Shown: in pieces, positions 1 through 64,000 of the stretch
How positions within the stretch are numbered: position 1 is the stretch's first letter
Layout of the letters: every line of letters begins with the position of its first letter
IMG/VR virus record: IMGVR_UViG_3300029723_000002
Coordinates: 1-64,000 of that record
DNA: 64,000 nucleotides
Origin: a virus
Strand: one strand, 5' to 3'
The notes under the pieces: model-generated
Databases searched by the model: none
Seen by the model: the letters and a program-made list of their open reading frames with translations, nothing else
Told to the model about the DNA's origin: nothing
Position numbers and translations under genes: made by a program

Positions 1-381
1 TACTCTCATTTTTTCTAAGGTTCTATACGCCGTTTTAATAAGACTAAGAATTCTTGAAGAATCTTTTATTTCTTGATACTTTCTACAAGCTGCTCTAAAA
101 TCTGGATCATTTCACTCATCATCTGTTAATCCACTATCTTCTAATGCTGCTAAATGTCTTTCTTGCTCAAGATATTGCTGATAAGGACTTTTTCAATCTA
201 TCATCAGCCATATATACTTAAATTCTTTTCAAGCTCTTAATCTTTTTAAACCCTTTGGGTCCTCTTTGCATTTATTGCGTTCAGGATCTCAAAGGGTTTT
301 AAATTCATTAATTAACAAGATTCCATATTCATTTATGCGTAACGAACCAGTTGCGTTGTCATAAAGAAATATATCTTGCAT
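1..381 (-). CDS. hypothetical protein, 5' part only (gene runs off the window start); 5 in-frame TGA codons
   Basis: Minus-strand translation from ATG (plus 379-381 cat) gives MQDIFLYDNATGSLRINEYGILLINEFKTLWDPERNK...TAYRTLEKMRV with no TAA/TAG down to position 1. TGA is read as W. Not in the ORF track because TGA fragments it. Confidence 0.45.
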
Positions 382-431
382 TATTTTTTCTTGTTAAGTA
401 AACCTCCCAGACGATATATACCTAAATCTTT

Positions 432-1022
432 TCACCTTTGTTGGTAGAATTTATAATCAGGATGATTTTTTCCAACTACTATTTCCAGATCTGGAAGTGG
501 ATTAGAAACTTTAAAGGTAGTGTCTCCTGATGGACGTATATCTCGTTCAGTATACACACCTCCACTATGAACTCGGTCCATTTGTCTTCCCGAAGGAGAC
601 TTAACTCTCTGAAGAGTTCTAGTTCTGCCATCACCTAAGGATGGCAAAGCGGTGTGTGGAGCACGCCAATTAAAAGAATAATTCCAAGGTGTTAGAAGTC
701 ATTTTGACCAGGTTTTTACGCCGTCTTGACCTTTTATAATCTTAGCATTCTTTTTATTACATCCACAATCAGAAGTTTTACCTCCTTTTTTGTAACAGTT
801 TACTAAATAAGCTAATTTACCGCCTTTTTTAAAAAGCTCTGATTTAGGAGCTTCCGTTTCAGTTTTAAATTCTTCCATTAATCGACTTATTTCATTCATT
901 CCTTCTTTCGTTTTAGAGATTTGGTTTAAAGCAGAAACAATTTCTTCTGGAGATTTACCTTCTAATTCCTTTATTTTGGTCGGTAACCACTCAATAAAAG
1001 CTTTAAGCTCTTGTTCTTCCAT
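432..1022 (-). CDS. hypothetical protein; track ORFs 432..647 and 699..1022 fused across an in-frame TGA at 699-701
   Basis: The two track ORFs are in the same frame and separated only by TGA. Codons 648-698 were checked and contain no TAA/TAG. The real stop TAA at 1053-1055 separates this gene from the upstream gene. Confidence 0.5.
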
Positions 1023-1052
1023 ATTATATTGAATTATTTGACTTATTATTTA

Positions 1053-1340
1053 TTACTTGAAAAACTTAGGATCACAAGATCTAAAGTTCTTTTCAAGTTC
1101 TGTTAGTTTACCATCAAAGTGAATTAAATCTTTAGTTGAAAAAACAGCTTCTTGTAGATCCATATTAGTATTAAACCATCTACATTTAATTCCTTTAAAC
1201 ACATTATTTAATTCATCATTATGTTTAAAAGTTTTTGTAACTTTTTCAACTACATACATAATAGGAGCATTTAATTGTACATGTTTTAATGTTACAATAT
1301 CTCCTGGTTTAAAAAATGTTTTTTCAATTTCTTCAATCAT
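1053..1340 (-). CDS. hypothetical protein (95 aa)
   Basis: Track ORF. Its stop/start is tightly coupled to the neighbouring gene. Confidence 0.45.
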   Translation of the reverse strand: MIEEIEKTFFKPGDIVTLKHVQLNAPIMYVVEKVTKTFKHNDELNNVFKGIKCRWFNTNMDLQEAVFSTKDLIHFDGKLTELEKNFRSCDPKFFK

Positions 1341-1341
1341 A

Positions 1342-1863
1342 CTATTTATCTTTTTCTAATACTCGACATATAACATTTTGCTCACTTAGAGCATAATAGC
1401 CTCTAGTGTCAAACGGCACTGGGACGGCAGTGTTTCTATAATATATATCTTCGCCAACCTTAACATATTTACATTCAGGTCCAACTGATATAACATGACC
1501 ACATGCAATAAATTCTTCTGCATCTTCCTGTTCGCCACTTTCGTGTGATTTATATGTTCGATTAACATCAAATCCTCCAATTAATAAACCAGATGCTGAG
1601 GTTTTTAACTTTCTATAAGGATTTTTATTATATGGTTTTAAAATAATAGTATATCCTGTGGCTGCTAAATATTTATTATCACAGTTTTTTGCACCCTCAT
1701 TAAGTTCTACTAACCTAGCAGCTAAAGCGAGTTGCTCTTGTTCTTCTTGTTGTTTTAAGGTTTCTAATTCTTCTTTTGTAGGTTCAGTATTGTTTTTGAG
1801 ACCAATGCCCATATAATGGGTTCCTACGGCTTCCATGTGTGTGTTTCCTAAAATATTACTCAT
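1342..1863 (-). CDS. GroES-like co-chaperonin (Hsp10/phage gp31-like), tentative
   Basis: The pattern ILKPYNK...SGLLIGG...HESGE...GHVISVG...VKVGEDIYY...ICRV resembles the GroES mobile-loop and beta-barrel signature. Judged by eye only. Confidence 0.4.
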   Translation of the reverse strand: MSNILGNTHMEAVGTHYMGIGLKNNTEPTKEELETLKQQEEQEQLALAARLVELNEGAKNCDNKYLAATGYTIILKPYNKNPYRKLKTSASGLLIGGFDVNRTYKSHESGEQEDAEEFIACGHVISVGPECKYVKVGEDIYYRNTAVPVPFDTRGYYALSEQNVICRVLEKDK

Positions 1864-1890
1864 AATTCATAAACATTAAATTAAACATTA

Positions 1891-2160
1891 TCATAAATTT
1901 ATAATACAGTGTGCATTTTGCACTCTGGTCTTCGCGCTGATCCTGCATCCGCAGCCTCTTGTAAATCCCAATTTTGGTTTGTCTGAAACTTCTTTATCTT
2001 TATTAATATATAAATTAGGATTACAAATTGCACCAATTGGTCCCTCCTTATATAAGGGACAGGTTTTACAGATTTTTAATCTTTGTTCTGATAAAGATTC
2101 ATTTCTTCCTAAAACTTCATTAACATGACCATTAATTATATCTCCTACCTTCATACTCAT
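1891..2160 (-). CDS. small Cys-rich (zinc-ribbon-like) protein
   Basis: Track ORF with CKTCP...CGCRIS cysteine pairs. Confidence 0.4.
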   Translation of the reverse strand: MSMKVGDIINGHVNEVLGRNESLSEQRLKICKTCPLYKEGPIGAICNPNLYINKDKEVSDKPKLGFTRGCGCRISAKTRVQNAHCIINL

Positions 2161-3101
2161 TAAAATTTAATAGGTTTATCTCTATCTAGTTCTGTTTTGA
2201 TTTTTATCGATCTCTTATAATGCTTTAACATTCTCTCTACATCATCTTTAAGATATTCACATTTATATTCAGTAACTTTATTATTATGATCAGTGTGAAC
2301 TATCCTTAATGATTTAATTTTAAATTTTGGATTTATTTGTTTAAGTAAATAAGCGTATAACGACAACTGTAAAGAATAATGATAAAAATTACAATCCATT
2401 AAATTATTTAATGGAAATTTCATAGTTTGATATTTACGAGTCGTTTTATCAAAATAAGATTTTTGTTTTATTTCTCTATTAGTCTTGTAGTCAACAATAT
2501 AGACGTCATTCCCATCAATAATCAACAGATCTATTTGACCTGCAATACGTAATAATCCATCCTTTGACTTTACACTAATTAAGTATTCAGGATACACTCC
2601 TCTTGGCAGATCAAGTTTATAGTAACCTTTTTTACAAGTAAATTTTCCTCCTAGTCCAAATTTTTTTAAATCCTGTTCTTCTGATTTATAAAATTGATTT
2701 TCGTATTCAGCATGTATTTTAGTCCCTCTTTCACAAGATTTATTTTTTTCATCTTCATATCCCTGAAGGATTTCAGCTCGTTTGTCTTCAAAGACAACTG
2801 GATCTAGTCCCAACTTCTCTATAAGACTCGGATCTCATCTTTTTGTTGTTAATAAAACAGGCTTTAATGATGAAAAAATTTCAGGCTTTAGCAATGCTTC
2901 AGCAGCTTTATATGCTGATCAAAATGCTGAGTCAAATGGGTTAGTATAATTATGTATCAACGTAGTAACTGATACATAAGGAATATTATCTTGCTTATCT
3001 ATGTAGATATGTTTATCATCAGAATAAATAACATTATCATCCTCTTTATCTACCTTATAACCATTAACATATTTTACTTTTGCATTATCTAATTTAGGCA
3101 T
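2160..3101 (-). CDS. PD-(D/E)XK family nuclease (RecB/Cas4-like) with 2 in-frame TGA
   Basis: Motif GQIDLLIIDGNDVYIVDYKT (D...D/E-x-K). Track ORFs 2160..2813 and 2919..3101 are in the same frame and were joined through TGA at 2919-2921 and 2835-2837. Intervening codons were checked and contain no TAA/TAG. The start is ATG at 3099-3101. Confidence 0.55.
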
Positions 3102-3126
3102 ATTAATTTCGTTGTATTAAATATTT

Positions 3127-3735
3127 TATTTCACCGCTATCTGTATATAAACGTTGTACAATAGTTTCGACATCTATATCTTTGGGTATAGAAGCTCAAG
3201 TAACACCAAAAATTCCAATATCTTTTCCTGTATTATCCTTAATAAGAATACAAGCTAAATAAGCAACATTATTTTTAGCTAGTTGCTCATATAATACTCT
3301 ATCATACTTCTGTAATTCGTTTAAATCTCCCACAAATAAGTTATGATCCTTAAGATAATAAGGAAGATTTAGTCATGTTAAATTAAAATCATTGTATTGA
3401 GTTTGAACTGGTTCTAAATTAGAACGAGTTAACTCAAATCTCATTGTTCCATGTTGTCAGTCCATAATCCCATTATGGTACTGAATTATTCAAACGCGGT
3501 CTGCTCTATATTTATAGAGATATGTTGGAAGATTATTTTTAATTTGGCGATCTAATTCTGCTCTTTCATGTAGTTCAATATCGTGTTTTTCTATTACAAA
3601 CTTATTATACCTTTCAAATATATATTCAGGATCAAAACAAAGCCGTAAAGAAAAACTTAATATTATTAATAACATTGTAGCTTTAATAATATTAAACACT
3701 CCATATTGTTTTATATAATTTAAGAGAGTTCCCAA
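3127..3735 (-). CDS. hypothetical protein, about 202 aa, 4 in-frame TGA
   Basis: Track ORF 3490..3735 ends at TGA. Codon-by-codon extension continues to TAA at 3127-3129 (...LYTDAGE*). Confidence 0.45.
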
Positions 3736-3923
3736 TCAAGAGAGGCCAGAATCAATATTAGGTTGTTTTTTCATTATTATAAGTAATCATATTGTTAATC
3801 AATTTAATACTAATCGCAAATATACAACATATATAGCTATTATCCAAATAATTTAAATGTTTATTTGCAAATGAGTTATAGATTGGTTATCTTTGCATAA
3901 TAACAATTATAAATATATTTATT

Positions 3924-4199
3924 ATGAGATACAATAACGATATTTTAAACAAAATAATTTCTACAACATCAGAAAAAGTAGACAACAAAACTCATCTAGA
4001 TAATATTATGAATGGTTATCTAGAAATGATGAAGAAAGGCAGTAAAATTCATATCAAGAAAGCTAATCGTGGAAAATTTACTGCTTACTGTAAAGGAAAA
4101 GTGACCTCAGAATGTATTACAAAAGGTAAAAATTCTCCTGATCCTAAAGTTAGAAAGATGGCTACATTTGCTGCCAACAGTCGTAAGTGACATAAATAA
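3924..4199 (+). CDS. small basic protein
   Basis: Track ORF 3924..4190 ends at TGA. Readthrough adds WHK, then TAA at 4197-4199. Confidence 0.4.
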
Positions 4200-4450
4200 T
4201 GAAAAATAACTTCTTTATTAAGATGTTTACGGCACATTCAGGTTTATCAAGTAAACGAGTGTGTGGATTTATTGGATGGATAGTATGTCTTTTTATTTGT
4301 ATATGATGCACGATATATACTATTCAAGCACCTATAATTGCTGATACTTTATTTATCTGTAGTGCTGCTTTATTAGGAGTAGATGCTGTTATGAGACCTT
4401 TTTATAAACACAAAAACCAAAATGACAAAGAAGATAGTAAAGATTCTTAG
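4199..4450 (+). CDS. small hydrophobic membrane protein (holin candidate), 1 in-frame TGA
   Basis: ATG overlaps the upstream TAA. MKNNFFIKMF...GFIGWIVCLFICIW... Two hydrophobic segments. Stop is TAG at 4448-4450. It sits immediately upstream of the endolysin. Confidence 0.4.
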
Positions 4451-4559
4451 ATGAATTTGAGAATTTCCACAATGTCTACTAGGTATAGTTCTTATAAACT
4501 TATATAAAGCTCAGTATATTAGTACTTATAAGAAAATAGATTTCTATATTACAGATAGA

Positions 4560-4808
4560 ATGAAAGGTGGTATATCATGTGGTCTTTATGTAATACTACA
4601 TAAAGAATTATATGCTAATAAAAATAATATTCTGCATGAATGAGGTCATACTAAACAATCATTATATTTTGGATGATTATATCTTCCAATCATTGGATTA
4701 CGTAGTGGTGTACATGCACTAGTGCATAGTAAAGTCTGTAATAAACTACAGAAATATACTCATTATTGAACAGAAAAGTGGGCAGATAAATTAGGAGGAA
4801 TTAAATAA
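4560..4808 (+). CDS. small protein with 3 in-frame TGA (lysis-cassette member, function unknown)
   Basis: MKGGISCGLYVILHKELYANKNNILHEW... The stop TAA at 4806-4808 overlaps the ATG of the next gene. Confidence 0.35.
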
Positions 4809-5245
4809 TGTTAGCTAATAAATATTTTGATGTTAAAGAATTAGTTCCTAAAGAAGTATATGAGGAACTTGGAGATCAAGGATCTCTAAATTTATTAAAT
4901 CCTATTGCATTAAAAGCCTTAGAAGAGGTTAGAGAAATATTGGGTGTCCCATTAATTTGTAATAACTGAGCAGCTGGTGGCTCAAGAAATTATTGTGGAT
5001 ACCGACAAGAAAATTGCCCTATTGGAGCTAAAGCAAGCCAACACAAAAGAGGTAATGCATTTGACTTAATATGTAAAAGTAAATCAGCAAGACTTATGAG
5101 ATATGAACTTGAACAGAATAAATCTAGATTAACATATCCAATTAGAATAGAAAAATGAGATCAAAAAGGCAATGAAACAACGTGATTACATATTGATACA
5201 AAGAGTTTTACAGGAAATGGTAAAATTTATTTCTTCAGGGCGTAA
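4808..5245 (+). CDS. peptidase M15 family (zinc D-Ala-D-Ala carboxypeptidase-like) endolysin, 3 in-frame TGA
   Basis: The sequence NNW AAGGSRNYCGYRQENCPIGAKASQHKRGNAFDLI matches the Peptidase_M15 signature (G-G-x-R...S-x-H...G-x-A-x-D). The reading frame was checked through to TAA at 5243-5245. Confidence 0.65.
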
Positions 5246-5391
5246 ATATATCTGTAGAATATTAGGATGATTATTCTTATTCCTATTTATTTTTACTGTA
5301 AATTTATATTATTTAATTCCAATTAGTTGTTTAGTAATATCATTAGTATTTACTATCTTAGATGAATTAACACGTTTTAATGATAAAAATG

Positions 5392-5425
5392 AAAAAGGCA
5401 GTCAATAAGACTGCCTTTTGTTTTT
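5392..5425 (+). terminator. rho-independent terminator after the lysis cassette
   Basis: aaaaaggcagtc-aataa-gactgcctttt stem-loop followed by ttttgttttt. Confidence 0.6.
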
Positions 5426-5537
5426 ACTTATAATATAGATTCTTAAACTCATTTCATAGTTCTCATTGTCTCTGTGAAGCCTCTTTCTCTCAAGGTCTAC
5501 TTGCATAAGACTGTAAAGGAATCTGTTTCTTTCCTTT

Positions 5538-5978
5538 TCAAATAAAGTATAGTTTATTATCTTTTTCTTCCATTACTAAATCCCCTCTTTCATTCTGATC
5601 AAAATGAACCATTTCGTGACATATAATGGATTCTAAAGAGACTCCAGGATCTTCTCTTATAATTAAACTATAAGTGTGAGGAACTATGTTTTTATATAAA
5701 ATAGCTTGTAATTCTATATCCTTAGTTGAATATTTATTTAATATGCTATTATTAGAATATATTGTTATATTAGCTGTATCATACCCCATTATTTTATTTC
5801 CAATAACTTTCACTAAGTCAGTAATATCATAATCTCTTGGAGATTCAATAAGACTAGTTACTTGAAAGGTTTCAGGAAAGGTAAATGTATTTCTTTCTTT
5901 TTTCTTACTCATTAGTAGTATTATTAATATAATAAACAATATACCAATGATTATTAAAGGTATATATCAAGTTTTCAT
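5538..5978 (-). CDS. HExxH zinc metallopeptidase-like protein with N-terminal membrane anchor; 1 in-frame TGA near the N-terminus
   Basis: Track ORF 5538..5939 contains IICHEMVHF. In-frame upstream extension through TGA reaches ATG (plus cat 5976-5978): MKTW YIPLIIIGILFIILIILLMSKKK... Confidence 0.5.
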
Positions 5979-8200
5979 TATGGCCTCCTATAATTCATTC
6001 ATTTTGTTTGAAACTCTGGGAGATCTTTATTTATAGATTGTTCATATGGCATAGTTCCATCAATTAATCCTCGAATATAACCATATCTTAATCAATTTCC
6101 TCTTAATGTGTCTTTATTAAAGACTGTTTGTTCAGTAATTCATCGATTAACTAGATTCGGATCATTGTAATCAGAGTATTCCGAAAGTAAATTTAATGTA
6201 CCTCCAATTTTTGCTCCCATATATTTTAGGTGTAATAATGCTGATTGAAAATTTTCAGGAAGCTTATTTACATCTACATTATATTTTGCAGCAGTATCTT
6301 TTACTACTTGCCATTCACTGTCTACAGCTAACTTATCAATAAATTTAATATCATCTAATGATAACTCATTTTTTAAAGATCTCTCATAGATATCTGGAGC
6401 TTTCTCTTTAAGTAGTTTATCACTAACCCCATGACCAATCAGCATTAATCCATTTTTCGCATAATTCGGATCTTTATATCACGACAAATGCCTTTTTATG
6501 CCCTCAAATGATCCTATTTGTTGCTGAACAATATCTAAATCTAAATTTGAATAAGTTTTTGGAGCTTGTCAGTTTTTATTAGCTCTATCAAACGATTTTT
6601 GTTTTGGAGGTTCTATTGATGGAATAAATTTACCACTGTTCTGAAATTTAGGAATAATACCTCCTAATTTGGCACTTTTAACGTTATCGTTTTTCTTTAC
6701 AGGAGCCTTTGCTACATCATTTAATAAGAATAATAAAAAATCATCATTGTATCTATTAAATAAATCAGGATCTCCCTCTGATTTATAATGACGAAACATA
6801 GTAGCATCTTCTAAATGCCAATCTTTAGTAGATCCAGGATAAATCGAAAAATCAATTTTATCAACTACTTTAGCTACTTTCTTACCTGTATTGTTATTTT
6901 TAAAAGTATATCCATATTGTATTTTTTGAGTCTGTTTATCTCTAAACTCCTCAATTTCTTTCTCAGTAAAGACATGTGTGGGATCAATATTATGCTGTCT
7001 TCTAAATTGCATTAACCTAGAATAAATCTCAGCAGGATTATCTAAATAATCATCCTGAGAAACATGTATAGTGTGAATAGGTCTACGTTTCTCGTATTCT
7101 TTAATAGTGTCGATTATAAAATAAGGATTCGTAGAATGAGCTAATTCATGAGCTGCTATTTCACTTACAGGTACTTTACTATTAGCTTTTACAACTAAAT
7201 AGTGATCCTCTGGATTATAAAAACCTTCTTTATTTTCCATAAGCTTATCAGAAATATCGTACCTAAGTAACTTACCCAGAGGACCATTGACAACTTGTTT
7301 ATACTCTTCTTGTTCCTCGGGACCAGAGTTATATAAATATGTATCAACAGAAGTTAATCTGTCATTTAATCAATGGTATCCTAATGTTTTACTCTGTAAT
7401 CATTTTGGAAGTGATGACCGCTCTCATAGATTTTTATTAATAATATGTCTTCTTTTATTATACCAGTTAGTCATTCATTCTTGAGTCGACTCAATGTCTT
7501 CTCGATCTGTTCAGCGATCCTTAATTCTTCCACCTTCTTGTAACTTTTTTAGAATACCTCCTAGTTTAGAATTTTGTATCATCTTGTGTAATACAGACTG
7601 ATACTTAGGATCAGTAGCATAACCACCTCGTGCTACTCTAGATGCAAAATCATTCACAGATCCAGAAAATGCTCTATATCTCTTATTATTTAATAAGTTA
7701 ATCTTATAATTAGCATAATCTTCTAAAGAAGAAAAATCCTTAAATTCCTGATTTAATCTTATATCCTTACCATTAATAACTTCTCGTGTGCTAGCAACAG
7801 TACCTTTACCTTTGATCCCTCCAAAATTGAATAATCCAGAAGGCTTTTTACCTCAAGCTGATTCCAACCCATCTTGTGCTACTAAAGCCTTAGCAAATGT
7901 GGGATTTAATCCTTTTTGCCTTAGTAACCTTTCATATATAGGAGTCATTATTGATTTAAACTCTTCCTTAGAAGTAAATTTTTTAATCGGTTTCTTAACT
8001 AAAGACTGATATTCTTCTATGGGAGTTTCTTGTATACTTAAATCAATAGAAGACTCAACTGAATTTTCTTCTGGAATATCAGAAGCTTCTTTAGTAACTA
8101 AATATTTAGGAGTATATTCAGATACAGGAACAGGTCTGGATAAAGAATAGTCTGTATTAAAGCTGTCCTCTCGTATATAAGGTCTATATGTTATATCCAT
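5978..8200 (-). CDS. large virion-associated peptidoglycan hydrolase: N-terminal FlgJ-type glucosaminidase domain plus HExxH metallopeptidase-like domain; 741 codons with about 11 in-frame TGA
   Basis: Track ORFs 7853..8200, 6569..7240 and 6140..6445 are all in one frame. Every codon between them was translated and no TAA/TAG was found from the ATG (8198-8200, preceded by in-frame TAA at 8219-8221) to TAA at 5978-5980. The N-terminal stretch ...AQDGLESA W GKKPSGLFNFGGIKG...YRAFSGSVNDFASRVARGGYATDPKY matches the Glucosaminidase (PF01832-like) ESGWG...NN[LF]FGIK...YATDP pattern. The middle carries HELAH. Confidence 0.6.
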
Positions 8201-8261
8201 AATAATGTAGTTTATTAATTATCTTGCAAATATAATAATTAATAAACAGTATTGCAAATAA

Positions 8262-8540
8262 TTATATTATCTCAATAGTGTGAATTTTATTCAATTTTTC
8301 AAGTTCGACAATTCTTGTGTTAAGATTAGTAATATGAGATTCTTGCAAGTCTATTTTATTTTGTAAATAAGTAATCTGATCTTTTAAAGTCTTAAGCTCT
8401 TGTAAAACTTTTGATAAATCGATGGAAAGGGTTAGCTCATTTTTAATAGGATGTGTAGTTGTATCATAATAATAACTTGGAGTACTATAAGGATTCGAAG
8501 AATCTGAAAATAAATCTCCAATGTAACTGGTAGTAGTCAT
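8262..8540 (-). CDS. coiled-coil protein
   Basis: Track ORF with heptad-like LQELKTLKDQITYLQNKIDLQESHITNLNTRIVELEKL. Confidence 0.4.
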   Translation of the reverse strand: MTTTSYIGDLFSDSSNPYSTPSYYYDTTTHPIKNELTLSIDLSKVLQELKTLKDQITYLQNKIDLQESHITNLNTRIVELEKLNKIHTIEII

Positions 8541-8543
8541 ATA

Positions 8544-9287
8544 TTAAAAGTTAAATTTATGTAAATCTTGATTCTGTCGAAGAAGTTTCTCATTTTCTCT
8601 TTTTAATGCTAAAATTTCCTTCTTTAACATCTTAATATCTTCTGTATGTCTTTCTAATTGCTCTGTATGTTCATCAACCTTTTTATTAATGAATAATACA
8701 GCTTGACAAACTAAAGCTAAATCAACAAGCTTTGCAGTTTTTCTAAGTCCTGTAATCTTATCAAAAGCACTAGTCCTATTAGTAATTAATATACCTTTAT
8801 CTTCCAATTGTCTAAAGATCCTGGATAATACTTTAACACTCATATCCATCTTATCTGCTAACTCTCGATTAGAAGCTAAGGTAACCGCATACTTTCCATC
8901 AGATTTATTTGTATACTGTTGCATAGCTAATAACACTCCTTTTTCTTCTGGGGTAGTATTATCAGCTTCTAAAAATTCATAAGTAAATCGTTCAAAATAT
9001 TTACCTGTTTTTTGAATTTCATAAATATTACTTCTACCACGCTTCTTATCTAGTAATTTAATCTCTCCAGCATCTTGTAATTTTTTAATACTTGATTGTA
9101 CCGTGTTAACTGACACTCGTGCAAGATCAGCTAAAAACCTAAAAGATACGAAAGTCTGAAATGTATTTTTGTCCATGTACTTTCGCATATAACCATAAAT
9201 CAAATAATCTGTGGGACTCATTTTAATCTCTTTTGTGCTGCCCAGATTTCTAGGAACTTGAATGTGTTGTACATTTTTATTATCCAT
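8544..9287 (-). CDS. winged-HTH DNA-binding protein, replication initiator/regulator-like
   Basis: Track ORF. The N-terminal segment FLADLARVSVNTVQSSIKKLQDAGEI and a second ADKMDMSVKVLSRIFRQLEDKGIL look like two wHTH units as in Rep or transcription-regulator proteins. The gene lies next to iteron-like repeats. Confidence 0.4.
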   Translation of the reverse strand: MDNKNVQHIQVPRNLGSTKEIKMSPTDYLIYGYMRKYMDKNTFQTFVSFRFLADLARVSVNTVQSSIKKLQDAGEIKLLDKKRGRSNIYEIQKTGKYFERFTYEFLEADNTTPEEKGVLLAMQQYTNKSDGKYAVTLASNRELADKMDMSVKVLSRIFRQLEDKGILITNRTSAFDKITGLRKTAKLVDLALVCQAVLFINKKVDEHTEQLERHTEDIKMLKKEILALKRENEKLLRQNQDLHKFNF

Positions 9288-9391
9288 AATATGTTTTTAG
9301 TTTTATTTACAAATATAATAAAAACTATTTGTTGTATCAAATCTTTATATAACTTTTTAACAAAATGACAAGAATATCTTATAAAGTTAGT

Positions 9392-9487
9392 ATCCCGTAG
9401 AGATACACTTGTGTCTCCTAGAGATACACTATGAAAAAATTACTATCCCTCAGAGATACACTTACTATCCCGTAGAGATACATATCT
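9392..9487. repeat. four direct iteron-like repeats, TATCCC(G/T)(T/C)AGAGATACA(C/T), spaced 21-32 bp
   Basis: Repeat cores AGAGATACAC/T start at 9399, 9420, 9452 and 9474. Copies 1, 3 and 4 share an 18-nt unit. A short inverted repeat ttaagtcttcagacttaa follows at 9525-9545. The array lies in the intergenic region upstream of the Rep-like gene 8544..9287. Confidence 0.55.
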
Positions 9488-9558
9488 ATAGTACTATATA
9501 TCCTCCTGGGGTCGGATAGATCTAGAGTTAAGTCTTCAGACTTAAACAACGCTGAGTT

Positions 9559-10443
9559 TTAGAAGTTATTTAAATTATTATAGATTTGAGTAATTATCAT
9601 CTTAAATTGTTCAATCGATAAATTATTTTTCATCATATTAACAATTAATGTACAAATATATACATTGCCCTTAATATATCCTTTAGAAGAATCAATTCTA
9701 TCTATTGTGGGATATGTTAACTTGTCTCTAAAATTGTTTTTAAATTCAGTGCCGCTGTATATACATTTATTATCTTGTTTATCTAATAATTCTCTAATGT
9801 ATTTAATGTCTAAATTATATTCATAGCCTTGGCTTTGGGCATTTTGTTTGCTCCTTTTATATAATCTTTCTTCTAAAGGTATTATGTCACGTAAATGTTT
9901 GTTATAACAGTCTATACATATAGACTTTGATGTATTAAACTTTTTAACGTCAGATTCACCACAGTAAATACATTTTGGTTCTGTTTTACTTGATCTGTTA
10001 TATATCTTATATCCCTTGTCATCCTTTTCTAAATGAGCATTAGACTCAATCGTTTTCTTAACATAAGATATTCCTCCCAAAAGTTGGTTTCTAGTATATC
10101 CTTGATTTTCAATTTTCTTATCCTTAACAGTGTTATAGGTTACTACTTCACCTCATTCTGTAAGTTGATCTAATAATTCGATTAAGTATTCTTTAGATCT
10201 TATATCTAAATTCTCTTCTCAAATAAAATTTGGACAGTCTAATACTTTATTAATTTTAATGTGTTTTGCATAACCATTGGTAGTGCAATCTTCAATTAAT
10301 TTCATACGTTGAAGTTCTTTTATGCTGTTTTTAAAAAAATCATTTTTAGCAACAGCATTTAAATTGGTAAATGTAAAATCGGCATATCCATCTTTCTCAA
10401 AGGCAGATAATGCCATTAATGCTAATTTTTGTCTCGTTTTCAT
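9559..10443 (-). CDS. HNH homing endonuclease (free-standing), 2 in-frame TGA
   Basis: The C-terminal region has the Cys pairs CIYCG...CIDCYNKH and TIDRIDSSKGYIKGNVYIC (HNH motif). Track ORFs 10219..10443 and 9559..10080 are in the same frame and were joined through TGA at 10219-10221 and 10153-10155. All 46 intervening codons were checked. Confidence 0.6.
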
Positions 10444-10666
10444 AAGTTATTAAATTTATAATTACAAATTTATACAAAATATTTTAGTTTTCCTAATATA
10501 ACCCTCCCCATATAGTATACACATGAGGTTACTCTACATTTTCATCCCCCGCCCCTTTCAAATGGAAAACGCTTTCAATTTTTAAAGAAAAATTCCTAAA
10601 AAATAAAACTGAATTTTGAAAACCAAATCTATCCATTCACTATTTATACCATTAACTTATTACATT

Positions 10667-10960
10667 ATGAAAACAACTCTTGAGTATCTTCAGTCTATAG
10701 CTCCAGAATCTTCTGACATTATTTGTGTTGCTAAGCTTCGTGGCCGAAGAGCTGATCCTAAAGAAGCCTCTCAGATTGTTCGGGAGCGTATTAAACATCG
10801 TATTTCAGTTGTTGAAGACGTTTTAAACGAACTACACAATTGCTGTAAGGCTCTGGACCATACAGAAATTTCCTGCGCAATTATTAATACTGTCGCAGAT
10901 AGGATTGTCAATGATGCTTTTACAAAGCTTATCTGGAGTATAAAAGAAAAAGGAGAGTAA
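10667..10960 (+). CDS. hypothetical protein (first gene of the GC-richer island)
   Basis: Track ORF 10616..10960, trimmed to the first ATG at 10667. Local GC is about 45% against about 29% for the surrounding sequence. Confidence 0.4.
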   Translation: MKTTLEYLQSIAPESSDIICVAKLRGRRADPKEASQIVRERIKHRISVVEDVLNELHNCCKALDHTEISCAIINTVADRIVNDAFTKLIWSIKEKGE

Positions 10961-11027
10961 TCTCTTTCTTTTTTCTACTAAATCTACTATTTGTTACGTA
11001 GATTATAATCTCAAAACTTATTACGTC

Positions 11028-11234
11028 ATGGTACACGTTGCAACTAATTTTGGAGTTATTGAGGCCGAGTCTTATCTTATGGATGACAGTTTCGCAGGTG
11101 ATGACGTACTGTCAATGCTTCTCACTCGTAAACCTATTCGTCAGAAAAATCGCTCTCGTAAAGAGTACAGTAAATCTGCAGCTCGTGCAGCGATGAAGGA
11201 CATGCGTGAAGAAGGCTGGGTAAGGCGTAAATAA
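11028..11234 (+). CDS. small basic protein
   Basis: Track ORF, followed directly by a strong terminator. Confidence 0.4.
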   Translation: MVHVATNFGVIEAESYLMDDSFAGDDVLSMLLTRKPIRQKNRSRKEYSKSAARAAMKDMREEGWVRRK

Positions 11235-11245
11235 CAATCACCACA

Positions 11246-11277
11246 ATCTCTGGAGATAATTTCTCCAGAGATTTTTT
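11246..11277 (+). terminator. rho-independent terminator
   Basis: atctctggaga-taatt-tctccagagat followed by ttttt. Confidence 0.6.
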
Positions 11278-11329
11278 ATATTAACAAAAGCCACAAAAGA
11301 GTGGTTACAACCATAAAAAATATTGCGTT

Positions 11330-11854
11330 ATGAAAAGATTTAAAGATGAAGCAAGAGAAACCATGCCCGAAGGTGCAACTCCTCTGGATCCCAAAGATCT
11401 CGAACAAAAGGGACTGTTTTCACAGAATATTTTGCTGAAAGGAGACGTTATCGAGTTACCAGATGAACTCTCGTCCGACTATTTTTGTGAGGGCAAGCCG
11501 TTCAAAACCCGTGTCAAGAACAAGGAAACTGGTGAAATCGAAGACGGAGTTATACGACCCACGCTTATTTTCGTTCATCGCAATGGGGCACCGATTTGGA
11601 TGCCGCTTGGGAACTTTTTACGTGGCAATCGTGTGCACAATGCATCTGAATATCGCGAAGCTGCTGAAAAGCACCCTATCAACACGGAACTGCTCCGTGC
11701 TCAGCATCAAGGCGAAGCGGCCAAGATTTTGTGCACTGGGAAAACTCTCGAAGTTGTTGACTTCTTTGACGGCAAGTTCGCTCGTTTTGAAAAGAACGTC
11801 GTTGTGGAAGGTAAGTTCGATATCAAACGTATTCCGCTGTTTGCAGAGAAATAA
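11330..11854 (+). CDS. hypothetical protein, paralog of 12349..12819
   Basis: Track ORF. LEQKGLFSQNILLKGDVIELPDE...PLGNFLRGNR aligns with LEEKGLGIVSYGVQKGEVIEFPDTE...SIGGLRRMD in 12349..12819. Confidence 0.5.
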   Translation: MKRFKDEARETMPEGATPLDPKDLEQKGLFSQNILLKGDVIELPDELSSDYFCEGKPFKTRVKNKETGEIEDGVIRPTLIFVHRNGAPIWMPLGNFLRGNRVHNASEYREAAEKHPINTELLRAQHQGEAAKILCTGKTLEVVDFFDGKFARFEKNVVVEGKFDIKRIPLFAEK

Positions 11855-11859
11855 CAATC

Positions 11860-11897
11860 AACCCAACCCTGATCACTCGGGGTTGGGTTATATTTTT
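11860..11897 (+). terminator. rho-independent terminator
   Basis: aacccaaccc-tgatcactc-gggttgggtt followed by atattttt. Confidence 0.6.
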
Positions 11898-11973
11898 CTA
11901 CTAAACCAAAGCTACCAACAATTACCAAAGCTACCAACAAATATGTAGTGACATTTGAATTAAATTTTATAAT

Positions 11974-12306
11974 ATGAAACATAAAGTAGTATATAATAAC
12001 TGTTTTGGAGGATTTTCTTTATCAAAAGAAGCAGGTCAATGGCTTCTTGATCATAACATTGAAGATCCTTATAAACATGATATAGAACAGAGCTTACATT
12101 GGATAGAAGAAGATCCTGTTTTAAAAAGTGTATATTCTAGAATTCCAAGACATCATCCTCTCTTAGTTCAATGTGTAGAAGAACTTAGAGAAGCTGCAAA
12201 TGGTGAATGTGCAGAACTAGCTATCGAAGAAATCTACACTGACCATTACAGAATTACCGAATATGATGGTAACGAATCTGTAGAAACATCAGATACTATT
12301 AACTGA
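11974..12306 (+). CDS. hypothetical protein
   Basis: Track ORF. Confidence 0.45.
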   Translation: MKHKVVYNNCFGGFSLSKEAGQWLLDHNIEDPYKHDIEQSLHWIEEDPVLKSVYSRIPRHHPLLVQCVEELREAANGECAELAIEEIYTDHYRITEYDGNESVETSDTIN

Positions 12307-12348
12307 ACATCAATTGAGTGATAAACCTTTTAAACCTATTTATATAAT

Positions 12349-12819
12349 ATGAAAAAATTTGCAAAAGAAGAACTGGCACCGATTCCTGAACGTAACGGCC
12401 TCAAAGCTAAAGAGGTAAGTCTGAAAGCACTCGAAGAAAAAGGTCTGGGTATCGTTTCATACGGTGTGCAGAAGGGAGAAGTCATCGAATTCCCTGACAC
12501 CGAAGAAGACGCAACTGTATGGGCACGGCCTGTTCGTGAAAACGGTCCTGAAGAAATGCTCGTCGCTGTAAAACGCAACGACAAACCCAGCTGGTTCAGT
12601 ATCGGCGGACTTCGTCGTATGGACTATCAGGGTAAACCTGTAGGTCCTGTATGCGAGGATCTGCGCTCGTGCAGCAACGATTACGAACGTGTGAAACGTA
12701 TGCTGGGTAAGAAGATCACGGCAAACGAAACCACTGAAATCCAGGTATATCACTTCGACAATGGGGTTCGTACTACTGACCTCGAACCTCGTACTGTACC
12801 TGTACTCGTTTATGCCTAA
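12349..12819 (+). CDS. hypothetical protein, paralog of 11330..11854
   Basis: Track ORF. The paralogy to 11330..11854 was seen in the sequence. Confidence 0.5.
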   Translation: MKKFAKEELAPIPERNGLKAKEVSLKALEEKGLGIVSYGVQKGEVIEFPDTEEDATVWARPVRENGPEEMLVAVKRNDKPSWFSIGGLRRMDYQGKPVGPVCEDLRSCSNDYERVKRMLGKKITANETTEIQVYHFDNGVRTTDLEPRTVPVLVYA

Positions 12820-12841
12820 ACGACGAAATGGAGAAATAACA

Positions 12842-12877
12842 GTTAAGGGCTTTTGAGATAAGCCCTTAACTTCTCTC
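12842..12877 (+). terminator. terminator-like hairpin
   Basis: gttaagggc-ttttgagataa-gcccttaac, then ttctctc (weak T-run). Confidence 0.4.
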
Positions 12878-13013
12878 AAAACAAATGCTGGGAATTATAG
12901 TATAGTCAACTGACGAGGATGATATCACAACCCAGAAAGCTACTTCACACTATGTAGTAACTCTCAAGGACAATGATTCATCCAACGTTGTATACACGTT
13001 AAAAATCAATAAC

Positions 13014-13166
13014 ATGGAAACAATTTACTCAATAATCATCTTTCTTATAGGCATATTCTTAGCGGTATACATCTTCTCAGTATTCTTCCAAATTATGCCT
13101 GTAGTAGCGATTATCCTAATTATCGTAGCCGTAGGTCTCATAATCTACAACGCTACAACCAATTAA
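13014..13166 (+). CDS. small membrane protein (50 aa)
   Basis: METIYSIIIFLIGIFLAVYIFSVFFQIMPVVAIILIIVAVGLIIYNATTN*. Below the 60-aa cutoff of the ORF track. Confidence 0.35.
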   Translation: METIYSIIIFLIGIFLAVYIFSVFFQIMPVVAIILIIVAVGLIIYNATTN

Positions 13167-13250
13167 CACACACAAAGCCATAAACTCCTTCCAAGTTGTT
13201 GAGGACACTCAGGCTCCCACATCATAACGTGGTTCGAGTGTAAAACACAC

Positions 13251-13547
13251 CTGTCAAAATGTCAGTTGAACATGACAAATTGGCAGATAAAACTGACAAA
13301 ATGTCAGTATCACTGTCGGGATGATAGGGATTTTTTTTTCAGTCATAACGTAAGTTTTTATGGGTAGTGTAAGGATGAAGAATTAGTTGAATTGATTGAT
13401 GTAACTTGTTGATTATCAACCTCTTCTTCATCCTCTACACTTTTTTATTCTCTCGAAAGTTCACAAAATGTGGGATATATATTATTTATATATTCCTCAT
13501 TTTCAACATATTGCCAAATATGACATAATGTCAGTTTTCTGACAGTG
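13251..13547. promoter_or_regulatory. cluster of TGACA-N3-TGTCA palindromic operator-like sites in an 800-bp non-coding switch region
   Basis: ctgtcaaaatgtcag (13251-13265), perfect palindrome ctgacaaaatgtcag (13293-13307), tgacataatgtcag (13521-13534), plus extra ctgacag half-sites. A long imperfect hairpin, gtgtaaggatgaagaa...ttcttcatcctctacac followed by ttttttatt, lies at about 13366-13450. Confidence 0.4.
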
Positions 13548-13682
13548 TACCATTATACACATCTTATTTTAAAAAATCAAAGCTATATAGTTTTTGAATT
13601 CACATGTTTTAAACAATATAAATATCATTAAATGGATAATCTATATTGTTTCTTTAAGATTTAAAATTAAAAATAACATATT

Positions 13683-14036
13683 ATGATTATTCGATTCTCT
13701 AAGAGTACTTCTGATCAAATTACCACACTTGAAGAAGTGCATGTATGTATGCCTATTTTCGATAAGTTTCAAGTTTTAAAAGGGTTTAATCTTGTTTTGG
13801 AAAAGAAAGATGGAAATCTTGGAGAGTTAGTTCTTCGAAAAGATGTAGACTTTGATCTAGACCAATTTGAAATTGCCAAGGATGATAATGTCCCTTGTTT
13901 ATTTCAAATGACGCTTGCCTTAGAAGAAGCTGGTTTAAATCCAGGTGATTTTAATTCTGAAGAAGATTTTCTTGAAGCTGTTTATAAGGCAGGATTAATA
14001 AAAGGATCTAATTTTGAACCTATCGAAATAAATTAG
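13683..14036 (+). CDS. hypothetical acidic protein
   Basis: Track ORF. Confidence 0.45.
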   Translation: MIIRFSKSTSDQITTLEEVHVCMPIFDKFQVLKGFNLVLEKKDGNLGELVLRKDVDFDLDQFEIAKDDNVPCLFQMTLALEEAGLNPGDFNSEEDFLEAVYKAGLIKGSNFEPIEIN

Positions 14037-14039
14037 TAT

Positions 14040-14336
14040 ATGATACACTTTTGTATTTACGAAGATACATTTCCAAATTTATATAAATGGTTGATGGAAA
14101 CATATCAACCTAATATGGATAACTTTTCTGATAAAGAAGGAGAACCCTATTTCTATATAGATTTTCAAAATAATCAAATTATTTTCAATCGGGATTCTTT
14201 TAAACTTCCTAGTAACGTTAGAAGACAGATTTTAACAACTAAAGTTGTATTAGAATTACAAGTAACTACTGGACTGTTTACTATTGTAACACCTGAAAGA
14301 AAAATATATTCTAAAAAATTAGAAACATATAAGTAA
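14040..14336 (+). CDS. hypothetical protein
   Basis: Track ORF. Confidence 0.45.
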   Translation: MIHFCIYEDTFPNLYKWLMETYQPNMDNFSDKEGEPYFYIDFQNNQIIFNRDSFKLPSNVRRQILTTKVVLELQVTTGLFTIVTPERKIYSKKLETYK

Positions 14337-14687
14337 ATAGTTATATTTAATAACAAAATCCTAAGAGTTCTGCAGAGCTACTTAGGTCTTATATAGCTTC
14401 GTCAACTATATCATGAGATACTGAAGGTGACTCCAAACTTGATTATAGATACCGTAAAACTTTCTATAATTAATAAACTTTAAGTTATCCAGCGTACAAT
14501 GGGATTATATGAGTTTATTTAATTACAAAACTCTCAATTTCGAATAAGAGATGGTTACCCATAGCTAGGGTGGACAGTGTTGTAGTATAATGGATTACGC
14601 GTAACTCCGTAAAAAAGAGGAGAAGAGATGTAAGTTTCGAGACTTACCAACACACAATTAAGTTTAACAATATCTAAAATTGTAATT

Positions 14688-14921
14688 ATGTATATCTCAA
14701 AGAAAACCATGCGGCAAAAAGATTTTGCTGCTTTGAAAGCCAAGAAACCTGGTTTTAAAAAGTTCAAACTGGGTAAATCCATGCTCTATCGTACCAAACG
14801 TGGTTGGTTTTTGTCATCTCCTAATGAGGAGACAAAGAAGTATGATGTTGGGGAGATTTCTATCACACAAGCTCAATTCTTGTTAGACTCTTACAACATT
14901 AACTACCAAACAGGTTGGTAA
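14688..14921 (+). CDS. small basic protein
   Basis: Track ORF. Confidence 0.4.
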   Translation: MYISKKTMRQKDFAALKAKKPGFKKFKLGKSMLYRTKRGWFLSSPNEETKKYDVGEISITQAQFLLDSYNINYQTGW

Positions 14922-15274
14922 TCATATATTGTTCAGTTTACTAACTAAGTATTAACCTTAATCTAGTAGATAATGAGGATTAGAGATATGCCGTAGTATA
15001 GACTTATTATGATGAATATTTAATTATTGAATAGTAGGTGGTTACTTACCGCAGTGTAACATATTAGGCTATTAGAGATTAGTTTCTCTAATAGCCACTA
15101 ATTAATTTTATTTTAATTATACTCTTCTAAGTAAAAGTTATTTTACAAAAAAAAAATTAAAGGCTCACTCCGAAATAACTTCAAGGATCAATCACAAAAT
15201 GTTTGTTATTCATATAAAAAAGTTCGTCCAAATTAAAATAACCTATACTTAGAAGAGTTTTTAAAATTACAATT

Positions 15275-15994
15275 ATGGCAAATTTATTTTCTGACGATAC
15301 TAAATATCGGAAAACATGGTTAATCAACCGTGAACAAGCTCGTAAACTCCAAATTCTAGAGTCAAACCGAGACGTTGATCTCAAACGAGTAAAGTCGATT
15401 TATCAAGCTATTACAGAAGGTAAATGGATGCCTGCAATATATATTGATAAAAACTATTTTATCATTGATGGCCAACATCGTTATTACGCCTATTTGATGG
15501 CATGGGATAACGGTATTGATTGTGAAATGCCTGTTGAGGAAGTAGTCTCTAACGAATCTACTATTGATCTAGTTATTGCATTCAATTCTAAACGTAAGAA
15601 TTGGGTTGCTAAGAACTATATGAAATCTTACTGTACTCGCGGTAACAAAAATTATTTAAGAGTAGAGAAGTTGATGCAGAAATTTCCTGCTCTCGATCTT
15701 AAAGCAGCTGTACAGATTCTTAAAGGTTCTCATTCAACAAGCACTTTCAACAATGGAGCATTGAAAGTTTCTCCTGCGGATTATGCAACGGCATTATCTC
15801 GTTGTAGAGCACTTCAATCAATGGCTTCACATTTATCGAATATTGTTTTCAGACGGGATATTATTCTTGCTTTTTATAAAGTAGTAGATGATATTCCTGA
15901 CTTTCAACAGTTTCTCCAAAATATCCAGGAATTCAAATGTCCTTTAACAGAACGTAATTCTGATTGGATTGAAGCTTATAAAGCATTGTTTTAA
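15275..15994 (+). CDS. ParB/Srx-like nuclease domain protein (DGQHR motif)
   Basis: YFIIDGQHRYYAY matches the ParB-like/DUF262 DGxHR signature. Confidence 0.5.
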   Translation: MANLFSDDTKYRKTWLINREQARKLQILESNRDVDLKRVKSIYQAITEGKWMPAIYIDKNYFIIDGQHRYYAYLMAWDNGIDCEMPVEEVVSNESTIDLVIAFNSKRKNWVAKNYMKSYCTRGNKNYLRVEKLMQKFPALDLKAAVQILKGSHSTSTFNNGALKVSPADYATALSRCRALQSMASHLSNIVFRRDIILAFYKVVDDIPDFQQFLQNIQEFKCPLTERNSDWIEAYKALF

Positions 15995-16064
15995 AACTAT
16001 CACAAAATGTTTTTTATAGTGTAGAGATTATTTTATATCTTTGTAAGATAATCTCTATGCATTT

Positions 16065-16149
16065 GCTCCTGTGGTGAAAATGGTAAACACACACCTCTTA
16101 AGAGGGTGCGCCGTAAGGCTTGTCAGTTCGAGTCTGACCAGGAGTACCA
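16065..16149 (+). tRNA. tRNA-Leu(UAA), type II, CCA encoded
   Basis: Hand-folded. Acceptor gctcctg/caggagt. Three-bp D-stem gtg/cac. Anticodon stem cacct/gggtg with loop cttaaga. Variable arm gccgtaaggc. T-arm gtcag-ttcgagt-ctgac. Discriminator a, then cca. Confidence 0.7.
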
Positions 16150-16182
16150 ACTTTATAAAATCAAGCTTAAAATAAAACTATA

Positions 16183-16434
16183 ATGTTTATATTGTTAAAT
16201 AATGTCCCTATAAATACTTTAGATATTACTAAAGTAAGTTCTGTTTTTAAAGTTAGTCCTACTCACATATTTCCTCATACACAAGAGGGATATAGATTTT
16301 CAGTAGAAATGAAAGATAAAAAGAGGATTATGTCTAAGCTCTATAAAACAGAAGATGAAGCCGTAAATTCTATGAAAAATTTACTTCTTAAAATTAATAC
16401 CAATATTGCTGAGTTACCTGTAATAAGTATATAA
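16183..16434 (+). CDS. hypothetical protein
   Basis: Track ORF. Confidence 0.45.
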   Translation: MFILLNNVPINTLDITKVSSVFKVSPTHIFPHTQEGYRFSVEMKDKKRIMSKLYKTEDEAVNSMKNLLLKINTNIAELPVISI

Positions 16435-16436
16435 GT

Positions 16437-16622
16437 ATGCAAAGAATAACTTGTAAGACTGCAGAGTTAGCTGTAAAGAAAGGTTATCCTATTTGTAGAA
16501 ATAAATATTATCCTGTTCAGTATAGTTATGGAGATTCTATAAAAGGTGAAAATGCTCCTACATATGAGTATAGTAAAGGAACATGTGAATTATATTCTGA
16601 TATAATTCTTGCTTTATGGTAA
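16437..16622 (+). CDS. small Cys-containing protein; an in-frame ORF continues after its TAA to 16835
   Basis: Track ORF. See the finding about a 71-codon stop-free in-frame continuation beyond the TAA. Confidence 0.4.
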   Translation: MQRITCKTAELAVKKGYPICRNKYYPVQYSYGDSIKGENAPTYEYSKGTCELYSDIILALW

Positions 16623-17267
16623 GAGGAGTTAGCTGAATGGCTTCGAATTAAAAACATTTTCATAACTTTACTTCGTCCTAATAAACGACTAACTAAATGG
16701 TATGGTGAAGTATGGCATATTAAAGATGAAGATTGGCATACTGATCTTGAAATTGAAGGTAATTCTGCTGAAGACTGTTTCGAGCAAGGACTACAGGTTG
16801 GATTATCTTTATTGCCTGATATAGTTGATGAGTAATTTTAAAATCCTGATAATGTAGATGCTCCTATTAACGAAAGTTAATTGCTACAAAAACAGGTTAG
16901 GTCATAGAGAGCACTATGACAAGGGATAAACTCCAATGAATACAGAAAGGAGATCCCGATGACAGGATGCATAGCAACCTCGATTTGAAAAATAGTTTGA
17001 TAAAGATTGTCATTTTTTTATAATTTCAAATAATACTATATCTACAGCAGCGACGCAGGAAGTTGTACAATCTGTTTTCAGAGCACTGTAATGAGTAGAG
17101 AGTCAGATGTATAGTATTATTTTATTAATTTATAAATAGTTATCGAGGCAATAGGAATTAGACAACGAACGAGACAGGAGTCTAAGAAGGAGGTATTTTA
17201 AAGAATAATACTATCGAGTCTCAACGTATTATTTTGAGAAATGTGTAGATAATTATTTACATTATAT

Positions 17268-17483
17268 ATTACAGTGATGGAATTGGTAGACATGTGAAGT
17301 TTATAGAAAGTATGTTGATTATATAGAAAATATATAAGAAGGGTAACTGTTAACCTAGGATACACATGTGATAAAGGCGAAGTAAATCTGCAGAAGCTCC
17401 CTGTTACTTCCAGACTTAATATTTTCTATGAACTTCAAGATTATTGGTACTAATCGTTGCAAGTTCGAGTCTTGCCTGTAATA
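17268..17483 (+). tRNA. split type-II (Leu-like) tRNA gene interrupted by a 126-nt insertion in the anticodon loop (exons 17268..17304 and 17431..17483)
   Basis: Perfect acceptor pairing attacag/ctgtaat. Leu-like D-arm atg-gaattggtaga-cat. Anticodon stem tgaag (17295-99) pairs with cttca (17433-37). Variable stem-loop gatta-ttggtac-taatc. T-arm gcaag-ttcgagt-cttgc. The anticodon-loop identity is ambiguous (UAU or UAG depending on the exact junction). Confidence 0.5.
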
Positions 17484-17627
17484 TATATTTATTTATATTT
17501 AACCTTTCAAGCTTCAGTAAACTTGGATAATTTGCTCAAATCGAGAGGTATACATAGATTAACTCAATGACCAAGTAAGAGAGTTAGTATTTGCTGCGAT
17601 GGTGGAATAGGTAGACACGAGGGACTT

Positions 17628-18451
17628 TAACAAATAAATTCATTTTTTATTTGGTATAGATAAAGCTTTTTAATATCTTTGTATACAATAAATATATAAA
17701 GAATATGTCAAAAGTAAAATGAACCAAAGAACTACTTGAAAAAATAGTACCTGAATGTTATTCATATGCAGAGGTGCTAAGAAGAGTGGGATTAAAGCCT
17801 ATGGGTAGTAATCCAAAGACTTTAATTAAAAAATTAAATGAATTTAACATAGATTATTCACATTTTACAGGACAAGGATGAAATAAATACGGACATCCAA
17901 GTTTTGGAAACTCAGGAAAAGCACTTACAAGTGTGTTGAATAAAAATAGTTCTTTGCCTTCTTCAAAGGTTAAAGAAAGATTACTAAATAATCACTTGAA
18001 AGAGAATAAGTGTGAAGTATGCGGTATTACTGAATGACAAGGTTCTCCAATTATATGTGAATTACATCACATTAATGGAGACACAACTGATAACAGGATT
18101 GAAAATTTACAAATATTATGTCCTAATTGTCATAGTCAAACAGATAATTTTAGACGCAGAAATGTGAAAAAGGTAGTGAGCACTCAGAAGGAAACTTCTG
18201 ATGTGAATGTAGGCTAATTCGGCGAAGGTATCAGCCTTATAAATGATAATAACGCCGAGCTAAGTAAGTAGAAGGAATTTTCGTTTTTGTTCGTAATTCT
18301 TAATATATCGTCCAACGGGAGTGTATGTATACTAGCACCGACGCGATAACTTCTACTTTAAATGTGTAGAGACTATACACCTACCTCCTAAACTGAAAAG
18401 CATGGAGAAGACATAGTCCACGTAATTAGCTGATTCTCAGGCTATTACGAG
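17628..18451 (+). mobile_element. group I intron (824 nt) carrying an HNH homing endonuclease ORF
   Basis: Core elements seen downstream of the ORF: P4 pairing ttcggcg...cgccga, an R-like gtagagactata and an S-like gaagacatagtcca. The last nucleotide is G. Confidence 0.6.
17705..18217 (+). CDS. intron-encoded HNH homing endonuclease (170 aa), 3 in-frame TGA = Trp
   Basis: MSKVK W TKELLEKIVPECYSYAEVLRRVGLKPMGSNPKTLIKKLNEFNIDYSHFTGQG W NKYGH...CEVCGITE W QGSPIICELHHINGDTTDNRIENLQILCPNCHS. The GQGWNK and EW tryptophans are encoded by TGA. Confidence 0.7.
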
Positions 18452-18525
18452 AAAATCCCTTGGGCAGTGATGCCCGTGCGAGTTCGATTCTCGCTCGCAG
18501 TACAAAAATTTAATTTTGTTGTGAT

Positions 18526-19359
18526 ATGATGATTATAGATAAAATTAAAAAGATGTTAGGATACAATATATTAACCTTAAGGCAAAATAAAGAAACAGAT
18601 ATCGATGATTATGATATTGCATTAATTAAGTTATGTAAGATGTTTCGTATTAATATCAAACATCAACAATTTTTTGCAGATCATATTGTTGATTCTGTTA
18701 AGATTCCATATCATCCATACGATTATTGTGAAAAGTTATTAATAGACGATTTATATAGAAGACCTTCAATTAAAAGAAATCATCATTTAATATTCTTTCA
18801 ATATCTAGTAAGACTATTATGCCAAAAAGAGGAAATCTCAAGTAGAAGAATCAATACTTTTGAGTATATTGGTACTTATATGCTTATTAAATACAATAGA
18901 GAATATATCCAAGAGTTGATTAAAAAATGGAGTTCTCCAGAATGTGATCCTTGTTTCCATGTTTGGCAAGATTGTGTAAAATACTATCAAGCATTTCGGG
19001 TTAACTATATGTTTAATAGTTATGACATTAATCTAAGAAAAGCAAGGAAAATCTTTTCACTAAATTCAAAATCAGTGGACTTCGAATGGTATGTTTGGGA
19101 TAATAGTGCCAGTTGGTTATATACCTGGTTTGCAGAAATCACTAAACAGCATAAAGTTTATAGATCGTCACATTCAACAGTAAAAGATAGACTAACTCAA
19201 TGTTTTAATACTCTTGAAATCACCTATACAAAAAATAAAAGTATCATTAAAAGCGCTTATAAAAGAGCGTGTTTAAAATCTCATCCTGACAAAGGTGGTA
19301 GTCAAGAAAAATTCATTGAAGTTACTCAAAGTTACGAATACATAATGACACATGTGTAG
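18526..19359 (+). CDS. DnaJ (J-domain) protein
   Basis: The C-terminal AYKRACLKSHPDKGGSQEKFIEVTQSYEYI carries the HPD motif of J-domains. Confidence 0.55.
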   Translation: MMIIDKIKKMLGYNILTLRQNKETDIDDYDIALIKLCKMFRINIKHQQFFADHIVDSVKIPYHPYDYCEKLLIDDLYRRPSIKRNHHLIFFQYLVRLLCQKEEISSRRINTFEYIGTYMLIKYNREYIQELIKKWSSPECDPCFHVWQDCVKYYQAFRVNYMFNSYDINLRKARKIFSLNSKSVDFEWYVWDNSASWLYTWFAEITKQHKVYRSSHSTVKDRLTQCFNTLEITYTKNKSIIKSAYKRACLKSHPDKGGSQEKFIEVTQSYEYIMTHV

Positions 19360-19621
19360 TACACAAGAATTACTTAAACCTAAAGGCTATAAAGGATCCA
19401 ATGATCTTTCTGAAATTATTAACTGATTACACTCATATGGAATATTCATAGAGGTGGGAGTACGATGAAATGAAGACGGAACTTTAATGCAAGGATATTT
19501 TGGAAAACTCTGATTACCTCCATATGAAAATATGTGAATCAGTCCATCTTATATTACATTTTCACAAGCAGTTGATACTGTTATCAGTAAAGCTTTAGCC
19601 TTTTTGCCAGATAGTAAATAA
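19352..19621 (+). CDS. hypothetical protein (89 aa) with 5 in-frame TGA
   Basis: The ATG overlaps the end of the DnaJ gene. MCSTQELLKPKGYKGSNDLSEIIN W LHSYGIFIEVGVR W NEDGTLMQGYFGKL W LPPYENM W ISPSYITFSQ... Stop is TAA at 19619-19621. Confidence 0.35.
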
Positions 19622-19634
19622 TTTGAAAGGGTCA

Positions 19635-19721
19635 GTAGAAGTAACGCGTAAGGGATGACCGCACCAGTCTTCTAAACTGGAATCTGAAAAGATTTTGAGG
19701 GTTCGAATCCCTCCTTCTACA
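19635..19721 (+). tRNA. tRNA-like gene with a type-II (long variable arm) body, anticodon loop cuUCUaa (UCU) and an irregular acceptor-to-D linker; possibly a pseudo-tRNA
   Basis: Acceptor gtagaag/cttctac. T-arm gaggg-ttcgaat-ccctc. Anticodon stem ccagt/actgg with loop cttctaa. Sixteen-nt variable region aatctgaaaagatttt. There are 4 nt (taac) rather than 2 before the D-stem gcg/cgc. Confidence 0.35.
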
Positions 19722-19779
19722 CATAAAATGCAAGTTGTTGGTTTGAGCCCAACCAGGGATACAAATTATATTAATAACT

Positions 19780-20355
19780 ATGGATAAGTTAGATAAATAC
19801 TTAAGAAAAGTTTCACATTCTGTTGTACAGTCCAGTATTTCTGAATCAAGATATTATACAATTGGTAGTACAATAATTAGAGTTTCAAGTCATATTGGAC
19901 GTCATTCTGATGGAGACTTTACAATTATTATAGATCGCAATAACAATTATTTGCTTTATAATGCAAAAAGTCAAAGTGTACATCTAGTTTCCTATAGTGA
20001 AGTTAAATTATTCATTAAAAGTATAGTTCTTTGTTTCGAAACATTCTCAATTGGAAATCCAAGACTTCATCAACAATTATGCTTTGACAATACTAATTTG
20101 AAACTGGAGAATGCAAGATTGTCTAAATATGTTCGATCCTTAGAAGAAAAGTTAGCAGAGATACCTCTTCTTGAGAGTACAAAACTAAGTGAAGTTGATC
20201 CAAGTAAAAGACAATATTTTATTCACAGGCTAACTAAAAAACAAAGACAGCGAGTTAAAGAGGTTTTTAGATTTTCTTCACTTCAAACACTAACAGAAGA
20301 GCAACTAAAGTCTATATTTACTTTTCCTGAATTTCAAACTTGGTATATTCCATAA
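19780..20355 (+). CDS. hypothetical protein
   Basis: Track ORF. Confidence 0.45.
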   Translation: MDKLDKYLRKVSHSVVQSSISESRYYTIGSTIIRVSSHIGRHSDGDFTIIIDRNNNYLLYNAKSQSVHLVSYSEVKLFIKSIVLCFETFSIGNPRLHQQLCFDNTNLKLENARLSKYVRSLEEKLAEIPLLESTKLSEVDPSKRQYFIHRLTKKQRQRVKEVFRFSSLQTLTEEQLKSIFTFPEFQTWYIP

Positions 20356-20361
20356 TAAATT

Positions 20362-20727
20362 ATGAGATATTTAGAATTATTTCTTGGATTTTTCCTTTCT
20401 ATATTACAGCCTATATATATTTGGAGAACCAAATTGCATTATATGCAAAATAAAGAATTTTCTTCTGTCCAAATACAAGTTTCATATAGGCAGTTTAAAA
20501 AGGCATTTAAGAAAACTAAATTTAATTATAGAATACAGTATAAACAAGAACAAGGATTTTATCAAATTGTAAAAGATAGTCCAAATCCTGTTTCAGAATG
20601 TTTTGCAAATGTAATTAAATTTGATAATGTTGGTTACAATCTTACATTATTCGGATTTTATCTTTCGCAAAAATACATTAAAAAGGAGTTTTCTCGTCAA
20701 ACAAATATTCCTATAATTTCAAGATAA
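20362..20727 (+). CDS. hypothetical protein
   Basis: Track ORF. Confidence 0.4.
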   Translation: MRYLELFLGFFLSILQPIYIWRTKLHYMQNKEFSSVQIQVSYRQFKKAFKKTKFNYRIQYKQEQGFYQIVKDSPNPVSECFANVIKFDNVGYNLTLFGFYLSQKYIKKEFSRQTNIPIISR

Positions 20728-20737
20728 ACAACCTTTT

Positions 20738-20820
20738 GCTATTATAGCTTAATTGGTAGAGCAAGTGTAACATAGGGCCCTATGTTACTATGAGCGTTGG
20801 TTCGAATCCAACTAATAGTA
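20738..20820 (+). tRNA. tRNA-like element whose anticodon arm is replaced by a 22-nt perfect palindrome (gtaacataggg|ccctatgttac)
   Basis: Canonical acceptor gctatta/taatagt. Leu-like D-arm gct-taattggtag-agc. T-arm gttgg-ttcgaat-ccaac. No 5+7+5 anticodon arm can be drawn. A second orphan ggttcgaat and a 9-bp hairpin agtgctagg...cctagcact follow at 20824-20890. Confidence 0.35.
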
Positions 20821-20920
20821 AAAGGTTCGAATAGTGCTAGGTCAATAAGATTGACTTCGTTTAGAAGAAGGAGCAACACCTTCCTAGCACTCTAATCATT
20901 AACTAAAACTATTAAGTCAT

Positions 20921-21115
20921 ATGAATACGATTAAAATTTCAGATCATGTTAGTATTGTAGAAATTTCTACTCCAGATGGTTCATTGTATAAAGTAACTGT
21001 TGATGGCTTAGTAGTTTTAGCAACTCTAAGTATCTCAACTGCAAAGTATCAAGCTGATATTTGCACTAAAGTATACAAACTTGGAGAACAAAATGGATTA
21101 GAACTTACTAAATAA
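20921..21115 (+). CDS. hypothetical small protein
   Basis: Track ORF. Confidence 0.4.
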   Translation: MNTIKISDHVSIVEISTPDGSLYKVTVDGLVVLATLSISTAKYQADICTKVYKLGEQNGLELTK

Positions 21116-21122
21116 TATCATA

Positions 21123-21395
21123 ATGGAATTTCTTTTAATTATATGCTTTGTCGTATGTCTCATATTGTTTGGTATAGCAGTAAGGTGTGAAAACTCAGTT
21201 GTTACAGCTTTATCTAGTGGGATAATCAGTGTGATATTTGTAACTCTTATTTTTATTCCATCAAAAAGGATTAAACAAAATGTTGTTAAAGACTATCTTA
21301 GAGGTAATATAGAAGTACAATATCAAGATATTGTCACAGATTCTGGAAGGATTATTTCAAGAGATACAATTATAGTTTCTAAACACAAAAAATAA
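21123..21395 (+). CDS. small membrane protein
   Basis: Track ORF with a hydrophobic N-terminus. Confidence 0.4.
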   Translation: MEFLLIICFVVCLILFGIAVRCENSVVTALSSGIISVIFVTLIFIPSKRIKQNVVKDYLRGNIEVQYQDIVTDSGRIISRDTIIVSKHKK

Positions 21396-21396
21396 T

Positions 21397-21624
21397 ATGC
21401 TAAAGGTAGACATAACATATAAAGTAGAATCTGAAGCATGGAAACATATAGTGCTGAAAGCAAGTGATATTTTAGGATATAAGTCTGATTCTATTTCAAT
21501 CGGAACCTTATCTGATTTTAATACATTTGATGAGTTTTCAGCAACTCTCAGAAATACGCTACTTCGTGGATTAGGATTAGGTAATACTACGTCGTTAGTA
21601 GTTGGCAAGGTAGAATTCATATAA
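21397..21624 (+). CDS. hypothetical small protein
   Basis: Track ORF. Confidence 0.4.
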   Translation: MLKVDITYKVESEAWKHIVLKASDILGYKSDSISIGTLSDFNTFDEFSATLRNTLLRGLGLGNTTSLVVGKVEFI

Positions 21625-21747
21625 TTCTATAGAAACTGATAAGATAATAAACTGCCATTTATTGTCGAAACAGTATAGCTCTGGCAGGAGTGACGGTAAA
21701 GTATAAGTCTGCACCGTGGAGTGTAATGCTCTTTTTTACTTAACAAG

Positions 21748-21819
21748 ATTAGTATCGTATAATGGTTATTATACTGCGCCACCCAGCGGGAGATGTGAGT
21801 TCGAGCCTCACTGCTAATC
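21748..21819 (+). tRNA. tRNA-like gene, anticodon arm not resolvable (best fit is a 6-nt loop, caccca)
   Basis: Acceptor attagta/tgctaat. D-arm gtat-aatggttatt-atac. T-arm gtgag-ttcgagc-ctcac. The region gcgccacccagcggg does not fold into a canonical anticodon stem. Confidence 0.3.
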
Positions 21820-21835
21820 CAAATACTTTAATATT

Positions 21836-22114
21836 ATGGAAGAGATTAAAGAGAGATTTTTTAATAATGATGGAATATTGATATTCCTTTTTTGTTTTTG
21901 TGCATTAGCTGTAATGTTTATAATTGCTTTTGGATTTTATAATTCGTTAGATAACAAAGTATCTAATGATATTAACAATCTCCAAATTCAACTAAAACAA
22001 ACTATCCATCAAGTCGATTCTTTAAATACAGTAATTAAAAAAGTACTAATTAATAAGAAAGATACAATTCTTATTCAAGTACATCCACAAAAAATTGAAA
22101 TTTATTCAAAATGA
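21836..22114 (+). CDS. membrane-anchored protein
   Basis: Track ORF with a TM segment. Confidence 0.4.
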   Translation: MEEIKERFFNNDGILIFLFCFCALAVMFIIAFGFYNSLDNKVSNDINNLQIQLKQTIHQVDSLNTVIKKVLINKKDTILIQVHPQKIEIYSK

Positions 22115-22320
22115 TCTTAATTATCTATTTAGTTATAGTTATAATATCCTATTATGGAACAAGATATATAACTAAGAGTATATATAAATCTTGGGATTGG
22201 AGTGATATTATCCGCATACTAGCATTAAGTTTTATTGTTCCCATAATAAGTACTATAATCTGGCTTATTGTAAATTTTGAGGATTTAAACATAAAAATGA
22301 AGCCACCTAAATGGCTATAA
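22111..22320 (+). CDS. small membrane protein
   Basis: Track ORF with two TM segments. Confidence 0.4.
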   Translation: MILIIYLVIVIISYYGTRYITKSIYKSWDWSDIIRILALSFIVPIISTIIWLIVNFEDLNIKMKPPKWL

Positions 22321-22478
22321 AATTTAAATATATGTGGATATTTTTAGGTGTATTAGGAGGATTAATTTTAATCACAGTTACTCTATGGATAACTGTTTAT
22401 CTTACAGGTAAGTGGGCACAAGATCTAGCAGAAATATTAAGAAACTTTCCAAATTTTCATAAATTTTAAAATAAACTG

Positions 22479-23291
22479 ATGAAAAAGATTTTATTGTTGA
22501 TGGCTATTGCTATCATTGGATTTACAAGTTGTACAACCATTGACTCTGGTAGTGTTGGAGTTAAGTTTTATAAATGGTCTTCTGATGAAACTGAAAAGGG
22601 CGGTGTAAAAGGAACCTGTAAAGGTTTTGTATTTTATAATCCCTTCTCCCAAGATATCTACGAATATCCTACATTTGTACAACGCCGCAGTTATGAACCC
22701 TTTCAAGTAAATGCTAAAGATGCTGCTATTTTTGAAATGACTCCTACTCTTGCTTATCGGTTGAACCCTGATATGATTGAGCAAATTTTTGTAAAGTACC
22801 GTAAGCCTATTAATGAAATTGAAGAAGGATATATTCGCACTTGTATTTACGAAGCCTATAGAACTTGCGGGAATACTTATACTTCTGATTATTTAATGTC
22901 AAACCGTGGAGAGTTTGAATCTGAAGTTCGCAAACGTCTTGAAAAATCATTGATGGAAGAGGGTTTTATTGTTGAAGAGTTTACTACTCAAATTGTTCCT
23001 CCTAAATCTCTGGTACAGGCTATTGATCAGAAAAACGCTGCTATACAAAATGCGTTACGTGCTGAAAATCAGGTAAAAGAAGCAGAAGCAAATGCTAAAA
23101 TTGTAGTAGCAAAAGCAGAAGGCGAAGCTAAAGCGTTGAAGATTAAGGGCGATGGTGAAGCTTATTATAATAGGGTTGTTTCTGCTTCACTTAATGATCT
23201 TCTTGTAAGACAAAATGCTGTTGAAAAATGGAATGGTGCTCTCCCTGTGTATTCTGGAGGTGGAGCTGTACCTATGATTAAAGTCGAGTAA
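22479..23291 (+). CDS. SPFH/band-7 (stomatin/HflC-like) lipoprotein
   Basis: Lipoprotein signal MKKILLLMAIAIIGFTSC. The coiled-coil NAAIQNALRAENQVKEAEANAKIVVAKAEGEAKALKIKGDGEAYYNRV is typical of the C-terminal part of SPFH proteins. Confidence 0.5.
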   Translation: MKKILLLMAIAIIGFTSCTTIDSGSVGVKFYKWSSDETEKGGVKGTCKGFVFYNPFSQDIYEYPTFVQRRSYEPFQVNAKDAAIFEMTPTLAYRLNPDMIEQIFVKYRKPINEIEEGYIRTCIYEAYRTCGNTYTSDYLMSNRGEFESEVRKRLEKSLMEEGFIVEEFTTQIVPPKSLVQAIDQKNAAIQNALRAENQVKEAEANAKIVVAKAEGEAKALKIKGDGEAYYNRVVSASLNDLLVRQNAVEKWNGALPVYSGGGAVPMIKVE

Positions 23292-23292
23292 T

Positions 23293-23547
23293 ATGTGTGT
23301 ATTTTTTGTTTATATATTACCAATCGTCTTAACAATTATTCTATTTATTCTATATCAAATAATTATTAAGAATAAAGAAGATATCCCTAGAATTCTTCGT
23401 TGGATTTTCTTCTTAATGACTCTAATACCTATACTAGGATTATTATTATGTATAGCCTACTGGTTTATATTTATATATATGGTCCTAGATGATGCACTAG
23501 AACTTAAAGAAGATTCAAAGTTAGCAAATTACTTATTTAAATCATAA
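23293..23547 (+). CDS. small membrane protein
   Basis: Track ORF. Confidence 0.4.
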   Translation: MCVFFVYILPIVLTIILFILYQIIIKNKEDIPRILRWIFFLMTLIPILGLLLCIAYWFIFIYMVLDDALELKEDSKLANYLFKS

Positions 23548-23549
23548 AT

Positions 23550-23708
23550 ATGGCAAAAGTAAGATTTGGAGCAATTAAAATGCCTTTTCGAGAACAAACT
23601 TATGACGAAGAAGGAAATCCTAAAAAGGATAAAAATGGAAATCCTGTAATTGCAGTAGTCCACAGAAACGTTCGTCATAATAAAGCATATTTTCCTAATA
23701 AGAAATAA
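23550..23708 (+). CDS. small protein (52 aa)
   Basis: MAKVRFGAIKMPFREQTYDEEGNPKKDKNGNPVIAVVHRNVRHNKAYFPNKK*. Below the track cutoff. Confidence 0.3.
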   Translation: MAKVRFGAIKMPFREQTYDEEGNPKKDKNGNPVIAVVHRNVRHNKAYFPNKK

Positions 23709-23904
23709 ATCATATAGCAGAGAAGCCTAACTGCTTTATCAAAGGTGTAGTCTCTATAGTAGAAGTCTATAGTTTAAGGCCCATAAGAAAACTATGAAGC
23801 CAACAAAAGACGATAAACGTTTTTAATCTTTCCTATAGATTCTTGGTTGAATTTATAGGAGCAAAAGGCCCAAGCAATCCTCGTCATTGTTTGCTGCCTC
23901 GTAA

Positions 23905-23940
23905 GTTGTGTAGATTATTTTCTACACAACTTTTTATTTT
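23905..23940 (+). terminator. rho-independent terminator
   Basis: gttgtgtaga-ttatttt-ctacacaac, then tttttatttt. Confidence 0.6.
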
Positions 23941-23952
23941 AAACTACTGAAT

Positions 23953-24405
23953 ATGAAAGAAAAATTAGTTTCTATAGAGCTCGCTAAATTAGCATTGAGA
24001 AAAGGATTTGATTATCCTACACATGATTATATTTGGACAGATCGTGATTATATACAACGTATGTGTGATTCAAATAAACCTTCTGAATTACACAGACAAA
24101 TGCTCTTTACAGAAGATATTAATAAAAAGAAACGAGTTTTATATACTATTTCTATTCCAACTCAAAGTCTTTTGCAAAAATGGTTAAGAGAAATACATAA
24201 AATACATATTGTAGTCTTACAAACTAATTTACCTTTAACTGAACCCGAAACAAAAGAATGGGAGTGGGGATACGATATTCATATCATTAATAATCCGAAT
24301 CATAGTATTAAAACTAAAATAGGACCATTCCTAACCTATGAAGACGCATTAGAATCCGCCTTAATAGAGGCATTAAACTTACTTGGAGATGACAAAACTG
24401 TATAA
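23953..24405 (+). CDS. hypothetical protein
   Basis: Track ORF. Confidence 0.45.
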   Translation: MKEKLVSIELAKLALRKGFDYPTHDYIWTDRDYIQRMCDSNKPSELHRQMLFTEDINKKKRVLYTISIPTQSLLQKWLREIHKIHIVVLQTNLPLTEPETKEWEWGYDIHIINNPNHSIKTKIGPFLTYEDALESALIEALNLLGDDKTV

Positions 24406-25333
24406 CAAGTTCAAGTACAGAATAAAAAAGTATTTGAATATACCAAAAAGTATTTATCTTTGTATAAGGTTTCCATTCTTGTACCCTAGAAACAGATTCT
24501 CAGGAAAGCATGAAGTTTATATTCCTTGGATTTATAAGTTACGTGATATATTTCATGATAAAGCTACGGATAAATTTTCACTTGTGTACAAATTTCATAA
24601 AGATCCTGAAGAATTTAATGATGGCATTTTTAGTTTTAAGATAGAAGATTCCTATACTATTAACTTACTAGATAATAAGATCTTACAAATTGTAAGTGCC
24701 AAAACTTCTACGGAATTTAATCTACAGGATCATATTGGTAAAGATTTTAAAATCTTAGGTATTGAGTCTTGTCAGTCTCTTTTTGGTAAGCATGTTATTT
24801 ATTATCATGTAAGTAAAAATGAAATTACATCTATTAACTATGGCTTTCAATGGAAAATGTTACAAATAGTAAAGAACACGTTTTATCTTAAACTTGTTGC
24901 TATTATTGATTGGATAAATCAATACATAATTAATCCAATATGTTTTATTCCAACATATACTGAGCTTGATGCTATGCCTAAAGGTTGGAGGAAGTGTTTT
25001 GGCATTTCTATGTGTAAGGAGATAAAAGCTTCTTTAAAAAGATCTAATTATCTGTATAAGTACAGAATTGTGCAGATTAAAGAGAAGTACGGATCATTGC
25101 GTTGGTATGACGCAGGCTCTCCAGAAGAAGTAAAGAAAATAATACAAAAGTATGAGTATATAAGTGAAAGGACTTGTATAATATGTGGTCGTCCTGCAAC
25201 AAAAATATCACAAGGATGGATATCTCCTTATTGTGATGATTGTTACAAAAAGTATTATAAAGATCAGCCTTATAGTGTCTTTAAAACCTGGTATGGTTGG
25301 ACATCATCGGCAATCTATAACGAAATATCTTAA
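24383..25333 (+). CDS. hypothetical protein with C-terminal Cys4 cluster
   Basis: Track ORF. CIICGRP...CDDCYKK. Confidence 0.45.
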   Translation: MEMTKLYNKFKYRIKKYLNIPKSIYLCIRFPFLYPRNRFSGKHEVYIPWIYKLRDIFHDKATDKFSLVYKFHKDPEEFNDGIFSFKIEDSYTINLLDNKILQIVSAKTSTEFNLQDHIGKDFKILGIESCQSLFGKHVIYYHVSKNEITSINYGFQWKMLQIVKNTFYLKLVAIIDWINQYIINPICFIPTYTELDAMPKGWRKCFGISMCKEIKASLKRSNYLYKYRIVQIKEKYGSLRWYDAGSPEEVKKIIQKYEYISERTCIICGRPATKISQGWISPYCDDCYKKYYKDQPYSVFKTWYGWTSSAIYNEIS

Positions 25334-25825
25334 ATGAATCAAATAGAATTTCAAATCCCAGAAGGATATGTATTAGACAAAGAGGCTAGTACAGATTCTA
25401 AATTAGTGTATAAAAAACAAAGCAGTTTCCCTAAAACATGGGAAGAATTTTGTGAAGCTGTTAAAAGTCCTGACTATTACTATATAGATGAAAATAGTAA
25501 AATCTGTAAAAAGAAGCTTAACGGTAGTATGGACTTTCAAAAGGATAGAAATAAAGTTTTTACAAAAGCAAGGGCAGAATCACTTTTAGCATTAACTCAA
25601 CTTCTTAATTTGAGAGATGAATACTCAAGGCATGATTGTGCAGATGATTATAAACCTTATTATTATAGTATTGTCTACTGTGAAAATATAAGTAATTTGA
25701 AGATTTTAAAAACTGGACATCAAACTTTATTTAGTTTTTTTAGAGAGGACTTAGCACAAAAGTTTCTAGAAAACTGTAGAACATTACTTCATCGTGTTTT
25801 AGGAATGATTCCTTATTATGATTAA
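25334..25825 (+). CDS. hypothetical protein
   Basis: Track ORF. Confidence 0.45.
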   Translation: MNQIEFQIPEGYVLDKEASTDSKLVYKKQSSFPKTWEEFCEAVKSPDYYYIDENSKICKKKLNGSMDFQKDRNKVFTKARAESLLALTQLLNLRDEYSRHDCADDYKPYYYSIVYCENISNLKILKTGHQTLFSFFREDLAQKFLENCRTLLHRVLGMIPYYD

Positions 25826-25854
25826 CAGTACCAACACTGTTAATATACTGCCTT

Positions 25855-25935
25855 ATCGCCCCTGTCTTATACACAGTCATTAAAAGCGTAGTTGGTGTAC
25901 GCAGGTTCGAGTCCTGCAGGCAGTACTTTTTAAGA
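25855..25935 (+). tRNA. tRNA-like element with an intact acceptor/T-arm but an irregular 5' half
   Basis: Acceptor actgcct/aggcagt. T-arm gcagg-ttcgagt-cctgc. The internal 45 nt do not give a canonical D-arm. A 4-bp stem ctgt/acag with loop cttatac (UAU) is possible. Confidence 0.3.
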
Positions 25936-26068
25936 AGGAAGCAGACTAGCGAACAAAGGATTGTAGTAGTAATTGCAGACCTGAATCCTTGAGTAGGCTC
26001 AATCAGCCGAACAGCCACAGTTGTAATGACTAAGGAGCGCAGTTAGGCAATTTTTAATAAAGTATTAT

Positions 26069-26263
26069 ATGTTATTTAAAGAAATATCAAAAGGAGTCGG
26101 AACAAAATGCATACCTGCTTCTGACGAAGAAGTAGAAGAGGCTAAGAAAATATATAAGGAAACTAAAAAGTGTGACCATAAATTTATCTATGATGAAGCT
26201 GGATATTCTGATTATGACTTCAGATATTGTGGTATTTGTGGAAAACTTATAGGGCTTATTTAA
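26069..26263 (+). CDS. small Cys-containing protein
   Basis: Track ORF. Confidence 0.4.
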   Translation: MLFKEISKGVGTKCIPASDEEVEEAKKIYKETKKCDHKFIYDEAGYSDYDFRYCGICGKLIGLI

Positions 26264-26271
26264 GCTTACAG

Positions 26272-26347
26272 AGAGTAGTAGAGGAGTCAGGTTTATCTCG
26301 CTGCATTTGGGATGCAGAGCACGCTGGTTCGAATCCAGTCTACTCTA
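26272..26347 (+). tRNA. tRNA-Pro(UGG)
   Basis: Acceptor agagtag/ctactct. D-stem gagg/tctc. Anticodon stem ctgca/tgcag with loop tttggga. T-arm gctgg-ttcgaat-ccagt. Confidence 0.65.
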
Positions 26348-26372
26348 CACAATAGTTTTGAAATCTTAAAGT

Positions 26373-26705
26373 ATGACAGAAATTTGGATTTATAGCTACA
26401 TTTCTAATAATGCTAATATTATTAGAATAATGAGTAAACTAAGGGATTACAATCGTGAGGGCATTACAATAAATAATGTAAATTATTCAAATTCTAGATA
26501 TTTAGTTATTAAAATTGGTACTAACACTAATAAATTAATTACAATAACAGGATGGGAAATTAATCCTGAGATAGTATCTAAATTTCATGAAGTAAGAGCT
26601 AGAATCGAGATTACCCCCAAGAAAATGTATGAACTATTAGTAGGTATTTATGGTATTCTAATTAGCATAGAAAGACAGTTTATACCAATTTATAAACCTA
26701 ATTAA
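26373..26705 (+). CDS. hypothetical protein
   Basis: Track ORF. Confidence 0.4.
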   Translation: MTEIWIYSYISNNANIIRIMSKLRDYNREGITINNVNYSNSRYLVIKIGTNTNKLITITGWEINPEIVSKFHEVRARIEITPKKMYELLVGIYGILISIERQFIPIYKPN

Positions 26706-26713
26706 ATGATAAT

Positions 26714-26896
26714 ATGAAAGCATTACTAGTGTTTAATATAATAATAAGCATGATTGGAATTATCATTGTTAGTTATTTCAAAACATTTCACTATTATTCA
26801 GAAAACAATATTGACTCTATTAAACCTAATATAGAGATAGTTGATTCAGTTAAAACAGTTACTGACTCTATCAATCTTAATCATGTCGAGCATTAA
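26714..26896 (+). CDS. small membrane protein
   Basis: Track ORF. Confidence 0.35.
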   Translation: MKALLVFNIIISMIGIIIVSYFKTFHYYSENNIDSIKPNIEIVDSVKTVTDSINLNHVEH

Positions 26897-27475
26897 TAAA
26901 AAGAATAAAGCTAAAAACTCATATGTGTTCAGAAATAAATCTTTAGTTGAAAAGAAATTTAAAATTAAAAGATTATATTTCTTTAATTCTTGTATGAGAA
27001 GACTTTTAAAAGAACAATTAAGAAATGAACAAAGATTTATATAACTGGCTTGAAAAAGAGTGGAGATTTAATAATCATGTGAAGTATCAAAAATACTTTA
27101 AAGAATGGATATCAAATCTTACACCTGATCAAATTACTGGATTCACTAAACAATATGAACAAGGATTAAATGAAAGTATGGTCCAACATTAAAAGGCTTT
27201 TTACTAAATTGCATAAAAAGTCTACATTTACCAAAATTTCTTCGAAAGAATTAGAAAAACGAAGAATAAAAGTTTATAAAAGATTAATTAACTAAAATGG
27301 AAGTAATTAAACTTATTTATGCAATCTGTGTCTTTTTAGTTGGGCTTGGATTAGCGATTTCTAACATAGTTCTACATTACAAAGAAGAACAAGAATATAG
27401 TGGTTGTGTTATATTTGGATCAACTATTATTATTGTTTTCTTTTGTTTAGCCTGTGAAAAAATTCTCTTTGGATA

Positions 27476-27760
27476 ATGAAAGAATGGGAACAAAAAAATT
27501 TAGTAAGACAAATACTATATAACCTTCAAAAGACATTTGATCGTTATTGTAATAGTATTGACTTATATTGTCCATTAGCAACTACTCAACTCAATAATAC
27601 ATATAACTGGGCATTAAGCGTTATGGATCAGTTAGAAACTTCGTTTCCACTTAGTTGTGTTAGTAAAGTAGGATTTTTAGAAGTTAGAGTTTATATTGAG
27701 AATACTCACTATCGATTAATAAATACGATATTAAATAATAGTAGTAATGGAAGTAAATAA
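27476..27760 (+). CDS. hypothetical protein
   Basis: Track ORF. Confidence 0.4.
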   Translation: MKEWEQKNLVRQILYNLQKTFDRYCNSIDLYCPLATTQLNNTYNWALSVMDQLETSFPLSCVSKVGFLEVRVYIENTHYRLINTILNNSSNGSK

Positions 27761-28340
27761 TTTTCTACTTCTTAAAAAGCTTTTGAAATTTGAGAATAGA
27801 GATGATTTCTATTTTTTACAAATCCTTCAAAGGTCTAAAGATAATCCTGACTTAGGCGCCAATAATAGATTAATAAAGGCATACTCTGTTGGCAGTATTG
27901 AATATCTAAATAAAAAGGAGAAAGAAATCAAACTTCTTTGTAAGACCTTTAATGCAAGAGCTTATATCCATCTTACAAAACGTAGCTATAAAGACGTAGC
28001 ATTAGAGATGTTACAGAACTTAGTACAACGTATTCGTTGCGATCAAATGGAAGAAGTCTATAGATGTTTTACAACAGCATGTGGAATTTCCTACCAAAAG
28101 GAAGATAAATCTTGGATTGTAGATATAGATGGTAACGTAGATCATCGTACAATCAACACAATTTTGAGATTTATTGAAGCTGAATGTGAACCTATTGGTT
28201 CAAAATTTATTGCTTTAGTTCCAACAGTTAATGGTCATCATCTTATTACTACTCCATTTAACTTACAAAAATTTTCAGAACAGTATCCTGAAATAGATGT
28301 TCATAAAAATAATCCAACTCTTTTATATTATAAAAACTAA
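27747..28340 (+). CDS. hypothetical protein
   Basis: Track ORF. Confidence 0.45.
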   Translation: MEVNNFLLLKKLLKFENRDDFYFLQILQRSKDNPDLGANNRLIKAYSVGSIEYLNKKEKEIKLLCKTFNARAYIHLTKRSYKDVALEMLQNLVQRIRCDQMEEVYRCFTTACGISYQKEDKSWIVDIDGNVDHRTINTILRFIEAECEPIGSKFIALVPTVNGHHLITTPFNLQKFSEQYPEIDVHKNNPTLLYYKN

Positions 28341-28564
28341 TGTGCGAGGAACTTGATAAACTTCTTAAAAATTTTGTAACTAAACCACACATTACAGGTG
28401 AAGTTAAAAGTTTAAATAATAGGTTAGTATACAGATACATTTGGTATTTTACGCCTATTGGAGACCATAGTACTAAAACAGCTGAATGTAGAGAAGAAGG
28501 ATTTAAAACTCTTTCAGAATGTCTCCAGAATCTTGAACAATTTGTGTCAACTGGTAAAAAATAA
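28340..28564 (+). CDS. hypothetical protein
   Basis: Track ORF. Confidence 0.4.
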   Translation: MCEELDKLLKNFVTKPHITGEVKSLNNRLVYRYIWYFTPIGDHSTKTAECREEGFKTLSECLQNLEQFVSTGKK

Positions 28565-28855
28565 GATATGGTGTTGCCTGGTTGGCCTTACATAACCAGA
28601 GGTAGACCTTTCCAGAAAGGCCGTCTTTCTTAGTTTATTCGTTAATATAACTAAGCTCCAGACCATAGCTAGAATGTCTGAAAAAACTTATAAAGTTTTG
28701 TCCTCACCGTTAGACGTTAAATAACGGTATTTGTTTGATCTGTAAGAATAATTAGATGAATTAATGGTCAGTCTTTAAGGAATCTAAGAAGAATAACAGG
28801 GATGTTGTTCTCAAACACGTTGTTAAGGAGTTTCAACGTTAAATAGACTCCCATC

Positions 28856-29261
28856 GGGGGATACAGGTATTGACTAGTATATCGAAAGTTATTAATCAAG
28901 CTGAGTTTGAATAATACTCATTAAACAGATTCAAAAAATAAACGCAAACAAAACTATTTCGAGAGCTATTAACAAGGTTAAGAACTCTCTCGCTCCTATG
29001 ATGACTCTGACTCGTTCTGAAGTTGCATATGCAGCGTAGGCTTGTATCGCCTTATAATAGATACAAACTGGGTTTCTTTGTTTAGACATAAAAACAAAGT
29101 GGTGGAAGTTGACCTAACTGGTCAGCCCTACTGTTCCATTGACGTTGGGAACTAAAAACTAATGCTATCGAGGTGTGGACAACCAGAAATGTATCCTAAG
29201 CTTGTAAGTATGTTAATAATAATAGAATACTAACACATGAGTTCGAATCTCATATCCTCCA
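28856..29261 (+). ncRNA. ssrA: candidate tmRNA (SsrA-like), about 406 nt
   Basis: The 5' gggggat pairs with the 3' atcctcc to give an acceptor stem with G3:U70 (Ala identity) and discriminator A. T-arm atgag-ttcgaat-ctcat. An internal reading frame starts at GCA (28944), 88 nt from the 5' end, and ends ...SEVAYAA-TAG at 29037-29039. The element sits in a 718-nt ORF-free, GC-richer intergenic region. Confidence 0.5.
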
Positions 29262-29282
29262 CTAAATCAATAAGTTACATAT

Positions 29283-29573
29283 ATGGAAGAAGCTAAGTAT
29301 AAAGTTGGAGATAAAGTTATAGTTAAAACCGAATATGATATTGATCTTAATACGGGAAAACGCTATGATGGTAATGATTATTTATATGCTTTTCCAGAGC
29401 ATATGTTAGAAATTAGTGCAAATATTATTTGGAACATTAAAACTGTTTTTCCTCCAAATCCTGAGAGAAAGGAGATGTATCCAAGTAAAAAGATATATGG
29501 AGATTGTGCAAAATACATTCTCCAAAGATCGGATTATTCATATCATTCAGGAATGTTTGAAAATGGGAGATAA
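29283..29573 (+). CDS. hypothetical protein
   Basis: Track ORF. Confidence 0.4.
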   Translation: MEEAKYKVGDKVIVKTEYDIDLNTGKRYDGNDYLYAFPEHMLEISANIIWNIKTVFPPNPERKEMYPSKKIYGDCAKYILQRSDYSYHSGMFENGR

Positions 29574-29910
29574 ATGTTGTAAGTATATAAGGAAATGTAC
29601 TGAACCTGATGATCACATGTGTGATATATTTTATTTAAATCCTAATAAACTTCAAATAGGGACGATTATTAAAGATATCAAACATGGTCAAGTTACTCAA
29701 GTAACAGGATATGGGTGTGTTAGTGGTAATGATTTTTTATATTATGCTGCATATCTACAGTGTGGTCATGACGGAGTTGGGAACTTATATAATGCTGATG
29801 GTATTGCACTAGAAGATCTTAATTTTCATACATTTTTTTATGCTGATAATGAAATAGAATCTTGTTTAAATTTAATAGAAATTGGATATGGCGCAGAAAT
29901 CTCACGATAA
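29563..29910 (+). CDS. Cys-rich hypothetical protein
   Basis: Track ORF 29416..29910, trimmed to the ATG at 29563 (MGDKCCKYIRKC...). Confidence 0.35.
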   Translation: MGDKCCKYIRKCTEPDDHMCDIFYLNPNKLQIGTIIKDIKHGQVTQVTGYGCVSGNDFLYYAAYLQCGHDGVGNLYNADGIALEDLNFHTFFYADNEIESCLNLIEIGYGAEISR

Positions 29911-29976
29911 GACTGTAGAGGAGAAACGAGCTGAATACGAAAGTAATAGACCTATTTTTATTAACTGGACAAACTA

Positions 29977-30978
29977 ATGAATTTAAGATGTAATTCCTGT
30001 GATGGAATATATGGAAGTTTAGATATTCGTCTTACTAAAAGATGTTATAATAAATGTCCATTTTGTATTGAGAAAAAATCTAGTGTAAGTACAAGAAGGA
30101 AAGATCCTGATACTGAAAAAATGTTAGATAATATTCTTAATATAAATCAGGATTTAAGAAGTACTTTGATTCCTAATCAGGATATAGAAAGTGTTTTAAT
30201 CTTAGGCGGAGAACCATTACTTTATTTTAAGGATTTAATAAATCTTATTCACGAAATTAAGTTACTTAGTAAGTTAAAAGTCTATGTAACTACTTCTTTA
30301 CCTGCAGATCTTGTTACATATCCTCAGTTTGAAGAATTAGTAACTAGAGCTGATGGAGTTAATATCTCTTATCATTCAGGATGGAAAGGAACTAACGCTG
30401 CAGTATATTATGGATCAAAATATAATACTTACTTAGAAACCAAAAAGAAAGAATATCTAGTTAAGATTAATAGATTTAATTCAAATAAGATTCGAATTAA
30501 TCTTAATCTTAGTAAATGTGGTGTAAACTCATTAAATGGTTTAAGGTATGCTCTCAATACTTTTGCAGAATTAGGCTGTAATTGGGTAAAGATCAATGAA
30601 CTTCAAGACAGTCCTGAATACTATGTATCTTTTGAGGATCTTACTGAAGAGGATCTACCATCACCATATGCTCATGGATGTGAATCTGTTCTTTATTATC
30701 AAGGACTCACATATTCTCTTGATTCCAATCTAAGTCCAGTAAAACCTGCTCAGTATCATCGTGAAAACCTTCCAGATTGGTTAAAAGGAATTAAATTACC
30801 AGATCTCATTACTCTTAAAAGAAGTTGTTTTCTTACTGAGCCAAGTCGAGAAGCAACTTTATCTGATTTAACTAAATTAATTCTTAGAAAAGTGTTACCT
30901 TTGTCTAAGAAAAAGTTCAGAGTTATGTATGAAGATGGATCGGTTTATAATAGTTGGTTAAAAAATGAAAAAGAATAA
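29977..30978 (+). CDS. radical SAM domain protein
   Basis: CYNKCPFC is a CX3CX2C motif and ILGGEPLLY matches the GGEP motif (QueE/anaerobic RNR activase-like). Confidence 0.55.
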   Translation: MNLRCNSCDGIYGSLDIRLTKRCYNKCPFCIEKKSSVSTRRKDPDTEKMLDNILNINQDLRSTLIPNQDIESVLILGGEPLLYFKDLINLIHEIKLLSKLKVYVTTSLPADLVTYPQFEELVTRADGVNISYHSGWKGTNAAVYYGSKYNTYLETKKKEYLVKINRFNSNKIRINLNLSKCGVNSLNGLRYALNTFAELGCNWVKINELQDSPEYYVSFEDLTEEDLPSPYAHGCESVLYYQGLTYSLDSNLSPVKPAQYHRENLPDWLKGIKLPDLITLKRSCFLTEPSREATLSDLTKLILRKVLPLSKKKFRVMYEDGSVYNSWLKNEKE

Positions 30979-31085
30979 ACTTATTACGAGGATTGCAAGA
31001 TTTATAGCTGGAGTTAGAGAATGTCATCCTACTGGTAAATGCCACAGCTGGTAATTAACAATTTTTAATTTAACAAATAATCGTT

Positions 31086-31334
31086 ATGACAAAAGAAGAA
31101 TTTGAAACAGCAACCACTATTCACAGTAAAATGTTGCAGTATAAACGATTATCAGATCTTCTTAAAGAAGCTATAAAAAGTAGTAGGATCACGTCTGTAC
31201 AATTTCGTGTTTCTCATGGATCGCCAATTGAATTTGCTGATAATGGACTAGATTTCTACTCACTTCTTACAAAATTACAGGAAGGACTAGAATGTCTTTA
31301 TGAAGAAAATAAAGAAGAATTCAAGAAATTATAG
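31086..31334 (+). CDS. hypothetical protein
   Basis: Track ORF. Confidence 0.4.
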   Translation: MTKEEFETATTIHSKMLQYKRLSDLLKEAIKSSRITSVQFRVSHGSPIEFADNGLDFYSLLTKLQEGLECLYEENKEEFKKL

Positions 31335-31572
31335 TAAAGATAAAAGTACTAAATAAAAAAGAGGATAAGTGGAGATCTGTGAAAACAGTTAACTTGAAAA
31401 CTAAAAAATAATGGCTAAACGTATGAAACTGCCAAATCCTTTACTTGGTTTAGTTCGGCCTGGCGGGGAACGTTATATTAAGACTGATGTAGAAAAACGG
31501 AGAGAAGCACGAGAAAGAGCCGAAAGAAGAGCTCCAACTTTGGCATCTACAAAGTCAACAACTAAAAAATAA

Positions 31573-31968
31573 ATGAGAGAACTTAAAATACTAAGTATAG
31601 CAGTAGTTAAATATGTGCCTATCATCCTAAGTATCTGTATTTTAGGAGCAATAGTAATACATTACTGGTTGCCTAGTATAGAATTCGTTAATATAATTTG
31701 GATGATATACTATGCTTGCCAATTGTGTGCATTTTTGATTTTATCATTAACTTTCAAATTTTGTATATATCATCGGCTTATAATTTATTATCTATTTTTA
31801 ACTTTTGCTATATTAGCTTTAGATTCTATAATTGTTCTGCCTATTAGTGTTTTTACATTTAATACTATTTTAGTAATAATTTCTGGTATTACTCTAATAG
31901 CAGTAATCATAACCTATCTCAAGTATGGAGATAGAAAGATAAGTCAGAAAGATAAATTAACAGATTAA
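31573..31968 (+). CDS. polytopic membrane protein
   Basis: Track ORF with 4 predicted TM segments. Confidence 0.4.
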   Translation: MRELKILSIAVVKYVPIILSICILGAIVIHYWLPSIEFVNIIWMIYYACQLCAFLILSLTFKFCIYHRLIIYYLFLTFAILALDSIIVLPISVFTFNTILVIISGITLIAVIITYLKYGDRKISQKDKLTD

Positions 31969-31999
31969 TCTGACTTTTTATTTATTAAAATGCAATAAT

Positions 32000-32182
32000 A
32001 TGAAAGCATTTTTAACTGGTTTATTTATGTTTGTACTTTTGTTAAGTATCGGCAGTATTGGATACTTATTCTTCTATGGAGAGATTCTGTTTGGAATTGT
32101 ATCTACAATCTTAACATTAGTGTCAGGTATTTGTTTCTTTACAAAGGTACCTTATCCAAATGTGAAAAATATTACAGAATAA
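32000..32182 (+). CDS. small membrane protein
   Basis: Track ORF. Confidence 0.35.
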   Translation: MKAFLTGLFMFVLLLSIGSIGYLFFYGEILFGIVSTILTLVSGICFFTKVPYPNVKNITE

Positions 32183-32222
32183 GCTTACAGAGGAGTAGAA
32201 ATACTCCTCTTTCTTATTTATT

Positions 32223-32453
32223 ATGGAAAAGATAAGTGAAAATACTGTTAGAGATAAGGATCATGCTTACACTCGAATTGAAGGATTATTAGACCCTCGT
32301 TATTACAATAATTGTTATAGATGTGCACTTTATCCTACTTCTACAGAATGCAGAGAATTAACTCGTATATTAGGTCCTTGTAAAGAATACCACTATTTTA
32401 AAAGAATTATTTTGATAGATAAAGATGTCGTCCAAGAAGTTCAAATTATCTGA
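32223..32453 (+). CDS. small Cys-rich protein, member of a tandem paralog set
   Basis: CYRCALYP...C...C. Confidence 0.4.
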   Translation: MEKISENTVRDKDHAYTRIEGLLDPRYYNNCYRCALYPTSTECRELTRILGPCKEYHYFKRIILIDKDVVQEVQII

Positions 32454-32658
32454 ACCATCACCACCGATTTACATTGAAAATAAGATATATCAGTTAGTGT
32501 TTACTGGAACAAATTCCTGTGATGGGTGTGTCTTTTATGAAAATAATGGAGAAAAATGTATAGCATTATCCGAGAAGCACTTAATCTTATGTAAACCTCG
32601 CCATATGTTTGTAGAAGTAAAGAACAAAGATAGCTTTATTTTAATTGATATTATATAA
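32425..32658 (+). CDS. small Cys-rich protein (paralog)
   Basis: NSCDGCVFYENNGEKC. Confidence 0.4.
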   Translation: MSSKKFKLSEPSPPIYIENKIYQLVFTGTNSCDGCVFYENNGEKCIALSEKHLILCKPRHMFVEVKNKDSFILIDII

Positions 32659-32852
32659 TGAAAGAGTTTGAAATGATTAAATCTTGGAGTAAAGACTGTA
32701 TTGGTTGTTATTTTTTCCACAAACCTGGTAGCTGTCTGCCTAAGTTTAAAAAATATAACCTACCTGCATGTATTCAAAGTGGAGAACATTATATTTTTAA
32801 ACTTAAATCAGAGACCCCTCCACAAAAAATTATTAATATTATAATTGAATGA
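32658..32852 (+). CDS. small Cys-rich protein (paralog)
   Basis: DCIGCYFFHKPGSC. Confidence 0.4.
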   Translation: MKEFEMIKSWSKDCIGCYFFHKPGSCLPKFKKYNLPACIQSGEHYIFKLKSETPPQKIINIIIE

Positions 32853-33052
32853 TAAATGATGTATTTACTATAAACGGTAAAAAATATTATCGTATTGAAA
32901 AATCGATAAGTAATTCTTGTAGAGGTTGTGTATTTTTTCCTCATTTATGTAGTACTTCAACAACTGAACTTTATAAACACCAAGATCTCTTTAAGACATA
33001 TATCTTCAAAGGAATTGATGATCTAGATATAATACCTATAACAATAATTTAA
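32849..33052 (+). CDS. small Cys-rich protein (paralog)
   Basis: NSCRGCVFFPHLC. Confidence 0.4.
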   Translation: MINDVFTINGKKYYRIEKSISNSCRGCVFFPHLCSTSTTELYKHQDLFKTYIFKGIDDLDIIPITII

Positions 33053-33122
33053 TTCTATAGTTCAATGGATAGAATATCAAACTACGAATTTGAAGATTAA
33101 GGTTCGATTCCTTATAGAATTA
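33051..33122 (+). tRNA. tRNA-Arg(ACG)
   Basis: Acceptor aattcta/tagaatt. D-arm gttc-aatggata-gaat. Anticodon stem tcaaa/tttga with loop ctacgaa. T-arm taagg-ttcgatt-cctta. Confidence 0.6.
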
Positions 33123-33138
33123 CATAATACTTAATAGT

Positions 33139-33348
33139 ATGAAAGTTGAAATTAATTTTGGTTTTGTGTTCTTAGTATTCCTTGTTTTAAAGCTTACAGG
33201 GCACATTACTTGGTCATGGTGGTGGATTACTTCACCAATATGGATTGGATTTATTCTATGGCTTATTATAGGGATTTTTGGCCTATATTTGACTAACAGT
33301 AAATCTTATAAACGGAGAAAAATGTTTAACCACCTTAATAAAAAATAA
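33139..33348 (+). CDS. small membrane protein
   Basis: Track ORF. Confidence 0.4.
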   Translation: MKVEINFGFVFLVFLVLKLTGHITWSWWWITSPIWIGFILWLIIGIFGLYLTNSKSYKRRKMFNHLNKK

Positions 33349-33746
33349 TGAATATTTTAAATCATTTGGTTGATTATGGCGAGTCAATTACCTTATTTAA
33401 CCCTGACATTGTTTTTATTACTTGTGTAAAAGAGCAAAAAGCAAGATATACTGCATATCATAATAAAAAAGGTTGGTATATTATTGATGATACAGCAATA
33501 TTTAAGCCTGAAAAAATCTATATGGATGATAATGGATTTTTTATTGACCGTTTCACTCCATATTATATAAATGATGAAACAAATGATGTTTATGAATATC
33601 CATGCGTCAATATATGTTATAAAGTAGATGAAAACAAGTTTGATAACATATATATTTATGCTAACGATATAGACGAGGCAAATAGTCTCTATAATAAGAT
33701 ATGCGCCAGATATAAAAAAGGTATGAATAAAATTACATTTGGCTAA
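33348..33746 (+). CDS. hypothetical protein
   Basis: Track ORF. Confidence 0.4.
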   Translation: MNILNHLVDYGESITLFNPDIVFITCVKEQKARYTAYHNKKGWYIIDDTAIFKPEKIYMDDNGFFIDRFTPYYINDETNDVYEYPCVNICYKVDENKFDNIYIYANDIDEANSLYNKICARYKKGMNKITFG

Positions 33747-33997
33747 TGAAAAAACTAGTAGTTTGCGATAGCGTTCGGTCTGAAACTTTTGATATAGGAA
33801 ACTATGTAGCTGCCTGTATTCAAGAATTAGGTAAAGAGTTTCCTACAGAAGATTTATCAGTAATTACAAATCTCCCTAAAGAATATTTCGAACAGGAAGA
33901 TGTAATCTTTTATATTGTTGAATAAACTAATTCACTATAAATTAAATAATTACCCAGAGGGGGGGGGTATATTACTTCTCTCTAAAGAGTAAAAATC

Positions 33998-34300
33998 ATG
34001 AAAAATATTGAATCACCAACAAGAACTATTCTTAATCCTGGTGAGTATATTGTTGGGCACATTGAAAACTATCCAGTAATTTATGTAAAGGATAGAGATA
34101 TTTTATTTTGTAAAAATACAACAGTTAAATATCCTCTAATTAAACAAATCTTTGATTCTGGAGAAGATAAACATAGAATTGAAGAAAAATCCTTAACTAT
34201 TACTAAAGAAGCTCACTTTGTAACATTAGGCTGTCTTGTTACAGATAGAGCAAATTGTAAAACAATACTAAAAAATACTAAAAAGATTAAAAATGAATAA
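33998..34300 (+). CDS. hypothetical protein
   Basis: Track ORF. Confidence 0.4.
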   Translation: MKNIESPTRTILNPGEYIVGHIENYPVIYVKDRDILFCKNTTVKYPLIKQIFDSGEDKHRIEEKSLTITKEAHFVTLGCLVTDRANCKTILKNTKKIKNE

Positions 34301-35714
34301 TTCTATTGTTGGTGTTAAAAGTGCAATGCGTAGTACTGTTTCTAAACATGAACAGCTGCAAAAAGCAAAATTTGTAGAAAAAGCTTCTGACAAGACTATG
34401 AGATATGCTGATTTCTTAGCTTATGTTGAGAATGAAATTAAGCAGTCAAAGGTTATGGCTACATTTAACTATAATTTCCCATGTTTTAAAAACGATGGTG
34501 TTTTTCAGTTAAATAGAGCTATTCAAGAAGTATTTGGATTAGTTGCTGCTATGAAAGGAGAAAGTAGTCCATCTAATGATGAAGAAGAAGCAGTAAACAC
34601 AATTGAAGTAATTCTTGCCAATGGTGAACGTGTAAAAGTTCCTTATGGAGATATTGCTCTTGAAGAGTTAGGTAAGGACAGTAAAATCTCTATTTCTTAT
34701 AATACTGATCAACATAGGCTCTATGTTAAAGGTAAATGTCAACAGAAGTATAGCACTTTGATTGATGATATTATTGATCGTACCAAATGGTTGTTAGCCA
34801 ACGAATCTATTTATCGAGGACAGGCTCTTGAAATTACTGATCCTTCAGAGCCAAGTATTATGGATTTGTCAAATATTCATAGTGAGAAAATGATTCTCTC
34901 AAGGCAAATTAAGTATGAACTTCAGCCTTTAGAATCCCGAATTTTACACCCAGAAATTTGTATTGAAAAGGGAATTCCTTTAAAGTTTGGAGCCTTGTTG
35001 GAAGGACCGTATGGCAGTGGTAAAACATTGATAGCTTTTAAGTTAGCTGCAAAAGCTATTCTCAATAATTGGATGTTTGTATATTTGAAAGATCCAACTT
35101 TGTTAGCTGAAACTATTAGACTGTGCAAAGTGATTGATAATACTGGATATGGTGTTATCATCTTTACTGAAGATGTAGATCAGGTAACTCGTGGTGATCG
35201 GGATGCTGCAATGCAAGATATTCTGAATACGTTGGATGGTGGTGATACTAAAGGTATGAATGTAATTACGTTGTTTACTACTAATCATATTGAACTTATT
35301 GAACCTACTTTCCTGCGAGGGAAGCGTATTGGTTCAGTAATTTCTTTAGGGTCACTTGATGCCGAAACAGCTGAAGTATTTGTTAAAGAGGCATTTAAAG
35401 ATGGATATACTCTAAAAGGTGATTTTACTAAAGTTTACAAACTTATTGAAGAGAAGAATATTGTACCTGCGTTTATGGCTGAAATTGTAGAGTCTGTAAA
35501 AGGACATATGATTTTTATGGATAATAGTACTGAAGTTCTTCCTGAGTATATTGAGAGTTCAGTGAATTCTTATCTTCGTCAGGTAGCTCTTTCTCATAAG
35601 AAAGATATGAATAAGAAACCTGAAGAAATCTTTGTAGAGTCTCTGCAGCAAATTATTGGTAAGGAGAAATTAGAAGATAAAGTTGACAAAATCTTCAATC
35701 TTCTTAATGAATAA
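34293..35714 (+). CDS. AAA+ ATPase
   Basis: Walker A GPYGSGKT. Walker B VIIFTEDVD. Sensor/arginine region TNHIELIEPTFLRGKR. Confidence 0.55.
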   Translation: MNNSIVGVKSAMRSTVSKHEQLQKAKFVEKASDKTMRYADFLAYVENEIKQSKVMATFNYNFPCFKNDGVFQLNRAIQEVFGLVAAMKGESSPSNDEEEAVNTIEVILANGERVKVPYGDIALEELGKDSKISISYNTDQHRLYVKGKCQQKYSTLIDDIIDRTKWLLANESIYRGQALEITDPSEPSIMDLSNIHSEKMILSRQIKYELQPLESRILHPEICIEKGIPLKFGALLEGPYGSGKTLIAFKLAAKAILNNWMFVYLKDPTLLAETIRLCKVIDNTGYGVIIFTEDVDQVTRGDRDAAMQDILNTLDGGDTKGMNVITLFTTNHIELIEPTFLRGKRIGSVISLGSLDAETAEVFVKEAFKDGYTLKGDFTKVYKLIEEKNIVPAFMAEIVESVKGHMIFMDNSTEVLPEYIESSVNSYLRQVALSHKKDMNKKPEEIFVESLQQIIGKEKLEDKVDKIFNLLNE

Positions 35715-35720
35715 AAAAAT

Positions 35721-35750
35721 ACACAGAGAGATATTTCTCTCTGTGTTTGT
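35721..35750 (+). terminator. terminator-like hairpin
   Basis: acacagagag-atattt-ctctctgtgt, then ttgtgg (weak T-run). Confidence 0.4.
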
Positions 35751-35830
35751 GGTATCATAGTTCTACCTTTACGTTGGTGATACTATAAGTAAATATGAAT
35801 TGAAACTAAAGAACTGCTAAATCTGTTAAT

Positions 35831-36397
35831 ATGGAAATTATTTGTCAAGAAATTATTCACTTTACTACTAAAGAAGAAGCTCTGTATGTTTTAGGAGAGT
35901 TAGAAAAAAGAGAAGAAATAACTCTTAATGATGGACAAGCATCCCTTACTAAGTGGTTTACAGAAAGAGGCATAGAGTGGTATTCAAGATTGTCTTCAGA
36001 TGAAGAAGGAATTATTCTTGTAGGAGAGAAATATATTGAGAAAGAAAGTCAAGGTGTAAAAGCATTCTTAGGATCATTAAGTAATAAGAACTGTAATGAG
36101 TATGATTTTAAATCTGAATTTGAATCATGTTCTGATACTTTTAAGTTAGAATATTGTACTTATAGTGAAGCTTCATCTTGGGAAGATAGTAGTACAATAG
36201 ATACTGGTTTTAACTATGACGTATATGATGCAGAAGACAATTTAGTGTTTACTATTAGAAGTCCTAAAGAATTAGAAATTCTATTGCGTACTGTTATGAA
36301 GGATCATGTTAGTTACTATTCTTATGTAAACGCTAAGAAGGTTACAATTAATGAGGATCATGATATCGATTATTATGATCAAATATTTTCATTTTAG
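35831..36397 (+). CDS. acidic hypothetical protein
   Basis: Track ORF. Confidence 0.4.
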   Translation: MEIICQEIIHFTTKEEALYVLGELEKREEITLNDGQASLTKWFTERGIEWYSRLSSDEEGIILVGEKYIEKESQGVKAFLGSLSNKNCNEYDFKSEFESCSDTFKLEYCTYSEASSWEDSSTIDTGFNYDVYDAEDNLVFTIRSPKELEILLRTVMKDHVSYYSYVNAKKVTINEDHDIDYYDQIFSF

Positions 36398-36399
36398 GA

Positions 36400-36663
36400 A
36401 TGTACGACGTTGGAGATATCGTTAAAATTAGAAGTAAAGAATGGTTTGATTCTCAATGGTTTCCAAATCATCACCATAAAACAGATTATTCTAGTGCATT
36501 ATTTATTCCAAATATGTACAAGTTTTGTGGTAAAACATTTAAAATTGAAAGTAGACTGAGAATCAGAAATGATGAATATGTATATTTTTTAAATAGTGAT
36601 CCACGTTGTTCTTTTACTGCACCTATGTTTGAACTTGTAATACAGTTTCCCATTATAGAATAA
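36400..36663 (+). CDS. hypothetical protein
   Basis: Track ORF. Confidence 0.4.
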   Translation: MYDVGDIVKIRSKEWFDSQWFPNHHHKTDYSSALFIPNMYKFCGKTFKIESRLRIRNDEYVYFLNSDPRCSFTAPMFELVIQFPIIE

Positions 36664-36758
36664 ATTTAAGTAAAAACTTGTATAAATATTTGGTAGTATT
36701 ATTAAATTAACCTATATTTGCGGATACAATTAAGTACTATTCATAGGCGATTTAAACT

Positions 36759-36832
36759 TGCTCGTTAGTGTATTTGGTTGTGCACGCTACGCTTTGACCG
36801 TAGAAGTTAAAGTTCGAATCTTTAACGAGCAA
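36759..36832 (+). tRNA. tRNA-Gln(UUG)
   Basis: Acceptor tgctcgt/acgagca. Anticodon stem ctacg/cgtag with loop ctttgac. T-arm taaag-ttcgaat-cttta. Confidence 0.6.
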
Positions 36833-36861
36833 CTAATAAAATCACATAAAACTAAATAAAA

Positions 36862-37107
36862 ATGACGGCTGTTATTCTTTTTATTTTAATCGTACTATTG
36901 GTTCTCTGTGTTTATTTCTTTATTAGAAATTGTTATGTATATCAATTCCGCAATCAGATTATTGACCGTATTTTAGATTTTGAAGAATACGATTCTCTTT
37001 TTGAGGTATATGAAAATGTAAGTTATAATCAAATGGTACTTTCGTTTAAAAGATTAATATTAGAAAATTGGTATCCAAAAGAATTTTGTAATAAATTAAA
37101 GAAATAA
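36862..37107 (+). CDS. small membrane protein
   Basis: Track ORF. Confidence 0.4.
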   Translation: MTAVILFILIVLLVLCVYFFIRNCYVYQFRNQIIDRILDFEEYDSLFEVYENVSYNQMVLSFKRLILENWYPKEFCNKLKK

Positions 37108-37115
37108 GATATTAA

Positions 37116-37197
37116 GCCAACTTCGCATAGTGGTCGATTGCACGGATCTTGTAAGTCCGACCTTATAGGCACGTCAGTTCGAATCTGACAGTTGGCT
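37116..37197 (+). tRNA. type-II-bodied tRNA (3-bp D-stem, 13-nt variable arm) with anticodon loop cuUGUaa (UGU), one U longer than a Tyr GUA loop
   Basis: Acceptor gccaact/agttggc. D-arm gca-tagtggtcgat-tgc. Anticodon stem cggat/gtccg. T-arm gtcag-ttcgaat-ctgac. Variable region accttataggcac. Confidence 0.45.
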
Positions 37198-37205
37198 CAA
37201 AAAAT

Positions 37206-37544
37206 GTGTTTAATATGAAAAATAAAAATATTGTTAGTTATAACGTTATTACATACGATTTTAATAAACGTTATATGACGCATTATGATATCATGCCTTA
37301 CCTGATAAGCTGTTATGAATCAGTAACGAAAGCTGAGCATCCTAAAACTTTTGAAGAGTTTAAACAGTTTATTATTGATGAAAGTCGCTATCAGTGGTGG
37401 TCTAGATGTGAATATGAAGTAATTATTTCATCGTGGCCTGGACAGCAGGTTGAAGAAAAATGGGACGTACATAAACAAGTAATGATGAATATTGATGTTG
37501 TTACCAAAGTATTTATGGAAAATATTGCTAATCTAACTAAATAA
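37206..37544 (+). CDS. hypothetical protein
   Basis: Track ORF. Confidence 0.4.
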   Translation: MFNMKNKNIVSYNVITYDFNKRYMTHYDIMPYLISCYESVTKAEHPKTFEEFKQFIIDESRYQWWSRCEYEVIISSWPGQQVEEKWDVHKQVMMNIDVVTKVFMENIANLTK

Positions 37545-37909
37545 TGGAAGATAAACTATTAACCCTTACTTTATCTACTAAAGAGTGGAAACATATTATT
37601 GGTTCTTTGGATGTAGATTATTCTGAAGTTAGCGATTGTGATCCAGCTGAATTATCTAATGGGATAATTTACAGAGTATTACCAAGACTTTATGAGATTG
37701 ATAAAGATCTTCCTGAGGCTTGGATTAAATATGTTAAGAATAATCCTCCCTCGGTTAAAGAAATTTTACTATACTTGGATAAAATTGGTTGGTCTAACCT
37801 TATTGATGAACGATGGATAAAAAAGGTAACTAATGATATTAAAGAAGAATATCCAAATATTACAGAGGATATTTTAAATAAGGTATTAGATATAATTATA
37901 ATTAAATAA
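37544..37909 (+). CDS. hypothetical protein
   Basis: Track ORF. Confidence 0.4.
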   Translation: MEDKLLTLTLSTKEWKHIIGSLDVDYSEVSDCDPAELSNGIIYRVLPRLYEIDKDLPEAWIKYVKNNPPSVKEILLYLDKIGWSNLIDERWIKKVTNDIKEEYPNITEDILNKVLDIIIIK

Positions 37910-37916
37910 TTTACCT

Positions 37917-37990
37917 CGGGATGTCGCCTAACGATATGGCGCCTGATTTGGGATCAGGAACTAAAGATGGTTTGACTCCATTCGTCCCGA
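37917..37990 (+). tRNA. second tRNA-Pro(UGG)-like gene with a non-canonical T-loop (tttgact) and a D-loop lacking GG; possibly a pseudo-tRNA
   Basis: Acceptor cgggatg/cgtcccg. Anticodon stem cctga/tcagg with loop tttggga. Confidence 0.35.
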
Positions 37991-38011
37991 CTAATTAATT
38001 ACTAATAGATT

Positions 38012-39148
38012 ATGAATCCCATAAAATTAGACTTTTCTTCTGATATTTACCAATTTGGAGAAGATATTTCTGCTGCTCGATTGCATGCAAAACTCTTTAA
38101 TGTTATTAGTTCAAAAATTAATATTATTGTTAATACAGAGGGAAATAAGAAATTAGATAGAATTGGTTTTACCAAAAAGTTTCAAGAGCTTTATCCTTAT
38201 TATCAATATCAAACTGCAGCATCACTTGGGCATGATGGCAAAGATATCGAATCGTTAATAGAAGAAGACAAATCTCCAAGTTTTCTAAGAGCATTTGATG
38301 ATGAGGATGCTTGTAGTTTTGTCGCAGTTGACATTGAAAACAAACGTGTATTTAAGTTCAGTGATAAACTTTTTACTATTTGTTATGATATCTCTGATTT
38401 TATAGAAGTTCAGAAACTGTTACTAGTATGTCAAAATCTTTTAAATAGTTGCATCAAAACGGCTAATAGTGTTGCTAAAGTTAATGTAATTACTTATGAT
38501 GGTCAGGATTTTGAATTAGTTAGTTGCAAAATTAATTCTAATATGCCTATTGACTATGATAAACATTATAATGATGATTTCAAACCTATTGCGAAAAAGA
38601 TCGATGAATTTATTGAATCTATAGATTCTGGATTAATAATTGCTCATGGTGTTGCTGGAACTGGTAAAACTACATATCTTAGGCATTTAATGACTCATCA
38701 TAATAAAAAGTTTATTATTTTGAGCAATGCTTTGATGAATAATATTGCCGATCCATCATTTATCAAGTTTATTTTAGAGCAAAAAGACTCCATTCTCATT
38801 CTTGAAGATTGTGAACAATTACTTCAAGATAGAAAAAATAATGCTTTTAATAATGGAATTGCAAATATTCTTAATATGACAGATGGGTTGTATTCTGATA
38901 TTTTAAATATTAAGATTATTGCAACTTTTAATGCTGATATTAAGGATATAGACCAAGCTTTATTAAGAAAGGGTCGATTAGTAGCCAAATATGAATTTGG
39001 ACCGTTATCTGCAGATAAAACGAAAGCTCTAATGAAAGAACTTAATAAGTCTGATGATCATCCTACACAAATGACATTAGCTGATATTTATAATTTTGAA
39101 GATATTACGGGAGGAGAATCCGTAAGTAGAAAAAAAATTGGTTTTTAA
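38012..39148 (+). CDS. AAA+ ATPase (classic AAA core)
   Basis: Walker A HGVAGTGKTT. Walker B ILILEDCE. Second region of homology with arginine LLRKGRL. Confidence 0.55.
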   Translation: MNPIKLDFSSDIYQFGEDISAARLHAKLFNVISSKINIIVNTEGNKKLDRIGFTKKFQELYPYYQYQTAASLGHDGKDIESLIEEDKSPSFLRAFDDEDACSFVAVDIENKRVFKFSDKLFTICYDISDFIEVQKLLLVCQNLLNSCIKTANSVAKVNVITYDGQDFELVSCKINSNMPIDYDKHYNDDFKPIAKKIDEFIESIDSGLIIAHGVAGTGKTTYLRHLMTHHNKKFIILSNALMNNIADPSFIKFILEQKDSILILEDCEQLLQDRKNNAFNNGIANILNMTDGLYSDILNIKIIATFNADIKDIDQALLRKGRLVAKYEFGPLSADKTKALMKELNKSDDHPTQMTLADIYNFEDITGGESVSRKKIGF

Positions 39149-39160
39149 ATAAGTAGAAAT

Positions 39161-39325
39161 ATGAAAAAGTATTTTATAGTTGTTTTAGTAATGATTACTG
39201 TTACTGTAATGAGTTGTATTGGAGTATCAAATAAAACTACTGAAGTTAAAACTGACTCAACAAGTATGATTGTTGATTCAACTGAAGTAGTTGCAGATAC
39301 TACTGCGGTAGACTCTATTCAGTAA
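39161..39325 (+). CDS. small lipoprotein (about 54 aa)
   Basis: MKKYFIVVLVMITVTVMSCIG has a signal peptide and a lipobox Cys. Followed by a terminator. Confidence 0.35.
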   Translation: MKKYFIVVLVMITVTVMSCIGVSNKTTEVKTDSTSMIVDSTEVVADTTAVDSIQ

Positions 39326-39346
39326 CAATTATTATTCTATAGTTTT

Positions 39347-39379
39347 TAGCTGTTAATTTTTATTAACAGCTAATTTTTT
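39347..39379 (+). terminator. rho-independent terminator
   Basis: ttagctgttaat-ttttt-attaacagctaa, then tttttt. Confidence 0.55.
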
Positions 39380-39394
39380 CTAAATATTTAGATA

Positions 39395-39658
39395 ATGGAT
39401 ATTAGAACAGATCCGTTAATAACAAAAGAATTTATTGACGAAGTATCCTCAAATATTGCTGCATATCGGAAAGAGATTACATGGTCTAGTAAAAATGGTG
39501 ATGTATACACATTAGCTGATTTAAATAGTGGTCATTTGATTAATATCATTAAACTTATAATAAGAACTAGAACCAGGGTGGAAATCTTACCTGTACTAAA
39601 GGCTGAGTTAAATTATAGAAATAATCTTTCAAAAATATCAATTATTACGATTATTTAA
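39395..39658 (+). CDS. hypothetical protein
   Basis: Track ORF. Confidence 0.4.
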   Translation: MDIRTDPLITKEFIDEVSSNIAAYRKEITWSSKNGDVYTLADLNSGHLINIIKLIIRTRTRVEILPVLKAELNYRNNLSKISIITII

Positions 39659-39661
39659 ATA

Positions 39662-40144
39662 ATGAAACCATTAAAAAAGAATATTATCTTCTTAGATATT
39701 GATGGTGTTCTTAATTATACAAATTGGTATTCTAATCCTAGAAACTTTGGAAATATTAACGGTCAAGAAGGAGACTTAGATCCATTTTGTATTGAACGAG
39801 TTAATATATTAGCTAAAATAACTAATTCTTATATTGTTATATCTAGTGACTGGAGGTATGATGAGAGACAATGTCGAATTAGACTGGAAAAAGCTGGTTT
39901 AACAGCTTTAATTATTGGATTTACCCCAATTCATCTATGGAATGAAAAGCAGTTAGATAAATCTAGAGGAGCAGAAATCCAAAGTTGGTTAAATAATAAT
40001 CTATGTATTGTAAATAATTATGTTATACTAGATGACAGAACAGATATGTTAGAACACCAACTTAGAAATTTCATATATGTAAATAGTCATATAGGATTAT
40101 CTGATGATGATATAAATGAAGCTATTATTATTTTATCTAACTAA
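39662..40144 (+). CDS. HAD-superfamily phosphatase-like protein
   Basis: IIFLDIDGVLN matches HAD motif I (DxDG[VT]L). Confidence 0.45.
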   Translation: MKPLKKNIIFLDIDGVLNYTNWYSNPRNFGNINGQEGDLDPFCIERVNILAKITNSYIVISSDWRYDERQCRIRLEKAGLTALIIGFTPIHLWNEKQLDKSRGAEIQSWLNNNLCIVNNYVILDDRTDMLEHQLRNFIYVNSHIGLSDDDINEAIIILSN

Positions 40145-40149
40145 TAAAC

Positions 40150-40221
40150 TGGAGTGTAGCTCAGAGGCAGAGCATGAAACTGTTAATTTCAGGGTCGAGA
40201 TATCGTAATTCTCCACTCCAG
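40150..40221 (+). tRNA. tRNA-Asn(GUU)
   Basis: Acceptor tggagtg/cactcca. D-arm gctc-agaggca-gagc. Anticodon stem tgaaa/tttca with loop ctgttaa. T-arm has a non-canonical loop. Confidence 0.55.
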
Positions 40222-40250
40222 CTAATATTTTATGTTAATAAGGTTTTTAC

Positions 40251-40341
40251 GGAAGAGTACTCAAGTGCTTTAAGAGGGCAGTTTTGAAAACTGCTAGGTT
40301 GTGTAACAAGCAACGCGTGAGTTGGAATCTCACCTCTTCCA
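40251..40341 (+). tRNA. tRNA-Ser(UGA), type II
   Basis: Acceptor ggaagag/ctcttcc. Three-bp D-stem. Anticodon stem gcagt/actgc with loop tttgaaa. Long variable arm. T-arm gtgag-ttggaat-ctcac. Confidence 0.55.
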
Positions 40342-40357
40342 CATTTATATTAAAGTT

Positions 40358-40633
40358 ATGTATAGAGAAATTGGAGACGTATTTACAATGGTAGATTCTG
40401 ATGCTTCAAAAGTATTAGAGTTACAGGTGGTAAAAGAGAGGTATGGTTTAGTATGTGAAGAGTGTTATTTTTACAAAGAATACGAACATTGTGTTCCATA
40501 CACTAATTCACAATGCAGAGCACAAGTAGGCCACTGTTCTTTTCATTATAGAGAAGATCATATGGATGTTATATTTAAATTACTTAAAGAACATAAAAAT
40601 TTTAATAAGGTAATTCCTATTAATATAACATAA
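40358..40633 (+). CDS. Cys/His-rich small protein
   Basis: Track ORF 40322..40633, trimmed to the ATG at 40358 so that it does not overlap the tRNA-Ser. Confidence 0.35.
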   Translation: MYREIGDVFTMVDSDASKVLELQVVKERYGLVCEECYFYKEYEHCVPYTNSQCRAQVGHCSFHYREDHMDVIFKLLKEHKNFNKVIPINIT

Positions 40634-40671
40634 TCAATTATATTTAAAGTGTAAATATTGCACTTTAGAAT

Positions 40672-40744
40672 GGAGTTTAAGCTAATCTAGTGAAAGCACT
40701 AGACTGAAAATCTAGGGAGCCAGGAGCGTAACCTGGAAACTCCA
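40672..40744 (+). tRNA. tRNA-Phe(GAA)
   Basis: Acceptor ggagttt/aaactcc. Anticodon stem ctaga/tctag with loop ctgaaaa. T-arm ccagg-agcgtaa-cctgg. Confidence 0.55.
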
Positions 40745-40948
40745 CAGAATCGTCTCTAGAACAATTATCAATAAAATTACTGTAAATTATTATAACTGCT
40801 AAAAGGAGATATGCTTTCTAAATTATTTATCAGTAGTCTTCGTCTAGAAGCTTAGGATACAGATAAAAGATCAGTTAAAATAAGGTTTTAATTTATTTGC
40901 TGAGTCTCTGAGAGAAAGGTGCAAATCCTTTAGATTACTATTTTTTCT

Positions 40949-41019
40949 GCATGTATGACCGAGTGGTGAGGTGCGGCTCTGCAAAAGCCATTACGTAGGT
41001 TCGAGTCCTGCTACATGCT
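40949..41019 (+). tRNA. tRNA-Cys(GCA)
   Basis: Acceptor gcatgta/tacatgc. Anticodon loop ctgcaaa. T-arm gtagg-ttcgagt-cctgc. Confidence 0.5.
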
Positions 41020-41030
41020 CCTAATCTTAT

Positions 41031-41102
41031 GCATTGTTGGTGTTAGTGATAGCATATGTGACTTCCAATCACAAGGGGAGAGTTTGAATCTCTTACAATG
41101 CT
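41031..41102 (+). tRNA. tRNA-Gly(UCC)
   Basis: Acceptor gcattgt/acaatgc. Anticodon stem tgtga/tcaca with loop cttccaa. T-arm gagag-tttgaat-ctctt. Confidence 0.5.
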
Positions 41103-41117
41103 CAAATAATAAGTAAT

Positions 41118-41480
41118 ATGAAAAGTTGAAATTTTATAACACATAAACAAAAATTACACTGAGGATATAGGATCTTACTAATGGAGAATCAAGGTAAAGC
41201 ATTTGGCAGCATTTACTGATATTTTGATGAGCCTAGAGATCTTTATATTGATATGATTAGTGTTTCAGAAGAAAGTCAACAAAAAGGATTGGGCACATTC
41301 TTATTGAAGAAACTAGAACACATTTGTGTTAATGATTTGTCTGCTGAAAAAATTTCTTTATGAACATTCAAGAATAGTTGAACAAAAAAATGGTATAATC
41401 GTTGTGGATATAAGGATGCAGAACCTAATGAGTCAGAACCAGAAACAATTTGAATGGAAAAAAGAATAAATTCATTTTAA
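41118..41480 (+). CDS. GNAT family N-acetyltransferase (120 aa), 6 in-frame TGA
   Basis: YIDMISVSEESQQKGLGTFLLKKLEHICVNDLSAEKISL W TFKNS W TKK W YNRCGYKD matches the GNAT motif A/B pattern. The frame was checked from ATG 41118 to TAA 41478-41480. The gene is invisible in the ORF track. Confidence 0.55.
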
Positions 41481-41502
41481 TCTTATATATTTACTTAACT
41501 TA

Positions 41503-41844
41503 ATGAAACTTAAATTTGTTAAACTATCTAATAGATGGTTTGTAGATATACCTTATATAGGCTCTATCGAAGATCTTGAAATGGTATCTGGTAGTGATAA
41601 ATTTTTAAATAATCTATGTTTAAGAACCGAGTCTACTACTACAGCATTAGAGTTAGATGTTTCAACAACTGAAGAGTCTCAATACTGTTTTAAATTTGTA
41701 ATTAGTGACATTGACTCTAGTGGAGCTACTTATAAATGTGACTCTCTTGAAAATATTGATTCTATATGGCTTTGTAATGTAACAAAACTAATCTTCTCCG
41801 AGTTTCCAAGAGCTATTTATATTACATCAATAAAAACAATATAA
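41503..41844 (+). CDS. hypothetical protein
   Basis: Track ORF. Confidence 0.4.
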   Translation: MKLKFVKLSNRWFVDIPYIGSIEDLEMVSGSDKFLNNLCLRTESTTTALELDVSTTEESQYCFKFVISDIDSSGATYKCDSLENIDSIWLCNVTKLIFSEFPRAIYITSIKTI

Positions 41845-41847
41845 ATT

Positions 41848-42177
41848 ATGATTACCTTTACAGAATTTTGTAGTGAGTTACTAGCTAAACATGGATATTT
41901 AGATTTTGAATATGATATTGTTATTTCGTTTACTCAAACCTTCTCTAATACTACATGCGGTTTAGGTGGAATAGGAGGGCAGGCATTTACTAATGCTCAA
42001 ATATTCGCGTTTATTACTTGTAATACTGTAATTATAATAGGACCTGCGTGGAGCTATTGTATAGAAGACTACACAGAAATGTTATCAGTCGATATCTATA
42101 ATCATCATATTGCTGATATGTGCAACATAGCAAGAATAAACCAATATGGCAACATTAAGAAAATTAAAAGGATTTAG
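41848..42177 (+). CDS. hypothetical protein
   Basis: Track ORF. Confidence 0.4.
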   Translation: MITFTEFCSELLAKHGYLDFEYDIVISFTQTFSNTTCGLGGIGGQAFTNAQIFAFITCNTVIIIGPAWSYCIEDYTEMLSVDIYNHHIADMCNIARINQYGNIKKIKRI

Positions 42178-42220
42178 CTCAAATTAAAAAATAATACATC
42201 AGTAAAAACAGTATAATAAG

Positions 42221-42748
42221 ATGATCAATCTATCTATTTTAGAAACAGGATGGTATCAAACTAGCAACGATGAAATTAAATACATTTACGTTAACTCAGA
42301 AAATTGTGATGATGAATCATCTGATATTGAAATTGACTGTATGTTAACGGCTGCTGGAAATATTGGAATCCTTAATAATACTCTATCAGACACATATCAT
42401 TTTAAAATTCCATCAAGTAAATTAGGTACTATAAGTTATTTAGGAGATTGTATTTTGCCAAATGTAATTACAACACAAATGGCTGAAAACTACTCAGATC
42501 CAACTATTATCTGTAGAACAGCATTATTGTCATTGATAATGAGATTTACTAAACGAAAGGATAATTCTGTTAGAATACAAAAAGAAACAAAACTTAGTGA
42601 TATTTTTGCAGGTATTTCTGTTTCTGGTATAGCTATGTTATTGTTCACATATTTTGGAATACAAACGTATGAATTTGACAGGTTTAAACCTGAGGATGCA
42701 TCCATTCTAGATTTGTGTAACTACTTACTAGAGAAATTAAACCTATAA
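42221..42748 (+). CDS. hypothetical protein with C-terminal TM segment
   Basis: Track ORF. Confidence 0.4.
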   Translation: MINLSILETGWYQTSNDEIKYIYVNSENCDDESSDIEIDCMLTAAGNIGILNNTLSDTYHFKIPSSKLGTISYLGDCILPNVITTQMAENYSDPTIICRTALLSLIMRFTKRKDNSVRIQKETKLSDIFAGISVSGIAMLLFTYFGIQTYEFDRFKPEDASILDLCNYLLEKLNL

Positions 42749-42758
42749 TTAGACTAAA

Positions 42759-42842
42759 GCCCAAGTGGAGGAATTGCTAGACTCTCCAGACTTAGGATCT
42801 GGTATCCGAAAGGATGTGCAGGTTGGAATCCTGTCTTGGGTA
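42759..42842 (+). tRNA. tRNA-Leu(UAG), type II
   Basis: Acceptor gcccaag/cttgggt. D-arm gag-gaattgctaga-ctc. Anticodon stem ccaga/tctgg with loop cttagga. Variable arm tatccgaaaggatg. T-arm gcagg-ttggaat-cctgt. Confidence 0.6.
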
Positions 42843-42860
42843 CTAAATTTAACTGAAATT

Positions 42861-43736
42861 ATGATAAAAATTTACGATCCTAAAACTAATACACTTGATT
42901 GGAAGTTGTTAGACCAAATTCCAGAGATAGTAGCTTTAAAAAACACTCCTCAGAATCAAAAACATCATAAAGAAGGAAATGCTTTTATACATACATGTTT
43001 GGTAACACAAAATATGCTTGATTGTATTGAGCTAGGGCATCCTTTTATTGAAAAACAACACATGTTTGAAGATGATGATTTTAAGGAGATGTTAGTATTA
43101 TCTGCTTTACTTCATGATATTGGCAAACCCACTGTAACTAGTCTTGGAGAAGACGGCTTATATCATTGTAGAAATCATGCTGAAGAAGGAATAAGAATTG
43201 CTGATCCAATGCTTAGAGAATACTTTAAAGATGATAAAATGAAGGACTTTAAAGTTTTAGCAATATGTAATATGATTAGATACCACATGCGTCCTTTATA
43301 TATTTTTAGTAAGGCAAATCCAGCAAATAGAATATTATCATTAGCAAATGATTTGAAATATGTTTTAATGGATGCTCTCTTGTTGTTAAAGTATTGTGAT
43401 TGTAAAGGTTCTATAACTGATGAAGATACCAGGTGGTACGAAATGTTACAAAAAGTGAGAGAGTTATATTATAATACAGTTACCTATAAAGCTGGAGAAG
43501 AAGTTACGATTGAAAAAATTAGTGACAATACTACCTGTGAATATGAATCTGGAAATCATCCGAATGGTATTAATGTAGGATATCGTCGATCAGGTAAATT
43601 ACAATATCCTGTAACGGTTGGAACTAGGTGTACTATTGGGTTTCCATTCTCTAGCTCTCCTGTAACAAAAATTATTGATAAATGTACTTTCGAAACAAAA
43701 AACTCAGTATATAAAATAGTTAAACCAGAAAAGTAA
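42861..43736 (+). CDS. HD-domain phosphohydrolase
   Basis: QNQKHHKEGNAFIHTC...SALLHDIGKP carries the H...HD...D motifs. Track ORF 42765..43736 was trimmed to the ATG at 42861 after the tRNA. Confidence 0.5.
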   Translation: MIKIYDPKTNTLDWKLLDQIPEIVALKNTPQNQKHHKEGNAFIHTCLVTQNMLDCIELGHPFIEKQHMFEDDDFKEMLVLSALLHDIGKPTVTSLGEDGLYHCRNHAEEGIRIADPMLREYFKDDKMKDFKVLAICNMIRYHMRPLYIFSKANPANRILSLANDLKYVLMDALLLLKYCDCKGSITDEDTRWYEMLQKVRELYYNTVTYKAGEEVTIEKISDNTTCEYESGNHPNGINVGYRRSGKLQYPVTVGTRCTIGFPFSSSPVTKIIDKCTFETKNSVYKIVKPEK

Positions 43737-44551
43737 TGAATTTTATTTGTGTAGTAAAAGATCCAGCTATTATTCTTTGAACTTTAATTCAGAAAGGTTT
43801 TAATTGTGTTAATCCAGAATTTGCATCAGAAGTAACAGCTCTGGGAGCTGAAGGTAAATTATCTGATAAATACCCTTATCTTTTTATTGCAAAAATTCAT
43901 AAAGATTATGCAATTTTTAAGGATAAACACACAGCTGAAAGATGGCTAGCTTCTAAAGGTATTGATTCCTATCAAAGGTATTGGGCAGTAGATGATGTTT
44001 TAAAGGCTTTAGGCGTTAACAAAACGGAAGCAGAACAGAGACAAGAAGCTATTAATATTATTAATGGTAAAACAAAAAATATGGATAAAAAAGAATTTAG
44101 CTCAATTGCTAATTTGATGTCGTCGTTACTTGGCGGTGATTTTGAAAAAATGTTAAAAGAGATTAAGGAAGAACTGGAAAAGGAAGATAAAAAAAATAAT
44201 TCTGAAGAGGAATCTTTAGAAGAAAAATCTGGTACCTTTGAAGACGCTATTATTCCTGGTTATATTGTAAAATTTGCTATTGATGATCTTGATTATGGAG
44301 TCATTCTGGCAAATAGGATGATTGTATGTTTTGGTAATGATGGAAGAGTTAAAGGATATCTAAAGAAGTTCACTCAAGACACTCCAAGACCAATTGCAGG
44401 GATTTATAAACCTACTGAGGAAGCATACGGTTTTAGTAAAACTGATAAAATGATTCCAGTGTGGATAGCTCCAAAGCAAGAGGTAGTTTATACTATGGAA
44501 GATATTGAAAAGAAACTTGGTTTAGAACCTGGTTCACTCAAAATCAAATAA
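43736..44551 (+). CDS. hypothetical protein (271 aa) with 1 in-frame TGA
   Basis: The ATG overlaps the upstream TAA. MNFICVVKDPAIIL W TLIQKGF... runs in frame into track ORF 44081..44551. Confidence 0.45.
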
Positions 44552-44553
44552 TA

Positions 44554-44577
44554 AAGAGGGAATTTCCCTCTTTTTTG
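44554..44577 (+). terminator. rho-independent terminator
   Basis: agaggga-att-tccctc, then tttttt. Confidence 0.55.
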
Positions 44578-44587
44578 CTTTAATAAT

Positions 44588-44746
44588 ATGAGTAAATATA
44601 TTAGGGATTATCAAGTAGATAATTTTTCTGACGAGGATCTTGAACAAATAAAGCCAAAAAAGAATAAAATTAAAAAATTCAAAGAACCAAAAAATTCTAA
44701 GGACTCTAAGAAAAAACCTTTAAGGAAAATAAAAGATGAAATTTAG
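44588..44746 (+). CDS. small basic protein (52 aa)
   Basis: MSKYIRDYQVDNFSDEDLEQIKPKKNKIKKFKEPKNSKDSKKKPLRKIKDEI*. Confidence 0.3.
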   Translation: MSKYIRDYQVDNFSDEDLEQIKPKKNKIKKFKEPKNSKDSKKKPLRKIKDEI

Positions 44747-45563
44747 TATTGAAGATGTTTGGTTGTATCCAACTGAGATTGCATCAGAATCAGTAGATTA
44801 TAATATATATAATAAAGACGGTAAGTTACCTGTGTTTACTTCCATTGAGGAACCACTAAAACTTGAGGAGTATATTGAGTTAGGTAAACTTGGTATTAAC
44901 ACGATTATCCCACAAAGTATTAGTTTGTGGGGACGGTTATCAATGATTCATCAATCATTTATAGATTTATCCTATCACGAATTAAATAATTTGTTATCAA
45001 GCGACAATTTTACCTCTGATTTTGATAACACAAAAACATACTATATTTATATAGAATATACTCCTTATAATGGTAAACAGTTTTTTCATACTTGTAAATA
45101 TATTAAACGACAATTTGGAGGAAATGTGTTATTAATGGTATCTAATATTGGCTCGCCTGAATTATATTTAGAATGTTGTAAAACAGGCATTGATTATGTT
45201 ATTCTTGTAGATTCTTCTCGATATGTAGATCTTAAATTCTCATATCCATCTGGATCATTAATTGCTGATTGTAAAAGCAAGCAATGGGAAATTCAAGAAA
45301 CTATTAAATCAAGTCAGAATGCAGGAATTTTTTGTCCTTATACAGCAGCTTCTATTATTCATATCGAACACACATTAAACCAGATTCCAAGTTTTAGAGG
45401 TTTAGTTTTAGGAGCTGATTATGTTATGACGAAATTTAATTCCTCAAAACTTGACTATAATACGCATGTTAAAGCTATAGAAACCAAATTATTTAATATA
45501 ATGCAGTATGGAGGAATTAGAACTTTATCCGATTTTGAAAAAATTAAATATATTATTAAATAA
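44736..45563 (+). CDS. hypothetical protein
   Basis: Track ORF. Confidence 0.45.
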   Translation: MKFSIEDVWLYPTEIASESVDYNIYNKDGKLPVFTSIEEPLKLEEYIELGKLGINTIIPQSISLWGRLSMIHQSFIDLSYHELNNLLSSDNFTSDFDNTKTYYIYIEYTPYNGKQFFHTCKYIKRQFGGNVLLMVSNIGSPELYLECCKTGIDYVILVDSSRYVDLKFSYPSGSLIADCKSKQWEIQETIKSSQNAGIFCPYTAASIIHIEHTLNQIPSFRGLVLGADYVMTKFNSSKLDYNTHVKAIETKLFNIMQYGGIRTLSDFEKIKYIIK

Positions 45564-46741
45564 TGGAAGATAGAATTATATATTGTAAACTAACTGAAAA
45601 AAGTTCTAGAAAGGTTTGGGTTATAGAACCTAAACAGTTTTATCCTGATAAAACCGAAATATATCCCCTATCTGTTTCCTTAGCGTCCACTGTGATTGAC
45701 CGAATAGAACATCCAATAGGATGTGTTATTGGCCTTTATAGTAGTAAATTAACTCTAGCAAGTACTAAAAAGTATTATTCATATTCTGGAGAAAAATGTG
45801 CGGAAGTCTATGACGATCCAGTATCAGGACCTGGATATCAAAGATATTTAAGAAATCGAGACAAAACTCCAGAAGAAATTGCAGAAGAGGAAGCTAAAAT
45901 AAGTAAAACGTTACTATCTCATCTACTTAGAGACACTCAGACTAAACCTCTAACAATTGAACAACATGGATTCTATATTGAAGACGATAAGTATTATCTT
46001 CTAGTTCGGAATATTAAAAAAGTAGTTAATACTTTGTTATTAGGACCAACTGGTAGTGGTAAAACCGAGGTTATAGCTTTAGTTGCTAAGCAATTAGGTT
46101 TAGAATGTGAATATTATGACATGGGTGCAATGGCTGATCCTATTGCTGATTTGTTAGGTGTTCATAGGTTAGAGAATGGTAATTCTATTTTTGATTTTGC
46201 TAAGTTTTGTGATGATATACAGAAACCTAAGATAATCATTCTTGATGAGCTATCTAGAATGCCGCACACTTGTGCTAATATTATTTATCCGTTATTAGAC
46301 AACCGACGTTATCTTCCTGTGGAAATAGCAGGTTCAAAAGATGTTAGGCGTATACCTGTACATCCTAAATGTGTGTTTTTTGCTACTGCAAACATCGGTA
46401 TTGAGTATACTGGTACTTCAACTATGGACAAGGCGTTGACGAATCGTTTCTTTCCTATAGAGTTAGATTATTTGAATGCAACTAATGAAACTAGTGTTCT
46501 TGTAAAAAGATGTGGAATTGCTAAATCAGATGCTAAGATTATTTCTAATCTTGCTGAATCTATTAGAAAAATGAAAAGAAACTCTGATTTAGAAACCGCT
46601 ATTTCAACGCGAGAAACTTTAATGATTGCTGATTTAATCTATGATGGATGGGAACTTGTTAATGCAGTCAAAGCCGTATTACTGCCACTTTACGAACAAG
46701 ATGACAGAGAAAAAATTATTAAACTTATAATGAGTAAATAA
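45563..46741 (+). CDS. MoxR-like AAA+ ATPase (AAA_5-type)
   Basis: Walker A GPTGSGKTE. Walker B IIILDELSR. Sensor region FFATAN. Confidence 0.55.
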   Translation: MEDRIIYCKLTEKSSRKVWVIEPKQFYPDKTEIYPLSVSLASTVIDRIEHPIGCVIGLYSSKLTLASTKKYYSYSGEKCAEVYDDPVSGPGYQRYLRNRDKTPEEIAEEEAKISKTLLSHLLRDTQTKPLTIEQHGFYIEDDKYYLLVRNIKKVVNTLLLGPTGSGKTEVIALVAKQLGLECEYYDMGAMADPIADLLGVHRLENGNSIFDFAKFCDDIQKPKIIILDELSRMPHTCANIIYPLLDNRRYLPVEIAGSKDVRRIPVHPKCVFFATANIGIEYTGTSTMDKALTNRFFPIELDYLNATNETSVLVKRCGIAKSDAKIISNLAESIRKMKRNSDLETAISTRETLMIADLIYDGWELVNAVKAVLLPLYEQDDREKIIKLIMSK

Positions 46742-48636
46742 TGGCTGTTACTGATTGGTTTGGAAGAAATAAGAATAGGAATTATATATCAGAACATGGT
46801 AATCATAAGTTACAATGGGATTTTGGAATGGAGAATTCCTATTCTTCATTCTTTGCTCCAAACTTAGATAAACAAAAATTAATAAAAGACTCTTATAAAC
46901 ATGCTTGTGATATTAGGGACATTATGGAGGTCCCGAAATCAATTAAAGTTAGTTTATTTGCCCAACCTAGTTCTTATAGTACCTCCAAAAAAGTTGTAAT
47001 TTCAACTGATGTTTTTGATGATTCGGCGTTGAATAATAATCAAAAATTAGATATCTTTTTAGGATTAGCAGTTCATGAGTTCTCCCATATTTTATACACT
47101 GACTTAGATTCAGTAAAGAACTACAAATCAGACGATTACATTGGACAGTTAACTAATATAATTGAAGATGAGAGGATTGAAAGTAAGGCAACATATTTCT
47201 ATCCAGGATACGCTAACTTCTTAAAAGAAGTAAAGCGTTATTATTTTCAGAAATGTTTCAAGGAAGAACATTTAAATGATGTAACTGACGTTTTGCAAAC
47301 AGTATTTTACATTATTAGATATCCAGAAAATGTAAGTGAAGACATTTATAATCGTCATTTAGTTTTATTTGAAAAAATCAAAAATGTTATGTCTTCTTTG
47401 GGTAAATCATTTGTAGAGTCTAATTCAAAAGCAAAGAAAATTTGGAAATTAATTTGTGATTATTTTGAACTCCCACCAGAACCTCCAACAAATAATAAAG
47501 AATATTCTCAAGAAGGAGAACCAGATGAGGGTGATAATAATGATAACAGTGATATGAGTCAAGGAAATGAATCTTCTGACAATCGCTCTGGTAAAAGTGA
47601 GAGTAATTCAACTTCTGAAGGCTCTAATTCCAAAGGCTCTAACTCAGCAACGTCTAAACCTGCTGAAACAGGCACTGTAAAGCCAAGATCTGAAGAGGAG
47701 TTAAAAGACTTTGCAAATTCTATAGCGAGAAGAATCTCTAAGGTTACAAGCAGTTACACTACTCAACGTAGTTCTGAAATTAGAACATCATGGGATGCAG
47801 AAGAATATGCTGGAGATTTAGTAAGGGAGAGTGATGATTTAGTATTGCATCGTCAGGAAAATAATCAGGAAAACTATAATGAAGTTAAGACTCAGTTAGG
47901 AGTTTCTATTACACCACTAGTTAATGCTTTTAGCAAATTTTTTGTTGAGCAAAAATATAATCTTAGTGGGTTAAGAAGAGGTAAACTTGATACGGGAAAA
48001 CTTGCTGAAGCTTATCAAAATGTTGAGACTGTTTATACACAAACATTCGAAAGAATAACGCCAGGTTTAGATTTATGTCTGTTAATTGATGAATCAGGTT
48101 CAATGGACGGAAGCAAAATTGATACTGCTCAACAAGCTGCAATCTTATTGAATGAAGTTTGTTTAAAATTACCTAAATGTAACTTGTTTATTTATGGTCA
48201 TACTGCTGATATTGTATCATCTGGCGATACATTTATTAATGTTTATCGAGACTCTTGGAATAAGAATAAGTATTCTTTAGGATCTGTAAGAGCAATGTGT
48301 AACAATAGAGATCATGAAGCAATCGAGGAAGTTTATAAACTTGTAAGAAAACAAACTAATAACCCTCTTTTAATGTTTGTAATATCTGATGGATATCCTG
48401 CTGCACGAGGTTTACTTAATTTATCAGAATCAATAAGGTTGGTAAAAAAGACAGTTGACTGTATAGAATCAAGAGGTGACACAGTTATTTGTCAGATAGC
48501 TATTGAAAGTGATATCGATCCTCAAAAAATGTTTAATAATTATATTCATCTTACAGATTTAGATACATTTCCTAGAGATTTATCTAATTATGTACTAAAA
48601 ACTCTTATATCAAAACTTAAAAGAATTGATATATAG
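46741..48636 (+). CDS. multidomain protein: N-terminal HExxH metallopeptidase motif, acidic Ser-rich linker, C-terminal von Willebrand factor A (VWA) domain
   Basis: LAVHEFSHILY. Low-complexity EGEPDEGDNNDNSDMSQGNESSDNRSGKSESNSTSEGSNSKGSNS. MIDAS-like LLIDESGSMDGSKIDTAQQAA. Translationally coupled to the upstream MoxR-like ATPase. Confidence 0.55.
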   Translation: MAVTDWFGRNKNRNYISEHGNHKLQWDFGMENSYSSFFAPNLDKQKLIKDSYKHACDIRDIMEVPKSIKVSLFAQPSSYSTSKKVVISTDVFDDSALNNNQKLDIFLGLAVHEFSHILYTDLDSVKNYKSDDYIGQLTNIIEDERIESKATYFYPGYANFLKEVKRYYFQKCFKEEHLNDVTDVLQTVFYIIRYPENVSEDIYNRHLVLFEKIKNVMSSLGKSFVESNSKAKKIWKLICDYFELPPEPPTNNKEYSQEGEPDEGDNNDNSDMSQGNESSDNRSGKSESNSTSEGSNSKGSNSATSKPAETGTVKPRSEEELKDFANSIARRISKVTSSYTTQRSSEIRTSWDAEEYAGDLVRESDDLVLHRQENNQENYNEVKTQLGVSITPLVNAFSKFFVEQKYNLSGLRRGKLDTGKLAEAYQNVETVYTQTFERITPGLDLCLLIDESGSMDGSKIDTAQQAAILLNEVCLKLPKCNLFIYGHTADIVSSGDTFINVYRDSWNKNKYSLGSVRAMCNNRDHEAIEEVYKLVRKQTNNPLLMFVISDGYPAARGLLNLSESIRLVKKTVDCIESRGDTVICQIAIESDIDPQKMFNNYIHLTDLDTFPRDLSNYVLKTLISKLKRIDI

Positions 48637-48692
48637 ATTTTATATTTCACTGTTTTTTATTATTTTTGCAGTATAACTAAAAATAATAAAAT

Positions 48693-48763
48693 GCCTTTGT
48701 CGTTCAATGGTAGGACAGCGCTCTTCAAAAGCGTGTATGTGAGTTCGAATCTTGCCAAGGGTG
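48693..48763 (+). tRNA. opal suppressor tRNA: tRNA-Trp-like body with anticodon UCA (reads UGA as well as UGG)
   Basis: Hand-folded, 71 nt. Acceptor gcctttg/caagggt. D-arm gttc-aatggta-ggac, as in Trp tRNAs. Anticodon stem gcgct/agcgt with loop cttcaaa (U33, UCA, A37). T-arm gtgag-ttcgaat-cttgc. Discriminator G73, which is the Trp identity base. Confidence 0.7.
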
Positions 48764-48793
48764 CTAACTGATTAAAAACTAACAAGTTATAAT

Positions 48794-49003
48794 ATGTTAT
48801 TATTCTCAGAAGAAGAAGAAATTCAAGAATTAGCAGAAGAATTAAACTGTACAACGCAAGAAGCAGGTATCATTTATCTAAGGCAGGAAGGGTGTACTTA
48901 TACACAAATAAGACTAAAACTAGGTAATCCTTCCAATAAACTAATTAGACAAACACTACTAAAATATGCACCTAATCTTATAGAAAATAATGAAAAAGTT
49001 TAA
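48794..49003 (+). CDS. small HTH-like protein
   Basis: Track ORF. Confidence 0.35.
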   Translation: MLLFSEEEEIQELAEELNCTTQEAGIIYLRQEGCTYTQIRLKLGNPSNKLIRQTLLKYAPNLIENNEKV

Positions 49004-49520
49004 AATATTGTTACATGATTATGTAATTGTAATCGCTTTACTTGCTTTTAGTGTCTTATATATTAAATTTTCTACAGAATCGGTATCTGCAGAACCTTCC
49101 AATATTGAAATAGAGTCTCCAAAAGAAGACTCTATTATTATTTTAAGGGATTCGTTAACAGAATGGCAAGTATTTATCATGGCACTTATTGAAGTTGAAT
49201 GTGAAAGAAATCCTAAAGCTAAATCTCCTGGTGGTGCGGTTGGACCATTTCAAATAACACAGTCTTATATTAATGAAATTAATAGAATATATAAGACAGA
49301 CTTTATTTTGTATGAAGCTTATAATTTAGATAAGGCTTTATGTATGTTTGAGATGATGAACGATCACTATAATCCTAATCGAGATGTAGATAAAGCTATT
49401 AAACTTCATAATCCTAAGGCTGGTAACTGGTACACTAAAAAGGTAAAGCAAAGAATGCAGGCTATTGAGTTTAATGAGGAAGTTAGAGCTAAAATCATAG
49501 ATTTATATAATATTTATTAA
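48990..49520 (+). CDS. membrane-anchored lytic transglycosylase-like (SLT domain) protein
   Basis: N-terminal TM segment. ECERNPKAKSPGGAVGPFQITQSYINEI resembles the SLT catalytic E...GLMQ motif region. Confidence 0.45.
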   Translation: MKKFKILLHDYVIVIALLAFSVLYIKFSTESVSAEPSNIEIESPKEDSIIILRDSLTEWQVFIMALIEVECERNPKAKSPGGAVGPFQITQSYINEINRIYKTDFILYEAYNLDKALCMFEMMNDHYNPNRDVDKAIKLHNPKAGNWYTKKVKQRMQAIEFNEEVRAKIIDLYNIY

Positions 49521-49525
49521 GTAAA

Positions 49526-50134
49526 ATGAAAAGAATAATAATAGAAATATTAGCTGTAATTGCGGTCTTTGCTCTTTTATTGTATTTAGGAAAAACTATC
49601 AAAGATCTTAATACTAGATTAGCATATTCTGTTAATAATGAAAAAGCATATGCTGCTGAAAGGACAGATTTAAATGCAAAAAATAGAGCGTTTCAACTTA
49701 CAATAAAACAACTTGAAAGCTCCACCGACTCCTTAACAAGAAAACTGAAAGAAGTAGCTAATGAAAGTGGAATTAAAGATAAGAGAATTAAATCACTACA
49801 GTATCAGCTTGAACACTATTCTAAAACGGATACAATAAAAATTCAAGACACAATTTTTAAAGATCCTCAGTTTGTATTAGATACATGTGTCCAAGATGAA
49901 TGGAATAAATCTTGTTTACATTTAAAGTATCCAAATGAGATTGCTATGAACCATGAATATACTAATTCTAAGTATATATTAGCTGAAGGAAAAAGGGAAA
50001 CAATTAAACCTAGAAAGTGGTTTTTACCTCGCTGGTTTAGTAAAAAACACACTATTGTTGAAATTACAGTTGTTGATGAAAATCCATATGTAATTACCAA
50101 AGAGCAACGTTTTATACAAATTGTTGAAGATTAA
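49526..50134 (+). CDS. membrane-anchored coiled-coil protein (spanin-like candidate)
   Basis: N-terminal TM segment followed by a long coiled-coil. Sits next to the SLT gene. Confidence 0.35.
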   Translation: MKRIIIEILAVIAVFALLLYLGKTIKDLNTRLAYSVNNEKAYAAERTDLNAKNRAFQLTIKQLESSTDSLTRKLKEVANESGIKDKRIKSLQYQLEHYSKTDTIKIQDTIFKDPQFVLDTCVQDEWNKSCLHLKYPNEIAMNHEYTNSKYILAEGKRETIKPRKWFLPRWFSKKHTIVEITVVDENPYVITKEQRFIQIVED

Positions 50135-50136
50135 TT

Positions 50137-50349
50137 ATGAAGACTTTAAATGCTATAGCATTAAGAGACTATATTGACGATAACGGTGTTTTTATTTGTA
50201 CTCAAGGTCAAAATGTAACCATTATTAAAGATAATAAAGATTGTTTGGTTAAAACCTCTTGTGGATGGTATGAGGCAGACGTAGAGGATTTTGAAGTAAA
50301 AGAACTGAATAATGAGGTATCAGGAGTGTTTAAAAAGAGGATTTGATAA
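50137..50349 (+). CDS. hypothetical small protein
   Basis: Track ORF 50137..50346 ends at TGA, which is followed immediately by TAA. Confidence 0.4.
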
Positions 50350-50821
50350 AGAAGAAGAATTTGCAAAGTTATTAGTTAGTACCTGTGGTGGAGTTACTCA
50401 AAAGGCAAATCCTAAAGAGGATATACATGATCATATAGATTTGTGGTGAATCATTAATGGAAAGACTATTGGATTAGATATTAAGGCACTTAAAAAGCAG
50501 TCTAGAAATGATAAAGTTTATAGCAATAATATTCATTGAATAGAACTAAAAAACGTTAATGGTAAACCTGGTTGGCTTTTTGGAAAATCTGATTATATAG
50601 TTTTTGAAGGAGTTAACATGTGGATTGTTGTAAAAAGAAAAATATTATTAACCTTTCTTAAACAAAACGTTAACTTTAATACTATTCATGAATCACTTAC
50701 TAATTTAAACGCATATGAATTATATCGTCGGAGTGGCAGAAGTGATTTAATTCTTAAAATCCCAGTAGAGGACCTACTTAAATTAAATTCAAAAATTATT
50801 ATAAAAAATGAAGCGACTTAA
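50312..50821 (+). CDS. nuclease-like protein (169 aa), 3 in-frame TGA
   Basis: MRYQECLKRGFDKEEEFAKLLVSTCGGVTQKANPKEDIHDHIDL W W IINGKTIGLDIKALKK...NNIH W IELKNVNGKPGWLFGKSDYIVFEGVN runs in frame into track ORF 50618..50821. The D...D-x-K-like spacing suggests a PD-(D/E)XK fold (inference only). Confidence 0.4.
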
Positions 50822-51308
50822 TATAGCTCTTGTTGCACATGATGCTAGAAAAAAGGAATTAGTTGATTGGGTTAAATTCAATATACATTCACTATATAAT
50901 CATCACATTATTGCTACTGGTACCACTAGTAAATTACTTGGCAATATTATGGTTAAACAAGTTACAGAGACAGATTGGAGAGAGAAAGAATATTTTGTAA
51001 ATAAATATCTCGATATAACTCCTGTTCTTTCTGGTCCTCTTGGAGGTGATCAAATGATTGGTGCTATGATTGCAAAAGGACAAATTGATGTATTAATTTT
51101 CTTTTGTGATAATCTTATTACACAGGGACATCAAACTGATATTTCAGCATTAACTCGACTAGCTTCGCTGTATAATATTGCATTTGCAACAAATCGCACT
51201 ACTGCTGATATGATTCTTACCTCTTCTTTATTTGCAAATGAAAGTTACCAACCCATTAAAAATGATTTTAGTACATATTTAAACAGACCATTATATGAAA
51301 AAAGCTAG
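50808..51308 (+). CDS. mgsA: methylglyoxal synthase homolog
   Basis: NIALVAHDARKKELVDWV...IIATGTTSKLL...VLSGPLGGDQMIGAMIAKGQIDVLIFFCDNL...ALTRLASLYNIAFATNRTTADMIL aligns motif by motif with E. coli MgsA (HIALVAHD, ATGTTG, SGPMGGDQQ, IDVLIFFWDPL, ATN..TAD). Confidence 0.7.
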   Translation: MKRLNIALVAHDARKKELVDWVKFNIHSLYNHHIIATGTTSKLLGNIMVKQVTETDWREKEYFVNKYLDITPVLSGPLGGDQMIGAMIAKGQIDVLIFFCDNLITQGHQTDISALTRLASLYNIAFATNRTTADMILTSSLFANESYQPIKNDFSTYLNRPLYEKS

Positions 51309-51804
51309 ATTTTATTATCCTAAACCTGTGGAGTTTATTGATGGTGTGGTTTTCCCAGACACTGATAATATCATTATAAATCCTAAAAAAACTTATGGTA
51401 AACGTTATACTATGGTTTCTGTGTATAACGATGAAAATGATAGTATTAGATTTGGTGTAGCTACTTGTTGTCCTGAAGATAAATTTGAAAAAGCAATTGG
51501 AAGAAAAATTGCACTAGAAAAAGCTGATTCTGAGCCTTTCCTGACTATAGATAATGCAACTGAAGAAATGGAAAGAACAGGTTTAACATTCTCAGAACTA
51601 GTAATGAAATGTCTCAAACGTCACACACTTTTCTTACTTACTTCAGATGAAAAATATAATAAATACTTTAAGTCAGACACTCGTGTACCACTAAGGAATT
51701 TTAAAGAATTGACCAATCTTGAAGACGCCGAAGAAGAGATAATACAGGATCAAATTGATAAGATAATTTTTGCTATGAAAGGTGATGGTTGATTTTGTAC
51801 TTAA
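51295..51804 (+). CDS. hypothetical protein
   Basis: Track ORF, extended through a TGA at 51790-51792 to TAA at 51802-51804. Confidence 0.45.
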
Positions 51805-51955
51805 TGGAAAGATTATTCTTGAGGATCACAACTTAAATAAATTTCAAGAAGATTTTGCTCAACTACTATATAAATATCAAACTGTTTTCAAGGGAGAAAT
51901 AAGAAGTTATAGTTTTGAGGAATGCGAAATAATAGAACCAGAAGTTAGTGATTAA
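51785..51955 (+). CDS. small protein (56 aa)
   Basis: MVDFVLNGKIILEDHNLNKFQEDFAQLLYKYQTVFKGEIRSYSFEECEIIEPEVSD*. Confidence 0.3.
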   Translation: MVDFVLNGKIILEDHNLNKFQEDFAQLLYKYQTVFKGEIRSYSFEECEIIEPEVSD

Positions 51956-52388
51956 AATTTATACTGATGGGAGTTATAAACCTTCTACAAATCAAGGAGG
52001 GTATGCTTCAATCATTATTAATGATGATAAAATAGTTAAAATTTTACAACAAGGATATATAAATACTACAAACAATAGGATGGAAATTATGGGAGTTTTA
52101 AAGGCGTTAGAGTTTTTTAAGACTCCTCAAGATATTATTATCTATTCAGATTCAAGTTATGTAGTAAGTAGTATGTCTAATAATTATGTACAGAGATGAG
52201 TATCAGATAATGATACATCAAAAAAGAACATGGATTTGTGATCTAAGATCCTAAACTTATCAAATTTTCATAATGTAAAGTTTGTATGAGTTAAGGGTCA
52301 TAATGATAATAGATGAAACGAACTAGCTGATATTTATGCAAATATATCAGCTACTGTCGAAAACCCACAAATAGACTTAGAAGACTAA
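51948..52388 (+). CDS. rnhA: ribonuclease HI (146 aa), 4 in-frame TGA at conserved Trp positions
   Basis: IKIYTDGSYK...NNRMEIMGVLKALEF...IIIYSDSSYVV...VQR W VSDNDTSKKNMDL W SKILNLSNFHNVKFV W VKGHNDNR W NELADIYA matches YTDGS, TDS.Y, DLW and W.WVKGH...NE.AD of RNase HI. The start appears to be GTG at 51948. The stop is TAA at 52386-52388. Confidence 0.75.
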
Positions 52389-52393
52389 TAAAT

Positions 52394-52759
52394 ATGAATA
52401 GTAAACAATTAAGATTGAAAAAAGTTGGAAACCATTGGCTTCCCTGTATTTCCCATGAAATTGGCGATAATATAGCACTTAACAAAAAAATTGATAGATA
52501 CTTAGATTGTTTAGATTTTAGCAAAATGGAAGAAGTTGTTATTGAGTTTGAAGAGCTAGATATTATATGGGATGGTCTTAATATTGTTTACTTTAGTGAG
52601 GAAGATATTACTAGATATCTAACTACTGATGATGACTTTAATATTAGGTTTACTATCAACAATCATAATTTTGAAATTTCATCATCTCTTTATTGGCTTC
52701 TAGAAGATCAATTTAACTTCAACTTTCATAAAGTAGGTTATAAGATTCATATTCTTTAG
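52394..52759 (+). CDS. hypothetical protein
   Basis: Track ORF. Confidence 0.45.
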   Translation: MNSKQLRLKKVGNHWLPCISHEIGDNIALNKKIDRYLDCLDFSKMEEVVIEFEELDIIWDGLNIVYFSEEDITRYLTTDDDFNIRFTINNHNFEISSSLYWLLEDQFNFNFHKVGYKIHIL

Positions 52760-52798
52760 ATAATAGGAAACTATTTATTATTTTTAATTTTATTTACT

Positions 52799-54463
52799 AT
52801 GAAAATGAAAACTGAAGCACCAAGTATTGAAAAATTAGATCTTAAAAGACGTAAATGTACTTTAAGTGACGATATGATTCGATTGATGCTAAGACAGTTA
52901 ACTCATGAAATGTACAATCATAACTTGTATAGAAGTTTTGCAAACTTTTATGGAGTTAGAGGTTTTCAAGTACTAGAACAATATTATATTGATCGTGCTG
53001 AGGAAGAAAAACTGCATCATGATTGGGTATATGGATATTTAAATGAATGTGATGCTGAATTTATTTATCCCGAAATTCCTGCCATTTCAGAAAAGTTTGA
53101 AGATATGATTACTCCTTTCCAATTAACAGTTGATAAGGAAATTCAAACAACTATGGAAATTAATGAAATGGTTGATTTAGCTTGTGACACAAGCGATTGG
53201 GCAACTTTCAATTGGCTTAATGGACATGACAAAGAAAAAGGCATGTTAGTTAATGAGCAGGTAGATTTCTGCCTGGCTATATAGTAATATATAGTAAGAA
53301 CAAACCAAAAACGGTGGAGGCTGCGATGCTAATACCGTGCTAATTTAGAACTTAAAAAATTCTAAACAGTGTAACGCGTAGATTTTGAACCTAATTATTA
53401 ATAGTTTTAAATTTGTTTGTGAGTTTAGTAAAGAATTATTATCTTTGTACTGAACCTTTAAAAGAATTAATATGGCTAAAATTAAAGAAACAAACAAATT
53501 TTATGAAAATAAGATTTTTCAATCAAAATCTTATGGAGATTTTAAAGTATTAAAATATAATAATACTTTTAATGTAGAAATAGAGTTTTTAACTACTGGA
53601 TATAAAACTTCAGTACAGTTGAGTAATGTTAAATCTGGTAGTGTCAGAGACCCTTATTATCCAATAGTTTATGGTGTTGGGTATATGGGAGAAGGTCCTT
53701 ATAAGTCTCGACCAGTACAAAATGGCCCGCAGAGCAGATGTTATAAAATTTGAAAAGAAATGTTGGGAAGATGTTATTGTAATAGCACTTCAAGTTTTAT
53801 AAATTATGGAGCTTGTGGAGTTGTTGTATGTTCAGAGTGGCATAATTTTCAAAACTATGCAAAATGATATTATAAAAACTGCATAAACGAATCTTATTGT
53901 GTTGATAAAGACTTTTTAGGAAAAGGTCTTAAAATTTATAGTCCCACGACTTGTTGCTTTATTCCTGAAGAGATTAATGCACAGTTAACATTAAGACAGT
54001 CAAGGAGAGGAAAATTTCCATTAGGTGTAAGACCCTGTGGAAAAAAATATCAAGCACAATTAAACAAAAACTCTAAAAAAATTCCATTAGGTGTATTTAA
54101 CACAATTGAAGAAGCATTTAACGCATACAAAACAGCTAAAGAAACGTTTTTGAAAGAGTTAGCTGATAAATATAAAGCTACTATTTCTGAGGAAGTTTAT
54201 TATGCATTAAAAAATTTTCAAATAAATATTAATGATTAGAATAAAATAAATCCAAGAGTGGTTTGCCCCTATATTTTAGGGTGAAAATGTACGCTGAACT
54301 ATAGTGAAATGAAGCTATAGAAGTTAAGATAAAAAGCTTAACGATAACAAATTGAGAAGAAGAAAATATCAGTCGAACAGCGTTGGATATAGCAGAGTCT
54401 GAAGGCAGTTGGCTTAGAAAAGAGAAATCTATCATGAATGCATATAAGGGTGATACAGATTAA
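52799..54463 (+). CDS. ferritin-like protein, split gene: exon 1 52799..53262, group I intron, exon 2 54355..54463
   Basis: Exon 1 ends ...ATFNWLNGHDKEKGMLVNEQ-V(gt|). Exon 2 supplies (a)EEENISRTALDIAESEGSWLRKEK... The spliced product matches the bacterial ferritin C-terminal region (E. coli FtnA ...[25 protein letters not shown]...). Unspliced, the ORF would end VDFCLAI*. Confidence 0.6.
53263..54354 (+). mobile_element. group I intron carrying an HNH-AP2 homing endonuclease
   Basis: The 5' exon ends with U and the intron ends with G. It shares the motifs gtgtaacgcgtag and ccaagagt...aaaatgtacgctgaact and the 3' terminus gataacaa(a/t)ttg with the intron at 60996..62095. Confidence 0.55.
53472..54239 (+). 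CDS. intron-encoded HNH homing endonuclease with AP2-like DNA-binding domain (255 aa), 2 in-frame TGA
   Basis: ...GYMGEGPYKS...RCYKI W KEMLGRCYC...NYGACGVVVCSE W HNFQNYAK W ...RPCGKKYQAQLNKNSKKIPLGVFNTIEEAFNAYKTAKE matches the HNH_3 plus AP2 architecture of phage homing endonucleases (I-HmuI-like). Confidence 0.55.
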
Positions 54464-54478
54464 TTAAAATAGCTAATA

Positions 54479-54808
54479 ATGTCTCTAATAACTGATTTAG
54501 GATTAGATCAACAATATACTACAGATCGTCCAATACTGTATTCTATACCTATAATATTTCCTAAAGTTATTGACAAAGAATATATAAGTTATTTAGTTAG
54601 TTTAGGTGTTACTTGTATTTTAGATACATCTGATCCTAGGTGGCATGACGCACCATTAAGTTGGATTTCTTTGTATTTAACAAATGGTCAGAACATGCAT
54701 GACATTAACACTTATTTGTCAAAAGGCGATTTAATACCATTAAGTACTGATAAGAAAAGAATATGCATTAACTTTTGTGGACTAAAATTAATACAAGAAA
54801 ATGATTAG
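54479..54808 (+). CDS. hypothetical protein, first of a tandem paralog array
   Basis: LGLDQQYTTDRPILYSIPIIFPKVIDKEYISYLVSLGVTC. Confidence 0.45.
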   Translation: MSLITDLGLDQQYTTDRPILYSIPIIFPKVIDKEYISYLVSLGVTCILDTSDPRWHDAPLSWISLYLTNGQNMHDINTYLSKGDLIPLSTDKKRICINFCGLKLIQEND

Positions 54809-55136
54809 AGATTTAAATCTATTGGGTTTAGACGAACAATATACAGCTCTTGGCCCACAGATCATGAATCTTCCTGTAGTATTCCCAAAAACTACTAACA
54901 AAGAAGCAATACAATATCTTACAAGTTTAGGGTACACATGTGTATTCGATCAGATATCAAAAAATCCAGATCAACGCCTAGCTATTGGGATTTGTATATT
55001 TATAAGCGAAGGCTTCACTCTATTTGATGTTGAAAAATATTTAGAGGATAATGAACTAGTACCTTTGGATTCTAATAGGAAAAATTTATTCATAAATATA
55101 AATGGATTATATAAAATGAGGTTAAACGATGGATAA
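54801..55136 (+). CDS. paralog
   Basis: LGLDEQYTALGPQIMNLPVVFPKTTNKEAIQYLTSLGYTC. Confidence 0.45.
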   Translation: MIRDLNLLGLDEQYTALGPQIMNLPVVFPKTTNKEAIQYLTSLGYTCVFDQISKNPDQRLAIGICIFISEGFTLFDVEKYLEDNELVPLDSNRKNLFININGLYKMRLNDG

Positions 55137-55440
55137 TTTGAATTTATTAGGTTTAAAACAACAATACTATAAGAAATCTTGACCAGAACAAATTTTTATA
55201 TTTCCTCAAACTACTAACTTTGATAGCTTAAGATATCTGCTTAGTTTAGATTATGTTTGTGTAGTTTCTGGGCTTTTTGATAGTTTAATTACAGAAGGTA
55301 AATCTAGAGGTACAATTTATATTTATGATGTTGATCAATTAGATTCTTATAAAAACATGTATCTAGATCTTAAGCTAGAACCAGTTCCAGAAAAAATTAA
55401 AGAAAGAATAATACTATCCCTATCGTTAGAACAAATCTAA
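55129..55440 (+). CDS. paralog (103 aa), 1 in-frame TGA
   Basis: MDNLNLLGLKQQYYKKS W PEQIFIFPQTTNFDSLRYLLSLDYVC... Confidence 0.4.
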
Positions 55441-55459
55441 CAAGTATATATGCTAAGTT

Positions 55460-55681
55460 ATGGAAACCCTAAATATTAGAGATTACATATGCTCCTATGA
55501 TACATCTGTAGAAGCAGCAAGAAAAGTTGTAGATAAGATTATTCAATGGTGTAATAAGTACGAATGTACTGGAGGAGAAATGCTTTGTCAAAATGATGAT
55601 TGTATAATTGAAAGTCCTTATCTAGTTGCAGACATTATTGATAATATACTTAAATTTGGACATAAGTTAAATGATGATTGA
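55460..55681 (+). CDS. hypothetical small protein
   Basis: Track ORF. Confidence 0.35.
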   Translation: METLNIRDYICSYDTSVEAARKVVDKIIQWCNKYECTGGEMLCQNDDCIIESPYLVADIIDNILKFGHKLNDD

Positions 55682-55958
55682 GGAAATTAATCATATATAT
55701 GTAATTCCAAGTTATAAGAAGGAGTATTTTATTTTTCCACAAACTGTTGAATACGACACACTTAAATACTTGATCGATATGGGTTTTATTTGTATTGTTG
55801 GAGGATTTATTAACAGTAGTAAATTACAACCTATATGTCTATATAATAGATATGTTCTAGATAAATACAGGAAGTGTGATCTAGTGTCTATACCTGAAGA
55901 TATGAAAGAATTTTGTATTAAAGATGTATATGGTTTTGAACAATTATCAGATGATTAA
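55671..55958 (+). CDS. paralog-like small protein
   Basis: YFIFPQTVEYDTLKYLIDMGFIC. Confidence 0.4.
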   Translation: MMIEEINHIYVIPSYKKEYFIFPQTVEYDTLKYLIDMGFICIVGGFINSSKLQPICLYNRYVLDKYRKCDLVSIPEDMKEFCIKDVYGFEQLSDD

Positions 55959-56691
55959 CTTACCAGATACGATTAAAAAAATAGGATTCTTAGGTGACGA
56001 ACATGGTAATCTAAAACATATTAGATATATTATCAATAGTTATCATTTAACTGATACAGTTCTGTTTTTATGTGGTGATGTTGGTTTAGGATTCCAACCT
56101 AAATGAGAAAGGTCTATAATAGATTATATCAATAAAAAATTGGTTATCACAAACTGTTATGTAATTGGAGTTCGTGGTAACCATGACGATCCAAGTCAAT
56201 TTCGGGATACTGAGTTAGTTAAAGCTAATGGCAATCCTAGGAACTGGTTAAATGTTCCAGATTATACTGTTGTTAATGTATGTAATAAGAATATCTTGTG
56301 TGTTGGTGGAGCTACATCGATTGATCGTAAATATAGACTTGCAAATGGCTGGGGTTATTGGGAAAATGAATCTCCAATTTATAAACCTAAATTAGAAGAA
56401 CGTATAGATATTATTGTTACACATAGTGCTCCTTCTTTTTGTTTTCCTCAGATAAAAAGTGATATTGTTTATGAGTATGCAAAGTATGATGAAACTTTAT
56501 TAGATGATATTTCTAAGGAAAGAATGGTTTTTGATAAAATATATGAGGATTATAAGGACACAATAACTGACTGGTTTTACGGACACTATCATCAGTCTCA
56601 TTTAGAGCAAATAAATGGAATTAATTTTCGTTTACTAAATATAGAAGAATTTTGTGAATACCGCTCCACAGATAATTACAATATATTGTAA
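55924..56691 (+). CDS. calcineurin-like metallophosphatase (Ser/Thr phosphatase family), 1 in-frame TGA
   Basis: GFLGDEHGNL (GDxHG) and GVRGNHD (GNHD/E) motifs. Track ORFs 55924..56106 and 56140..56691 were joined through TGA at 56104-56106. Confidence 0.5.
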
Positions 56692-56983
56692 AATTTGTGC
56701 TATTGAAGAAGGTCAATATACAGCAATTGTTGTAGAAGATTTAAATAGAGATTATACAGATGATCTCAAATATGTAACTGTTATAAAGTTACCAAACTGA
56801 GGCTCTTCTATAATGCAGGTTGGAGACATTGGTTATCTTCAATTTGAATCTATAGAAGGTGGAGTTACTCAATGATTTAACAAATCATCAGAAGATTTTG
56901 AAGTTTATAAATATAATAATAATTATTTTATAAACTTTTTTATACAAAAAGATAAGAATAATATGAAAGAATTTAGTTTTTAA
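56654..56983 (+). CDS. hypothetical small protein with 2 in-frame TGA (start uncertain)
   Basis: ...ICAIEEGQYTAIVVEDLNRDYTDDLKYVTVIKLPN W GSSIMQVGDIGYLQFESIEGGVTQ W FNKSSEDFEVYKY..., with TAA at 56981-56983. The nearest in-frame start is GTG at 56654. Confidence 0.3.
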
Positions 56984-56984
56984 A

Positions 56985-57822
56985 TATGAATACAGAATTT
57001 GGTGAAAAATTGCAGAGTGCAATGAGCTCTATTGATTCCTTAACTTGGAGAGATAAACAAGGTAATATTGTAAAATTAGTTGACGCCTCAAAAGAAGAAT
57101 TGCAGAAATGATATAACCATTGCTGGGAAATGCTTCATAATGAGAGTCTTTATAATCCAGGAAAAATTAAGATTAGAAAGAATATTCATCTTACTTGAGA
57201 TGCTTGTAATACTGAACTATTTGTCAGATATTTATTGCACGAATGTAATACTGAACTAAAAACTAAAAAAGACATATTAGATTATATTAATTCTAAGAGA
57301 ACTACTGGCGATCAAGATATTCTAAATGAGTCTATTGCTATTTTGTTTAGTGGTCTTCCTCCCATTTTTGAGAAAGTAACTGTTAATAGGTTAATGGATG
57401 CCTGCTTTGATAAATTAGACGTTCTTAACAAGAAAATGATTTCGGATAAATTTATCTGGTCTCAAGGAATTTGATTAACTGAGGAAGAAAAGGCAGAATT
57501 AACCGAGATTATGCCTGATGGTAAAATCAGAAATAGAATGGAGGTTATTAAGGAAAGATTAGCAGGATATGTTAATGCTGATGTTAAACTTAGGATCACT
57601 CCGACTGGATTAACTTTTGCTGAGTTTCGTTCTCTTGTACAACTACCACCTCTTCCTAAAATCAGCTCATTATCAACAGTAGCCCTTAAGACATTGAGGG
57701 ATAAAATCCTGTTATTATTAGATAATGATCTTGATTATCATATTAATAAATGGACAACACTTATTAATAATATTGAAAGAGTTGCGGAGTTTAAAAATTA
57801 TCAATTAGTAACTAAGAATTAG
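56985..57822 (+). CDS. hypothetical protein (278 aa), 3 in-frame TGA
   Basis: Starts at ATG 56985 (MNTEFGEKLQSAMSSIDSLTWRDKQGNIVK...) and runs in frame through track ORFs 57235..57474 and 57511..57822. Confidence 0.45.
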
Positions 57823-57917
57823 TATATAATATTGAAAGTTAATAACTTATAATATAAAACTTATTAAACCATTTTTAGTAAGTTTCTTTAATATTTCTAT
57901 AAATTTTCGTATCTTTG

Positions 57918-59144
57918 ATGGACAGAACCGAAAGACAAAAAGTAGGAATAAGACGATGAATTGATGGGGGTGGAACAGGCACTCTTGCTTGGAGTACGGG
58001 TTTAGGTAAAACTTATGCTACAATGCTCCTAATAAAGGAATTACATAAGGCGAATCCCACCTTAGTTGTTTTAGTCGCGGTTCCTACTAATGTGTTAAAA
58101 GAACAATGAGTTAGAGAGTTGGTCAAATACCAGCTCTTTTCTGTCTGTAAGGTAGAAGTCTTTAACACTATTGTAAAACATAGTTATACAGTTGATTTAT
58201 TTGTAATAGATGAGTTACATAATGCTGCTAGTCCTGTACATATCTCGATGTTTGAAACAGTCAAGTACAGGTATTTTTTAGGCTTAACTGCTACGTTTGA
58301 ACGATTAGATGGCAGACATAAATTATTAGAACAGTACACTTCAATTTGTGATAAAATTACTATAGAAGAAGCTGTTCAGAATAAGTGACTATCTGATTAT
58401 CGAAACTACAAGGTAATACTCGATGTTGATCTGACTAAATATAATGAATGAAATCAAAAGTTCCAGTCATTATTTGCTTTATTTGATTTTAACTTTGATT
58501 TAGCTATGAAGTGTGTTCAAAGTCCAAGAATTGCAGCTTTATATGCTAAAAAACTTGGAAGAACACTAAAGGAAATAAGAGGCATTGCCGCTGCCTGAAT
58601 GAAAATGTTACGTAATAGAAAGTCCTTTGTAATGTCTCACCCTAAGAAGCTTGAAATAGCAAATAAAATTTTAGATGCTCGAAAGGATAAAAAGTGTATT
58701 ACATTTTCAGCTACAATCAAAGATGCAGAACAATTTAAATCTAGAGGAGCTCTTATACTACATAGCAAACAGAAGAAACAAGAGAATAAACAGATTATTG
58801 AAACCTTTAACAGTCTAACTTCTGGAGTGTTAAGTACTTCAAAATCTGCAGATGCTGGTTTAGATGTTAAAGGGTTAAGTGTAGGAATTATTCTTAGTGG
58901 TGACAGCTCTAAAACACGTACTACACAGAGGATCGGAAGAGCAATTCGTCAGGAGGAAGGCAAAATAGCAGAAATATTTACATTGGTTATTAGTAAAAGT
59001 ATTGAGGAGAACTGATATTCTAATGCTAATGTAAATCAACAGTATATTACTATAAATGAGAATCAATTAGATATTATACTTAATGGTGGAGAAGTGTCTA
59101 CTAAAATAAAGAGAGGTATTGCTGATACAAAATATAGATTTTAA
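57918..59144 (+). CDS. SF2 (DEAD/DEAH-like) helicase (408 aa), 6 in-frame TGA
   Basis: Motif I GTGLGKTYA. Motif II LFVIDELHNA. Motif III GLTATFER. Motif VI TTQRIGRAIRQ. The frame was checked from ATG 57918 to TAA 59142-59144 and includes track ORFs 58119..58388 and 58599..59015. Confidence 0.55.
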
Positions 59145-59189
59145 ATAAAAGATCTAACGTATTACGTTTGTTTACATTAACGGTAATAA

Positions 59190-59771
59190 ATGGAGTTAGA
59201 TACAATAATTAATATAATAACTCAATATAATTTAACAGGAGATGAACTCTTGTTAATTTATTTAACTCTTTGTGCTCAGGATGGTCATCCTGAGTATTTT
59301 GCAAAGTGATTCAATGGTGGAGGTCAAACAAAACTAAAGGATCTCTTTATTTCTTTAAAAGAAAAAGGAATAATACACAAAAATTATGATCCTTCGTCTT
59401 ATATACCAGATGAAATTGAATTTAATAAAACTTTTTTAAAACGATATTTTAAACTGGCTGGGGAGCTAGGTAGAGAGTTATTTGAGGCTTACGAACCATT
59501 TATTAAAGTTAATGGAGCATTATACAGCTTAAAAAACTACTCTAAAAAGTTTTATTCTCTTGATGAATTTTGTTTTTGATACTCTTCTACTATTGGACAC
59601 AGTGTAGAAAAACACAAAAAGATAATTGAAATCCTTAAATGAGCTAGAGAAAATAACTTAATAAATATAGGCATCTTAGAATTTGTCAGTTCACATAAAT
59701 GAGTTGATTTAGAAAAACTGAGATTAGAAGGATTCAATAAACAAACTATCAGTTCTATATATCTTGACTAA
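59190..59771 (+). CDS. hypothetical protein (193 aa), 4 in-frame TGA (replication-module member)
   Basis: MELDTIINIITQYNLTGDELLLIYLTLCAQDGHPEYFAK W FNGGGQTKLKD... The frame was checked through to TAA at 59769-59771, which overlaps the next ATG. Confidence 0.4.
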
Positions 59772-60910
59772 TGTTTGGAGTTGATAATTTATTTGAACAA
59801 ATAGAACGAGGTAGAGAAGGGAAAAATATTGGTTTGAGTACAGGAATGCCAAAAATGGATAGTTATACAGGTGGTCTACAAAAAAGCTGCTATACTCTAA
59901 TTTTTGGCTTGTCTGGGAGCGGTAAGTCCAGCTTTGTGCTATATACTCATATATATAGGCCGCTAAAAGATTATCCAGAAAAAAATATTAAACTAATTTA
60001 TTATTCTCTTGAAATGAGCGAAACTGTTTTATTAGCTAAGTTATTGTGTCTTTATATTTATGAGGAATATCATTATGTACTAAGCTATAAGGATATTATG
60101 TCTTGATCTGAAATACTAGATGACGAATCTTATGAATATGTTAAAAAAGGCAAAGCTTGGTTAAATTCGATTTCAGACAAGCTCATTATTTATGATAAAG
60201 CTTTAAACTCGAAGTTTTTTTATAAATCAATGAAGGACAATCTTGAACGTTGAGGGACATTTAAAGATTCGCCCGATGGAAGAAGAACAATTTATGTTAA
60301 AAATGATCCAGAACAGTTTGTTGAAGCAATTATTGATCATATAGGTTTAGTAAGACCATCACCAGGTAGTACTAAAAAACAAGAAATTGATGAATTGTCA
60401 ACATATGCAGTATCATTAAGGGAAAAATGTTCATGCTCTTTCTGTGTGTTAATGCAAGAAAATAGAAATTCTTCTGATATGGATAGAAGAAAAGCTGATT
60501 TAACAGAAAGCAGTGCTGAAGATATCAAGGATTCAGGTAACCCATATAATGATTCAGAAGTATGTATTGCGATATATAATCCATTAAAACATAAATTAAC
60601 TTCTCATAGAGGATATCCAATTATTGTTGAAGACAGTCAACCAGGAGCATTTATTGGTCTTAGAGATCGATATAGATCAGCCATTTTAATTAAAAATAGA
60701 TTTGGAGAGGCTGATAGATTAGTTCCATTAAATTTTTTTGGCGAAATTGGACTCTTTAAAGAACTACCAAAAGTTCAAGAATGTTCAGACTGAAAAGATT
60801 ATTGTTATTTAAAAGATAACATTAGAAAAAAGAATAAGGAAGAAAAAGATTCAACTACTAAAGAAGTAGAAGTAAAAGATAGTTCAAAAAAGTTAACATA
60901 CAGTTTTTAA
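59771..60910 (+). CDS. DnaB-like replicative helicase C-terminal (RecA-fold) domain protein (379 aa), 3 in-frame TGA
   Basis: GLSTGMPKMDSYTGGLQKSCYTLIFGLSGSGKSSFVL matches the DnaB H1/Walker A region. Continues in frame through track ORF 60395..60793. Confidence 0.5.
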
Positions 60911-60912
60911 AT

Positions 60913-62756
60913 ATGGCTATCGAATTACCAAAAACAAAAATTCCTGCAGCAACCCAAGATCCTAAGTATCTGATTCTCTTTGGTTTGCCAAAGGTCAATC
61001 TGGCCCATTAGTTTAGTAATAGACTAAGTTGTATCGGGGAAAGTCGATGAATGCTAAAATTTTCTTACTTTGGTATTGGAATATACGGAAAATTTAACTA
61101 TATTTGTGTAGTTAAATTAAAAATTATATGAAAATAAACCAATTAAAGTATACAGAACAAGAAATTAAAAAGTTTGGTGAATATTATAAGTTAGGCCATT
61201 CTTTAAAAGAAACTGCAGAATATTTTAATGTTAATTATCACACATTAAAACAAAATTTGATACGATTTGGATATAGAACTCCAATAAAAAAATTAAGTAA
61301 CCAAAGAGTAACTAGTATTACTTATTTTGATTGTATTGACACTCATGAGAAAGCCTATTTTTTAGGACTGTTATTTGCAGATGGATACATTTCAAAAACT
61401 CCTTATGGAGTTAATATTGGAATTGCTCTTCAGTTACAAGATAAATATATCTTAGAGCATTTAAAGAGAGAAATTAATGTGTCAAATAAAATTTCAGATT
61501 ATAAAAACAGTTCAAAATTTTCTGTAACATGCCAACATATGTATAAGATACTAAGGAGTTTAGGGATAAAAGAAAATAAATCACATCTAGATTACAAAAT
61601 TCCTAATATTGATGAAAATTTTATCAATTCTTTTATACTTGGATATTTTGATGGAGACGGTTGTATAACTATAAAATCTACGGGCTATAGCGTTGTTTCT
61701 ATTTGCTGTAACTCTAAATTATTTTTAGAAGATATACAAAAATATTTAAATAAGTTAAATATTGCAACCCGACCTATTACTACAGAAAAAAGAATGCATA
61801 ATAATTTATTTGTTCTATATCTTTCAAAGAAAGAAAATCAGTTAAAATTTATGAATTTAATTTATAAAAATAGTAATATATTTTTACAAAGAAAATACCG
61901 TAAATTTTTGCAAATATCGAGCTAACTATTATAATAATATATAATAGTAGTGTAACGCGTAGGAAGTGAACCTGTTTTACAGAATATAATCTTCCCAAGA
62001 GTCTCCGAAACTTTTATTAAAAGTTTAAAATGTACGCTGAACTTATAGGAAACTATAAGAACTATAGGATAAAAAGCCTATAGGATAACAATTTGTGGAA
62101 AAACTACAATTTTAAGCACTCTAGAAAATAATCTAATTTTAGATACTGAATCAGGAAGTGATTATATTGATGCTTTAAAGGTTAAAGTATCTAGTGTAAA
62201 GGATATTAAGGAAGTTTGTAAAGCTATTATTGAGGCCAAAAGACCTTATAAGTACATTACTATTGATACTGTTACTGCATTGGAAGAAATTGTTAAACCA
62301 TTAGCCCTTAATTTATATAAAAACTCTCCTGTATTTGGAGAGAGGTTTGCTGATATAACTGATGTTACTGCTCTTCCTAATGGTCAGGGATATATGTGAA
62401 GTCGACAAGCTCTTGAAATGGTTATTGACATGGTATCTAAATGTGCTCCAAATATTATTTTATGTGGTCATGTTAAAGATGTATCATTAAATGAGGGTCT
62501 TGATGGCAGTGTTAAGGATTTAGACCTGACAGGTAAAGTTAAACGTATTCTTTCTGCTAGAAGTGATGCTATTGGTTTTTGTCATCGCGATACTAATGGT
62601 AACCTTTGTATTAATTTTGGTGGGGATGGTGAGATCCTTACTGGTTCAAGATGTCAACACCTAGCAGGTAAAGATATTATTGTAGCAGAGCGTCAGGAAG
62701 ATGGTTCATTTGTTTCACATTGGAATAGGATTTTTCCTTCATTAAGCAGTAAATAA
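60913..62756 (+). CDS. Sak4-like (AAA_24/RecA-like) recombination ATPase, split gene: exon 1 60913..60995, group I intron, exon 2 62096..62756; 1 in-frame TGA in exon 2
   Basis: Exon 1 is MAIELPKTKIPAATQDPKYLILFGLPK(gt|). Exon 2 is (t)GKTTILSTLENNLILDTESGSDY... The splice restores the Walker A GLPKVGKTT. The 5' exon ends with U and the intron ends with G. Confidence 0.55.
60996..62095 (+). mobile_element. group I intron carrying a LAGLIDADG homing endonuclease
   Basis: Its 5' segment resembles that of the intron at 53263 (caatctggccca... against agatttctgcctggct...). Shared core motifs gtgtaacgcgtag (61955) and aaaatgtacgctgaact (62029). Ends ...gataacaatttg. Confidence 0.55.
61128..61925 (+). 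CDS. intron-encoded LAGLIDADG homing endonuclease (265 aa)
   Basis: Two LAGLIDADG-type motifs: LLFADGYISK and ILGYFDGDGCITIK. Confidence 0.65.
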   Translation: MKINQLKYTEQEIKKFGEYYKLGHSLKETAEYFNVNYHTLKQNLIRFGYRTPIKKLSNQRVTSITYFDCIDTHEKAYFLGLLFADGYISKTPYGVNIGIALQLQDKYILEHLKREINVSNKISDYKNSSKFSVTCQHMYKILRSLGIKENKSHLDYKIPNIDENFINSFILGYFDGDGCITIKSTGYSVVSICCNSKLFLEDIQKYLNKLNIATRPITTEKRMHNNLFVLYLSKKENQLKFMNLIYKNSNIFLQRKYRKFLQISS

Positions 62757-62758
62757 TT

Positions 62759-63214
62759 ATGTTAAAAATTTCTTTTGATTTTGATGAAACAACTAATTCA
62801 GTTACTAATGTTAAGGTTGTAAAAACCGCATCAAAATTTGAGAATTTAGACCTACCTATAGTAGAATTGGGAGATAGTAAGTTAATTATGTCTCCTAAAA
62901 CAATTGAGTTGTTATCTGCCCAAATTGGGGATAGAATATCAGTAAATTATATTCAAAAAAATAACGAACTCACTTTTCCTGTGATAGGCAAATCTGAAGT
63001 ATTTACAGATAAAGAAGCAGGAAATAAATTAAGTAAGACAAACACAGTTTCATTTAGAGGATCACAAAAAACCTGTTTATCTCAATATGGCAACTTATTT
63101 AAATTAGAAGCCTTAAGGTCAGGAGTTTTTAAAATGGTTAAAATTGAAGAATCAGAATTGTCTGAAGCTGATCCTGAATTTAAAGAAGAAACTGAAATTT
63201 TAAACACAATTTAA
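62759..63214 (+). CDS. hypothetical protein
   Basis: Track ORF. Confidence 0.45.
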   Translation: MLKISFDFDETTNSVTNVKVVKTASKFENLDLPIVELGDSKLIMSPKTIELLSAQIGDRISVNYIQKNNELTFPVIGKSEVFTDKEAGNKLSKTNTVSFRGSQKTCLSQYGNLFKLEALRSGVFKMVKIEESELSEADPEFKEETEILNTI

Positions 63215-63230
63215 CTAAATTATAGAATTT

Positions 63231-63902
63231 ATGAGTATGTTCAATCTTGGTGGTGTAAAAGACGCCCGTGTAGTAAGTACTAATTATCTTAAACCTGGTA
63301 TTCATCAAGTTGTATTCAAAGGAATCCAAAAGGCAGAAATGTCTGATGCAACTATAAATGCTATTGAACTTCAATTTGAAGCAGTAGATGGTAGTGGGAT
63401 TCATAACGAACGTTTATTTGAACCTCGTTCAACAGAACGTGTTCCTAATCGATTTAATCCTTCTAATGAAGATCCATCACAAGCTGAACAATTTATGGTA
63501 AAAATTAAGCAAGTGATTGAAGCTTTAGACCCAGAATTAGGAAAACAAATTAATGAAAATGGTGAGAAATTTTCAGCTCCTGATTTTAATGGGTTTTTGA
63601 AGCTTCTGAAGAAATATTTGGACCCAAAAGTAGGCACTAAAACTTATATTAAATTAGTTCCTAATGGACGTTATGCAGGATTTCCTGGATTCCCTGCTCG
63701 TTGCTCAAAAGATGGAGGATTAATTATTACAACTACATTTATAGGAGAAAATTTGGTTCTCTCTTCTTATGAAAAGACACAAATTGATAATGCTTTAGCA
63801 GCTAAACCCACTCCTATGGGTACTAAAAATGAACTTGATGATTTAAAAGAAGCATTTCCTAGTGTAGACTCAGGTGATGATTCTGATGATTTGCCTTTCT
63901 AA
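63231..63902 (+). CDS. ssb: single-stranded DNA-binding protein with acidic C-terminal tail
   Basis: The C-terminus ...SVDSGDDSDDLPF matches the SSB amphipathic DDD(I/L)PF tail. It sits in the replication module after the helicase and Sak4 genes. Confidence 0.5.
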   Translation: MSMFNLGGVKDARVVSTNYLKPGIHQVVFKGIQKAEMSDATINAIELQFEAVDGSGIHNERLFEPRSTERVPNRFNPSNEDPSQAEQFMVKIKQVIEALDPELGKQINENGEKFSAPDFNGFLKLLKKYLDPKVGTKTYIKLVPNGRYAGFPGFPARCSKDGGLIITTTFIGENLVLSSYEKTQIDNALAAKPTPMGTKNELDDLKEAFPSVDSGDDSDDLPF

Positions 63903-64000
63903 AAAAAAAATAGTTTAGGTGGAATATACGTTAGAACCGATTATTATAACTAAAGACCTAATTCTAAATAAAGTAAGTGAGGAGACCTTAATGGAGCACT

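What the first reader, a model, noticed from the sequence alone, without database searches (positions are those of the whole stretch)
52799..54463. Ferritin-like gene interrupted by a group I intron carrying an HNH-AP2 homing endonuclease
The unspliced ORF ends VDFCLAI*. Joining ...MLVNEQ-gt|...|a-gaagaagaa gives ...VNEQVEEENISRTALDIAESEGSWLRKEK... This reproduces the ferritin C-terminal consensus (E. coli FtnA ...[18 protein letters not shown]...). The intervening 1092 nt contain a 255-aa HNH/AP2 endonuclease ORF. The intron's core motifs are shared with the Sak4 intron. A ferritin in a phage-like element, and one carrying an intron, is unusual in its own right.
Basis: partly seen in the sequence, partly recalled or inferred. 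Interest (0 to 1): 0.7.

Follow-up and report, generated by a model that had tools for sequence, protein, structure and literature searches.

The report
Mobile self-splicing intron splitting phage ferritin gene
A ferritin-like gene of a gut phage that reads the stop codon TGA as tryptophan is split, inside its iron-binding motif, by a mobile group I intron carrying its own endonuclease gene; this is a well-supported but fairly ordinary new example of a known kind of element.

Summary
Removing 53263..54354 (1092 nt) joins 52799..53262 to 54355..54463. The result is a 190-aa ferritin-like protein, 97% identical and exactly collinear with uninterrupted genes in sister phages.

The insert has group I hallmarks:
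- U at -1 forms a U·G pair in P1, and the last intron base is G.
- P1-P9.1 are supported by covariation. This includes the P3/P7 pseudoknot and a P7.1/P7.2 extension (IA-type). In nine variants 96.7% of cells pair, against 32-40% in slid controls.
- The gene occurs with the ORF-bearing intron, with 257-303 nt ORF-less introns, or with no intron, always at one site.
- Exon 2 is under purifying selection.

Rfam RF00028 finds nothing. It also misses the related terL intron of Lactobacillus phage JCL1032, which is reported to self-splice.

The 255-codon intron ORF is open only if TGA is read as Trp. Both TGAs sit at invariant Trp columns, and a tRNA(UCA) lies at 48693. Its AP2 domain is supported. 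The "HNH" label rests only on PHROG names; the motif is D-K-D...N, not H-N-H.

A TGA-rich intron endonuclease in a recoded phage has already been published. Verdict: new member of a known kind, moderate interest.

The parts
52799..53262 (+). Exon 1 of the ferritin-like gene (codons 1-154 plus GT of codon 155). Trp is encoded only by TGG.
   Evidence: Pfam Ferritin covers residues 31-142.
53263..54354 (+). Group I intron, IA-type, 1092 nt. Starts AGAUUU..., ends ...AAAUUG (terminal G at 54354).
   Evidence: Precise insertion relative to L001. Nine variants at the same site. Covariation. Family HMM hits with E 3e-13 (5' core) and 3e-16 (3' core).
53258..53275 (+). P1 hairpin. Exon CAGGU plus intron AG (53258..53264) pairs with CUGCCUG (53269..53275). 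U53262·G53271 is the splice-site wobble. UUCU (53267..53270) can instead pair with the 3' exon AGAA (P10).
   Evidence: The U·G pair is kept in 9 of 9 variants. P10 is read from the sequence (inference).
53277..53294 (+). P2 hairpin CUAUAUA-GUAA-UAUAUAG with a GNRA loop.
   Evidence: 4 of 7 pairs show compensatory changes; 100% paired.
53301..53306 (+). P3 5' strand, CAAACC. Pairs with 54260..54265 across the ORF.
   Evidence: Ferritin set: 100% paired, 4 of 6 pairs compensatory. Family set: 6 of 6 pairs compensatory. Predicted independently by RNAalifold.
53311..53338 (+). P4 (ACGGUG/UACCGU) enclosing P5 (GGC/GCU).
   Evidence: The 5'-core family HMM also hits the same region of a T4-like td intron (E 1.5e-6).
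53344..53366 (+). P6 hairpin UUUAGAA...UUCUAAA.
   Evidence: 5 of 7 pairs compensatory.
53376..53380 (+). P7 5' strand, GCGUA. Pairs with 54290..54294 and forms a pseudoknot with P3.
   Evidence: 100% paired; G-C to A-U compensatory change.
53381..53385 (+). P7.1 5' strand, GAUUU. Pairs with AAAUC at 54248..54252 and encloses the ORF-bearing arm.
   Evidence: 4 of 5 pairs compensatory in both sets.
53391..53402 (+). P7.2 5' strand, CUAAUUAUUAAU. Pairs with AUUAAUGAUUAG at 54228..54239, which holds the last codons and the stop of the ORF.
   Evidence: Read from the sequence. The outermost 6 bp of the stem (those nearest the intron core) were tested.
53472..54239 (+). Intron ORF of 255 codons: N-terminal small beta-barrel, central D-K-D...N segment, C-terminal AP2 domain. 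In-frame TGA at 53751..53753 and 53865..53867; stop TAG at 54237.
54260..54265 (+). P3 3' strand, GGUUUG.
54267..54281 (+). P8 hairpin CCCUA...UAGGG.
   Evidence: 84% of cells paired; MAFFT alignment is loose here.
54290..54294 (+). P7 3' strand, UACGC, followed by the conserved UGAAC.
54299..54342 (+). P9 (CUAUAG/CUAUAG) and P9.1 (GUUAAG/CUUAAC, loop AUAAAAAG).
   Evidence: 4 of 6 and 3 of 6 pairs compensatory. 80-90% identical stretches occur in many phage records.
54355..54463 (+). Exon 2 (A of codon 155, codons 156-190, stop TAA at 54461..54463). No start codon of its own.
   Evidence: Purifying selection in intron-bearing alleles, e.g. 18 synonymous against 1 non-synonymous codon differences.
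48693..48764 (+). tRNA with anticodon UCA (reads UGA), needed to translate the intron ORF.
   Evidence: ARAGORN; Rfam tRNA, 53.3 bits.
60997..62095 (+). Second intron of the same family, in the Sak4-like ATPase gene. A LAGLIDADG-type ORF (61116..61922) lies in the P5 loop.

Best explanation
Positions 53263..54354 are a mobile group I intron. It is IA-type and belongs to the same sequence family as the terL intron of Lactobacillus phage JCL1032. It sits in codon 155 of a phage ferritin-like gene.

Insertion point. The intron lies between the Glu-Gln (E153, Q154) and Glu-Glu (E156, E157) of the conserved ferritin helix-D motif EQxEE.

Splicing. After transcription the RNA folds into P1-P9.1. An external guanosine attacks after U53262, which is held in the U·G pair of P1. 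The terminal G54354 then occupies the G site, and the exons are ligated, possibly helped by a P10 pairing of UUCU with AGAA. This restores the mRNA for the 190-aa protein. Without splicing only a 161-aa product forms, which lacks E156 and E157.

The intron ORF. It sits in the P7.2 loop and encodes a DNA-binding protein with an AP2 domain. I infer it is the homing endonuclease that cuts intronless alleles in co-infecting phages, so that repair copies in the intron and some flanking exon.

Timing. The ORF contains two TGA codons while the ferritin exons use only TGG. The endonuclease can therefore be made only once the phage tRNA(UCA) reads TGA as Trp, presumably later in infection.

Shown versus inferred:
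- Shown: the anatomy, the precise insertion, the covarying structure, the presence/absence polymorphism, the selection on exon 2, and TGA at Trp columns.
- Inferred: catalysis, endonuclease activity, homing, and timing.
For: 1. Precise insertion. The spliced CDS has the same length and junction as the uninterrupted L001 gene and the protein is 97% identical.

2. One site, several states. Among resolved IMG/VR loci, 20 carry the intron and at least 37 do not. Intron sizes are 257, 303, 1076-1124 nt, all at ...CAGGT|...G|AGAAGA. Within one 90%-identity protein cluster, 190-aa and 161-aa forms coexist on dozens of contigs.

3. RNA structure.
- Nine ferritin-intron variants: 96.7% of cells paired against 32-40% when slid; 33 of 69 pairs have double changes; 0 of 500 shuffles reach the observed value.
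- RNAalifold independently recovers P1, P2, P3, P4, P5, P6, P7.1, P7.2, P8, P9 and P9.1.
- Twenty-five family members: 99.5% paired for P3, P4, P7 and P7.1, and all six P3 pairs covary.
- The U·G pair is present in 9 of 9, and G is the last base in all variants.

4. Family link. HMMs built only from IMG/VR members hit this intron (E 3e-13 and 3e-16). They also hit the JCL1032 terL intron (E 3e-8 and 2.7e-18). That CDS is annotated as joined, and the intron is cited as self-splicing (Riipinen & Alatossava 2004, via PMC6669764).

5. Exon 2 has no start codon, yet shows 12-20 synonymous against 1-6 non-synonymous codon differences between distinct intron-bearing lineages (8 against 1 for the near-identical L133).

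6. The spliced product aligns through the junction to solved ferritins: ATFNWL...VNEQVEEE against [17 protein letters not shown].

7. Both TGAs fall on invariant Trp columns (W94, W132). The homologous ORFs in L004 and L011 have four in-frame TGAs, all at Trp positions. A tRNA(UCA) is present, and other window genes carry up to 11 in-frame TGAs.

8. Divergence from the intronless sister phage jumps from 0-1 to 16-17 mismatches per 100 nt exactly at the insertion site, as expected for co-conversion.

9. A TGA-enriched group I intron endonuclease in an early gene of TGA-recoded phages has been reported (10.1101/2021.08.26.457843).
Against: - Rfam RF00028 gives no match even at E<=10, for this intron, for the natural ORF-less version L010, and for 11 family members. 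The same model scores Twort introns at 64-101 bits and a T4-like td intron at 42.5 bits. This is mitigated by the miss on JCL1032 terL.
- There is no RNA evidence of splicing for this locus.
- The exon part of P1 is only 4-5 bp, and the C(-5) pair is broken in 3 of 9 variants.
- The divergence spike has no sampled donor. It could reflect recombination that is unrelated to homing.
Confidence: 0.88

Rival explanations
1. The ferritin gene is a pseudogene disrupted by insertion of a mobile endonuclease cassette. Nothing is spliced. Only a truncated 161-aa protein, or none, is made.
For: No Rfam group I match. Public gene calls list the 161-aa product as 'ferritin'. There is no transcript evidence.
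Against: Exon 2 has no start codon, yet it is conserved with 12-20 synonymous against 1-6 non-synonymous codon differences across distinct intron-bearing lineages. The flanking non-coding parts form a covarying group I fold with a U·G pair and a terminal G. Natural ORF-less versions keep the whole RNA core. The truncated product would lack E156 and E157 of the metal-binding motif.
Confidence: 0.04
2. The intron splices, but its ORF is no longer, or never was, an active homing endonuclease. It would be a degenerate or domesticated DNA-binding protein, for example a maturase-like or regulatory factor. The intron would then persist by vertical descent and general recombination.
For: No HNH domain is found by any profile or fold search, and D-K-D replaces the His-containing motif. 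The PHROG matches cover only part of longer 'HNH endonuclease' profiles, e.g. positions 186-384 of 420. ORF-less derivatives exist (L010, L179), as expected late in a homing cycle.
Against: The ORF is intact and conserved over 250+ aa in hundreds of homologs, with invariant D145, K146, D147 and N169 in the 23-sequence alignment (nearly invariant, >=90%, for D145-D147 with 36 sequences) within a predicted beta-beta-alpha segment. Intron presence is polymorphic within a single 90% cluster. There is a sharp divergence boundary at the insertion site.
Confidence: 0.25
3. The in-frame TGAs mean that the intron ORF is a dead pseudogene read with the standard code.
For: Under table 11 the ORF breaks into 93-aa and 35-aa pieces.
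Against: Both TGAs align to invariant Trp columns. Homologs in relatives carry four TGAs, all at Trp columns, and no other defects. A tRNA(UCA) is present. Many other genes in the window need TGA=Trp, including RNase H at 52197.
Confidence: 0.03

Closest known systems
Group I intron in the terminase large-subunit gene of Lactobacillus delbrueckii phage JCL1032 (Riipinen & Alatossava 2004, cited in PMC6669764)
   Same: Same sequence family. The family HMMs hit it with E 3e-8 (5' core) and 2.7e-18 (3' core). It has the same order of elements: P3, AAA, P4-P5, P6, J6/7-P7, P7.1 with a UGAA...AAUAUAAU loop, CACGAG, P3', P8, P7', P9, and P9.1 with the GAUAAAAAGC loop, ending GAUAAC...UG. RF00028 misses it too.
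   Different: Different host gene (terL) and no ORF (226 nt). The J6/7 sequence is more divergent.
IA2 introns of T4 (td) and Staphylococcus phage Twort (orf142)
   Same: P7.1/P7.2 lie between P7 and P3'. They share AGUG(C/U)AACG before P7, CUGAAC after P7', a P9 hairpin followed by GAAG, and a 3' end ...UAACA(U/A)AAUUG. The P4-P6 region resembles td. The T4 td intron also carries a homing endonuclease ORF.
   Different: The P7.1/P7.2 arm has a different design. The ORF sits in P7.2 rather than P6a (my recollection of the td literature). RF00028 scores td and Twort at 42-101 bits but not this family.
TGA-enriched group I intron endonuclease in an early gene of TGA-recoded 'Agate' gut phages (Borges et al., 10.1101/2021.08.26.457843)
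   Same: A recoded (TGA=Trp) gut phage with an intron endonuclease that uses TGA for Trp inside a host gene in standard code. The proposed consequence is the same: the endonuclease is made only after the code switch.
   Different: In the passages I read that paper does not name the host gene or the intron structure. Whether this window belongs to the Agate clade was not tested.
AP2-domain homing endonucleases of phages and cyanobacteria (HNH-AP2 class; Magnani et al. 2004, from memory)
   Different: No canonical HNH motif or Pfam HNH match. The central motif is D-K-D...N.
Bacterial non-heme ferritins (H. pylori Pfr 3bve, E. coli FtnA 1eum)
   Same: Four-helix-bundle ferritin profile. By alignment, ferroxidase-type ligands are conserved: E37, Y44, E70, H73, E114, E153, Q154, E156, E157.
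   Different: Only about 20-25% identical, with a 7-residue insert before helix D and a 20-residue N-terminal extension. It scores far below the NCBIfam equivalog cut-offs (37 against 178 bits). It is phage-encoded.

Membership tests
Group I intron | Removal restores an uninterrupted reading frame collinear with intronless homologs. | tested here: met
   573-nt spliced CDS of the same length as L001, with an identical junction.
Group I intron | The 5' exon ends in U, paired to G within P1 formed with an internal guide sequence. | tested here: met
   U·G in 9 of 9 variants; P1 is 7 bp in the window.
Group I intron | The last intron nucleotide is G. | tested here: met
   All 14 distinct ferritin-intron sequences end in G.
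Group I intron | Core helices P3-P9 with the P3/P7 pseudoknot, supported by covariation. | tested here: met
Group I intron | P10 pairing between the guide sequence and the 3' exon. | tested here: inconclusive
   UUCU or UUUU next to the P1 strand can pair with AGAA of exon 2 in all variants. This is only 4 bp and invariant, so there is no covariation.
Group I intron | Match to the Rfam covariance model RF00028. | tested here: not met
   No hit at E<=10. Controls: Twort 64-101 bits, td 42.5 bits. The JCL1032 terL intron is also missed.
Group I intron | Guanosine-dependent self-splicing. | not testable with these tools
   Needs an in vitro transcript or RNA-seq.
Subgroup IA (phage-type) | Extra helices P7.1/P7.2 between P7 and the 3' strand of P3 (definition from established literature). 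| tested here: met
   P7.1 and P7.2 lie between 53380 and 54260 and covary.
JCL1032-type intron sequence family | Significant match to profiles built from independent family members. | tested here: met
   nhmmer E 3e-13 and 3e-16 for the window; 3e-8 and 2.7e-18 for JCL1032.
HNH homing endonuclease | HNH (beta-beta-alpha-metal) domain with a catalytic His, recognised by Pfam or by fold. | tested here: not met
HNH homing endonuclease | Membership of families annotated as HNH endonuclease. | tested here: met
   phrog_953, phrog_2081 and phrog_374, E 1e-46 to 9e-53, each over part of the profile. The names are annotation, not tested function.
Homing endonuclease gene (any class) | ORF in a peripheral loop of a mobile intron, with ORF and intron both polymorphic among close relatives. 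| tested here: met
   The ORF lies in the P7.2 loop. There are ORF-less introns (L010, L179) and intronless alleles.
Homing endonuclease gene (any class) | Site-specific cleavage of the intronless allele. | not testable with these tools
   Biochemistry is required.
AP2 DNA-binding domain | Three-stranded sheet plus helix fold; Pfam PF00847. | tested here: met
Ferritin (Pfam PF00210) | Profile match above the curated cut-off, with di-iron ligands conserved. | tested here: met
   47.3 bits against a 24.5 cut-off. E37, Y44, E70, H73, E114, E153 and Q154 are invariant. Alignment to ferritin structures runs through EQ-EE.
Non-heme ferritin FtnA (NCBIfam equivalog) | Score above the equivalog cut-off. 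| tested here: not met
   37.2 bits against a 178 cut-off. It is ferritin-like, not an FtnA ortholog. Assembly into a 24-mer was not tested.
TGA-to-Trp recoded phage (code 4) | In-frame TGA at conserved Trp positions together with a tRNA(UCA). | tested here: met

The most novel reading that the evidence does not exclude
The JCL1032-type introns could be an abundant IA-like subclass of gut and Firmicutes phages that current covariance models do not recognise. One 15-mer finds at least 119 IMG/VR stretches. Their P7.1/P7.2 arm would act as a landing pad for endonuclease genes. In recoded phages the endonuclease would be gated by the genetic-code switch, because its TGA codons are unreadable early in infection. 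Its nuclease would be an HNH derivative that uses Lys in place of the catalytic His. Splicing inside the ferroxidase motif would make ferritin activity strictly dependent on ribozyme function.
Probability: 0.3. Interest if true: 0.55.

Novelty: new member of a known kind. Interest (0 to 1): 0.35.

Why it matters
- Annotation. Public gene calls label the truncated 161-aa exon-1 product simply as 'ferritin'. The real product is 190 aa and includes two of the metal-binding glutamates.
- Detection. A widespread phage group I intron family escapes Rfam RF00028, so intron surveys based on that model undercount phage introns.
- Regulation. This locus is a clean natural example for testing whether stop-codon recoding delays homing-endonuclease production relative to its host gene.
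- Biology. A ferritin-like gene is conserved in a clade of roughly 160-178 kb gut phages, and its role in infection is unknown.

Tried and rejected
- Rfam scans at gathering and at E<=10 of the window, the intron region, the Sak4 intron, the natural ORF-less L010 and 11 family members found no group I hit. After controls I do not treat this as evidence against a group I intron.
- Pfam and NCBIfam on the intron ORF found nothing.
I used P0121, which is 99% identical, instead.
- I looked for a co-conversion donor among sampled alleles. None matches the window's -90..-1 flank better than 82%, so co-conversion stays suggestive only.
- Group II intron, intein and a separately translated split gene were considered and rejected. 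The insert has stops in the exon frame, exon 2 has no start codon, and no group II hit appears in Rfam.
- A literature search for group I intron + ferritin + phage found no report of this case.
- I could not assign the phage to a named clade or host with the calls made.
Full report
**1. What is in the sequence**

ORF 52799..53284 encodes 161 aa ending ...MLVNEQVDFCLAI*. Joining 52799..53262 to 54355..54463 gives a 573-nt CDS. Its 190-aa product ends ...LVNEQVEEENISRTALDIAESEGSWLRKEKSIMNAYKGDTD*.

A search of 5.8 billion proteins returned 184 relatives.
- Most are about 190 aa and cover 100% of the spliced product. The best is 97% identical.
- A second class is 161-162 aa and ends EQV[D/E/N]FCL...

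The uninterrupted gene in contig L001 has the same length, and its junction is GAGCAGGT|AGAAGAAG. The interruption is therefore real, precise and recurrent. An A on both sides leaves the boundary ambiguous by 1 nt. The group I rule fixes the intron at 53263..54354.

**2. The host gene**

- The spliced protein matches Pfam Ferritin (E 2.5e-12, above the cut-off) and solved bacterial ferritins (best E 5.5e-12).
- The alignments run through the junction: ATFNWLNGHDKEKGMLVNEQVEEE against [17 protein letters not shown].
- E37, Y44, E69/E70, H73, E114, E153 and Q154 are invariant in the family. In that alignment they correspond to the ferroxidase-centre ligands. The FtnA and Pfr residue numbering is from established knowledge.
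- The intron splits codon 155, between EQ and EE, so the unspliced product lacks E156 and E157.
- The protein scores far below the NCBIfam FtnA equivalog cut-off. It is ferritin-like, not an FtnA ortholog.
- The gene is conserved in a clade of phage contigs whose longer members are about 100-178 kb (74 IMG/VR loci).
- The neighbours are phage replication genes: RNase H, helicases, a DnaB-like protein and a metallophosphoesterase.

**3. The intervening RNA**

Fourteen distinct sequences of this intron were collected. They fall into nine clearly different variants, all at the same site.
- Sizes are 1076-1124 nt with an ORF.
- Two natural ORF-less forms are 303 nt (L010) and 257 nt (L179).

I replaced the ORF-bearing loop with GAAA, for alignment only, in all but L179, which was kept in its natural form (in the already ORF-less L010 only 36 nt of the loop were replaced). 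A hand-drawn group I structure was then tested.

| Measure | Result |
|---|---|
| Cells forming a pair | 96.7% |
| Same, with 3' partners slid by 1-3 columns | 32-40% |
| Pairs with changes on both sides | 33 of 69 |
| Shuffles reaching the observed value | 0 of 500 |

- RNAalifold independently predicted every helix except P7, which is pseudoknotted and outside its reach.
- The long-range P3 (53301..53306 with 54260..54265, across the ORF) is 100% paired, and 4 of its 6 pairs are compensatory.
- Across 25 family members from unrelated genes, all six P3 pairs covary and 99.5% of cells pair.
- The splice-site U·G pair is kept in 9 of 9 variants, and every variant ends in G.
- P7.1 and P7.2 lie between P7 and the 3' strand of P3. 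This is the arrangement of subgroup IA phage introns such as T4 td and Twort (sequences read; the definition is from the literature).
- The ORF occupies the P7.2 loop. Its last four codons and its stop codon form the 3' strand of P7.2.

**4. The negative Rfam result and its controls**

RF00028 gives nothing at E<=10 for the window intron, L010, the Sak4 intron or 11 family members.

| Control | RF00028 result |
|---|---|
| Three Twort introns | 64-101 bits |
| T4-like td intron | 42.5 bits, below gathering |
| JCL1032 terL intron | no hit |

The JCL1032 terL intron is annotated as a joined CDS and cited as experimentally self-splicing. It belongs to the present family by profile search (E 3e-8 and 2.7e-18). 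The Rfam result therefore reflects incomplete model coverage, not absence of a group I fold.

The family is large.
- The 15-mer CAGTGTAACGCRTAG alone finds at least 119 IMG/VR stretches.
- blastn finds members in crAss-like, Staphylococcus, Clostridium, Clostridioides, Bacillus and Lactobacillus phages, mostly in terminase, tape-measure or unannotated DNA.

**5. Evidence that the intron is spliced and mobile**

- Exon 2 has no start codon, yet between distinct intron-bearing lineages it shows 12-20 synonymous against 1-6 non-synonymous codon differences (8 against 1 for the near-identical L133).
- Presence is polymorphic. Twenty of the resolved IMG/VR loci carry the intron and at least 37 do not. 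Within one 90%-identity cluster, 190-aa and 161-aa forms both occur on many contigs.
- Against the nearly identical intronless phage L132, mismatches are 0-1 per 100 nt for 1.4 kb upstream. They jump to 17 per 100 nt in the last 100 nt before the site and stay raised for about 500 nt after it.
- The two intron-bearing alleles share 3'-exon SNPs that the intronless allele lacks.
- This pattern fits exon co-conversion during homing (general mechanism: PMC3984707). No donor was sampled.

**6. The intron ORF**

- Under the standard code the ORF is broken by TGA at 53751 and 53865. With TGA=Trp it is 255 aa.
- It is 99% identical to P0121 and 43-78% identical to the other listed homologs, which are mostly about 250-260 aa. 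Both TGAs fall on invariant Trp columns.
- The homologous ORFs in L004 and L011 have four TGAs, all at Trp columns.
- The ferritin exons use TGG four times and TGA never. The ORF uses TGA twice and TGG once.
- A tRNA(UCA) lies at 48693..48764. Several other genes need TGA=Trp.
- PHROG families named 'HNH endonuclease' match at E down to 9e-53, each over only part of the profile.
- Pfam and NCBIfam find nothing in the protein itself. Pfam AP2 is found in 7 of 23 homologs.
- An AlphaFold model (pLDDT 91) shows three parts:
  - an N-terminal small beta-barrel;
  - a central helical region ending in a beta-beta-alpha segment (143-172), which carries the residues D145-K146-D147 and N169 that are invariant (D145-D147 nearly invariant);
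- 'AP2' is therefore supported. 'HNH' is at best a derivative without the catalytic His, and nuclease activity is inferred.

**7. Comparison with what is known**

- Group I introns carrying endonuclease genes in phage genes are classical.
- Borges et al. already reported a TGA-enriched group I intron endonuclease in an early gene of TGA-recoded Agate phages. They proposed that its in-frame stops delay its production.
- What is new here: the host gene (a ferritin-like gene split inside its metal-binding motif), the explicit structure with the ORF in P7.2, and the demonstration that this intron family escapes RF00028.

**8. Verdict**

It is a new member of a known kind, of moderate interest.

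Noticed in passing
window 60914..62753: A second intron of the same family splits the Walker A motif of a Sak4/RecA-like ATPase gene. Exon 1 is 60914..60996 (...FGLPKV), the intron is 60997..62095, and exon 2 starts at 62096 (GKTTILS...). It carries a LAGLIDADG-type ORF (61116..61922, phrog_4645 'endonuclease') in the P5 loop rather than in P7.2. Its P3 would be UCGGGG/CUCCGA.
   Followed up: partly
window 48693..48764, and ORFs 5981..8218(-), 57903..59141, 59741..60907, 51948..52385: The phage uses TGA as Trp in a subset of genes. A 746-codon reading frame (740 aa from its first Met) whose product has an endolysin-like domain has 11 in-frame TGAs, a helicase has 6, a DnaB-like protein has 4, and RNase H has 1 at 52197. 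Many other genes have none. A tRNA(UCA) is encoded. Among long frames the stop codons are TAA (61) and TAG (14).
   Followed up: partly
window 28856..29264: A phage-encoded tmRNA (Rfam 73.4 bits; ARAGORN tag peptide ANKTISRAINKVKNSLAPMMTLTRSEVAYAA*). ARAGORN finds 12 tRNA genes (Rfam 13) scattered between 16 and 49 kb.
   Followed up: no
window 53170..54900 compared with L132, L001, L133: There is a sharp mosaic boundary at the intron insertion site. Upstream is 99-100% identical, then the next several hundred bases differ by 8-17%. The -90..-1 flank of the window differs by 18% from both its intron-bearing (L133) and intronless (L132) sisters.
   Followed up: partly
L208 1429..1654 (JCL1032), L010, L179 and 11 IMG/VR loci: Rfam RF00028 does not detect this intron family at all, including the JCL1032 terL intron, which is reported to self-splice. 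It does detect the Twort introns and a T4-like td intron.
   Followed up: yes
protein cluster of P0001 (P0262, P0266, 161 aa): Public sources name the truncated exon-1 product 'ferritin'. The intron and exon 2 are not annotated.
   Followed up: partly
window 54479..55136 and 55671..55958: Two adjacent small genes (109 and 111 aa) just downstream of the ferritin gene, plus a third (95 aa) further on, look like paralogs. They share motifs such as ...LGLD.QYT......P..FPK....E.I.YL.SLG.TC....
   Followed up: no
L066 1929..2146 (-): This IMG/VR locus holds a different group I intron that RF00028 does detect (52 bits), in addition to a member of the undetected family.
   Followed up: no
L002 4062..4874: A sister contig carries a 270-aa ORF with a faint LAGLIDADG_3 hit, about 1.8 kb downstream of its intronless ferritin gene. 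Endonuclease content varies between close relatives.
   Followed up: no

Follow-up and report, generated by a model that had tools for sequence, protein, structure and literature searches.

In phage introns, ribozyme subtype and nuclease type are decoupled (PMC11878797), and endonucleases of the LAGLIDADG type, rarer in phages than those of the HNH or GIY-YIG type, have already been reported (PMC11878797; PMC7886860). The crAss-like phages of the Zeta group recode TGA and carry up to 14 introns per genome, LAGLIDADG ORFs included, and introns were described in core replication genes, among them that of an ATPase named ATP_43b (Yutin et al. 2021, PMC7886860). Those introns were detected via protein domains; their ribozyme family and fold, or an insertion site in Sak4, are not described in that work (Yutin et al. 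2021, PMC7886860). The phage studied here looks like a TGA-recoded crAss-like phage and probably belongs to the Zeta group. Among annotated proteins, its Sak4 and DnaB-like proteins are nearest to those of crAss-like phages, and the phage shares with Zeta/Delta crAss-like phages the human-gut contigs of 100-178 kb, the use of TGA as a sense codon together with a tRNA(UCA), and the presence of many tRNAs. In the window (the whole stretch of viral DNA analysed, 64 kb), positions 60996-62095 represent, with a probability that we put at roughly 90%, a mobile, self-splicing intron of group I, with a LAGLIDADG gene inside it, that interrupts a Sak4-like/AAA_24 gene; a second intron in the same window, within a ferritin gene, is in this reading an independent member of the same family and no recent copy.

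The interrupted gene is formed by exon 1 (60913-60995; 27 codons and the GT of codon 28) and exon 2 (62096-62756), both, as all other features given below, on the + strand. Joined, the exons make an in-frame ORF of 744 nt, coding for 247 aa, provided that its one in-frame TGA (62397-62399, in exon 2) is read as Trp. The intron is inserted between base 2 and base 3 of the Val codon of the Walker A motif (GLPK-V-GKTT), and the intact motif (...FGLPKVGKTT...) arises only once the exons are joined; no start codon is found where exon 2 begins. The spliced protein matches Pfam AAA_24 (4e-20, residues 20-203) and phrog_124, 'Sak4-like ssDNA annealing protein' (2e-24), with both matches running across the junction, and is by these matches a predicted Sak4-like/AAA_24 ATPase. 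In a related viral contig, L124, the same gene is colinear and uninterrupted, identical to exon 1 plus exon 2 at 734 of 744 nt and at 100% of the amino acids. As judged from this full conservation of the protein despite 10 nucleotide differences, the exons are under purifying selection. The L124 allele joins the exons at ...AAGGT|TGGAAA, which is precisely the predicted junction, and the limits of the intron are therefore fixed at 60996-62095. A preliminary description of this DNA had given the same limits; all its coordinates and sequences proved correct, and its reading of a Sak4-like gene cut inside the codons for Walker A, by an intron of group I with a two-motif LAGLIDADG gene, is upheld. 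Recovering the ATPase takes both the reading of TGA as Trp and the removal of the intron; standard gene callers would give a 32-aa stub, the LAGLIDADG gene and truncated fragments.

The intron, of 1100 nt, begins after exon nucleotide U60995 and has G62095 as its last base, as defined by the L124 allele, the family profile and covariation. At its 5′-end, P1 (60993-61005) is proposed to pair GGU|CA (60993-60997) with UGGCC (61001-61005), which would place U60995.G61003 at the 5′ splice site, and P10 is proposed to pair UCUG (60999-61002) with UGGA of the 3′ exon. Both helices are readings of the sequence; the L128 homolog retains GGUC/GGCC, and its P10 (CGG/UCG) varies in step with its exon. 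The U.G at the 5′ splice site in P1 and the terminal G are also found in the ferritin intron, in L128 and in L173. P1 is short, just 3 exon nucleotides being paired. Another internal guide, ACUUUGG (~61071-61077) for CCAAAGGU, was considered and rejected, as the splice-site U would face an A and not a G, and the segment sits in the ORF-bearing loop.

Downstream of P1, the P2 hairpin (UUAGUUUA-GUAA-UAGACUAA, 61008-61027) is present in the minimum-energy fold, and L128 has A-U for one of its G-C pairs, a compensatory change. P3 is formed by UCGGGG (61034-61039) and CUCCGA (62003-62008), with 6/6 pairs in this intron, and makes a pseudoknot with respect to P7. P4 pairs UCGAUG (61044-61049) with UAUCGA (61915-61920); with respect to the family consensus, UCGGUG/UACCGA, a G-C pair is replaced here by A-U, a compensated change. 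The 5′ strand of P5, UGC extended by UAAAAUUUU (61052-61063), has its partner at 61902-61912; this 3′ strand leads through J5/4 (AA) to the 3′ strand of P4, the whole segment covering 61902-61920. P6 (GCU/AGU) and P6a (CUAUUAU/AUAAUAG) occupy 61921-61951, and 9/10 of their pairs covary across the family. The 5′ strand of P7 (61955-61961), with the closing A61955, a bulged C61956 and GCGUA, pairs with UACGC+U at 62033-62038, and is followed by P7.1 (61962-61995), formed by GGAAG/CUUCC around a conserved UGAA...AAUAUAAU loop and a small hairpin. Beyond the 3′ strand of P3 lie the P8 hairpin (AACUUUU-AUU-AAAAGUU, 62009-62025), J8/7 (UAAAAUG) with the P7 3′ strand UACGCU (62026-62038), the P9 hairpin (CUUAUAG-GAAA-CUAUAAG, 62042-62059), a terminal hairpin, 'P9.x' (CUAUAGG-AUAAAAAG-CCUAUAG, 62062-62083), whose loop is invariant in the family, and the 3′ tail GAUAACAAUUUG, ending in the terminal G (62084-62095).

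The fold was tested by covariation in 22 family sequences, over 56 pairs in eight helices, against slid controls and 500 shuffles. Paired cells amounted to 94.1% as compared to 33-43% in the slid controls, both-sided changes occurred in 44/56 pairs, and the covariation score was 0.626, reached by 0/500 shuffles, against 0.08-0.16 for the slid controls. All six pairs of the pseudoknotted P3 covary across the family, as do 5/5 pairs of P7.1, in which 100% of the cells are paired. In P7, also with 100% of the cells paired, 11 sequences close the helix with A-U and the other 11 with G-C; in the alignment (A3), all 22 sequences have G-C at columns 133-264, with column 132 left unpaired and columns 131-265 forming the closing pair. 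In its geometry, with a G-C pair adjoining a bulged nucleotide, P7 would fit a guanosine-binding site. Covariation establishes a group I core, with P4-P6 and P3-P8 domains and the P3/P7 pseudoknot; moreover, the minimum-energy fold of the ORF-deleted RNA recovered P2, P3, P4, P5, P6, P7.1, P8, P9 and P9.x. The preliminary description had suggested that both introns be folded with a group I model; cmscan with the Rfam model RF00028 (Intron_gpI) returned no match in the whole window, and none in either intron at gathering score or at E<=10. Nor did RF00028 match the family at twelve loci with family members (eight compact ORF-less loci, E<=1); the same search does pick up a further two introns of group I, both in L089. 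The RF00028 model is incomplete for phage introns (PMC11878797).

The loop of P5 accommodates an ORF of 265 aa (61128-61925), the last 16 nt of which overlap P5′, J5/4, P4′ and the start of P6. By its motifs and profile matches, the predicted product is a LAGLIDADG homing endonuclease: two motifs, LGLLFADGYI and ILGYFDGDGCI, are about 90 residues apart (the first, LGLLFADGY, was read by eye from the translation), residues 165-245 match Pfam LAGLIDADG_3 (5e-17), with further matches to LAGLIDADG_WhiA and Hom_end, and a PHROG search returned phrog_4645 (2e-44). Like the monomeric two-motif endonucleases of the LAGLIDADG_3 type, it is intron-encoded, has two motifs and resides in an intron polymorphic for presence/absence; it differs from them in an N-terminal stretch of ~60 aa that has no Pfam match and is common to the L077 homolog. 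Other LAGLIDADG ORFs of the intron family have Pfam HTH domains in the place of this stretch.

The ferritin-gene intron (53263-54354), whose limits are confirmed by the intron-less allele of L129, served as an object of comparison. Its ORF (53472-54239) is found in the tip of P7.1, and the earlier claim that the peripheral loop holding the endonuclease ORF is not the same in the two introns proves right. The same ORF had been called HNH; it matches phrog_953 (9e-53), whereas a Pfam search found no HNH domain in it, and the putative 'HNH' label is that of the PHROG annotation only. The 64-kb window has two copies, and no more, of AGTGTAACGCGTAG and likewise of AAAATGTACGCTGAAC, one in each intron, against chance expectations of 0.11 and 0.50, respectively, even allowing 2-3 mismatches; CCAAGAGT and GATAACAA(A/T)TTG are also common to both introns. 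The shared blocks correspond to J6/7 with the 5′ strand of P7, to the 3′ end of P7.1 with the next joiner, to J8/7 with the 3′ strand of P7, and to the 3′ tail with its terminal G. They fall within a common structural core, as the preliminary description had proposed for its own test. A possible third copy, sought in AGTGCAATGCGTAG at 34320 and in a 3-mismatch match at 13256, was discarded: position 34320 is within an ordinary coding region, and the family profile matches neither. Run over the window, the profile matches the two known introns only.

The shared blocks had been taken to imply one intron lineage that spread within the genome, the two copies then acquiring different endonuclease genes. 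That both introns belong to one family, have exact blocks of 14-17 nt in common, and carry ORFs that differ in type and loop is in line with such paralogy. However, the pairwise alignment of the cores gives 61-63% identity, less than the 66% that is the median for the family and at the 27th percentile of all its pairs, and the two are not each other's closest relatives: among 95 family sequences, the similarity ranking made for the Sak4 intron has the ferritin intron in 72nd place, and that made for the ferritin intron has the Sak4 intron in 38th. Each has many nearer relatives in other contigs, among them L015 (73-76%), L007 and a compact intron at the same site in L173 (78%) for the ferritin intron, and L062 (81%), L112 and the capsid-gene intron of cr128_1 for the Sak4 intron. 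The shared blocks themselves are conserved throughout the family, in at least 119 contigs, and in near-identical phage contigs the Sak4 and ferritin introns occur in +/+, +/- and -/+ combinations. The low identity, the closer outside relatives and the independent presence/absence thus leave a spread within the genome unsupported, and we regard it as very unlikely.

That the intervening sequence does not splice at all, leaving the Sak4 gene a pseudogene or coding for two separate polypeptides, would agree with the failure of RF00028 to match it, but is hardly credible: the split P-loop codon and the start-less exon 2, the purifying selection on the exons and the retention of a covarying ribozyme fold all speak against it, and the site is still occupied in relatives after decay of the ORF. 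Splicing could instead depend on the LAGLIDADG protein of the intron, acting as its maturase. Some LAGLIDADG proteins, such as I-AniI, are indeed maturases, and the shortness of P1 could be accommodated in the same way; yet the same-site copy in L128, with its ORF nearly gone, keeps the core with compensatory changes as well as an open Sak4 frame, compact ORF-less members are common in the family, and the ORF found in one and the same ribozyme core may be of the GIY-YIG, HNH or LAGLIDADG type, interchangeably, which makes a need for the maturase improbable. We favour an autonomously splicing group I intron.

For such an intron, the RNA would fold into the group I core, with the P3/P7 pseudoknot linking the P4-P6 and P3-P8 domains and with P7.1 as the sole insertion between P7 and P3′, in the manner of IA-type phage introns. 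P1 would present U60995.G61003, and an external guanosine, bound at the bulge-adjacent G-C pair of P7, would attack the 5′ splice site; the terminal G62095 would then replace the external guanosine, and ligation of the exons at the predicted junction ...CCAAAGGU|UGGAAAAAC would yield the message for the 247-aa ATPase. The endonuclease is expected to cut intron-less alleles near ...CCCAAGGT|TGGAAAAAC, the target in L124 being around TTTGGTTTACCCAAGGTTGGAAAAACTACAATT, and repair of the cut allele by copying of the intron during co-infection would amount to homing.

The distribution of the intron is that of a polymorphic element, present in three related contigs and missing from one. In L126 and L127 it is 97% identical across all 1100 nt, and the endonuclease ORF, also 97% identical, is intact; L125 holds merely its last 75 nt (98.7%). 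The more distant relative L128 has the intron at the same insertion site with a decayed ORF, of which just a C-terminal remnant persists. Marks of exon co-conversion or of cleavage resistance were sought near the junction, and 4/10 nucleotide differences from the intron-less allele fall within 42 nt upstream of it; there is no clean association with the intron, however, because these wobble positions also vary from one intron-plus allele to another (TTG CCA, TTA CCT). Independent presence/absence in near-identical gut phages supplies ready allele pairs for homing tests, also usable to ask whether intron endonucleases mediate competition of co-infecting phages, as an intron endonuclease reportedly does in PhiPA3; if the family proves to be a distinct group I subtype, as suggested below, the +/+, +/- and -/+ genomes would constitute a natural system for homing and intron-mediated competition in the wild.

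The Sak4 intron belongs, as a quite ordinary member, to an intron family that is very common in phages, and leaves the knowledge of group I introns unchanged. With this phage group left out of its construction, the family profile matches at 61907-62094 (E=2.5e-38). Members of the family occur in at least 119 contigs of IMG/VR and at least 89 GenBank phage records, and they are among the commonest introns of phages. Both crAss-like phages of Bacteroidota and phages of Firmicutes (Staphylococcus, Clostridium, Bacillus) have them. The GenBank phage records that we inspected leave the region unannotated or cover it with hypothetical, endonuclease or host-gene features only, and a literature search for this family in phiCP39-O, 6ec, phiCD211 or Rockefellervirus phages returned nothing relevant. 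Since a family this common is missed by the Rfam model, phage intron counts are probably underestimated.

The closest structural parallels are the IA-type phage introns (T4 td/nrdB/sunY, Staphylococcus phage Twort orf142, Bacillus SPO1, Bastillevirinae), which have the same order of elements, P1-P2-P3-P4-P5-P6-P7-P7.1-P3′-P8-P7′-P9-terminal hairpin-tail, an extra pairing between P7 and P3′, endonuclease ORFs in peripheral loops and insertion sites in conserved codons of DNA-metabolism genes. The tail is of the 'GAUAACAxxUUG' type and resembles the 'GUAACAUAAUUG' of Twort. In subgroup IA2 (the td/Twort type), both P7.1 and P7.2 lie between P7 and P3′, whereas in this family one covarying hairpin, P7.1, is followed by a conserved 7-nt joiner, CAAGAGU, that leads straight into P3′, with no P7.2. 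The family further differs from the IA-type phage introns in its P7, GCGUA/UACGC in place of the usual GACUA/UAGUC, and in the invariant AUAAAAAG of its last loop. With this P7, the single P7.1 and the invariant terminal loop, the family may possibly be a distinct, uncatalogued group I subtype, a suggestion that we make tentatively; if true, its occurrence in phages of both Bacteroidota and Firmicutes would mean that introns have been exchanged between host phyla.

The region holds a Sak4-like ATPase gene interrupted within its Walker A motif, as the preliminary description had it. Read without splicing, exon 1 (60913-60995) meets a stop codon five codons past the proposed splice site, and a standard-code listing of the ORFs in the region yields only a 32-aa stub, a 265-aa ORF (61128-61925) and fragments of exon 2. 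Joining 60913-60995 to 62096-62756 produces a 744-nt frame coding for a 247-aa protein, in which GLPKVGKTT arises across the junction and which matches AAA_24 in Pfam (4e-20, residues 20-203) and phrog_124, 'Sak4-like ssDNA annealing protein' (2e-24). The spliced frame has one in-frame TGA (62397-62399), which needs to be read as Trp; this fits the rest of the window, since an opal suppressor tRNA (anticodon UCA) is found at 48693-48764 (+ strand) and long genes, e.g. that of a DnaB-like helicase (59771-60910), reappear once only TAA and TAG are taken as stops. Sak4 exon 2, the helicase gene and the ORF of a second intron, that of a ferritin-like gene, all have TGA as a sense codon. The window also carries 11 more tRNA genes and a tmRNA gene at 28856-29264 (+ strand; RF00023, 73.4 bits; ARAGORN tag peptide prediction ANKTISRAINKVKNSLAPMMTLTRSEVAYAA). 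Among annotated proteins, the Sak4-like and DnaB-like ones have their nearest relatives in crAss-like and other Bacteroidota phages, and the related contigs span 100-178 kb. Zeta-group crAss-like phages are reported to combine genomes of 145-192 kb with suppression of TGA or TAG, as many as 14 introns in one genome and LAGLIDADG ORFs in introns, and Delta-group phages to have introns in core replication genes, an ATPase gene among them (PMC7886860; PMC12386605); we infer that the window belongs to a Zeta-group phage.

IMG/VR was searched with the spliced Sak4 protein, and five related contigs were recovered. In one of them (L124; IMGVR_UViG_3300045988_182116) the gene is uninterrupted and matches the two joined exons at 734 of 744 nt, with 100% amino acid identity; its exons join between ...CCCAAGGT and TGGAAAAAC, in a unique register that makes alternatives impossible. 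The boundaries of the Sak4 intron (60996-62095; 1100 nt) are proven by this natural intron-less allele. The intron is present in three further contigs, L126 and L127, where it is 97% identical across the full 1100 nt with an intact ORF, and L125, which contains just its final 75 nt. In the fifth, L128 (87% amino acid identity), an intron at the same site has its LAGLIDADG ORF cut down to the last ~33 codons and retains the core with compensatory changes, e.g. in P7 (GCAUA/UAUGC). Together these contigs show an empty site, a full intron and a decayed ORF, the life cycle expected of a homing-endonuclease intron. In L128 (4001-5400) the gene is interrupted three times, first by the same-site intron with the decayed ORF, then, after ...DLDLTGK, by another member of the same intron family, and finally, after ...SDAIG, by a sequence that looks different.

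The Rfam model RF00028 gave no match on the window, on either intron (E<=10) or on the related-intron loci (eight with compact, ORF-less members), and the fold was therefore derived by comparison; the same search did detect two other group I introns, in locus L089. The failure is plausibly due to the GCGUA/UACGC P7 that replaces the usual GACUA/UAGUC; a survey of introns in Bacillus phages, published in 2025, likewise states that phage variants escape the models of Rfam and GISSD (PMC11878797). By blastn, the 3' 190 nt of the Sak4 intron, ending exactly at 62095, are similar to sequences in 77-89 GenBank phage records, and a conserved-pattern scan of IMG/VR found at least 119 contigs with family members. 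The alignment comprised 20 compact relatives and, with their ORFs removed, the two window introns. The helices it gives for the Sak4 intron are P3 (UCGGGG/CUCCGA), P4 (UCGAUG/UAUCGA), P5 (UGC/GCA), P6 (GCU/AGU), P6a (CUAUUAU/AUAAUAG), P7 (A, a bulge and GCGUA/UACGC and U), P7.1 (GGAAG/CUUCC), P8 (AACUUUU/AAAAGUU), P9 (CUUAUAG/CUAUAAG) and a terminal hairpin, P9.x (CUAUAGG/CCUAUAG), with no P7.2. Support for this model is strong: the share of paired cells is 94.1%, and 33-43% in controls whose partners are slid by 1-3 columns; both-sided changes occur in 44 of the 56 pairs; and covariation scores 0.626 in the model and 0.08-0.16 in the slid controls, the observed values being reached in 0 of 500 shuffles. 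The pseudoknot helix P3 covaries at all six pairs. P7 closes with A-U in 11 of the sequences and with G-C in another 11; adjacent to this pair are a bulged nucleotide and a G-C pair that never varies, which is the geometry of the guanosine-binding site. Minimum-energy folding of the ORF-deleted Sak4 intron independently recovered P2, P3, P4, P5, P6, P7.1, P8, P9 and P9.x. A short P1 (GGU↓CA/UGGCC) sets U60995 opposite G61003, and the last intron base is G62095. A candidate P10 pairs UGGA of the 3' exon with UCUG, and in L128 exon and partner are both altered (CGG with UCG), a comparison of two sequences only. The claim that this is a group I intron is borne out by the covarying core with its P3/P7 pseudoknot, RF00028 itself being blank, and 60996-62095 is very probably (about 0.9) a splicing-competent, mobile group I intron. 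One family member, L034 (- strand, about 4949-5330), lacks J5/4 and P4' and is possibly a deletion derivative now unable to fold.

The ORF of the Sak4 intron (61128-61925) encodes, as claimed, a double-motif LAGLIDADG protein (LAGLIDADG_3, 5e-17; phrog_4645, 2e-44). Together with its flanks it fills the P5 loop, and its final 16 nt form P5', J5/4, P4' and the start of P6 (stop codon 61923-61925). An intron (53263-54354) interrupts the ferritin-like gene (52799-54463, + strand; Pfam Ferritin, 2.5e-12) within a conserved stretch, NEQ↓VEEE, and the intron-less allele L129 confirms the intron's boundaries. The ORF of this intron (53472-54239) lies at the P7.1 tip, with CUAAUU/GAUUAG as the closing helix, whereas that of the Sak4 intron lies in P5, so that the two do occupy different peripheral loops; the HNH label given to the ferritin-intron ORF comes from PHROG annotation alone, a Pfam scan giving no match. 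Among 115 family copies examined the ORF is upstream of P7 in 111, mostly in the P5 loop, and in P7.1 in four; the types scanned include LAGLIDADG, GIY-YIG with NUMOD1, HNH with NUMOD4 and one Pfam-negative class. At the ferritin site, L173-L175 have a compact, ORF-less intron 78% identical to that of the window, and many relatives (about 62% amino acid identity) have an interruption there too. L015 (- strand of contig _165959, which also holds a ferritin homolog), the intron closest to that of the ferritin gene, lies in another gene, in a related phage, and its LAGLIDADG ORF reads through P4' and P6.

The two introns had been taken for one lineage spread within the genome. The blocks that they share are exact, unique to them within the window and well above chance, and they fall in the common core structure; they are the conserved core of the whole family. 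Core identity between the two is 61-63%, below the median of 66% for 4560 family pairs (27th percentile). The ferritin intron has closer relatives elsewhere in L015 (73-76%), L007 and L173, the Sak4 intron ranking 38th of 95, and the Sak4 intron in L062 (81%), L112 and the capsid-gene intron of cr128_1, the ferritin intron ranking 72nd of 95. A profile from which the two introns and their near-identical copies had been left out detects both (Sak4 intron, 2.5e-38; ferritin intron, 7.7e-17 and 2.4e-8) and nothing else in the window. Among near-identical contigs the introns assort independently: both are present in _176639 and the window, the Sak4 intron only in _179469, and the ferritin intron only in _182116. 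Intron, endonuclease, host gene and loop positions hold, and intragenomic spread does not; the data are consistent with each intron having been acquired separately, out of a large common pool, and with endonuclease genes that turn over independently of the ribozyme, a pattern already described for phage introns (PMC11878797).

Members of the family occur in GenBank phage records (L001-L004 and hits H58-H117) without an intron feature, in regions that are unannotated or have only hypothetical, endonuclease or host-gene features. Among these phages are C. perfringens phiCP39-O and phiCP26F, C. difficile phiCD211, a Leptolyngbya phage and Staphylococcus 6ec-like phages (within the tape-measure gene); in Bacillus PJN02 a RecD-like helicase gene is split, and in crAss cr128_1 the major capsid protein gene. 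L089 has three introns in about 2 kb (3256-3512, about 3619-3860 and 5172-5410, all - strand), of which RF00028 detects two (68 and 104 bits), with an RF00028-negative family member between them. The ribozyme family is very abundant across phages of different host phyla, invisible to RF00028 and not annotated as intron in the GenBank records inspected, which goes a little beyond the literature searched. The Sak4 intron itself is a well-documented further example of a known intron type. Its helix order, with P7.1 as an additional element separating P7 from P3', and its GAUAACAxxUUG tail are reminiscent of IA-type phage introns such as td and Twort, a likeness that serves as a lead rather than a test.
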